Made by a program: the position numbers and the translations under genes. Shown here in pieces: positions 1-52,936 of a DNA stretch of 52,936 nucleotides. Under the pieces are notes generated by a model. It saw only the letters and a list, made by a program, of their open reading frames with translations, was not told the DNA's origin and did no database searches. Position 1 is the stretch's first letter; each line of letters starts with the position of its first letter. The DNA lies in assembly GCF_004010195.1 (NCBI RefSeq), contig NC_057759.1, forward strand, positions 5,921,019-5,973,954, given 5' to 3'. The DNA is from Chiloscyllium plagiosum (lineage: Eukaryota).

Positions 1-23
1 TCGGCGGCTGCACTGTCGCTCAT
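1..23 (-). CDS. Histone H1, first codons only (MSDSAAA...; gene runs off the left edge)
   Basis: Reverse complement reads ATG AGC GAC AGT GCA GCC GCC GA, an H1-like N-terminus. Upstream are the H1-specific AC box and TG box, and other histone genes lie in the window. Confidence 0.7.
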
Positions 24-99
24 GTTGAGAACTCTGCGCTGAATCTCTTTCTGGGACAGTCTGAACTGGGTCAGCAATGAAGCTGCTGGTGGCGGCACT

Positions 100-532
100 G
101 AGCAACTTCAAGGCAGCGAGCGGACGGCGCAGGGACAACCCGCCGTCAGCTCCCTGTTCCTGCTGCTTTTCTGTGTTTCTCTAACGGCCTAAACTCTCCG
201 ATTCCTCTGAAATTCCGCATCTCCAGAGAGTCAGGCTCGATCGCTCCTCACCCTGACACTGCAAGCTTTACGGCCGAAAATTTTTCACTCGAATAGACGG
301 CTCCATTGTCGAGTTAAACGCATTTTGCTACTGCACTGATGGCGCTCTCTGAGCTGAGCGGTGACATTGTCGCTACTTTTAGACCGAAATCTTGAAACTA
401 ACAAATATATTGCCTTCAAACTTACCTTTGGGGTTTAGAAGGGGAGCAGGACGATAACTTGAATTGTAACCATTTTTGAGTTAAATAAGAGAAACTTGGA
501 AATATCATAATATTAGCGGACACACAAACACA
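100..532 (-). promoter_or_regulatory. Histone H1 promoter: GC box, AC (H1) box AAACACA and upstream TG box TGTGTTT
   Basis: Minus-strand GGCGGG near 139-144, AAACACA at 172-178 and its inverted copy TGTGTTT at 526-532. Confidence 0.7.
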
Positions 533-759
533 GTTACGTTAGACGAACCGTCCGCCCTTTTCCTACAGTCTCTCTGAGACAATAAGTGTGGAAGGATAGA
601 ATTTCTCCTTCTTTCAGTTTTTGCTGCGTTGTCCAGGGAGTTACTTACAGTTATTTTCTCCTCAGTAACTGTTACATTCTCATCAGCTCTACTGTTTCCA
701 TCCTCAAAAACGGCCAGTCAGTTTGTCAAGCTTAGAAGACAGAACAGGATGCACTGGAA

Positions 760-1480
760 CAGGCCCTTCATGTCCATGCTGAGTCTAGCAGATCCTGAAT
801 ACTGTTTTGTCAAATGCTTCGCAATTGAAGCTTTCATTTTGATTTTTTCCCTGCAGGCTGACTGGTCTATAGTTCCCAGTTTTATACCTCCCTTTTCCAT
901 TGGATTGCTTACACTCGCTAGCCTCTAATCTGTGTAAATTATTGCAGAGCCTATAGAATCTTGGAACATGACGACCACTGCATCCACTATTACTCAGCCC
1001 ATTACATTAAATAGTCTGGGACGCAGATGGTCAATGTCTGGTGTTTCACAACCTTCAACCCAATCCATTGTCCCAACATCATTTCCCAAATAATATTGAT
1101 TTGGTTCAGTTTTTCCCTCTCACTAAACTCCCCAATATTACTACTGTATTAGTTGTGTTAATATTTGTGAACAGAAAACAACAGTATGTTTGTGATTTTT
1201 GAGATGTTTTCATTCCCCATTTTGAACCTCCCACTTTAATGTTGTAAGTGACATGTGGTCCTCTTTACCAACCTATTTATGTTCATTTCTCTCTTTACAC
1301 ATGTATTAGTGTTTTAGCAGTTTTTTTTTTAAAATGGCTTCTGCAACATTACTCTTTTCTTCATTTGTTCTTTGTTAGTTAAATCCCTTTTCGCTGTCAT
1401 TTGCTAAATTTTGATCTGTTTGCAGCCTTCCTGTCTCGCTATATTTCTTCCCAAATTGTAGGCCTTTTCTTTGGACCAAA
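760..1480 (-). mobile_element. Degenerate CR1 LINE ORF2 fragment
   Basis: Minus strand gives an NYRPVSL-type motif (853-880) and other decayed CR1 ORF2 sequence. Confidence 0.6.
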
Positions 1481-1979
1481 AATGATCTTGAATAGCCGTT
1501 TCAAGTTTCACAACATCCTTTTCATAGGAGAGAGACCAGAAGTGCACATAATATTCCAAAAGTGACATAACCAATATTCTGTACACCCACAACATGTTCT
1601 CTTAAGTCACATACTCAAAGTTCTAATCAGTAAAGGAAAACTTTCAAATGCCTTCTTTGCTATTCTATCTATCTATAACTGCACTTTCAAGGAACAATGA
1701 ACCTGCATTCCAAGATTTCTTTTTTCAGCAACATTCCACAGGACCTTAATATTAAGTGTGTAGGTCCTGCCCTGATTTTCCTTTCCAAATTGCAGCACAT
1801 CATATTGATTTAACTTGAACTCAGTATGCCACTCCTGGGTCCAGTAGCCCATCTGATCGAGATCCTGTTGTGTTCTGAGGTAGCCTTCTTTGCAATCCAC
1901 TACACCTCCATTTTTTGTGTAATCTGCAAACTTACTCACTACCTTACCTGCAAACTCACATCCAAATCATTCATAATAA

Positions 1980-2172
1980 TGTCGAGGTGCTGGTGTTGGA
2001 TTGGTGTGTGCAAAATTTAAAATGACACAACACCAGGTTATACTCCAACAGGTTTATTTGGAAGTACAAGCATTCAGAGCATAGACAACTGATGGAGGAG
2101 CAGCACTCCAAAAGTTTGTACTTCCAAATAAAACTGTCGGACTATAACCTGGTGTTGTGTCATTTTTAAAAC
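1980..2172. mobile_element. Penelope-like 3'-end palindromic insert (family B) with decayed hammerhead motif
   Basis: Long inverted repeat (acacaacaccaggttata...tataacctggtgttgtgt); CTGATGG-aggagcagcactcc-AAAAG at 2089-2114. Related copies at 19855-20040 and 34187-34270. Confidence 0.65.
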
Positions 2173-2239
2173 TAAAATTATTTATATAAATGATGAAAAG
2201 CAGAGGACCCAGCAGTGATCCTTGTAGCACATCACTTGT

Positions 2240-2421
2240 GCTGAAAAATGTGTTGCTGGAAAAGCGCAGCAGGTCAGGCAGCATCCAAGGAGCTGCTTCA
2301 GAAGGGCTTATGCCCGAAACGTCGATTCTCCTGCTCCTTGGATGCTGCCTGACCTGCTGCACTTTTCCAGCAACACATTTTTCAGCTCTGACCTCCAGCA
2401 TCTGCAGTCCTCACTTTCTCC
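2240..2421 (+). mobile_element. Penelope-like 3'-end insert (family A) with inverted 5' arm and 15-bp TSD
   Basis: 2240-2293 is inverted relative to 2333-2387; gggc-ttat-gccc-GAAAC-GTC hammerhead half; flanks tagcacatcacttgt (2225-2239) and tagcacatcatttgt (2422-2436). Confidence 0.75.
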
Positions 2422-4349
2422 TAGCACATCATTTGTCACAGGCTTCCAGTCTGAAAAGCATCCCTCCACACCACCCTCTGTTTTCTGCTTTCGAACAAGT
2501 TCTGTTTCCAATTGGCGAGTTCTTCCTGTATTCCATATAATGTAATCTTGCTAACGGGGAACACAATCAAACCCCTTACTGAAGACCATGTAAATCACAT
2601 CCACCACTTTGCCCTCATCAGTCCTCTTCCTTGCCAAATCAAAAAAAAACTCAGTTGAGTTAGTGATACATGACTTCCCATGCAGAAAGCCATGTTGACT
2701 ACTCCAATCAATCCTGGCCTTTCAAAAAGATATAAATCCTGCCTCTCAGAATCCCCTCAACTGTTTGACTACTGTTGATGTTACACTGACTGTTCAATAG
2801 TTCCCTGGCTTTTCCTTACCACCTTTCTTAAATATTGGCATTACGAAGGCCAACCTCCAGTCTTTTTGCACTTCACCTGTGACTATCGATGGTACAGGTA
2901 TCTCAGCAAGGGGCCCAACAATTACTTCCCTAGTTTATCACCGTGTTCCAGGGTACACCTGATCAGTTGCTCGTACTTCATCCACCGTTTCTGCTTAGAA
3001 ATATCCAGCAGCACCTCCTCTGTATTATGAGCATTTTTCAAGATGTCACCATTTATTTCCCCACATTCTATATCTTACATTTCCTTCTCCTCAGTAAGCA
3101 CTCGCTTAGTATCTCCCACATTTCCTGTTGTTCCACACATAGGCTGCCTTGCTAATCTTTGCTGTGCCCTAATCTTTCCCTGGTTACCCTTTTGTCCTTT
3201 ATATATTTATAAAATACATTTGAATTCTCATTAATAATATTTGTCAAAGCTATCTTATGTCCATTTTTTGCTCTCCTGATTTCCTTCTTAAGTGTATCCC
3301 TAATGCCTTTATACTCTTTGAAGGATTCACTCAATCTCTGCTGTACATACCTAGCACATGCTTCCTTCTTATTCGGACTAAAACTTCTTTTCTCATCCAG
3401 CATTTCCTCGATCATGCCTTTCACTCTAACAGGAACACACTGTCTCTGGACCCTCCTTTTCTCATTTTTGAAGGCTTCCCATTTTCCGGCCATCCCTTTG
3501 CCTGTAAACATCTGCCCTCAGTCAACTTTTGAAAGTTCTTGCGTAATACTCTCAAAAATTTAACTTTGATATCTGTTATATCCTTTTGCATAACAGTTTT
3601 AAAACTAATTGAATTATGGTCGCTGGCCAAAAAATGGTCCCCAACTGATACATCATTATATCCCAAGAGTAAATCAAGTTTTGCACCTTGCCTAGAAGAT
3701 ATATTCACTACTGAATCAGAATTTTTTTGTACACACTTAAGAAAGTCCTCTCTGTCGAAACCATTAACAATATGGCAGCCCCAATTTGTGTTTGGAATGT
3801 TAAAATCCCTCACCATAACCACACCAGTATTCCTGCAGATCTAAAATCTCCTTACAAATTTGTTTCTCAATTTCCTGATGACTGTTGGGGTGTCTACAGT
3901 CCAATCCCAATAAGGTGATCAAACCCTTTCTTTCTTATTTCTCAGTTCCACCCAAATAATTTCCACGGATGTAATCCCAGGAAAATCCTCCTTAAGTACA
4001 GCTGAAATGTTATCTCTTACCAAACACATCACTCCCCATTTTCTCTTGCTGCCCCCCTCCCCCCATCCGTTGATTCCTGGAACATTAAGCTGCAGCTGTG
4101 TCATCCCCAAACCATGTCTCTGTAATTGCTATGATATCCCAACACCAATCCCATTCTCTTATCCATGTCCTGAGTTCATCCTCCTTCCCTTGTTAGGCCA
4201 GGGAGACAACACACTATTCTGATTTCTTGCTGTCGGCCGGAGAGACGTCTGTCGAAGCTGCTGACAAAGAGATTCGAGTTTTGTTATTTGTAAAAGGAGG
4301 ACCTTCCAGGACGATTAAGGCAGCTGATGGAGGGAAATATCACCTTGAT

Positions 4350-4575
4350 ATAGGACAAGCTCCCGTCCAAGGCACTCACGATCCTGACTTGGAAATAAGA
4401 CCATTTTCTTTCACTGTCACTGGATCAAGACCCTGGAACTCCATGTTCATGGCATTGTGGGCAGCACATGAACAACAGCTGTTCCAGAAGGTGGCTCACC
4501 ACCACCTTCTCAAAGGGATGGAGAATAAATGCTCGGCTCAGCCAGCGACATCCACGTTCCAGGAGTGAATAAACA
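4350..4575 (+). mobile_element. 3' end of an L2/CR1-group LINE
   Basis: Same tail (ggctcaccaccaccttctcaa...aataaatgct) recurs inverted at ~43780-43940 and ~49810-50250. Confidence 0.6.
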
Positions 4576-5169
4576 TAAACAGCTGGGGTCTCTCGTTGTG
4601 GCATACAATATGTCACAATTTTCTATCTGCGGCATACCTAACACTAAAATCTGTCATCCACTACAAACTAAATCGAGTCCCAGAGATGTTATTGCACACC
4701 TGGTCTGACTATTGCACATGCCTCCAGACCCAGAAATAAGCTCTGACACTGTGATTCAAGACTCTCTCCAGCAGGAATTTTCTACCTTCGTAAGAATGTT
4801 CCACTTATTCCATCTCTCTGTATGTTACTTTGGGCAAGGAGTTAATATTTGTGGATGAGGGGTCAGTAAGATTAAATACCACAGTTAACATTCGATCAGA
4901 CGTGATGTTATCGAATAGGGTGTCACAGGGGATGGGCCGAGTGGCCTCCAGCCTCCCCGCCCCCTGATCAGATTGTGAGAGAGCCGGAGGGAGGAGTTAT
5001 TAACATGACCCGGGAATGAGCTGCATTGGAGCTTCATAAAGGGACAATGTCCCAGCTTGAAACGTTCTCTGCCCTTTCCCCCACAGCCCCAGTTCCTTTG
5101 GTCAAACTGGAAGAAAAGGGAATTGGGGAAATGACCAATTGATGTTTGTTTCTGGGAATCATTGGGAAA

Positions 5170-5560
5170 AACGGCGCATGCGCGATGCTGCCCCCCCACT
5201 CTTCCTGAGCAGAGGAGCGCATGCGTGCTGCCCTCCCCCAGCGCTGCCATTGAGGAGCATTTACTCAGTGAGTGCAAGAGGTTTGTTTGAAACAGACCGC
5301 AATGGAGAGATCAGCGCCCAGGGAAGTGAGGGAACAGCAGGCTCCTTCCAGCAGCACATCGGGATGGGAGCCTGGGACACAGAGGGGGCTCCGAGACCGG
5401 GATTGATTCGGGGTGAGTTCAGGGAGAACCGGGGGCTGTTTGTAAGAGGCCGAGCGGAGCAGGAGCTGGTCCCGGAACTTGGAGTGAGCGGGCTGGGGGG
5501 AAGAGAGAGGCCTTTCTCGGGCTGTGTGTGGGCCTGCTGAGGGAGGCAGAGCGGGAGGAA
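5170..5560 (+). promoter_or_regulatory. GC/CpG-rich promoter and candidate first exon of an unidentified spliced transcript
   Basis: NRF1-type GCGCATGCGC at 5174-5183 and GCGCATGCGT near 5217-5226; consensus splice donor GG|GTGAGT at 5413. Confidence 0.55.
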
Positions 5561-6061
5561 GCTGCTGTGGGACATTCTTGTGGTTTGCAATCCAATAAAC
5601 ACTGATGGGAATTCATTGTTTGGCTTCTGTTTCACGCTTTTTGTTGCGAATAGACATTGAAGTAAAGGACAGTAGAAACAAATGTAATAACCCTGTGAAG
5701 GGTAAATATAGCAGGCACCGGGAAACGTCTCAAAGTGTGTGAAATCGTGCCCAGTGTTCGTCTTTCAACAGGTGGTGTATTGGGAGTTGGATTGAAACAG
5801 TGTAATCATTACATTTGTGGAGCTGTGCATATGTTGGTTAGTTTATTTTATCTTAGTAAAATGTTTTTGAATTTCGAAAATAGAAAAAGACTGGAAGGTG
5901 CTCAGGGCTCGAGTGGAACCAGGATCTGCACTGTTTACCTTTAACTTATTCAAAAAGAAAGAATTATAATGATCATGACCTGAATATTGCATTGATCATT
6001 TGATGTCTTCCTACTCAGCTGCTAGTGATGTACAGGAGCTCTCTCTTTTGTCTTTCTCCAG

Positions 6062-6116
6062 GCAAATATTTGATGGATCAATCCAAGGGTGACCAGCTGC
6101 TTCTCACACCCAGCAG
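6062..6116 (+). other. Candidate 55-nt exon of the unidentified transcript
   Basis: Polypyrimidine acceptor ctctcttttgtctttctccAG and donor cag|GTATGT; a diverged paralog at ~34640-34757 keeps the AG. Confidence 0.45.
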
Positions 6117-6751
6117 GTATGTTACCACTGTCAGAGAGGAGAATATCCTTTCCTCTGTCTGAGTGGATTGAGTCAGACACACTTTGAGCTCAATTTCCAG
6201 AAGTACACATTCAATCAGATTTAAACACAGCTGATGATATATAAATCTATATAATTTCACCCTGTTCTCAATGCATCCCACCTCAGTGATGGTAGATTCC
6301 ATTATTCAAAGCCAATTATCAATCATAAGATTAGAAGCAGGTTAGACTGTATGCTTGTAATAAATATACATTTGAGCTGCATTAAATCCATATGTAGAAT
6401 AGGCATTTTTAAAGTAATAATCAATCATGCTGTTACATTGTTATAACAAGTATATATGAAGTGATATTGAGTGCAGATACAGAAGCAAAATTGGACATTG
6501 AGTAACTGAGCAGGAAAAATTTATTCTTTTGATAAATAGTTGTCCTGGATAAAGATAATAATCAAACAATGTAAATTCCAGATGAACCTCTAATCGACAG
6601 AGGATGCTTCTGGAGAGGATGCTTAAAGCTCATTCACACACATGCATACACATCTGTCTCTGTCTGTCAGCCTGGTATTGATGAAAATACACTTTATACA
6701 CACTCCCACACTTTTTAATGTATGAAACACTGATTGATAAGACATTAAAAA

Positions 6752-7040
6752 GGGCGGCATCGTGGCTCAGTGGTTAGTACTGCTGCCTCACAGCACCAGG
6801 ATCCCAGGTTCGATTCCAGCCTCGGTCGACTGTCTGTGTGGAGTTTGCACATTCTCTGTGTCTGCGTGGGTTTCCTCCCACAGTCCAAAGATGTGCAGGT
6901 CAGGTGAATTGGCCGTGCTAGTATTAGGTGCATTAGTCAGAGGGAAATGGACCTGGGTAGGTTACTCTTTGGACAGTCGGTGTCTACTTGTTGGGCCGAA
7001 GGGCCTGTTTCCACACTGTAGGGAATCTAATCTAATCTAA
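6752..7040 (+). mobile_element. HE1-like tRNA-derived V-SINE
   Basis: A box (ggctcagtgg), B box (ggttcgattcc), V-domain tgtgtggagtttgcacattctc, CR1-like tail ending (aatct)n. Confidence 0.9.
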
Positions 7041-7799
7041 ACCTACCTCATAAAGTGGATCAGATCAGGACTGGAAACACAAGGAGACATACAGATAATG
7101 TCAGTGTGATATAGACCAGTACCATTCTTCAAAGTGACACAGATTGGCAGCACAACAGAAAATTCACTCACATTCAGCCAGTTAATGGTTAAAGTGCAAT
7201 TTAAGCCCACAACTACTTCCAGATATGGACAGTCATAAATTGACTGACGAAATTATTAAATGCTTCAGAAGATGTTACCCAGCAGCAACTACCAAAGACT
7301 CCTGCACACACAAAATGTAAAAATAAAACAGATTGAATACAGTAAAATTTTAATTCTTGGCAAAGATAAGTATTGAACCAACATTAATCCCTCAATCACC
7401 AGGTTTAGCGAACATTGAACTGGTTTTTCCTACATCCTGACTGAAAAAACACAACTGAACACAGAAAGAGAATGGTATCCAAATGTTCGACTCGTCACTG
7501 CACACAGAGCAAAACAAGCATTATAGGTATTCAAAGGCTGATAACTGCAGAATTAATTTCAAATTGGCATTTACACCGAGACACTGGCAGTGAGTGGATG
7601 AAGTTCAGAATCCCAAACAGTTATTGGAAACTAGTATGGAGAACAGATAAAGAGTAGAATGTCCCAGCACAGACACAACACACTGAATGGCTGTATTAAT
7701 TCTGTGATTGAGTCATAAATCACAAAATGCATAAGAGTCTAAGGCCCAATCACAACACCCTAAGAACTGCTATCACAGTTTGAATCACAGTCACAGAGA

Positions 7800-8015
7800 T
7801 CTTTTTTTTTCCTAATTCAGTCATGGGCTGGGGGCATCAGTGGCTAGACCAGCATTTATTGCCCATCCCTAACTACCCATGCCGTACTTAGGAGTCAACC
7901 ACATTGATGTGTGTCTGCAGTCACATGTAGGCCAGACAAGGTAAGGAGGGCAGTTTCATTCCTTCAAACACATTAGTGAACCAGATGAATTTTTCTGGCA
8001 ATCAGCAATAGATTC
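7800..8015 (-). mobile_element. DeuSINE (SacSINE1-like) fragment
   Basis: gagtcaaccacattg...gtcacatgtaggccagac..ggtaagga.ggcagtttc..tcc core plus L2-type tail; family named from recognition. Confidence 0.55.
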
Positions 8016-8099
8016 TAGAATATTATTGGTTGCCAGAGAATTGAGCAACTTTGATATAAAAGAGTTGAAAGTGACTGGAACTCATTGGGAACTTCACTC

Positions 8100-8530
8100 C
8101 CATAGTCACACAGCAGAAACTGGCATGTTATAGATCAATTCCTAAATTCACACATGGACACAACTGAAACTGACATACATCGATTGATATCTGCTCTCAC
8201 ATATTCACATTGCAGAAACTGAAAGGGAGAGAACAATAATCATGCACACACACACACACACATATGACAGGTACAGGTTGATAACTAGACTTAACAGATT
8301 TGCATAGCAAATCCTGACAGGTACAGTATGATAAATTAATTTGCATATTTTTAAATAAGAAGCTGATACATACAGGTTAATAACTGCACTCTCAGATGCA
8401 CAGAACAGAATCTGACAGGGACAGGTTGGTAAATAACTCACATGCAGGTGGCAGTAAATTTCAGAGAAAGATTAATAACTACACTCTTATATTCACAAAG
8501 CAGAAACTGACAGGAATAGATTGATTATGC
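8100..8530 (+). repeat. Degenerate ~49-bp minisatellite, block 1
   Basis: Recurring gcagaaactgacaggtacagattgataactacactctcacattcacaca-like units. Confidence 0.8.
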
Positions 8531-8556
8531 TTCCAATTTCAAATCACAAGGTTTTT

Positions 8557-8853
8557 TTTAGATTACATTACATTACTTACCATGTGGTAACAAGTCCACA
8601 CCGACCTGAGGGCACAACCCTCCCAGACCCATTCCCCTACCTTTACCCCTGCCCCTAACACTACGGGCAATTTAGCATTGCCAGTTCACCTAACTTGCAC
8701 ATTTTTGGACTGTGGGAGGAAACCGGAGGCAAACCCACGCAGACATGGGGAGAATGTACAAACTCCACACAGTCAGTCGCCTGAGGCGGGAATTGAACCC
8801 GGGTCTCTGACACTGTGAGGCAGCAGTGCTAACCACAGTGCTACCATGCCACC
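8557..8853 (-). mobile_element. HE1-like V-SINE
   Basis: Reverse complement of the 6752/17773 SINE body. Confidence 0.9.
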
Positions 8854-8928
8854 TACCAAGTTGATGTGTACACTTTGATAACAACACTCGCATATTCACA
8901 GAGAAGAAACTCCCAGCGACAGATTGAT

Positions 8929-9518
8929 AACAAAACAAAAATTGGTGGAAAATTCACAGGTCTGGCAGCATTTCAGGTCTAGGTGACTAGTCCTCAGAAC
9001 TGACAGTGGCAAGGAAAATGCACACAATGTGGTCTTCTCTATGTTGGAGAAACTGAACGCAGAACGGGTGTCCACTGTGCAGAACGCCTAAATTCTATCC
9101 AGACAAAAAGACCCTGAGCTTCCAGTTGCATGTCACTACAACACACCACCCTGTACCCTGGCCAACATCTTGGTCTCAGGCTTGCTGCAGTGCTCTAGTG
9201 AAGCTCAGTGCACGCTTGAAGAACAGCGCCTCATTTTCTGCTTGGGAACTCTACAGCCTTCTGGACTCAGTATTGAGTCTACAAATGTAGGGCTTGAGCT
9301 CTCCCATGTCATTACTCAAAACCCCACACCCCTTGCTGTACACCACCATTTGTGAGCCACTAACAGACCTTATTAATCGGCTATCCACCCTCTTAGTCTG
9401 ACAGTTATCCTACTGTTCTTCTCTTTTTTTTGTACTCTTATCTCCATCTGTCTGTTACTCGACACTCTTCCACCCACCCTATCTTTTGTATAAAAACTAA
9501 TATTTTCCTAGCTACCAC
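8929..9518 (+). mobile_element. 5'-truncated Penelope-like element (GIY-YIG endonuclease C-terminus and 3' UTR) with inverted terminal piece
   Basis: Translates, with frameshifts, as CGLLYVGET...PELPVACHYN...LEEQRLIFCLGTLQPSGLSIE (~9020-9290). Confidence 0.8.
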
Positions 9519-10088
9519 CAGAAAATACAGAAGTTTGAATACACCACCCAACAAACTCAAGAGCAGCTTCTCTGCTGTTATCAGACTTTTGAATGTACTG
9601 CTCAAATTTTAAGGTGAAAGTGGGTACTGCAGATGCTGGAGCTTAAAGTCAAGATTAGAGTGGTGCTGGAAAAGCACAGCAGGTCAAGCAGCATCCGAGG
9701 AGCAGGAAAATTGACGTTTCGGCATTCCTAATGAAAGGCTTTTGCTCGAAATGTCGATTTTCCTGCACATCGGAGCAGGTCAAGCAGCATCCGAGGAGCA
9801 GGAAAATTGACGTTTCGGGCATTCCTAATGAAAGGCTTTTGCTCGAAATGTCGATTTTCCTGCACATCGGATGGTGCCTGACCTGCTGTGCTTTTCCAGC
9901 ACCACTCTAATCTCACTCAAATTTTAACATTAATCTCTCTCTCTTTGCAGCTTTAATACTGTATTACAGATTCTGTTCTATTACCCTGATGCATTTTATC
10001 TGATATTATTTGCCTGTAAAGCACACAAAACAATACTTTTCATTGTATCACAGTGCGTGTGAGAATAATAAATCAGATCAAATCAAAT
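9519..10088 (+). mobile_element. Rex1/Babar-like LINE 3' end, split by the 9613-9915 insert
   Basis: RKYRSLNT..NKLKSSFSAVIRLLN C-terminus and tail aataataaatcagatcaaatcaaa. Confidence 0.65.
9613..9915. mobile_element. Penelope-like palindromic insert (family A) with internal ~97-bp duplication and 12-bp TSD
   Basis: TSD ctcaaattttaa at 9601-9612 and 9916-9927; inverted arms; two decayed hammerhead cores (ctaatga...gaaatgtc). Confidence 0.75.
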
Positions 10089-11010
10089 GGATAACTACAT
10101 TTACATATTCATATAGCAGAATCTGAGAGGTACTAGTTGATAACTACAGTCACACAAACTGACAGGAAAAGATGAGTAAATACACTCAAATCACTGATAT
10201 TACAGAACCTGACAGGGAAAGATTGAGAACTAAACTCTCACATTCACAAAGCAGAAACTGATTTGGAGCAGGTGAAAACTCAGCTCACACATTCATATAG
10301 CAGAAACTGGAAGGATTTGCAATTACACAAACATATTCACCAAACAGAAACTGACAGCTACAGATTGACAACTATATTTATGTATTCACACAGCAGAGTC
10401 TGAAAGATACAGATTGACAGTTACACTCACTTTAACAAAGAAGAAAATGACAGATAGAGAATGATAACTGTATTCCCACATTCTCATCACGGAAACCGAC
10501 AGCTACAGTTTGATTAATACACCCACATTCACAGAGCAGAAGCTGATGAGTACTGATCAATAAATGTATTCACATATCGACAAGGAAGAAACTGACAGGG
10601 ACAGATTGGTATCTACACTGTCATATTGACATAGTAGAAACAGATTTACAATGACACTCTGGGGTCAAATAGCAAAACCTGACAGATACTGTTTGATAAT
10701 TGCTCTCTCATATTGATATAGCTTAAACTTACAGGTAGTGATCAATATCTACGTTCTCACAGAATAAACTGATGGGTACAAATTGATGACTGCATTTAAT
10801 ATTCATAAAGCAGAAACTGACAGGTAGAGACTAATATCGAAACTTGATTCTCATAACTGAAACTGACAGGTTCAGGTTGATAACTACACTCTCAGACACA
10901 TAGCAGAAACTGTTAGGGACAGATTGGTAAAGCAAACACACACATTCGCAGGGCAGAAACTGACAGGTATATATATTGATAACTAAACTTGCATATCCAT
11001 ATCAGAGAAA
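10089..11010 (+). repeat. Degenerate ~49-bp minisatellite, main block (roughly 19 units)
   Basis: Periodic cagaaactgacagg...attgataactacact...attcac. Confidence 0.85.
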
Positions 11011-12930
11011 CACTAGCGAATGTATGAAATGTATTTATCAACCAGTCCCTGCAGTTTCCTCTATGTGGATACATGAGTTCAGTTATCAATCTGCACCTGT
11101 ATGTTTATGCTGTGTGAATGTATAAGTCACCTCTCAACCTTCTTCTCTCTAATGAAGCCTGAAGTCCCTCAGCCTTTCCACATAAGGCATTCCCTCCAGA
11201 CCAGGCAACAGCCCAGTAAATCACTTATGAACCCTTTCCAAAGCTTCCACGTCCTTACTGTGATGCGGGGACGAGAACTGGATGCAATTTTCCAAGTGCG
11301 GCCACGCCAGAGTTTTGTAGAGCTGCAGCATGACCTCATGGTTCCAAAACTCAACCCCTCTCCCAATAAAAGCTAACCACCATATGCCTTCTTAACAACC
11401 CTATCAACCTGGGTGGCAGCTTTCAAGGATCAATGTACATGTTTCTGCTCATCGACACTACCAAGAACCTTACCATTAGACCAGTACTCCTTCCAAAGTG
11501 GATCATCTCCCACTTTTCCACATTAAACTCCATTTGCCACCTCTCAGCCCAACTCTGCAGCTTATCTATGTACCTGTGTAACCTGCAACATCCTTCAGCA
11601 CTGTCCGCAACTCCACTGACCGAAGTATCATCCGCAAATTTGCAAACCCATCCTTCTATGCCCTCACCCAAAACAGATCCTTGTGGTACACCACTAGTAA
11701 CTGACACCAGGATGAACATTTCCCATCAACCACCATCCTCTGGCTAGCTGAAAGAAGACAATCTCTGAGCCAAACCGCTAAATCACCCTCAATCCCATGC
11801 CTCCATATTTTGTGCAATAGCCTACAGTTGGGAACCTTACTGAAAACACCTAACTAAACACTTTTCTGAAATCCATATACATCGCATCAACTGCTTTACC
11901 CTTATCCACTGTTTGGTCACCTTGTCAAAGAACTCATTACGGTTAGTGAAGCACGACCTACCCTTCACAAAACCATATTGGCTATTCCTAATCAACTTAC
12001 TCCGTTCGAGATGATTATAAATCCTGTCTATTCTAGCCTTTTCCAACATTTTACCCGCAAACGAAGAAAGGCTCACTGATCTGTAATTACCAGGGTGGAC
12101 TCTATTCCCCTTCTTGAACAAATGGACAACATTTGCTATCTTCCGGTCTTGTGGCACTATTCCTGAAGACTATGACGACATAAAGATCAAAGCCCAAGGC
12201 TCTGCAATCTCCTCCCTGGCTTCCCAGAGAATCCTAGGATAAATCCCATCTGGCCCAGCGGGTTATCCATTTTCACACTTCCCAGAATTGCTAACACCTC
12301 CACCTTGTGAACCTAAATCCCATCTAGTCTAGTAGCCTGTAACTCCGTATTCTTGTCGACAACATTGTCTTTTTCCAGTGTGAATACCGATGAAATATAT
12401 TCATTTAGCACTTCTCCTATCTCCTTGGACTCCACGCACAACTTCCCAAACCTGTCCTTGATTGACCCAAATCTAATTCTACTCATTCTTTTGTTCCTGA
12501 TCTAGCTATAGAAAGCTTTAGGTTTTTCCTTAATCCTGTCTTTCAAAGACTTCTCTTGTCCCCTCCTGGCTCCTCTTAGGTCTCTCTTTCGGTCTTTCCT
12601 GGCTAGCTTATAACTCTCAAGCGCCCTAACTGTGCCTTCACATCTCATCGTAATGTAAGCCGCCTTCCTCTTGACAAGCGATCAACTTCCTTAGTAAACT
12701 ACGGTTCCCTCACTCATCCACTTCCTCCCTGCCTGACAGGTACATACTAATCAAGGACATGCAGTAGCTGTTCCTTGAATAAGCTCCACATTTTAATTGT
12801 GCCTGCAGTTTCCTTTCCCATCCTATGCATCATAAATCTCACCTAATTGCATCATAACTGTCTTTTCCCCCAGTTATAAATCTTGCCCTGCAGTAAATAC
12901 CTATTCCTTTCCTTCACTAAAGTAAACATA

Positions 12931-14552
12931 AAGTAAAGTAGGGGAGAGGCCATTCTTGACTTAGTGCTCGGAAACGAGCCGGGGCAGGTATCAGATCTTG
13001 TGGTGGGAGAGCATTTTGGTGATAGTGACCACAACTGCCTCACATTCTACACAGCTATGGAGAAGGAGAGGATTAGGCAAAATGGGAGGATATTTAATTG
13101 GGGAAGAGGAAACTATGATGCGATTAGACATGAGTTAGGAAGCATGGATTGGGAGCAATTGTTCCATGGTAAAGGCACTATAGACATGTGGAAGAACAGT
13201 TTAAGGAACAGTTGTTGCAAGTGATGAATAAATATGTCGCTCTGAGACAGACAATAAGTGGTAAGATAAAGGAACCATGGATGAGGAGAGCGGTGGAGCT
13301 TCTCGTCAAAAGGAAGAAGGTAGCTTACATAAGGTGGAGGAAGCTCGGGTCAAGCTCAGCTTTAGAGGATTACAGGCAGGCGAGGAGGGAGCTAAAAAAT
13401 GGTCTGAGGAGAGCCAGGAGAGGACACGAGAAAGGCTTGGCAGAACAGATTAGGGAGAACACATAATATACAGATTAGAACTCGAGAGTGTAGTGCTGGA
13501 AAAGCACAGCAGGTCAGACAGCATCTGAAGAGAATTGATGCTTCTGGCGTAAGCCCTTCATTCTGATGAAGGGCTTATACCCGAAACGTCAATTCTTCTG
13601 CCCCTCAGATTCTGCCTCACCTGCTGTGCTTTTCCAGCACCATACTTTTCGACTAACAGGAGAATAGTGTTGAGAAATAGATCCGCCATAATTGAATGGT
13701 GGAGCACACTCGAAGGGCTCAATGGTCTAATTCTGTTACTGTATCTTATGGTCTTATGGCATGGCATTTGGCTAAGTGGACAAAACAGTGACAAATGGCG
13801 TTCAATCTGGCTAAAAGCAGGTGGTTACACATTTGGAGAAGGCAAGCAAATCAGGGGAAGGCACAATAAACAGGAGGGTATTGAGGGGGGAAAGGAAGTG
13901 AGGAACCTTGCAGTGTATCCCTTAAAATGGCCACCCAAGTGGACATGGTTGTTAAGAAAGCATATGGTTGTTAAGAAAGCAGGGGGATTGAGTTTAAGAG
14001 TCGTGAGATCTTGTTGCAGCTCTATAAAACTTTGGTTAGACCGCACTTGGAATACTGCGTCCAGTTCTGGTCATCCTATTATAAGAAAGATGTGGATGTT
14101 TTGGAGAGGGTTCAGAGGAGGTTTACCAAGATGCTGCCTGGACTAAAGGACTTATCTTATGAGGAGAGGTTGACTGAGCTCAAACTTTTATCATTAGAGA
14201 AAAGGAGGAGAAGAGGGGACCTAATTGAGATATACAAGATAATGCGAGGCATAGATAGAGTCGATAGCCAGAGACTATTTCCCAGGGCAGAAATGACTAA
14301 CACGAGGGGTCACAGTTTGAAGCTGGTTGGAGGAAAGTATAGAGGGGATGTCAGAGGCGGGTTCTTTACACAGAGAGTTGTGAGAACATGGAATGCGTTG
14401 CCAGCAGCAGTTGTGGAGGCAGGGTCATTGGGGACATTTAAGAGACTCCTGGACATGCATATGGTCACAGAAATTTGAGGGTGCATACATGAGGATCAGT
14501 GGTTCGCACAACATCGTGGGCTGAAGGGCTTGTTCTGTGCTGTACTGTTCAA
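12931..14552 (+). mobile_element. CR1 LINE (endonuclease end, internal deletion, RT C-terminus, 3' UTR) nested in opposite orientation
   Basis: LGNEPGQVSDLVVGEHFGDSDHN; LYKTLVRPHLEYCVQFWS...WNALP; host CR1 resumes at ~14555. Confidence 0.9.
13563..13590 (+). ncRNA. Minimal type I hammerhead ribozyme motif in a Penelope-like palindromic insert (~13475-13655)
   Basis: CTGATGA-A-GGG(CTTATA)CCC-GAAAC-GTC with a 3-bp stem I (att/aat) and palindromic ACGT stem III. Confidence 0.7.
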
Positions 14553-16099
14553 TATAACCGAATTTTGGTCACTTTCACCAAAGCGCTCACCTAAGATCTG
14601 GCTGGGTTCATTACCCAGTACCAAAATCATTGTGGCCTCGCCCCTGGTTGGCCTGTTTACATACTGTGTCAGGAAACTCTTCTGCACACATTGTTCATAA
14701 ACTGATCCATCTGAAGTACTCAAATTATTGTATTTCCAGTCAAGAAATTGAAAGTTAAAGTCCTCCATAACAACTACCCTGTTACACTCGCTCTGATCCA
14801 GAATCATCTTTACAAGCCTTTCCTCTATATCCCTGGAACTATTCTGAGGCCTGTAGAAAACTCCTAACAGGGTGACCTCTCCTTTCCTGTTTCTAACCTC
14901 AGCCCAGACTACCTCATTAGACGAGTCCTCAAGCATCCTTTCTGCCACCATAATACTGTCCTTGACTAACAATGCCATACCTTCCCCTCTTCTACTATCT
15001 TCTCTGTTCTTACTGAAACATCAAAATTCCGGAGCCTACGACAACTACTCCTGTCCCTGCTCGATCCATGTCTCCGAAATGGCACAACCTGAAAGTCCCA
15101 GGTACAAACCCTTCCTTCAAGTTCACCCACGTTATTCCGGATGCTCCTGACGTTGAAGTAGACACACTTCAAACCACCTTCCTGCTTGCGAGTGCACACT
15201 TTCGACGTTGAAACCATATTTCTGACCTGACTATGCTCAACCTCTGGACACGGTAACCACAATTTAGGTTCCTGAACCCCTACTGAATTTGTTTAATCCC
15301 TCCCGAAGAGCATTAGCAAACTTTCCCGAGGATATTGGTACTACTTTGCTTCAGGTATAGACCACCATGTTTGTCGAAGTCTCACCTACCCCAATTATCC
15401 AGGTATCTGAAACACTCCCTTTCACACTATCCCCTTCATCACTTGTTCAACTCCTCTCTCTCCCTAGCCCTTGCCTCGCTAGCACATGGCACGGGCAACA
15501 AGCCAGAGATAACAATTCTGCTTGTTCCAGCTCCAAGCTTCCACCCTAGCTCCCTGACTTTCTGTCTTAAATCCCCATCCCTTTTCCTACCTATGTTGTT
15601 AGTGTCTATGTGGGCCATGACTTGGGGCAGATCCCCCTCCCCCTCAAGATCTGAGACATCTTGAATCCTTGTACCTGGGGGGAAAAACACCAACCACGAG
15701 TCTCTCTCATTCCCACAGAACTTCCTAGATGTCCCTTCAACCAAGGAGAACCCAATGACGAATGCACTCTTCCTCTCCTCTCTTCCTTCCCCCTCCCCCA
15801 CCCCGAGGTGTGACTATGTCTTGGTAACTCCCCACAAGATAACATAGATTTCTAAAGCTGCTCATTTTTCTTTTTACAAGAAGAATTCAAAAGTTTCATT
15901 TTTCAAAAAGTTTAGTTTGGCTGTTCCGATTTGCACCACTGCATGAGAGAAAATCATTGCTTCCTCCTGTCCTTTGTAGAGCCACACAAATGCCCCAATG
16001 ATGGTGAGCACCATCAGAATACAGTGCAGGGTAATTAACACCTACCTTTACTTCAACAGTCTTCAAGTGCACTGAAAAAAAAAACTAATTATAACCTTT

Positions 16100-17070
16100 G
16101 TCACTTGGGCCAAGAGGTGACAGATTCAGTTTCATTTAGATACGTGTGAGGTGTTAGATTTTGATTAAGACAAACCAGGGCAGGACTTATACACTTAATG
16201 GTGGGGCCTTTGCAAGTGTTGCTGAGCAAAGAGACTGAGGGGTGCAGCTGCATATTTTTTTGAAAGTAGAGTCACAGGTAGACAGGGCAGTGAAGACAAT
16301 ATTTGGCATGCTTTCTTTCGTTGGTCAGAACATTGAGTGTAGGAGTTGGTATGTCATCTGGTGGCTGTACAGGACATTAGTGATGCCACTTTTATGGGAT
16401 TGCGTACAATGCTCATCACCCTTTTCCAGGAAGGATGTTGCTAAACTTTAGATGCTGCAGAAAAGATTTACAAGGATGTTATAGCGATATAGAGTCATAC
16501 AGCATAGAAACAGATCCTTCAGCCCAACATGTCCATGATGTCCAACAAACACCAAACTGCATTCATCCTAGTTATCTGCACTTGGTCAATTGCTGACTGT
16601 GCCCTGGTTTCTTAAGGGCATATCCAGATACTGCTTAAATGCTGTGAGAGTATTCCAACACACACTCAGGCAGCATATTACAAACTTTACCCACCATCTA
16701 GGTCAAAATATTTTTCTCAGATATCCTCTAAACTTTTTTCCCTACAACTTCAACTTTTGCCCTCTGGTCTCAAGCACATCTGCCAAGGGGAGAAAGACTC
16801 TCACAATGTACTCTGTCTGCATCTTTCACAATTTAGTATATCTCAGTCAGATCCTCCCTCAACCTCCTCAGCTCCAAGGAAACCAAACCCAGCTCATACG
16901 GTCTCCCCTTTTAACGGAGACTTTCCAACCCACTGCATCCTCTCCAGCCAACCCCACCCTTCTAATTGTGTGGCAATCAGAACTGCATACAGTATTTGAT
17001 CTGTTTTATAAAGCTGGAATCAGACTTCCTTCCTCTTATATTCAACAGCTCCGGAAAGCATTCTTTATGC
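16100..17070. mobile_element. Two CR1 fragments: RT C-terminus (+, ~16100-16485) and 3' end (-, ~16490-17070)
   Basis: LYRTLVMPLLWDCVQ; reverse-strand CR1 3' UTR starting agagtcatacagcatagaaacag. Confidence 0.8.
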
Positions 17071-17772
17071 TGCCTTCATCATACAGCCTACAGCTTACTC
17101 ACTCAGTAAGGCAGAATGATACCATTGAACAAGCCACTCCAAGGACCCAGTCTGTTCTCATTCGAAACAGTTCTGACAAGCAGACCGAAGGTTCGGTAAA
17201 TGAATAACTCCAGCCACATTAAATGAAAGGGTAATTGTCCCAGTTACTGAACAGACACCAGGTGCTAGCTACAGCCCATTAATGCCCTAAAACAGCTGAC
17301 GGTGCAACAGCTAAAGTTATAGTACTCAGTTTCTTGAAATAAGTTTGAATATTAAGAAAAAGGTTCTTGTAAAGAGTCTTACCATCATCACCATATTTTT
17401 CAGCATAAAAAATAAGTGTGTAATACCAAAGCATAAAGAGGAAAAGAAGCATTTAAACCTGGAAGGGAAGGTTAGCTAGCTTTAGGTAATGCCTTCTCTT
17501 ATGCCTAGTACAAAATAGATTGCTCACGGCCTATTAATCAGAGTGCTAACAATTGGGGCAAATAAATTTACACTTTGTAGCTAACTTTTTATAACAAAAG
17601 TTAAAATTACAAGTCAATGGCAAGTAAGTCAAAACAAACTGTCCTTTGTTTTTTCTTCATATATTCCCCATTGCCCTAATTATATCAGAGCAGCAATTGA
17701 ACTTGATAAAATGGAATACAATGAATAACAATATTCAAGCTGTCCTGAGAGACAAGCTAGCCTGAGAGATGT

Positions 17773-18099
17773 GGGCGGCACGGTGGTACAGTGGTTAGCA
17801 CTGCTGCCTCACAACGGCAGAGACCCGGGTTCAATTCCCGCCTCAGGCGACTGACTGTGTGGAGTTTGCACATTCTCCCCGTGTCTGCGTGGGTTTCCTC
17901 CGGGTGCTCCGGTTTCCTCCCACAGTCCAAAGATGTGCAGGTGAGGTGAATTGGCCATGCTAAATTGCCCCTAGTGTTAGGTAAGGGGTAAATGTAGGGG
18001 TATGGGTGGGTTGCACTTCGGCGGGTCAGTGTGGACTTGTTGGGCCGAAGGGCCTGTTTCCACACTAATCTAATCGAATCTGATCATAATCTAATCTAA
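17773..18099 (+). mobile_element. HE1-like V-SINE, full length
   Basis: A/B boxes, V-domain, (taatc)n tail; nearly identical to 40030-40346. Confidence 0.92.
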
Positions 18100-18109
18100 A
18101 ACCCAAAGA

Positions 18110-18485
18110 TGTATCACAAATAACTTTGGGATGTGAATTAATAGGATGAAAAGAAAGATTGCAAGACCTGGAGATTAGTTTCCGTGAAACAGAGGTCAGG
18201 GGTTCTGGGGTTGTGCAAAGAAATGCCCACCATTGATTAGGTGTCTCATGGAATAGGGTATGCAAAGTAAGATCATTGTAATCAAGTTTCTGATTGTTAT
18301 TATAAAATTTATAAAAATATTGCTTTTTATTGTAAAATCAGTGTGTGTCATGGACCTCTCTTCTGAGGCCAGTCTCTGAGGACGATGCTTTGGTCTTCTG
18401 GTTGAATAAACACCTACCACTTGCCTGAATGCTGCCTGCCTACCTGCTGAGTCTTTCATCCTCAGTCGGAGGTTATGCTCTGACA
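18110..18485 (+). mobile_element. Possible solo LTR
   Basis: TG...CA ends, TATAAAA near 18302 and AATAAA near 18405; TSD imperfect (aaga/aagg). Confidence 0.35.
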
Positions 18486-18575
18486 AAGGCCATACAGAAG
18501 TCCATGTAAACCACATCAACTGCACTACTGTCATCAGTATGTTTCATTGCCAGGATTGGAGGGTTTGAGTTATAG

Positions 18576-19493
18576 AGTAACAGAGATGTACAGTGTGGAA
18601 ACAGACCCTTCGGTCCAACCAGTCCATGCCAACCAGATAACCCAACCCAAGATTGGAGGGTTTGAGTTTTATAGAGTAACAGATGTACAGTGTGGAAACA
18701 GACCCTTCGGTCCAACCAGTCCATGCCAACCAGATAACCCAACTCAATCTTGTCCCACCTGCCAGCACCCAGCCCATATCCCTCCAAACCCTTCTTATTC
18801 ATATACCCATACAAATGCTTCTTAAATGTTGCAATTATACCAGCCTCCACCACTTCCTCTGGCAGCTCAATCCATACCAATACCACCCTCTGTTGAAAAA
18901 GTTGCCCCTTAGATCTCTCTTATATCTTTTCCCTCTCACCTAAACCTATGTCCTCTAGTTCTGGACTCCCCAACCCCAGGGAAAAGACTTTGCCTCTTTA
19001 CCCTATCCATGCCCCTCATAATTTTGTAAACCTCTGTAAGGTCACCTCTCAGCCTCCGATGCTCCAGGGAAAACAGTCCCAGCCTGTTCAGCCTCTCCCT
19101 ATATCTCAAATCCTCCAACCCTGGCAACATCTTTGTAAATCCTTTCTGAACCCTTTCAAGTTTCACAACATCAGAATGCAGAGACCAGAATTGCGCACAA
19201 TATTTCAACAGTGGTCTAACCAATGTCCTGAACAGCCACAACATGATCTCCCAACTCCTGTACTCAGTACTCTGACCAATAAACGAAAGCATACCAAATG
19301 CCTTCATCACTATCCCAACTACTTGCAAATCCACTTTCAAGGAGCTATGAACCTGCACTCCAAGGTCTCTTTGTTCAGCAACACTCCCTTGGACCTTACC
19401 ATTAAGTGTATAAATCCTGCTAAGATTTGCTTTCCCAAAATGCAGCACCTTGCATTTATCTGAATTAAACTCCATCTGCCACTTCTCAGTCCA
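18576..19493 (-). mobile_element. Young 5'-truncated CR1 inserted into an older + strand CR1 (18545-20130), 11-bp TSD
   Basis: Long open RT C-terminal frame (WQMEFNSDKCKVLHFG...LFPGVGESRTRGH); ttgagttatag at 18565-18575 and 19494-19504. Confidence 0.9.
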
Positions 19494-19854
19494 TTGAGTT
19501 ATAGGGAGAGGCTGAACAGGTTGTTGCTGTGTTGCTTGGACTGTCTGAGAATGAGGTATGGCCTTTGTACTGGTTGAAAAAATCATGAGGGGCATGATAG
19601 GGTGATAGCCAAGGTATTTTCCCGAAAGTGGGTGCGTGCAAAAATAGAAGGCACAGATTTAAACTGTGGAAATAAGATTTTAAAATGACCTGAGGGGTTA
19701 CTTTATCAAATAGAGGGTGGTGCTTGTATGGAATGAGCTACCAGAGGAAGTGGAGATGATGGGTACAATTACAACATTTTATAGGCACCTGGATATGTAC
19801 AAGAATAGGAACAGTTTAGAGGGAGATGTGCCAAATGCTGATAAGTGGGAGTAG

Positions 19855-20040
19855 CCATGATGTGGAGGTGCTGGCGTTGGACTGGGGTGAACAAAGTTAA
19901 GAATCACACAACACCAGTTTATCGTGCAGCAGGTTTATATGGAAGCACTAGCTTTCAGTGCACTGCTCCTCCATCACTCTGAAAGCTAGTGCTTTTACAT
20001 AAACCTGTCGTAGAATGACCTGGTGTTGAGATTTTTAACT
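19855..20040. mobile_element. Penelope-like palindromic insert (family B)
   Basis: Inverted arms; minus strand reads TGATGG-aggagcagtgcact-GAAAGCTA; imperfect TSD aagtgggagtag / aaatgggactag. Confidence 0.65.
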
Positions 20041-21077
20041 TAAATGGGACTAGGTCGGATTAGGATCTCTGCTCAGCACTAACAACTTGGACCAAAGGAT
20101 CTGTTTCTGTACTGTACAACTTTATGACACTCTGAAGGCCACACCTTGATATCATTACTCCCAGTTAGACACTGCACTATCGGAGTTGCAAAGGTCCATT
20201 GCTTTTAGCTCTTTGACTCTGAAGAACAGCACAGATCCTTTCTGTGACAATGCGTTGGGGTTTCACTTACCTGTGAATCTTACAGACACAAACAGTCAAA
20301 GAAAATAAGGTCTTTCCCATTCACTTCAGGAAACATGAACTGAAAACTCTCTTTTGATAACTGGCTGTCCACTTAACAGCAAGCATTTAAACTGCTCAGT
20401 AACACAATGCAGGAAGATTGAAGCAGGATCAATCGAGTGTGGGCAACCTTCCTGTATCATAACAACTGTTTCTTTCAAAAATGTATTTTCTACATAAAAT
20501 CAGTGCATGTACACAACAGCCTGAGTAGTCAGCATTAAATTTTCGTTTCTAAGTTTTTCACTAGACAACATGGCTCTCTTCTGTTGACAGTCTGTCACAT
20601 CTGAGCTGAGTTTTGAAGGACAATAAGCCAAATCCATAGTCCCATTGAATAGCACAGACTGACAGGTCGATAATAATTCCTAAGTACACAAACTGTACAA
20701 GTGAATGGAAGAAACAAGATGAGTTCTGCACTCACAGAAGAACAAACAGTTGCAGACTGCACCAGTTATTGTCCCACACAGGTATAGATTCCACCCTACC
20801 CACCCATCCCCCCCCCGCCCCCATACCCACCTCGTCTGAACATTGCTGAATATTACAGTGCAATTTACCATCACTAATCCAGCTAACCTGTACATGTTTC
20901 AACTGTGGAAAGAAACTACAGCACCCAGAGGAAACTGTTTACCCCACCCCCCCCCCCCACCCCCATACCCACCTCGTCTGAACATTGCTGAATATTACAG
21001 TGCAATTTACCATCGCTAATCCAGCTAACCTGTACATGCTTCAACTGTGGAAAGAAACTACAGCACCCAGAGGAAAC

Positions 21078-21760
21078 TGTTTTGAAGATGTGGGTGTACT
21101 GTACATTTAAGAAAGTTATCAGCCAGTCGAACTACCGGACATCACCAAGTGTTCCGAACAAAAGTAACATTTGGCCGAACAACCCAAGTAGCTGTTTGCC
21201 TGAAGACAAAAACATTTGAATTCAAACAGTCATTTTAAATTATATCTGAAAAATATCAAATACCAATCCAGTTCGAATTGAGTACATTGACAGTCTTAAA
21301 AGCCAATGACACAGTCCGATGCTCTGGAGGTATAAGACTAGGGAAAATTGAACAGTTGGGAGGAGAATTGTGAAGCCAACAGCATGTAACAAGACTGCCT
21401 GAAAAATAGCTCTCTTAAAGGTATCCTTATCGATCAGTAACCTGTGAAGCACAATCCCCAAGAACATCAAAAGACAGGAATACAGAAAAGAACCGAAAGC
21501 TACCTGGTTTTGAGAAAAGTGTTGTTTTGTAAATCTTAATCAGGAGTTCTATCGGACTAGTATTATAGAAGATAAGTTAGAGGAAGGAGTTGTCAATAGT
21601 TTTTAGTTAATCACTGTCTGCTATACTTTAAAAAATAAAGCTGTTAAGCTTTACTTTAACTAGTTCTTGGCCTATCAAATTTTCAGATTACTGCATGAGA
21701 TAGATCTCTTCTCAGTTGCTACTTTTAAATTAGCAAAGGGGTTTACCCCGTGCCATAACA
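21078..21760 (+). mobile_element. Solo LTR (683 bp, Gypsy-type) inside a minus-strand V-SINE
   Basis: TG...CA termini, 4-bp TSD AAAC (21074-21077, 21761-21764); SINE sequence gaggaaac|caatgcagacatgggg rejoins across it; AATAAA near 21634. Confidence 0.85.
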
Positions 21761-21984
21761 AAACCAATGCAGACATGGGGAGCATGTCTGAGTGCAGTTT
21801 GCACAATGAGCCAAGGCTAGTATTGAAACTGGGTGCCTGGCACTAGTGTGCCACCATGCTACCTGGACATGGATGGCAATAGATAAAATCTTATTCACAT
21901 TGAGCAACAGAGATTTGAAGTAAAAAGAGCTCCTGCAGTTTCTGGGAAGTGTCATCATAAACAGAGCCAAATATTATAAGTACA

Positions 21985-22400
21985 CACTTATTCAACAAAG
22001 CACACACTGAAAGGTACAGATACTTTCAAATGCACTCATCCATTCATGTAGTTGGAACTGTCAGGTACAGATTGAAAACTGTGCTCATTCACATTGCAGA
22101 AACTGACAGGAGTAGATTTAAAACAATGTTCTCATATTCATTAAAAAAAACTGACAGGTACATTTTGATAACACTCTCATTCTCAAAGCTGAGGACACAC
22201 AAGCAGATAAAAATTTCTCATTTTTCTTATTGTCTTCAGCTTTGAGACATTTACACTGACACAACCCTGAAAGAAATTAATAACTGTAGTGTATACCCTG
22301 CATGACAGAAATGAGAGGCATCATTCACCTTTCACTTTATCTCTAACTTACTGAGTGCTCACAGATCACATACTGACAGATTCAATTACAAGTCACCGTA
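21985..22400 (+). repeat. ~49-bp minisatellite, block 3
   Basis: Units such as gcagaaactgacaggagtagatt and actgacaggtacattttgataacactctcattc. Confidence 0.7.
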
Positions 22401-23517
22401 ACATAACAGAAATGGAGTAAAAAAAACATTCATTTCATCTGAAAGTTAGTAATGTTGGGATATTTGCTCTCTCACATGCCAGTGGTTGACAGAAACTGAG
22501 TAAAAACAAGATTAGAAACAACAAACTGGCAGTTACAGAATGAAATACGGAGTCAGTTGCAAAACAATGGATTGTCAGGATACAATGCAGCTATCCACTG
22601 GTGAGAAACTGACATAAACAGTGTGACATCAGCAGTAACATTGTTATTGCCAGTTTCTGCAATGTACAATATATTGCCCCTTACCAAATGCTGCAATTAT
22701 AAATATAAACTTACTGTCAATGCGCAGAAGCTGATATTCAAAAGATATGGTGGGGAGGGGAGGGAGTCATGCCTGAGACTGTCCAAAGTGGTGTTTGGTC
22801 ACACTCAGAATTGTAGATACTAAATGAGAAACATTCTTATGTTAATGACAGACACCTCAAGAGTAAAAACAAGTTACACTTCAGGTTTGAGTTACGGTCC
22901 AGTAACATACTGACATGTTAAGACTGTCAAATAGAGGAAACAAAAATGCTTTACCTCCCAGAAATGGATAAGCACAGATTGGAGGAACATTTCTAAGTGG
23001 CAGGCAAATGGTGTAAAGTTTTACCGCTTACATCAGTGTTTGGTGGATACAGAATAAAACCTGTCTTGAAGTAACACGAATTGACTATTACACAGAGGAC
23101 CAGAGCCTCAATGGACAGGTTTGAATTCATGCCAAATGTCTAAATAAGGACTCTACAGATACAAAGTTAAAGTGACACACATATAGCATGCTAACGGTTG
23201 CTGGTTAACAGGTATTCGTATGAGACTGAGAAATGCTCTAAATCCCTGCATGAAAGTTCAATGCTCCTAAATTAAAAAGAGCGGCAACGTGGTTCAGATC
23301 CACTGTAGTTATTTGCAAAACACACAGTTACAGATCGGTCTCTGGGCCCACAGTTAGCAATCAAGTTCTCAGAAATATACTAATCCCACTGTCAAGACAG
23401 ACATTCTCAACCCGTGACTCAAGAAAAGTTTTAAACAGATACTTTTCTTCATCTCTCTCCAACTCCGTGCAGTTGAGAACGAGTTCCATCAACCCCAAAC
23501 CTAGAAAACACACAGTC

Positions 23518-23840
23518 TTAGAATCCCTACAGTGTAGAATTAAGCACTTCGGCCCAACAAGTCCACACCGACCCTCTGAAGAGTAATCCACCCAGACGCA
23601 TTCCTCATTTTTCTGCATTTACCCCAAATTAATGCACCTAACCTACACATCCCAGAACATTATGGGCAGTCAGCATGGCCAATTCACCTTCCTGTATGTC
23701 TGAATTGAGAGGGGAAAACTAAGCACCCGGAGGAAACACACTCAAACACGGGGACAATGTGCAAATTCCATGCAGACAGTTGTCCAAAACTGGAATCGAA
23801 ACAGGGTCCCTGGCGCGGAGAGGCAGCAGGGCTAATTACT
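23518..23840 (-). mobile_element. HE1-like V-SINE
   Basis: Reverse complement of the V-domain and tRNA head. Confidence 0.85.
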
Positions 23841-24089
23841 AATAAAATTGGCAAGCTCAGTGTTAATTCCAGCCCAGAGAGAGGACCAGAAACAGACATG
23901 CGGAACTAGAAACACACCCTTCCACTCCCACATCATCACAACAACGAGCAAAAGGAAACCGAGCCAATACCACAGTCACTTTGTGTGACAGACACAAAAC
24001 AAATCTCCCTCAGTCAGACTGACAGGAACAGAATCACCATCCACTTCACATTTCGTTGCAGATTCTGACGGATCCACATTGCGTCCCAC

Positions 24090-24214
24090 ACAAACCAATC
24101 ACAGAGACTGAGTGTTTGGGAATGACTCTGTGTAAACTACGCAATCAGGAACCAGGCTTTCCCCCATCCCTCATTAGCATTGATGACATCGTCAGTCTAT
24201 AAAAAGGGAGCTCC
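24090..24214 (+). promoter_or_regulatory. H2B promoter (CCAAT, octamer-like ATTAGCAT, TATA), separated from the gene by an insertion
   Basis: CCAAT ~24095-24099, ctcATTAGCAT 24173-24180, TATAAAAA 24198-24205; an octamer just 5' of the TATA box is the established H2B signature. Confidence 0.8.
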
Positions 24215-25138
24215 CTCCCCTCCCTTTCACTGTTTTGATCACACAGCACTGCCCTTTGATGTGAAGGGCAGTGCTTGTCACTGGCCACCCGGGTGTTTTC
24301 CTATCTTCCTGGTGGTGGAAATTAAATAAAGATTCGTGCACTTTGTGTCTTCCACTGTGTCTCACACCTGCACACACACACCTTGGGTGCTGGGGATAAA
24401 ATAAGCACTACCGCAGTTAGGTGGTAGTGTGGGGGTTAAAAAAAAGAAAAAAAGAAAGGAAAAAAAAACAAACAAAAAAAATTAACAGGAGATTAAAATA
24501 AACACTACCGCACTTAGGTGGTAGTGTGGGGGGAAAAAAGAAAAAAAGGGGACTAAGGTAGTTGTCAGGGAATAAGGAAAAAAAAATATTAACAGGAGAT
24601 TAAAATAAACACTATCGCACTTAGGTGGTAGTGTGGGGGTTTAAAAAAAAGAAAAAAAAATAAACAGGAGTGGAGTGCATCATTTCTCCCTTCAACTCTA
24701 TTTTGAAAAAAAAATAAAAAGGGAGCTCCCTCCCCTCCCTTTCACTGTTTTAGATTAAAATAAACACTATCGCACTTAGGTGGTAGTGTGGGGGTTTAAA
24801 AAAAAGAAAAAAAATAAACAGGAGTGGAGTGCATCATTTCTCCCTTCAACTCTATTTTGAAAAAAAAAATAAAAAGGGAGCTCCCTCCCCTCCCTTTCAC
24901 TGTTTTGATCACACAGCACTGCCCTTTGATGTGAAGGGCAGTGCTTGCACTGGCCACCCGGGTGTTTTCCTATCTTCCTGGTGGTGGAATTTGAATAAAG
25001 ATTCGTGCACTTTATGTCTTTCACTGTGTCTCACACCTACACACACACCATGGGTGCTAGGGGAAAAAATAAGCACTACCGCACTTAGGTGGTAGTGTGG
25101 GCGTTAAATTAAAAAAAACAGAATTGAAAGAAAAAAAA
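24215..25138 (+). mobile_element. Tandem stack of 5'-truncated, polyadenylated Tx1-like non-LTR retrotransposon 3' ends
   Basis: Repeated tail cactaccgcacttaggtggtagtgtggggg plus A-tract; GVECIISPFNSIL (24667-24705, 24821-24859) resembles a Tx1 ORF2 C-terminus; flanked by taaaaagggagctcc (24200-24214) and ttaaaagggaactcc (25140-25154). Confidence 0.75.
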
Positions 25139-25197
25139 ATTAAAAGGGAACTCCGAGCCCGCTTTCCCTTATTCTGTGTCTGGAAGTGAGCGGCGCT

Positions 25198-25571
<374 letters not shown>

Positions 25572-25610
25572 AGGACTGCATTGCACTGAAACACACATCC
25601 ACAACCCAAA

Positions 25611-25651
25611 GGCTCTTTTAAGAGCCACCCACAACCTCCTTGAGACAGCTG
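25611..25651 (+). terminator. Histone 3' stem-loop and downstream element of H2B
   Basis: ccaaa-GGCTCTTTTAAGAGCC-accca at 25611-25626; gagacagctg about 15 nt downstream. Confidence 0.95.
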
Positions 25652-26599
25652 AACCATTTTAAGAATTTTGTTTTAGTTTGCCTGTTGATAAGGTATTTTA
25701 GCTTTTCGTACTTCATTCGCTTTTATAATTGGTTTGCAATTTTGAGAGATAACGGAATGAAGGGGTGAGGTAAGAATACATCACAAACTGCCCCTTTCTA
25801 TGTCAGTGGAGAGACAGCAGATTAAGCACCGGTAAGTCATTTTAAAGATTGATTTGTTCTGGTCTGCATGTGATTGTTGGCCAGGTATTTTTAGTCACAT
25901 ACTATATTTAATTTTATAAATGCGTTGCAAATTGACGAGGCGAGGGGAGCGACTACATGACCAAGCCCTTCCCTGTCTGTCGAGAGAGAGAGAGAGAGCA
26001 GATGAAAAAAATGAGTCTTTTCATCGTACTCGTTCAAGTTGTTAAAAGTCTTGGTGGAATGTGAAAGCGTATTTTCATCCTGGCAAACCAAATGGAAATG
26101 CCCACAGCCTTCAGTCCCACGGATTGATGTGTTTTAGTCTTTTTTTACATTGACAATGCGCAGTTTTTAATCCGACTCTTCAGAATGCACTTTGACAGCC
26201 TCTCACCAATAGCAGAAAGTGAACCGAGAGAAAACCAAAACAGCTGCCGGGCTGAAATGTGATTTTTGCTGAATCTGATCGAGACCGATAAGGGAGACCA
26301 ACTTTAAAATATCGCCTAAACACTGTGTTCGCCATTGATACTGAGCCGGAAGAATGTTGTGTGCTGCGTTATCAAACTGCAGTGTTTGGCCAGTTTTGTT
26401 TCAGCCTCTTCTCAAGGTTTAGAAAATAACCCACACTCAAGATCAGAAATGGACAGATACGGGGGGGGGGGGAATGAGGGAAAGTAAGACCGTGTGAAGT
26501 ATACATTTGTACACTAAAAGTAAATTAACATGAGTATTAATTTATTTTAAACTTATTCAGTTTTTTTGTACTTTTTTCAGTGTAAAACATACTCCTTTG

Positions 26600-26810
26600 T
26601 TTGGAAATTGGCGGGCTTTTCAAATTGGAAAGAAGGCGGTTGATGATTTGGCGCCGGTGTTTTCCGCCCTCCTCCCCGTGTCCTCTCCGGATTGGGGAAT
26701 GAGGCAGATATCTGATTGGGAATTGAAACAACAGTAGGAGGGGCTGGACAATGGGACCAATCAGAAACGGCCGCCCCACCATTCCTCCCGAAGGTATAAG
26801 AGGCCGCAAT
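26600..26810 (+). promoter_or_regulatory. H2A promoter
   Basis: E2F-like ttggcggg and tttggcgcc, ATTGG at 26691 and 26715, CCAAT at 26757, TATAAG at 26795-26800. Confidence 0.75.
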
Positions 26811-26850
26811 GTGGGCGGAGTGGAGAATTTTCTCTGAAATTGCTTCTTAG

Positions 26851-27249
<399 letters not shown>

Positions 27250-27279
27250 AGAGACCATTCTTGAATCTGACAACCCAAA

Positions 27280-27320
27280 GGCTCTTTTAAGAGCCACTCA
27301 CAGCATCTGTGAAAGGAGCT
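27280..27320 (+). terminator. Histone 3' stem-loop and U7-pairing downstream element of H2A
   Basis: GGCTCTTTTAAGAGCC at 27280-27295, GAAAGGAGCT at 27311-27320. Confidence 0.95.
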
Positions 27321-29038
27321 AAACTCTGTCGGATTGATTATTTTTCCTTTAATGTGGAGAGCCCTCGCCTTTGTACCGGACATCAATGAATTCCACACTC
27401 CATTTAATTGGATACTGTTGCTGTCCGTTATCAGAGGACGAATTTATCATCAAATGTCATTTTGAGTGTCCTGAAATTATAGGATTTTCTTATTGAATGG
27501 TCACTGCCTGAGTGATCTCTGTCTTCAGTTATAGACTGGCGACATGAACGTCTGCGATCTGGTTTGACCTCACATTAGATTCACATTTCCTTTAAGTGCA
27601 GTAGGAAGAGCTGGGTTGACCCAGTGCAGTAACGGGTCAGTCGCTGCAGAATACAGTAAGGACCCTCTGCGCTTTATTCTCTGCTCGGTTCATATTCAGT
27701 CTTTTATCCCCTGTCTCTGGAGAGGGAGAGAGCAGATTGAACAGCAGTGAGACATTTTCAGCTTTAAGGGCGGGAATGGGATGAAGTGAAATTGTCTGAA
27801 CTTTAATTTCGTAATCGAAAAAGCAATCCAGGTGTACGTGCTCATTTATTCTCCTCTGTAAAACTTGCTGCCCTTTTATATGTGATGGCGGGCATTTTCA
27901 ACTTTGAAAATAAGCTGTTAGTCTCTTGACGCCATTTATTCCTTTTCCCTCCTGCCTCCACCTCACCACAAGCCATGTTAACGCAAAGGGAGTCAATGAG
28001 GAGGTAGGGTTTTTCCAGAAATATCTAACCCAATACCAAAATTTGATAGATAAAATAAATTCTGCAATTTGTGATTACAGGGACCACACTTTATCAGTAC
28101 ATTTTTATTTCATCCAGGTTATTACTTGCCCGAAGACAATTTGTAACCGCTGTCTGAACGGGCAGATGGAAAGAACGCGCCATTAAAACATCCGTCGGCT
28201 CCCAGAAACAGAACTGAGCCGAGAATGATGCCTCGGAAATAGGAATACTGCAATACGTAACATTAATGTCTGGATTCTACAATAAATAAAACTATTCATG
28301 GCATGGACAACAAAGTATGCATTGATATTACTAGATAGACAGTTACTCACGAGAAAGAGGATCGAAGGTTACGGGGAGCAGGCACAAGAATAAGTTTGAG
28401 AAACATTGACAGGACCGAATGGCCAAATGTTGTTTCTGCATTTTAAAAGTCATGATGCAATTCTTTACATGGAATAACTAGATTACAGTAGTCTTGAATT
28501 GCCGAATAGCTTATTATCTACACTGTAGGAATACTTGCAATTATGAAATCATTGGCTACCGTAAACAGCAATAAAGCGGATCCACGGTGAATGCTCTCGG
28601 AAATATGAATACTGCAAATTGAAACATTGCAGTAACCAGCTGCCTCTAACAAACGGAAGGTATGTAGCCCATTGACGTTTACACACCAGTGTTGAAGATA
28701 GATAAGCTGAATCCTCATCCAAAATAGACATTCAGGAACAACATTAAAATCTGCGGTTATTAAGAGCATTTTCAAAATTACAATGAAGATAGACAAATAG
28801 GCCACATTGTCGCATTGTTTCAACAACCGTCCGTGAAGGAGGGGTTAAGTACAGAGATGGAGGGAAACTGCTCACTGACAGGGCAAGAGTTACCGAAGAG
28901 TCGGCGAGTCATAGAGACGTGTAGCGTGGAAACAGACCCTTCGGTCCAACTTGTCCATGCTGACCAGATATTCTAACCTAATCTAGTCCCATTTGCCAGC
29001 ACTTAGCCCATCTCTCTCTAAACCCTTCCTGTTCATAT

Positions 29039-30387
29039 TGTTAAAGTACAGATTTGAGGAATCCCCTGTGGACTCAGATCTGTATGCCTCTTGGTTTGTC
29101 CTGGAGATAAAAACTTCTTACAAACAGTTTTGTTTAATTTTAGCCTTCCCCTTTATTTACCAATAGTTTCACTGTTACAACATAACATTGACACCAAAAA
29201 GCCAGGCACGCAGAGGTTCTAAAACCCTAGAAAAGTAGGATACCAGCTCTTCCTTGAAGAGCCCTCACAGACCATTCCACTCTTCTGTCTCAAACAGGCT
29301 TCCTTTTTACAAAAAACACTGCACGTTCTTAATTAGACAGACAGTGGAAAGGCAACAATTCCTAAGGAAGAGAAGTTAATTAACAGGTCTGTGTGTGCTT
29401 AACTGATCACTCCTGTCGGCCCTTAGCCATCCATCAGGTGGGAAAAACACATCCAGCCCAGTCAGTGCCTGTTGGTGAGGTAGGTCCCTGTCATAAAGAG
29501 GTATCAGTCTAAAATAAGTGTAAGAGGTCATAAGGTAACCTTGCACAGCTTGCATGTCAGATATCATTGTTTTACAAAATGGCATCCTAGTGAGGAGGGC
29601 AAACATTGACCATAAAATGGCTTCCTGATAGATTGTGTCAGAATCTCTTCAATGTTAGGTTTAGAATAACTTTTAAGCTAGGAGCAGACTCCTGTTTTTT
29701 TTTCATCTTAAATACAACATCATTCTGTATCTGAGGCTGAAACATTAAATTTTAAACAATTTATTAGTCTCAAATTAAAATTGCTTTCTTTTCAGGGTTG
29801 TGATTCAAATTTAAAGACGACAGAAGATCTGCCGAGTTAGAATTGACAGTGGGGCATTCGTGGTGTGTAGGAACACCAAGTAAGTTAAAGCTTCATCAAT
29901 ATTACATTTTAGAGTTTGCATTTCATAATCAGCGATGGCTACTCAAAATCATCATAAAGACCCAAAATGCAAATACATTCAAAACATTCTTGTCTCTTTC
30001 TCACGTGCACACACTGGTAATAAGAATCCATTATAATTGATAGGACCTGACCGTTTATTACAAGGCTTTTGACATGCTTCTGAGATGATACAAAGTTTCC
30101 GAGATCACAATCAAACACTGTCATTAAATTAATACGTTAACAACTGTGAATGTTATCACTGTCTTTTTTACACAGATTCATTGATGTTAAGGCAAATGTT
30201 CTTAATTGCTTTAGAGCATCCTGTTATCACTTGGTGAGAACAAATGCTTTTTTTATCTTCTGCACATCCTAGGTTCCCCCTTTTGTAGCCTGATGCCTCT
30301 CTGCCTGCCCTGTATATTTTCTTGTGTTCTATAATTCAACATTACATTTAGTCTAAGTATTTAAGGACAAATTTTAAGGCTTTCTCA
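29039..30387 (-). mobile_element. 1349-bp TG...CA insertion (probable long solo LTR) within a CR1 3' end (28905-30545)
   Basis: CR1 sequence ttcatat|actcattcagatgcc rejoins across it; 4-bp imperfect TSD atat/ttat; minus-strand AATAAA near 29152. Confidence 0.6.
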
Positions 30388-30669
30388 TTATACTCATTCA
30401 GATGCCTTTTAAATGTTATAATTGTACCAGGCCCCACCACTTCTCTATGCGACTTATGATTTTATAAACTTCTATAAGGTCATTCACCAGGGAAAACAGT
30501 TCCAGCTTGTTCAGCCTCTGCCTACAGCTCAAATTCTCCAACTGGGATGAAGCATATTTACATGAAGTTTGTGTGTGACTGAGAAGGACAGAATTAATCC
30601 TTGACTGAATAGTTGTCACCTACTGAGATAACAATGAAATAATGTGAATTTCAAACAGACAATCTATAC

Positions 30670-33164
30670 AGGTAGCTCATGTGCTATACTCGCAACACGT
30701 CCTTTCTATAACCCACTAACAATACAACTTGATAAACTTCTGCCCATTTCTCATCTGCCTGAATGTGATGTTCTCCATTTCCTCATTAAAACATCATTTT
30801 TAAGATAATAACAATTAGGGACTCATTTGGATTCGTTTTGTGTATGCCTTTTGATACACTTGCTTTAAATTTTCATCTGTAACTCAGTTAATTTACCTGA
30901 GCTAAAGATGTCTGCTTTGTCATCTGTTCCTGGTTTGTCTCAACTATCTGATCAAACAGGGTCTCTTCAACTTTTCCCTTCAACTTTCTTATCTGTACTC
31001 TTTGAACTTTCCTGTTTCAAGTGGTGACTTTGTGACCTCGTTACCACACAGTCAGAAACATCCCAGGATATGTGTCCTGCAATGGTTCAGTTGCCTGAAT
31101 TTCCATTGGCTTTTCAACCACAATCGGCACTCCCACCAGTGAATCAGCAACATCATTAGCAAGGACAAATTGTATTCCCAGAGCTGAAAGTTTGTCCAGT
31201 CCTCCTACTATGACTTCTCCCCACTTCACTCGACACTAACCTCACTTCTTACAATTGAGCATTTATTATGTCAATATGAATTCCAGTTACTCATACCTTT
31301 TCTGGCAATAGCTCTTCAGAGGTACATATATCCTCATCTTTTAGCATCACAGATTGAGAGGATTATTGTATCTCTGAATATTGCTACCTCTTTATCTGCT
31401 GCTCCTGGCCTATGCGAGTAAACTTCAACTTCACAGTGTATGGTTTAAGAAGATCTGGCACTTCCTCCATAAACAACCTCCAACCAGCTTGTACACATTG
31501 CTCTCTGTTACCACTCCAAAATTCACTGGCTTGTCCTGTTTTCCTACATCTGGCTTCTCAGTGTTTTTCTTCACCCACTAATACTGATTCCATGTGGCCT
31601 ACTTTATTGAAAACATCAGAGCTTTTTCACTTCTCTTTCCCCTTCAAGGGTTTCCTTTTTACCCTGTGGTAAATTATCCTTATGATCTTCACAGAGATCT
31701 ACTTTTTCCTTTCCATGTGAGAATTTCTCTTACCCACAATTATTATCCCTCGTGGATTGAAATTGATTTTGGCAGCCCTATTTTGATTTATTGACCAACT
31801 CAATCATCAGCCATTTCTGATGTCAGTCTTGCTGTTTTAACTCTCTGCTCTTACACGAGTTCTCATTACTTCAGGAAGTGAATTTTTGAACTCCTGTCTA
31901 AGTGCCAACTTCTAAAGTCCAAACTCCCTCCTTTCTTCCTTACCCCTCTCTCCTTTTCTCTTCTCCCTCTCTTCTGCTTTTAATTGTAATTCAAACTGTT
32001 TTGTTTCTGTTGCCCTTTCCTTGACTTTTGCCTCTACTCAAGTTGTTTCACTTTCAATTGAATGTTAGCCATCTCTAAAGTTTCTGATGGCGTTTCCAGC
32101 AAGTTTAAATGTTGAGTTATTAATGTAATTATCGCCTTTTTCCACGTGGAAGGAGGCAAGTCAAGCTCCAGCTTGTCTGCTAATTCCAGAAGCTTGGCCT
32201 TAATCACTTTATGCAAAAATCTGAAGTCACTTCTTCCATCCCCAGAAAACTCTTGATGACTCAGAGACTTTGCTATTCCTAGTACTGTTTCCTGATGAAG
32301 GGCTGATGCCCAAAACATTGATTCTCTTACTCCTCAGATGCTGCCTGACCTGCTGTGCTTTTCCAGCACCACACTTTTGTCTCTGATCTCCAGCATCTGC
32401 CATCCTCACTTTCTCCAAGCGCTGTTTAAACCAATTGAATTCAACACTCAGAAGAAAAGACACTAATACTTACCACTCGCTGCCTTTGAGTCCAACAACC
32501 CAAATCAGAGCTACAGTATAAGTTCTGCAAACAACCCCCAATCTGTTATGGAAAAGGCCTCCAAACATTTCAATAAAGTAACCCCGACCCTAACTTTACT
32601 AGTTGTTTTAAGCGGGTGTAACGAAAATATTCCAGGAGAAATGCAGCTGGTCAAACCATGTAGTTTTAAACCAAACAGTTTGACTTACAAATTTACTGAA
32701 TGATACACAAACAAAAGAGAACAGAATACTACATAACTTAAAAATCTGAAAACCCAACAGATTATACCAACTTAATGATGGTGTTCCCAACATTTACAAC
32801 AATCCCCATAAATACCCCTTGGCACAAAAGGTAAAATCAAACACAGGGTCTTACAGGAAAGATGTCAGACAGAGAGTACAATCATGGACCTGCTTCTTTG
32901 GGTTCAGCAGCTTTTTCAACTCCCTGACTGCTTTCAGTCAATAGCCAGGCAGCCAAAAACCACATTTGAAACCAGAGAAAAGCTGAGCTGGGAAAACTGA
33001 GACACATCCCTTTCGTTGTACAAGTGTTCTTTTTAAAAATGTGGAAGCCTTTTGCCTGAGGCATTACCCATTAGCTATAATTAAAATGCCCCTAAAACCC
33101 ATCAACTCAGACTTTTCGGAGCCTGTGTCTTTTACAAGCTTGTTAAAGGAGCAGCAGCATCACA
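30670..33164 (-). mobile_element. Degenerate Gypsy (Gmr1-like) LTR retrotransposon: 5' LTR 32544-33164, gag, protease, start of integrase
   Basis: TG..CA LTR followed by a TGGGGG primer-site-like motif; gag KAKLLELADKLEL; protease IFRDT.SSQSVML and GEVIVG...QFVLANDVA; NDVLMRKWR...YQVVL..GYRKDVLRV.HELP. Confidence 0.8.
32290..32416 (+). mobile_element. Penelope-like 3' end (family A) with CpG-decayed hammerhead
   Basis: CTGATGA-agggctgatgccc-AAAAC-ATT at 32292-32319, then the same tail as 2330-2421. Confidence 0.7.
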
Positions 33165-33963
33165 GCAGACTGGTCAAAGAAGTAAAAGTCCATGGGATAC
33201 AGGGTAATGTGTTGAATTGGTCCCAAATTTGGCCAGTCACAGGAAAGATAGGATAATGGTCAATGGTGGCCATTGTGAATGGAAAGTTGTTTCAAGTGGT
33301 GCTCTGCATGGCTCAGTGTTGGGATCTGAGCTGTTTATTTTATACATTAATGAGTTGCAGTGGAATATGGTGGGAAAATTTGTGAAATTTGCAGACGACA
33401 CAAAAATTGGCCGTGTAGTGGATAGTGTGGTGGAGAGCTGTAAGCTCCAAAGCTATATAGATGGTTTAGTGGAGTGGGCAGGAAAGTGGCAGATGGAGTT
33501 CAGCTCTGATAAGTATGAGGGAGCGCATTTTGGGAAGTCAGACAATAAATGGGAATTATACTGAGAGGGGCAAGTGAAGTGAGAGATCTTAGTGTGAATG
33601 GGAAGTCAGACAATAAATGGGAATATATTGAGAGGGGCAAGTGAAGTGAGAGATCTTAGTGTGAAAGTGCACAGGTCCCGAAAGATAGATGGGGTTGTAA
33701 AGAAGGCACATGGAATGTTCTTCCTCATTGGCAGAGGGGTGAATGAAAAAATAGGGAAATAACAATGAAACTATATGAGGCACTGGTCGCTACAACAGGA
33801 GTATTGAGTGCAGTTGGGTCACCACATTACAGGAAGGATGTCATTGCTGTGGAGAGACTGCAGAGGAGATTTACTAGAATGTTGCCAGAATTGTCACGAT
33901 CAGGAGAGATGGGAGAAGTTAGGGTTCTATTCCTTGGAACAGAGGTGCCATGATTAAGGAATA

Positions 33964-34168
33964 CAGGGCGACCATGTATTCGCGAGTCCGGTTATCGCAT
34001 TTTACCATGGTCCAAGTACATAAAAGGGAATGTTCCTGAACCAGGAGATTGCCAAGAAGGTATATTTCCCATTTAAATTAATGGTTTTGTACCTATCTGC
34101 AGTTTTGCGTTTCCTCTGTTGGTCCTGGAACATATCCCCACGGGTACGGGGGAGAGGGGGGTCTACAG
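33964..34168. mobile_element. Possible Tc1/pogo-type MITE
   Basis: TA-flanked ~200-bp non-CR1 segment with weak terminal inverted similarity (tacag..gacc / ggtctacagta). Confidence 0.3.
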
Positions 34169-34186
34169 TACTAAATAGTGAGCTAC

Positions 34187-34270
34187 CTGATGAAGGAGTA
34201 GCACTCTGAAAATCTGCACTTCCAAATAAACCTGTTGAATTATAATCTGATGTTGTGTGATTTTTAACTA
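34187..34270 (+). mobile_element. Penelope-like 3' end (family B) with decayed hammerhead
   Basis: CTGATGA-aggagtagcactct-GAAAA then cttccaaataaacctgttg...tgttgtgtgatttttaact. Confidence 0.65.
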
Positions 34271-36489
34271 ACTAGTGAGAGGGAGACATTAGGCAGGAGG
34301 AACCTGTTTACTTTGGCAGAGGATTCAAAAACTAGGGATCACTGATTCAAGCTCAGTGGTTGTAGGATTAGATGATATTAGGGAAAAATGTTATTTTTAC
34401 GTGGAGAGTGGTGGGTATCTGGAATTTGCTGCCTGATTTGGTGCTGCAGGCAGAGACCTTACATTTTTTTTTAAAACAAACATTCCCTGGAACTGCACCT
34501 CAGGTGTTGTAAACTGCAAGGTTACAGGCTGTGCCAGGATGGTGGGATGAGAAAGGGCACCTGGGTGTGTTGGCGTTGGCATGGACAAGATGGACTGAAC
34601 TTTACATTGGCAACATCAATCACAACTGATGTTGATTTACAGGAGGTATCTCTTCTGTCTTCCTCAAGGCAAGTACTCAAAGGACCAAGACAATGTAATA
34701 TTCCCTCAGTACAGAGCCAAGTGTGACCAGCTGCTTCAAACAAACAGCGGTGTATGGCGTGCCTGCCTTATTGGTTGACTTTGCTTGGGCCATACTGCTC
34801 CTCCCCCTCTCTGGGACGTATCACAAAAAAAAACGTGAAATCTGGCTGCAATTTTCATAATCAGTGGAATCTTATAACCACCTTTCAAAGCAGTGGAGAA
34901 AAGGGACAAAAAAAGCCAAAATTGGTAGGTTTGTAGAATTGCACATTTTATCTTCAAGCAGAGTTGAACACTGCTTTTATTCAATAAATTGAATTTGGCA
35001 GTTTACATATTCCGCACTGCATGACAATAAATAAAAGTCCTTTTCCTTTCCTCCTCCTTACCTCAAGAGCAAAGGTACTGCTAATGATGCATGCTCACAT
35101 TACAAAGCAGTGGAATGTTCTGTCTACATCAGAAAATAGAAGTGAATTAGCCAATTATCTTTTCTGTACAAGGAACATTGTGGTCAGTCAGCTACAATGC
35201 AGCTGAATTGTTCACCACCATTTCATTTAGTTGCAAATGAATTCAGTTTACACTGATTGTTACTTCAGCAGTGTTCAGAAAAGTACATCACTATGCACTG
35301 AAACAAAATTGATAGCATTCTGAAGACCAACATTTTATATCATTACTCTGTTAGATTCCGCACTATCCAAGATACAAAAGGTCCATGGTGTTTCCTACCT
35401 TGACTGTGAAGAGCAGCACTGAATCCTTTCTGTTGCAGTGTGTTATGTTTTCACTTACACATGATTCCTACAGGCACTAACAATTAAAGAACTTCAGCTG
35501 TTTTCCATTCACTACAAGGAGACATGTGCTGTCAGTCTGTAACTCAGTTCAAGAGTAAACTCACTCTCACTCAGCCACTGGATGCTAAAAGGAAAATAAT
35601 AACATTTGGCCTCAATTATTTCCAGATATGAATTGACTCTCAACATCACTTATCACAGCTGAGGATATGCAGCACCTGATAAAGTCTACCACACGTGCAC
35701 ATACACGCAATGTAAAAATAAATTGAGACTGAAATGCAATAAAATTAAGCATCATTGAAAAGAGTTTATTTACAGAGTTTATGCTACACTCAGACAAAAA
35801 AAAAGAACACAACTGAACATAGGTGAATGAGACCCAGTAAATCTCTGATTAACCCTCTCCACAGCTTGAGGATCCTTCCTGAAATAAAGTGCCCAGAACT
35901 GAACACAAATGTGATCTGACCAATGATGTGTGATTGAGATTGTGGGAAACATATCAAAGCTCGCACTATAGTTATTAAAAGTCAGATGTCAAATTGTCCT
36001 TTCCATGTAGACACTGTCAATGAGTGGATGAAGTTCACATTCCCAACAATTACTGCAGAACTGATGCATAAGAGAATGTCCCAGAAGAGACAAAATGAGC
36101 TGAATGTTCTGCTTCTGAGCTGTGCCATATCAGCAATTCTAATTTTGGTGAGAAAGGAGATGACATGCTGTTGTGTTGCATATTGGTATAAAAATATCAT
36201 ACAAAAATGGACTGGCATGCAGAACAAAACTCACTTTCCCAAACAAAAACACCAACAATGTCTGGGTACAAATTAAAACTAAATGTCTCAGTGATACCAC
36301 AGATCCCAGACTCTCTCCCCAAACAAGAAATGTGTGACCATAATTCAGAATGGTTCTCAGAATAAAGCAGTTTCCCTTCTGCCATCACCTTATCTCCTTT
36401 CTCCCCCACTCACCCCCACAGACTGACAGTCAACTTAGAAATCACAACATGCGGAAAAGATTAAGATCCAGTCTCAACACCCTAATAAT

Positions 36490-37130
36490 AACTATCACAG
36501 ACACAGAATATTGATAGCGTCCACTTTAATACACAAGAGTAGACACTGACAAGTACAGGCTTATAATTACACACTCATTCATGTTGCAGAAACAAACAAA
36601 CAATGACGACACTGTTACTGCGATGCAAATGTGTGACTAAGTCTCCATCGGTCAGTTTCAGTTAACTTTTGTCTCACAATCGCATTGCAGTAACTGTCGG
36701 GGACAAATTAATAACCACACTCTCATTCACAAAGCTAAAACTGACAGGAACAGAATGATAACTACACTCCCAGTTTCACACAGCATAAACTGACAAGTAC
36801 AGTCTGATAATGACAGTCTCGTATTCAGAGCAGATTCTCACAGGTACATATTGATACCTGCACTGTTCACATTCACAAAACAGGATCTGACAAGTAGAAG
36901 TCGATAAGTAAATTCACATATTGACAATGCAGAGATTAAGGAGCATAGATTGGTAACTGCATTTACATCCTGAAAAAGGAGAAACTGACAAGTACAGATT
37001 AATATTGACAGTCCCAATTCGCAGACCAGGAACAGACTGGTAAATAACTCACACATTCACATAGGGAAAACGGACAAGTAGAATTGATACTTACGTGCAC
37101 ATAGAAGAAGCTGACAAGTACACATTGGTT
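36490..37130 (+). repeat. ~49-bp minisatellite, block 4
   Basis: Units such as aaactgacaggaacagaatgataactacactc. Confidence 0.8.
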
Positions 37131-37990
37131 ATATAAATGATTAGGAGTTTGGTGTTGAGATTATATTATCTCTAAATTGCAGTTGATACTAACCCAGGGA
37201 GAAGAGTGAATTGTGAAGATGATGCTGAGTGACTTCACAGGAAGATTGACAAGTTTACCAAATGGGCAGAAATCTGGAGATGAATTCCAATGCAGAGAAA
37301 TGTGAGGTCATGCATTTTGCTAACAGAAACACATGGCAACAATGCAGGGTCAATGGTATGTCTTTGAAGGGATCACATGAGCAGAGGGACCTCTGGGTTC
37401 ACGTGTATCATTCTCTGAAGGTGGCCAGGCAAGCTGAAACCTTTGTGAAGAAGGCTGATAGGATCCTTGCCGTTATAAATAGAGGCATTGAGTATAAAGC
37501 TGAGGAGACGATGCTCCACCTCCACAAATCATTGGTCAGACCACATTTGTGTTCAGTTCTGGGCAGTTTATTTAAGAAACTTTAAGCTCTGGAGAGGGTT
37601 CATTGAAGATTTACTGGAATGGTAGCAGGAATAGAGGATTTTACATACAAGGAAGGATTAGTGATATCAGGCTCCTGCTCCTTGGAGCAGAGAAGATTAA
37701 GAGGGGGACTTTATGGAGGTGTTCAAAATTATGAAGAATTTTGACAGGGGAAAGACAAATATTTTGTTACCACTAGTAGGTATGTCAGGAACTAGAGATC
37801 ACAATTTCAAGATTGTCAGCAAGACAGCGAGGAATGAGATGAGGAGAAATATCTTTACTCAGAGTTGTTAGGATTTGGATTGTGCAGCCTGAGATCGTGG
37901 TGGAAGTATGCTTCCATATGAGGTATGAAATGAGAGCTGGATATGTACTGGAAGTGATGAAATTAGAGGGCAATAAAGATCGGGCTAGAA
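37130..37990 (+). mobile_element. CR1 RT C-terminal fragment
   Basis: NAEKCEVMHF, LHLHKSLVRPHL. Confidence 0.85.
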
Positions 37991-38639
37991 AACAATCCTG
38001 CCTTGAATTGTTTCCAGCTCACCACAATTTAAACAAAACATGGAGAGTACATTTAATTCATTGGCTCATCTGCCTGGACTCATTTGCCAGGAGATGAAAT
38101 GGATATCCAAGTTAGGAATGATCAGCATAAAATCTCAAATCTTGGCCACCAACAGTGAGATTGTGCTACAGTGGGAATAGACTGACACACTGAAGGTTGT
38201 GGAAGAGACAATTATGCAGATGGTTTCTCAAGACAAGTCCATCTTTGGAACTGACATCTTGCTGACTGAATTGAGACAAAGCCTAGCCTAGTCGCAGTAA
38301 CGTGACATTGCAATGCCTTCTCTTCCTTGTCCTCCTCATTTGCTGCAAGATAGGATTGCTATTGATCGATTTGTGAACCTTCACAGGCTTTCTTGTACGC
38401 TGTCTCACGATGTCTGTGGAAGGTTGACAAAACGTTTCTCTCTTCATCTTGACCTGGTTCCTCATCCCCTCCTGTATCTGTGTGCCTCAGAGTGGTGTAT
38501 GTGATGCAGGGTCATTGCTGCTCTGCTTGGGCAGCCTGAAAACAGGACAACACAGAAACATAGTAGATAGGAGCAGGACCAAAAGTAGCGTCATTGTGGA
38601 CAGAGGTGGTTGTTATCTAAGAGTACAATGGAAGTTTGA

Positions 38640-39428
38640 TCCAGATGAAGTTTAATTTAGATAAATGTGAGGTGTTGCACTTTGGTAAGACAAACCAGGG
38701 CAGGACTAATACTGTTAATAGTACAAGTCTGGGGAGTGTTTCTGAACAAACAGACCGAGGGGTGCAGGAAGACAGTTCCTTGAATGTGGTGTCACAGCTA
38801 GACACAGTGGTGAAGGCAGCATTTGCCATGCTTCCCTTCACTGGTCAGAGCACTGACGGCAGGAGTTGGGGCATCATGTTACAGCTGTACAGGACGTTGG
38901 TGAGGCCACTTTTAGAATACTGTCTACAATGCTGGTCAACCTGCTGTGGAAAGGATGTTCTCAAGTTGGAAAGGGTACAGAAAAGATTTACAAAGATGTT
39001 ACCACGACTGTAAATTTGAGTTATAACAAGAAGCTGGATAATCTGGGAGCTTTTCTCCCAGTTTTTCAGAGGCAGAGGGATGACCTGAGAGGTTATAAAA
39101 TCACAAGGGGCAGAGATAAGGTAAACAGCTATGGTCTTTTCCAGCTAGGGTAGGGGTGTCCAAAACTAGTGGGCATAGGTTTAAGGTGAGAGCAGAAAGA
39201 TTAAAAAGGGATCCGAGAGGCAAATTTATCACACAGAGGGCAGAGTATATGGAATGAGCCGCCAGAGGAAATGGTAGAGAACATTTCAAAGACTTTTGGA
39301 AAGGTACATGGATAAGAAAGGCTGAGAGCGATATGGGCAAAATGCAGACAAATGGCACAAGTTGAGTTTGGGAAACCTGTTAAGCATGGGTGAGTTGGGC
39401 CAAAGAGCCTGTTTCCATGCTGTATAAC
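38640..39428 (+). mobile_element. CR1 RT C-terminus and 3' UTR
   Basis: KFNLDKCEVLHFG, LYRTLVRPLLEYC. Confidence 0.88.
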
Positions 39429-40029
39429 TCGAAATTTGGATGAGAATAATGAACTTTGCCTGAAAGACAGTGTACAGGAGGAGCTGTGAATATCTGGGGT
39501 CATTATCCAGACCAATTTCTCTTGACAAAGCATGTGATCTCAACAAACCAAAAACTGACCCTGACAAATGTTATTTCTCTGTACTTTGAACAGGATGCAG
39601 TTATCTCTGCCAAAGTGGGAAGTGGATGCAATTCCGAAATGTCCTTGCACCAATCGACTTGCTCAGCCAGAATTTGGAAAGGATTAGGAGTCATGTGCAG
39701 AGCAGACTGGGCGAGGAGGGCAGATTTCATTTCCTGAAGGACCATCACAGACAGGAACAGAAGGCTATTTTGCCTCTCAAGCCTGCTCATCCATTCAATA
39801 GCATCATGGCTGACGCACCATTCCTCACGCTCACTTTCCTGCACTTAACATGTAACCCTCAATTCCCCGACTGATCAAGAATCTACCTTCCCCAATTATA
39901 AACTTGCTCCCTGTCCCCACACACAGCTCTTTGTGGCAAGGAGTTCCAAACACTGAACGTCTGAGAGAAGAAATTCCTCCTCACCTCAGTCTTCAATTTT
40001 GAACCAGATAGTTGTTTGTTCCTGACAAT

Positions 40030-40346
40030 GGGCGGCACGGTGGCACAGTGGTTAGCACTGCTGCCTCACAGTGCCAGAGACCCGGGTTCAATTCCCGCAT
40101 CAGGCGACTGACTGTGTGGAGTTTGCACATTCTCCCCGTGTCTGCGTGGGTTTCCTCCGGGTGCTCCGGTTTTCTCCCACAGTCCAAAGATGTGCAGGTA
40201 AGGTGAATTGGCCATGCTAAATTGCCCGTAGTGTTAGATGCAGGGGTAAATGTAGGGGAATGGGTATGGGTGGGTTGCGCTTCGGCGGGTCGGTGTGGAC
40301 TTGTTGGGCCAAAGGGCCTGTTTACACACTAAGTAATCTAATCTAA
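40030..40346 (+). mobile_element. HE1-like V-SINE, full length
   Basis: A/B boxes, V-domain, aatct tail. Confidence 0.92.
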
Positions 40347-40579
40347 ACAGTCATTATTAGAGTCTTAACTCCAGATCTGTTTGTTTCAAATCAAATTCCA
40401 AGTCCACCACCTGCCACAGCAAGATTCAAATTCACACCTCCAGGACATACATTGGGGAGGTGTAAACATAGGATTTTGCTTCCCCATTATTTCAGAAACT
40501 GAAAATGAATATCAAAATTAATTTCAGAATAAATTTCGTCACATCTTTGTGCTAAACATTAATGTCGCCATAATCCACA

Positions 40580-41050
40580 CAGTGTAGACAGAGACCATTC
40601 AGCCCATCCAGTCTGCCCAAGCCAGTGAAGAGCATCCCAAACAAACCCTGACCCTATCCCCGTAACCCTGCATTAACCATGGCCAATCCCCCGAACCTGC
40701 ACATCATAGAATCCTACAGTGTGGAAGCAGGCCTTTCAGCCCATCGAGTCCATACTGATCCTCTGAATAGCATCCCACCCAGATATACTGCCCTACCCTA
40801 TCCCTCTAAAACTGCATTTGCATTGGCTAATCCTCCTCGCCTGCCTCTCCCTCACACTATGGGCAACTTAGCATGGCCAATCCATCTAAACTCCACATCT
40901 TTGGACTTTGGGAGGAAACCAGAACACCTGGAGAAAACCCAAGCAGAGAAGGGGACAAGGTGCAAACTCCACACAGACAGTCACCAAAGGCTGGAATTGT
41001 TCCTGGGTGCTGTGAGACAGCAATGCTAACCACCCGGCCACTGAGCCACC
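40580..41050 (-). mobile_element. Two adjacent or nested V-SINE copies
   Basis: Two reverse-strand SINE tails (40580, 40705) and one head (~41045). Confidence 0.75.
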
Positions 41051-41074
41051 CAATGTTTTTGCCATTGGTCATAT

Positions 41075-41300
41075 AGGGGTTGGTTTGCTCAGTTGATTCT
41101 GTAGTTGGCTTACAATGTATAGTCACGTTGACAGCTGGTAGTTCAATTGCTGCTCTGGTTGAGATTGCTGTGAATGATCATTCCCTGTGCCTTAGATGTG
41201 GCGACCCTCAGGTTAAACCATAAACAGTTGTTGCTTTTTCTCTCTCTTTCTCTCCCACACCTCTCTCCCTCTCTCTAATGAGACAATGGTGACTTTACAT
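41075..41300 (+). mobile_element. Second tRNA-derived SINE family (another copy ~47475-47660)
   Basis: gctcagttg A-box-like, gttcaatt B-box-like, shared accctcaggtt.aacca core and (ct)n. Confidence 0.5.
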
Positions 41301-41449
41301 TAACTGCCTGCTAAAAACATAACTTTGCTGATTAAAAATTAACGGTCCTCTTTTTCACTACAAAATAATCTATGTGTTTCTTTCCTGATGCACCAGTGGA
41401 GTGAGCTATAAATAAAATACATTTTACTAACGGGACATATCTGAATGAA

Positions 41450-44400
41450 CTGTGAGAGGATGCACAGGGAGATTTACCAGCAGGTTGCCTTGGGGGCTGG
41501 ACAGTCTCAGTGATTGAGGGAGATTGGACAGACTGGGGTTGTTGACCTTACAGCAGAGTGGATTGAAAGAGAGGGATGTATAAAACAATGAGGGGTGAAG
41601 ATAGGAAGGAACTTTCACCCCTTGACAGAGGTGGAGGAGGGGAATAGATTGGAGGTAAGGGCCAGGAGGTTGAGGGGATGTGAGGAAAATCTTGTTCACC
41701 CAGAGGGTGGTGGGAATCTGGAACTCACTGCCTGGAAGGTTGGGAGATGAAACACTCATCACATTGAAGGAGGATTTAGATGTGCATTCGTGACGCCAGG
41801 GCTATGGGGCCAGGTGCTGAGGAAATGGGATTAGAGAATAGTGAGGTGGTTGTTTCTGACCAGCACAGACTTGATGGGCCTTTTCCTTGGCTGTAGATCT
41901 CTCAGAAGTTATGACTAACGCACTTTGTCATGTGTATTCTCCATCCAAGATACCATCCAACTGCAACGTGATTTTGTACATTTCATGTTCAGAGAGGAGG
42001 GGTTTGTCTTCAAAAGAGAGATTGAGTAGTCAAGGCCAATACTCTCTGGAGTTTAGAGGAATGAGAGGAGATCCAACTGAGGGATATAGGACGCTAAAGG
42101 GGGTGGGATTGACAAAGGAGACAGAGAGGATGTTTCCTCATGTTGGACAATTTAGAACGAGAGGGTCATTGTTTCAGGAGAAGAGGGTGGGACAGATTAA
42201 AAACAGATGCTGAGAAATGGCTTCTCTCCAAGGGAGAGAGGGTGGGAATCTCTGGGACTCTCCCCCCCCCCCCCCCTCCCCCCCAGTAATTGGGGGCATG
42301 TCAGGACACTAAATAAATTGAAGGAGGGGACTGACAGATTGTTAATCAGTGAGGAGTTAAAGGGAGTGGGGGCAGGAAATTGGGGCTGAGACTGGGATGA
42401 GATGAGTCACAGCCATACAGAATGGGGATAGCAGGCTCCTGAGATCTCTTCGCCCGTGTGTTGTGTTGGTCGTCCAGCTTGAACACTTCTTTTAGTGTGG
42501 GTGACTCATAGCACATGATCAGAAAGCTCTGAATCTGAGGGACTAATCTGTGCGATGCATCACAATATATTAGTCACTTAGTCCCAAGACCATAAGATAT
42601 AGCAGCCATTCAACCCATCAAGTCTGCTCCAACATTCCATCATGGCTAATATGCCTGTTAATCCCATTCTCCTACCTTCTCTCTGTAACTGTTGATCCTT
42701 CTACTGATAAAGAACCTATCTATCTCTGTCTTAAAGACATCATGACAGCTGTCTGCAGTAATGTTTTCCATTTAGAAAACAGTCTCTGTCTCTGTTCTTC
42801 CTACTAAAGTACATAACTTCCCACTTTCCCACATTGTATTCCATCTGCCATTTCATTGCCCAGTCTCTTCGCCTGTCCAAATCCTTCTGCAGCCTCCCTG
42901 CTTCCTCAACACTACCGGTCCTTCCACCTATCTTTGTATCATCAAAGAAACACTCAGGACAATGAAATAGCAATGCTCCTCATGTGAATGATGCTAGACC
43001 TAAAATGAATGACTCCTTGCCCCAAAGACCATGGCCACTCTCCGACATTAAGCTGTTGTACTGGGGCAAACAACAGATTGATGTCCCAGGGCCTAAAATT
43101 TAGGCATCCCCTCAAAATAAGATGTCAGATAAAGCAATTAGCCATCAGTGTAACATTTCCTCTTCCAATTCACATTGCCCTGTTATTAATTTAGTTGACA
43201 TAGATGAAACATGTCTATGATTTAGATGATTGCAAACACTATCGATTATTAATAAATTCAAATGATGTAAAAAGATTCATGGACCTTCACTCCATGCCAT
43301 GAGCAAGAGAAACATCAGCGATGTTTAAAAGTGACTGGGTTTTTCAGGGTTAAGATAAGTGGAGATTTTCTCCAGTTTTCACTGAACCAGAAAAGTATAT
43401 ATATTGTATCCTGTACCAGCGTTTCTTCGTTTGGAGACGACAAAAACTGAGTACACCAAACTGCTGTCTATTTCGGAGTCATCTGCAATCAAGAAACAAT
43501 AAGCAAAGTGAACTGAAAGGTTAGAGATCAGAATGTTAAAGCAACAGCAAACGATGCCTCAAAATTAAATATGGACTGATAATTAAGGTCACAGCCCCAA
43601 CCCAGCAGGAATACAAACGTAAGCTCTTGGCAATATATCAACCTTTTCAAAGCAGTTCATAAACCAGGTCACTCAATAACATCAAATGGGTATTTTGCAT
43701 CAACATTCACTACAAAGTTGGCATCTCCCCTCCCAGAACAAGCTCACAAAGGGAAGATGGAGGCCCTGGGGTAAATTACATTTTTTTATTATTCACTCAT
43801 GGCACATGGGTATCACCCACTGGACCCAGCATTTATTGCCCAACTCATCCCTACTTGTTCCCTTGAGAAGGTAGAGATGAGCTGCTTCTTACACTGCTGC
43901 AATCCATGTGCTGTAGATATACACACATTGGATGGCAAGTTGTCTTCAACAGTAAACAGTCAGTCTCCAGGTGGCAAACAATCTGTCCCTGCTGAGTTTT
44001 TCCAACAATTTCTGTGTTTCTTTTTATTTCTGACACTCAGTGCCTGAAGAAAGCTAATGAAATACTGGCCTTTGTATCGAGAGGACTGGAGTACAAGGAT
44101 GCAGAAGGGATGCTGCAGTTATACAAACCCCTTGTTAGACCCCATTTGGAGCAGATCTGGGCACCACACCTGAGGAAGGATAGATTGGCCTGGGAGGAAG
44201 TACAGCGTGAGTTTACAAGAATGATACCTGGGCTTCAGGGGTTAAGTTATGTGGAGAGATTACACAAATTAAGCCTGTTCTGTCCAGAATTTACACGGTT
44301 CAGGGATGATCTGATTGAAGATATTAACAGGAAAAGACAGGGTGGATTAGATTGAAAGTGTTTCCACTGTTTGGGGATCCTAGAAATTGGGAGGGCATAG

Positions 44401-45180
44401 CCGGACAACTCGGACCAGACTGTTCAGGAGAGATGTTCGGAAGGACTAAGACGCACGGAGGCTGGGGGAGGTTTGGAACTCTCTTCCACAACAGAAGGCA
44501 TTGCTGGATCAGTTGTTCGTTTTAAATCTGAGAGGTAAGTTTTTTTGTTCAGAAAAGTTTTTAAGGGAAGAAGGACCAAAGGCAGGTCTATGGAGTCAGG
44601 TCACAGATCAGGCATTGAATGGTGAAACAGGCTCAAGGGCCTTCTCCATGGCCGCCTCCTGCTCCTTTATACGAATATTTCACACTAATAAATCATGCAA
44701 CCACTTGCAGTTACAAAGTGGCATTCTCACACAACGGAGCAATTAGTGATTTCAAATAGAAATTGAAAGTCCAAATATTTTATTTTCACACATTCCAGAT
44801 CCCCACCATCTTGTGGGTGAAACAATCCTCAAATCGTTCTCAAAACCTCTTCCCCTTCACTTTAAAATGATGTCCCCCCTTGTTACTGACCCTTCGACTA
44901 AAGGAAACAGCTGCTTCCTGCCCTCCCTGTCCATGTCTCTCATAATAGAGTCAGAGACACTCACCAAGGAATCGGACCCTTCGGTCCAACTCGTCCATGC
45001 CATTCATAATCTCAAACTAAACTAGTCCAACTTGTTTGCACTTGGCCCTTATCTCTTCAACCTTTCCTATTCTTGAACTAATCTAAATGTCTTTTAAACA
45101 TTGTAACTGACCCCTTATCCGCCACTTTCTCTGAAAGTTCAATCCACGCATGAGCCACTCTCCGTCAAAAAATGTTACCC
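41450..45180. mobile_element. Several CR1 fragments in introns of the FCRL-like gene (41450-41900 +, 41990-42440 +, 42590-42945 -, 44040-44670 +, 44780-45180 -)
   Basis: DDTKIGG..WQMEYNVGK, LYKPLVRPHLE, FTQRVV..WNSLP-type motifs. Confidence 0.8.
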
Positions 45181-45185
45181 GTCAT

Positions 45186-46521
45186 GTCATTTTCAAAAAT
45201 GTTTCTCTTCTCAACTGAAAAATATGTCCCGGTCTTTAAGTCCCCCACCCTAGGGAAAAGACACCTGCCATTCACCTCATCTATGCCCATCAAGATTTTA
45301 TAAACTTCTACCCTCCAGTGAAAATAGTCCCAGTCCGTCCAGCCTCTCCTTATAACTCAAACTCTCCATTCCCAACAACATTCTGGAATATCTTTTCTGA
45401 ACCCTCTCCAGCTTAATAATGTCCTTCCTCTAATGGGACAACCAGAACTGGACACAATACACCACAGCAGGCTTCACCAATGTCCTGTACAACCACAACA
45501 TGGTGTCCGAACTCCAACACTCAATGGTCTGTGCAATGAAGGCAAGTGTTCTAAACACGTTCTCAAACACCCTGTCTACCTGTGACACAAACTCCAAAGA
45601 ATTATGGACCTGAACCCCTCGGGTGCTGTGCTCGACAACACTACCAATCTTACACACCTCTGTCATGTCCTACTCCCCTATCAATCTTTTCTGTTGAAAA
45701 TGAAACAACCCAAACTTCCCTCCAACAATTCCAGGAAGAGATTTGTTTTTGCGGATCTTCCCAATCAGATAAATACCAACATGAATGCTGACCAATACGT
45801 GACGGTGTAGGATCAGCAGCTCACAGAATCACACTCACCGTTTAGTCATTTTCAAAAATGTTTCTCTTCTCAACTGAAAAATATGTCCCCTGGTCTTGAA
45901 GTCCCCCACCCTAGGGAAAAGACACCTGCCATTCACCTCATCTATGCCCATCATGATTTCATAAAACTCTATACCTCTCAAACTTCTACTCTCCAGTGAA
46001 AGTAGTCCCAGTCCATCCAGCCTCTCTGTATAACTCAAACTCTCCATTCCCAACAACATTCTGGTATATCTTTTCTGAACCCTCTCCAGCTTAATAATGT
46101 CCTTCCTCTAATGGGGCAACCAGAACTGGACACAATACACCAGGACAGGCTTCACCAATGTCCTGTACAACCACAACATGGTGTCTGAACTCCAAAACTC
46201 AATGGTCTGAGCAATGAAGGCAAGTGTTCTCAACACCTTCTCAAACACCCGGTCTACCTGTGACACAAACTCCAAAGAATTATGGACCTGAACCCCTCGG
46301 GTGCTCTGCTCAACAACACTACCAATCTTACACACCTCTGTCCTGTCCCCTCCCCCATCAACCTTCTCTGTTGTAAAGGAAACAACCCAAACTTCCCTCC
46401 AACACTTCCAGGAAGAGATTTGTTTTTGCGGATTTTCCCAATCAGATCAATTCCAACATGAACACTGACCAATACGTGACGGTGTAGGATCAGCACCTCA
46501 CAGAATCACACTCACCATTTA
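45186..46521. repeat. Tandem duplication of ~660-675 bp (45186-45844, 45845-46521): CR1 fragment plus intron and splice donor
   Basis: Both copies start gtcattttcaaaaatgtttctc and end cagaatcacactcacc.ttta. Confidence 0.92.
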
Positions 46522-46774
46522 ATCGGCTTAGCCCAATCTGTGCATTTGAAACTTCTTGCAGGTCTGTCCTCATTCGTGCCCTCAGCTTGATCTTCAATCG
46601 CCTCCGTTGAAATGAAATATTTCCAGATCATTACCCAACCAAGTTCCAATCCCGCTCGTGACAACAATTTGCTGCTGTTTGCATACAAAAACCCCTGGCA
46701 ATGAGGTCACTGAGCCAAGGTCCCAAGGAATGACCTCCTGGAATTGTCCGGAATGTGGCTCAGAACTTGTACGT

Positions 46775-48742
46775 TCATAGAATCATAAAAGTTTCCTGTA
46801 CGGAAGGAGACCATTCGTGTCTGTACCAGCTCCTGATCGAGCTACCCAGCTAGTCCCAGTATCCAGCCCTATACAATCATCCCTTTCAAATTTATATTCA
46901 GCTCTCTTTTCAAACCTCCTATGCAATCCGCCTCCACCACTCTCCCAAGCAGCACATTCCAAACCCAACAACCTAAATTAGTTTCTCATCTCACTCTCTC
47001 TGACAATCTTGAAATTCTGACCAGCCAGTTACCAACAGACCAATGAGTGGGAAACAATAACTTGCTTTCCTGTCAGAATTGTTCAAACTTTCAATGTCTC
47101 AATAAGGTCAACATTTCGTCTTCTCTGCTCAAAAGTGAATAAGCTCAATCTCTTGAGCCTTTCCCTGAATCTAAAATCCCTCATCGTTGTGATCATTCTC
47201 GTAAATCTCCTTCACACTGTCTCCAGGGTTTGAACATCTTTCCTTAAGAAAAGTGTCCAGAACAGAAGAAAGCCAGCCTGGGTAATAGAAGGCCAACTCC
47301 CTTTATCAAATGTATTTCTAAATTCAGCTACTGTTGCCTGTGAAGGTAAGGTGTTACACACATACAAAGAAATACCCAACAGATCAAAGATGTATCTCCA
47401 TTATAATCTAATATTCTCCATTCAAGACTTGTGCTGTCACCGGAATTGATTTCTGCTCTCTGCTTTGTGTTGGGTGTCAGGTTAGCTCATTTGGCTGGAT
47501 GGCTGGTTTGGAATGTGGAGTAACATCGACAGCGTGGGTTTGAATCTCTCACTGACTGAGGTTACCATGAAGGACTGTCCTCCTCCACTCCTTCCCTTGT
47601 GTGTAACCCTCAGGTTGAACCACTACCTACCAGTTATCACTCTCTCCCTCTCTCTGACACTCCAGCTGAGGTCCACCAGTGTCTTCTACAATTTCAACAT
47701 CACCTCCTTGTTCTCGGACTCTATGCCCCTATTAATAAAGCTGAGGATGCTGTGCATTTCATTAACTGCTCACCCCGTTAAGGCACCTTCACTGATCTGT
47801 GGATATATAACCCCAACTCCCCCTGCTCCTGCACCCCCTTTAGAACTTTACCCCCTACTTTGTATTGTCTTTTCGTTTCTTTCAACCAACATCCTTCACC
47901 AAATTTGTGTAGAATCACTTTTGTCTTTATTTTCCAAAGTTCACGAATTAAAACCTATTTTGTTAAATCAAACTTAATTTTCACCCTCCTAGTAGTTTTG
48001 CTACTAACTAATAATATAACTCCACAAGAACATACAGGCTAGAATCAGGTTGAGTCCATTTGGCCCATCGGGAACCTGCTCCACTATTCCATACGATCGC
48101 AGCTCATCCCATCTCAGCCTCAACCCCACTTTCCAGCAAACACTCCCTTTGACCCATCACTGATTAACAATCTGTCTGTCTCCTCCTCCAATTGATGCAG
48201 TGTCCTGAGTGGTGGGGGTTGGGAGGGGTGATCCCACAGATTTACAACCCTCTCCACATTTGAGAATTCATTCCTCCTTCCCTCTGTTTTCAGGCTGCCC
48301 TTATCCTGAAATGATAGCCTCTTGTTCTAGATTCTCCTACATGGGCAAACATCCTCTCTCCAACTCCTTTGTCAATACTCCCTTTAGCATTTTATAACCT
48401 TCAGTTAGATCTCCTCTCTTACAAACTCCAGAGAAACTGCTCAATCTCTCACCCAAAACAAACCCTTCATCTCTGAAAATGATTGAGTGAATCTTCTCTG
48501 AACTACCTCCTGTATGAACTGCATCTGTCCTCAAGTAAAGAGATCAAAATTGTACCAGTCTCTTCTCATAAGACTAAACTTTCATCTGGGCAATCAATTC
48601 AGTGATCTCCTTTGAACTCCCTCCAATTCAACTACATCCCTCCTCAAGTAAGGGAGCCAAAACTGTCTGCAGTACTCCGGATGTGGAAACCCCAATCCCT
48701 TGTACAGTTGCAGTAACAATTACCTACTTCCATACTCCATTC
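46775..48742 (-). mobile_element. Degenerate CR1 3' fragments
   Basis: Reverse-strand CR1 3' UTR and RT C-terminal motifs (RGDLTEGYKMLKG). Confidence 0.7.
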
Positions 48743-49334
48743 NNNNNNNNNNNNNNNNNNNNNNNNNNNNNNNNNNNNNNNNNNNNNNNNNNNNNNNNNN
48801 NNNNNNNNNNNNNNNNNNNNNNNNNNNNNNNNNNNNNNNNNNNNNNNNNNNNNNNNNNNNNNNNNNNNNNNNNNNNNNNNNNNNNNNNNNNNNNNNNNNN
48901 NNNNNNNNNNNNNNNNNNNNNNNNNNNNNNNNNNNNNNNNNNNNNNNNNNNNNNNNNNNNNNNNNNNNNNNNNNNNNNNNNNNNNNNNNNNNNNNNNNNN
49001 NNNNNNNNNNNNNNNNNNNNNNNNNNNNNNNNNNNNNNNNNNNNNNNNNNNNNNNNNNNNNNNNNNNNNNNNNNNNNNNNNNNNNNNNNNNNNNNNNNNN
49101 NNNNNNNNNNNNNNNNNNNNNNNNNNNNNNNNNNNNNNNNNNNNNNNNNNNNNNNNNNNNNNNNNNNNNNNNNNNNNNNNNNNNNNNNNNNNNNNNNNNN
49201 NNNNNNNNNNNNNNNNNNNNNNNNNNNNNNNNNNNNNNNNNNNNNNNNNNNNNNNNNNNNNNNNNNNNNNNNNNNNNNNNNNNNNNNNNNNNNNNNNNNN
49301 NNNNNNNNNNNNNNNNNNNNNNNNNNNNNNNNNN
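48743..49334. other. Assembly gap (a second gap at 51248-51310)
   Basis: Runs of N. Confidence 1.
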
Positions 49335-50516
49335 GAGTGTGTCGTCAATTTGAACTGTTGTGCTTTAGATTTGCAAACGAGTCAGACACAACAGTTCATT
49401 TGCTCCAATTTGTCTAACAAATATAAAATTGCTGGGTTTGCATCCCAGAGTGATTTACAGCCCATTCAGACAGTGTTTGAATGCTGTTTGAAGTTGCTAA
49501 CCACCTCACTTAACTACCTGTGCCACCGGGAACTGCTCAAAGAATCAGCTGGACAAAATAAGAGAGAAAGAACATTGGAAAGTTTTACTGCAAATATTCA
49601 TCTTCTCCTGCGACCAAATGAATCTGGATTCTTTGACTGATGCGCAAGCAACAGTTATTCCAATTTTAATCTTTAGTTTATATCTGTGCTGACCATTCCT
49701 CTGAACACAGCACATTACTTTGTATGTCTCCCCAAGTCATTTCATCTGCCACTTGTTCAGCCTGCCCACATCCTCATAAAGCATGTTCCCAAATAGTGCT
49801 TTATTTCTTTTTTAATTCACTTGTAGAATGGGAAAATCACTGGCTAGGCCGAGAATTTATTATCCATCCCTTGTTGGCACCTTGAGGAGGAGGTAGTGAG
49901 CTGCCTTCTTGAACCACTGCAGTCCCTGTGCTGTCGGTCGATCCACAATACCATTAGATAGGGAACTACAGGATTTTGACCCAGCGACACTAAATGAATG
50001 GCTGATATATTTCCAAGTTGGGATGGTGAGTGGATCAAAAGGAAACTTGCAAGAAGTGGTATTCTCATGCATCTGCTGTGCTTATCCTTCTAGATGGACC
50101 TGGTTGTCGGTTTGGAAGGTGCTGCCTGAGGAGCTTTGGTGAATTTCTGCAGGGCATCTCGTAGCTGCTACTTAGCGCGGGTGGTGGATGGAGTGGATGT
50201 GGTGCCAATCAAGCAGGGGCTGTGTTGTCCCTGGACGGTGTTCAGCTTCTCAAGTGTGGTCTACAATGTGCACTGCAGACATTACTGAGCAGTGTGTGTG
50301 TGCGCACGTGAAACTATGCGTAAGTGTAATGAAAATGTGTGTGTGTGTGTCTCTCTCTCTCACTCACACACAGAGATGTACACTTTCATACTCTCCCTCA
50401 AACGTACTCACACACAGTCTCTCATACGCACACTATGAGGGCAACATCAGTTTAAAACCTACATCAAGTGCCAACTGGAGAACGATCACCGGAATTACCT
50501 GGAGTGTCTCACTCAC

Positions 50517-50639
50517 CTGGTTTCCAATCCCCGAGTTTAATAGGAAGCAATGTGAGGAGAGAAAGGATCAGAAACAGTGGGACAATGAGTACTGCCATCT
50601 CGGTGCTGCATGCCTGTGCTGGATTCAGAGAGGGATTTC
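50517..50639 (-). pseudogene. Transmembrane exon of the FCRL-like gene (123 nt, phase 1-1)
   Basis: cag|GA AAT...CCA G|gtgagt; NPSLNPAQACSTEMAVLIVPLFLILSLLTLLPIKLGDWKP. Confidence 0.8.
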
Positions 50640-51662
50640 CTGTCAATAACATCATCCCTTCAGCAAACACCAACCCCAGTGTTCCCTGTCGCACTGACCC
50701 CCTGCGAACACTAGTTCGTTTGGAGGGAAACCCTCGAGTCTGAAAATTCCCTCCAAACCCTCACCGTTGCAGTAGCATCATTGTTTCTGTGCAGCCTGTC
50801 TCATTAACAATATCCCACCAATCCAACCCAAACTATTTGATGCTAAACTCAAAAGATCGCTCTGCACCAACTCTCTCTAAATTGTCAACTAGAAATTACT
50901 GTCCCTCATTTTCACGGCCTGCATATATCGAGGCAAAACTTGCCTTGTCCTCCACCAGTTGGCGGCAACTGGGCCATTCACAGAGAAACATCAAAACTAT
51001 CATCAGGAGGAGGCCATTCGGCCCCTCTAGTCTGCTCTGCCGATTCAAAGGGATCATGGCTGATTACCCAACACAGTCCCTTGTCTCCCCACACTCTCCC
51101 TTTAGCCCCAAAGAACTCAATCCAACTCCTTCCTGAACAACATTCAGTATTCTGGCCCTGACTGCTTTCTGTGACACAGAATTCCACAGGCTCCCCACTC
51201 TCTGGGTAAAGACATTTCTCCCCATCTCAGTCCCACTCCATTTCCTTNNNNNNNNNNNNNNNNNNNNNNNNNNNNNNNNNNNNNNNNNNNNNNNNNNNNN
51301 NNNNNNNNNNCATCCCAGGAATCATTCTGGGAAACCTTCGCTGCACCCCCTCCATAGGCACAATATCCTTCCTCAAATAAGGAAACCCCAAACTGCTCTC
51401 AGTTCCCCAGGGTGTGGTCTCACCGTGTCCAATTGTAGCGAGACATTGCTTCACTTGGACTTGAATCCTCTTGCTATGAAGGCCTCCCTTATAAGAGAAA
51501 GGATATTACTCTCTCTCTCTCTATCTTTCTCCCTCCATCCTCCCCCCCTACAGATGCTGCCGACCTGCTGAGTTTCTGAAGCAATTTTTTAGTGTTCATG
51601 TCAAGACTTCAGCTGGATTCCAGTGAAGAACGTGCACAGATCAAAGATGAAGAATAAATTAC

Positions 51663-51962
51663 CTGGTTCAGTGAGGTTGATGGAATTCCTGGTCACATTA
51701 AATATCGTTCCAACCCCTGTTGATTGCGACGCACTGGTACCTGCCTTGGTGCTGGGACTGGAAGGACTCAATGGCCAGCTCTCTCCTGTCTGAGCTAAAG
51801 TTGTAATTCCCGCTGGCATTGTTCAAGGCTTATCTTTGTAAGTACCATTGAAAGTACGGTCCTGTACATCGACACAAAACACACACTCTGGAACAAGACG
51901 ATTCCCAAGTGGATCCTCCATTTTATTGATTCTGGGGGTGAGGAAAATCCCAGCAACAGGAA
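51663..51962 (-). pseudogene. Ig-domain exon of the FCRL-like gene (300 nt, phase 1-1; two compensating frameshifts and a stop)
   Basis: VPVAGIFLTP...GNRLVPEC / TGPYFQWYLQR*ALNNASGNYNFSSDRRELAIESFQSQHQGRYQCVAINRG / TIFNVTRNSINLTEP; canonical Cys, Trp and G-x-Y-x-C. Confidence 0.85.
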
Positions 51963-52204
51963 CTGGAACAAAACAAGACAAAGAGGAAATAAAAGATTGG
52001 ATGTTGAAATTGTCTTGTTTTCCCACAGATGTTAACTTCTATGACAGGATAATAACTAACAGAAAGGAGAAATAAAACAACTGAGATTTCACATCGTTGC
52101 AAAGTCTCCATCTGTTGTAAAATCTACACTTCGAAAGATTTGTGTTAACTATGGATGGTCAAATGGAACATCATCCAACCATTGCCTCCTGATGTTCAAT
52201 GGTA

Positions 52205-52412
52205 TTACCAACACAGTCCCCAACCCCTGCAATGTCAAATCTTGGGGGTTACTGTCACTGTCTCCACCCCCCACAGAAAGAACATCCTGGGGGTTACCGT
52301 CACTGTCCCCACCCACACCGTCAACATCCTGAGGATTACTATAACAGTCCACCCCACCACACTGTCAACATCCTGGGGGTTGGCATCACTGTCCCCATCC
52401 CACACCCCACTT
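52205..52412 (+). repeat. Short tandem array, ~41-44-bp unit, about 4-5 copies
   Basis: tgtcaacatcctgggggttac.gtcactgtccccaccc repeated. Confidence 0.8.
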
Positions 52413-52477
52413 TGATCATCATCAATGCCAGTCAAAAGCAACCACATCTTTGTTTTCTAATACCATACTCCCAGTCG

Positions 52478-52820
52478 TAAGGTCACAGAACAGAAATAGG
52501 CCCTTCAGCCCAACACATCTCTGCTGACCAGGTCCCCAAACGGAACTAGTCCATTTGCTTGTGTTTGGCCCATATCCGTCAAAACCTTTCCTATCCATGT
52601 ATCTTTCCAAATGCCTCTGAAAGGTTGTTACTGTACCAACTTCTACCACTTCCTCTTGCAGTTCATTCCAAATACACACCACCCTCTATGTGAAAAAGTT
52701 AACCCTCAGGTCACTTTTTAAAAATCTTTCCCCTTTCACCCTAAACCACTGCCCTCTAGTTTTGGACTCCCTGCCCTGGGGAAAAAAGACCTTGGCTACT
52801 CACCTTATCCAAGCCCCTAT
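52478..52820 (-). mobile_element. CR1 3' end
   Basis: WNELQEEVVEVGTVTTFQRHLERYM. Confidence 0.85.
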
Positions 52821-52936
52821 TTCTGCAACAATATACATATGAAACATCAAGAACCACTTAATCTGACTCTAGCCTTGGATTGGAAGTGCACATCTAAATC
52901 GTTCTTCGATGTGATGAGGATTTCTGCCTCTCCCAC

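Follow-up and report, generated by a model that had tools for sequence, protein, structure and literature searches.

To our knowledge, the targets known for Tx1-clade retrotransposons are RNA genes, microsatellites and other transposons. Tx1L of Xenopus laevis targets another mobile element, the DNA transposon Tx1D (PMC4494074, PMC1950540), and its endonuclease was described as nicking specifically, with a role for a hairpin loop (Repanas 2007, PMC1950540). The main text of Kojima 2015 (PMC4494074), where 20% of flanks defines a family as target specific, describes two crocodilian families, Tx1-8_Crp and Tx1-4_AMi, that prefer specific LTR retrotransposons and are assigned to the Keno group. 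Also described there are insertions arranged in tandem around a duplication, and possible transcription from the target. The words "histone" and "TATA" have no match in that main text, and it gives no histone target. More generally, in the literature outside subscription journals, Repbase and Dfam, we found no family of this clade described as inserting at histone promoters or at TATA boxes.

Here we analysed a stretch of 52,936 nucleotides of the shark Chiloscyllium plagiosum (hereafter the window), located in a histone cluster on contig C50 of the 3.56-Gb genome, in which the promoter of an H2B gene is interrupted at positions 24215-25154 (all features below are on the + strand). We propose, with a probability of roughly 70%, that the interruption is a stack of 3′ ends from a LINE of the Tx1 clade, which inserts chiefly at the TATA box of an LTR that we take, from its motifs, to be Gypsy-like. 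In this reading the LINE struck the H2B TATA box, probably as a look-alike, and pieces of both known H2B stacks were copied to other chromosomes, most likely through read-through RNA from the borrowed promoter.

The upstream H2B promoter (24140..24197) aligns to empty paralogs and carries at ~24140 a box that we regard as CCAAT-like and at 24173-24180 the word ATTAGCAT, presumably octamer-like. It is followed by the H2B TATA box (24198..24214), a word common to empty H2B promoters that forms the 5′ copy of the target-site duplication. On the other side of the stack are the 5′ UTR and the first four codons (25155..25209), a stretch found transduced to contig C26, the coding region (25198..25571) and a histone stem-loop at 25611. 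The gene is broken by a 6-nt deletion at ~25310 and a frameshifting 1-nt deletion at ~25329. The preliminary description held that removal of 24215-25154 restores a normal H2B promoter, and a lack of the target word in uninterrupted H2B promoters was to count against it. It stands on both points: over 160 nt the insertion-free flanks differ from an empty paralog (L032) by 7 mismatches and a single 1-nt gap, and among the 36 of 47 promoters parsed by regular expression the word is exact in 13, with variants in the others. The left junction is not an assembly artefact, since it is bridged by a 91-nt contig from another study (run X7; depth 28.5, 1 difference) that covers 24158-24248 and is one of 24 listed pieces from 4 runs. 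Among the pieces listed for runs X2 and X13 none crosses it, which in itself is no evidence against the insertion. The right junction was copied independently on contig C26. An intact-looking H2A gene with an empty TATA box (26860-27249) is located on the same strand, 1.3 kb 3′ of the broken H2B. At another H2B gene, an element 3′ end (L055:2847-3021) is found ~1.3 kb upstream in opposite orientation, away from the TATA box.

Within the stack, all the features and coordinates claimed earlier were reproduced in the sequence. Indeed, the TATA-containing word recurs at 24199-24214, 24714-24729 (copy 2) and 24869-24884 (copy 3), and with two changes at 25140-25154 (the 3′ copy); 5′ breakpoints are located at 24215, 24492 and 24671; and a local 155-bp tandem duplication (24597..24906) consists of two copies, 24597-24751 and 24752-24906, that are 98% identical. 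Unit A (24215..24440) corresponds to the last 226 nt, or 3′ UTR, of the Tx1 LINE; it is 95-98% identical to copies genome-wide, is joined to ORF2 in longer copies, and contains hairpins at ~24245-24277 and 24405-24430 (fold z = -3.2 and -5.3). The cassette that follows (24441..24713) is composed of A-tracts, two 42-46-nt 3′ ends, a 35-nt piece of the ORF2 end (24671-24705) and a spacer at 24548-24578 that had no match outside the window locus among the loci compared. Unit C (24885..25108), the second 3′ UTR unit, has the same 5′ junction as unit A, differs from it by ~5% further 3′, and ends in a diagnostic A-rich tail (25109..25139) of which a near-identical version is found in locus L151 on contig C26.

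Three blocks are bounded by H2B-type duplications: 24215-24713 (unit A with the cassette), the 155-bp local duplication and 24885-25139 (unit C). As one of the three is a local duplication, a minimum of two insertion events is required, not six. The AACAGGAG words, which follow A-tracts at 24481, 24588, 24660 and 24814, were present as described, but their designation as a shorter relative of the H2B word did not stand: they are the target word of the LTR. No H2B-type duplication was found inside the cassette at 24441-24713. The cassette spacer at 24481, 24588 and 24660 is the LTR target word, and like cassettes occur at non-LTR sites; the cassette likely came with unit A from a donor stack.

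The attribution of these units to the Tx1 clade is supported by the longer copies. The ORF2 contains Exo_endo_phos (an APE-type endonuclease) and RVT_1 (reverse transcriptase) domains, as seen in L192 and L217. It is 51% identical to Xenopus Tx1L (YTX2_XENLA) with 99% of the query covered, which makes Tx1L the closest named ORF2 (51-52%), and it groups with Tx1L and with turtle and sturgeon proteins (SH-aLRT 100) in a quick tree of 23 rows, midpoint-rooted and with no L1 outgroup. Poly(A) tails, 5′ truncation and target-site duplications are all present in the family. Among 40 long loci no intact ORF2 was found, the longest open stretch being 916 aa. In the search for an ORF1 with a gag-like zinc knuckle, four candidate open frames upstream of ORF2 in these decayed copies gave no Pfam match. 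Genome-wide, a first look with the 226-nt unit returned 1,985 candidates and the 3′ hairpin has 3,527 exact matches; the first 100 of these matches fall in 66 loci, from which we estimate at least ~2,300 loci.

Which target does this family use? It had been proposed that it homes to the TATA boxes of multicopy H2B genes. On contig C1, the first 60 of 66 loci, taken in order of position, were classified by BLAST with naturally empty LTR halves as reference. None of the 60 flanks a histone gene (H2A or H2B) and 37 flank the LTR, in a classification that errs both ways (L129 and L135 are likely false, L142 and L147 likely missed). The remaining 23 are at unrelated sites, so that target specificity is loose. 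Since an RT_RNaseH domain adjoins one of the LTRs, the target repeat is an LTR retrotransposon. The LTR share of flanks (62%) exceeds the 20% threshold of Kojima 2015 and the H2B share (0/60) is below it. Occupancy points in the same direction. From 331 LTR sites with an intact CCAAT-TATA motif we took 70, and 17 of these carry the element directly behind the TATA word (two more carry it within 220 nt). Among 49 H2B copies with sequence 3′ of the site, two are occupied, the window stack and L041 (Fisher p=0.004 for 17/70 versus 2/49). For H2A the count is 0/30, a biased figure, as the query includes the TATA box and scoring covered 40 of 93 candidates.

That H2B TATA boxes are struck far above chance is nonetheless correct: the second case alone has P ~6e-5. 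Likewise borne out is that the element inserts at the TATA box and that the target is rebuilt by the duplication. A family specific for H2B TATA boxes could appeal to these two independent strikes with different 5′ junctions, to an occupancy of ~2/18 when only the best-matching word copies are counted (three of them by eye), and to the unoccupied H2A promoters, a count that carries the bias given above. It is faced with a sample in which LTRs account for 37 loci and histone genes for none, and with an H2B share of ~0.1% of the estimated 2,300 loci; as the main target H2B is refuted, and we consider this explanation scarcely credible. With 0/60 loci and 2/49 gene copies, H2B does not make the element a host-multigene-specific retrotransposon of the R2, Keno or Dewa type. 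H2B is a real but minor look-alike target, its TATA box being likely struck because it is similar to that of the LTR.

Insertions also concentrate at a third site, a TATAAA word within a 41-bp tandem repeat that lies antisense to and downstream of a retroelement integrase gene (L298-L316, on several chromosomes and small contigs); 7 of its 14 loci carry an element within 450 nt. An RNA gene at this site was considered and rejected, no Rfam RNA gene being found. This third TATAAA site points to sequence recognition. The target-site duplications resolved automatically (29/60 loci; median 14 bp) start inside TATAAA or a similar A-rich step, where the endonuclease would place its nick. As Ty3 and TRE5-A at Pol III genes illustrate, integration can also be guided by tethering, here of the integration complex to TBP/TFIID at active TATA promoters with no reading of sequence. 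The LTR, H2B and two CCAAT/TATAAA sites (L016 and L127) do resemble core promoters, and in all 19 copies read the hairpin loop of the endonuclease has 3 residues fewer than that of Tx1L. We nevertheless find tethering quite improbable: the 23 non-LTR sites are for the most part no promoters, H2A promoters are unoccupied in the biased count, and the Tx1L endonuclease is described as nicking its target specifically in vitro (PMC1950540).

Like Tx1L, the shark element targets another mobile element, but it uses the LTR TATA box, the H2B TATA box and a third TATAAA word, with many insertions elsewhere, and its endonuclease loop is devoid of the RDGH tip. It resembles Tx1-8_Crp and Tx1-4_AMi as a Tx1 family residing in LTR retrotransposons. 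The main text of PMC4494074 gives no position within the LTR for these two families, in which TATA targeting may already be known, and both are outside our ORF2 tree.

The insertions in L016 and L127 lie at a TATAAA behind the CCAAT box of what is apparently another repeat family, and those in L232 and L267 occupy a second LTR site, near a word resembling a poly(A) signal ~60-80 nt past the TATA box. The LTR and third-target words are also used by other sequences. A second family that ends in poly(A), distinguished by its 3′ end, is found at these words and is mixed into stacks (L356:3000-4300; L005, L017, L273, L303, L307 and L310). Finally, a SINE that looks to us tRNA-derived is present at the same words in L311 and L254:2020-2240, likely mobilised in trans.

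We also examined how stacks grow. At non-LTR sites, one duplication often encloses several 3′ ends with the LTR word between them: the spacer is within one mismatch of the LTR word in 10 of 23 non-LTR loci versus 3 of 131 control A-runs, although such spacers do not prove LTR-only donors, since most units sit at LTR loci and spacers are heritable. The block of unit A is such an LTR-word cassette, which explains the AACAGGAG words in the window; these likely arrived with read-through RNA. The cassettes themselves are observed, and the reverse transcription of read-through RNA from a donor stack would deliver several 3′ ends and LTR-type spacers in a single event. The junction of an A-tail with TAAA creates a new AATAAA, and this signal is probably the reason why short downstream tags travel along. 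After each duplication the new copy has an entire TATA box upstream of it and a fresh target downstream, so that the site is struck again.

A 5′ junction is common to several units in 22 of 42 multi-unit loci on contig C1, and the tails of such units usually differ; in L041, three units share one junction and each carries a different LTR-type tag. In 39 same-junction pairs (one per locus), mismatches amount to 69/2328 within the first 60 nt and increase to 133/2356 at 150-250 nt (0.03 to 0.056), some of these pairs being doubtful and the columns not independent, and the between-locus mismatch is flat at ~0.075. We infer that a new cDNA often joins the 5′ part of a resident unit by homology, which would give units a common 5′ junction and diverse tails; the competing mechanism is gene conversion. 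Could local DNA duplication and gene conversion, following a single insertion, account for most of the growth of stacks? Local duplication is indeed a third mode of growth, exemplified by the 155-bp repeat in the window, and together with the common junctions and the fact that, at every distance, pairs within a locus are more alike than pairs between loci, it lends this possibility some weight. As the dominant process it is improbable, given the different tails and foreign spacers of same-junction units (L041 and most of the 39 pairs) and the divergence that grows with distance from the junction. One stack (L356:2850-9800, contig C7) is ~7 kb long, with more than 20 units in one LTR, and its repeated junction holds a short LTR piece and an older spacer.

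The H2B stacks have apparently served as sources. On contig C26, inside an LTR stack, L151 carries the rare allele of unit C and its tail, followed by the H2B word, the 43-nt H2B 5′ UTR, four codons, a poly(A) and an LTR-type duplication of its own; among 427 hits it is the one closest to unit C. This layout points to the reverse transcription of an RNA running through the window junction. The L151 unit extends 130 nt further 5′ than unit C and is without two alleles common to window units A and C, so that its donor was either a longer earlier state of the stack, possibly with its own promoter, or a chimera. On contig C7, ~180 nt of L349 are identical to part of the second H2B stack, its H2B word and junction included. 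Element sequence is present on both sides of the C7 piece, for which gene conversion at the DNA level would be a possible alternative, and the upstream promoter of the second H2B stack falls in an assembly gap. Both known occupied H2B promoters have daughters elsewhere, which is new here; the daughters were likely copied as RNA from a borrowed histone promoter. Read-through from a source into or out of the target is seen in L151, in L349 and in the LTR-type spacers at other sites. A search with the rare allele of unit C gave four matches, the window, C26 and one each on C10 and C14, the last two being rejected for their other tails. The pattern of an A-tract followed by the H2B word, which demands five A's before GGG and misses shorter tags, gave eight: four in the two H2B stacks, C26, C7 and two chance matches with no element.

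From which promoter would these RNAs start? The duplication rebuilds a TATA box upstream of each copy, so the copies are likely transcribed from the promoter of their target. In the window, the intact upstream promoter would transcribe the stack in sense and past its last tail into the flank, making the locus a source; the daughters are observed. In the ~6% of the single-cell RNA run X22 that was covered, 0 reads matched, which speaks neither for nor against transcription. The heads of long copies fit transcripts that would start upstream of the element proper. In the near-full-length copies L192 and L216, the first nucleotides are LTR sequence that immediately follows the TATA box (BLAST E 9e-6 and 2e-7). 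Such a head is BLAST-significant in 2 of 14 long copies, the remainder being a 30-nt remnant judged by eye. Other near-full-length copies have a piece of their own ORF2 end and 3′ UTR in front, ending before the first AATAAA, and then a short LTR-like remnant (by eye). No 5′ transduction into clean non-LTR sites was demonstrated, the automatic duplication calls for long copies being mostly uninformative.

With the same targeting, daughters could instead derive from copies with a promoter of their own, either in the 5′ region or, as in HeT-A, in the 3′ region of an upstream neighbour. The C26 daughter, longer than the present unit C, would agree with this, and so would one hot target with no recognisable promoter and the many near-full-length copies preceded by their own 3′ piece, which is the layout of HeT-A arrays as described in PMC5537684. 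Yet the window stack consists of 3′ UTR and 35 nt of ORF2 only, LTR sequence immediately 3′ of the TATA box is present among the heads, and by eye the head pieces end before the first AATAAA; we consider an own promoter unlikely, if a serious contender. Borrowing from the target, our preferred reading, can be extended further. Tentatively, and at less than even odds, the element may be a core-promoter parasite: it would have no self-sufficient promoter and cut in TATAAA, the duplication placing an entire TATA box before each copy. Every insertion, even a 226-nt tail, would turn into a source of transcripts, and host promoters active in the germline, H2B among them, would act as relays. The heads would then be captured target or own-tail sequence that anneals the cDNA to empty or occupied targets. 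If so, stacks would be readable logs of jumps from donor to daughter. On contig C1 at ~81.9 Mb, a complete 5S rRNA copy (L137:6064-6188; Rfam) is fused directly 5′ of a 628-nt element 3′ piece, a chimera that is possibly a SINE precursor.

Several of these behaviours have precedents. For L1, flanks transduced at the 3′ end mark source loci, and chimeric copies arise when cDNA is joined by homology to a copy resident at the target; the shark element differs by showing both read-through and joining routinely, inside stacks at one rebuilt site. SINEU/Tx1-Mar and R2 share with it tandem insertions that sandwich a duplication, recurrent added heads and a proposed transcription from the flanking target (main text of PMC4494074). 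Here, however, borrowing would concern Pol II core promoters of the TATA type, among them that of a protein-coding host gene, and the cut would fall in the TATA box itself; the daughters provide genomic evidence. The telomeric arrays of HeT-A and TAHRE are also head-to-tail, and upstream sequence is described as promoting the copy and buffering 5′ loss (PMC5537684). The shark element is not telomeric and belongs to another clade, and its promoter is likely that of the target rather than of the upstream copy.

Altogether, the kind of element and LTR-preferring Tx1 families are known; what is new is that H2B promoters are colonised and then act as sources. With its three natural target words and its shortened recognition loop, the endonuclease offers a simple system to address how Tx1 specificity relaxes or shifts, and locus-specific spacers permit the tracing of sources over ~2,300 loci. 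A protein-coding multigene family receives the overflow of a LINE that homes to Pol II TATA boxes, and the promoters of this family seem in turn to supply the genome with copies. Target choice would be linked directly to expression, provided that promoters are indeed borrowed.
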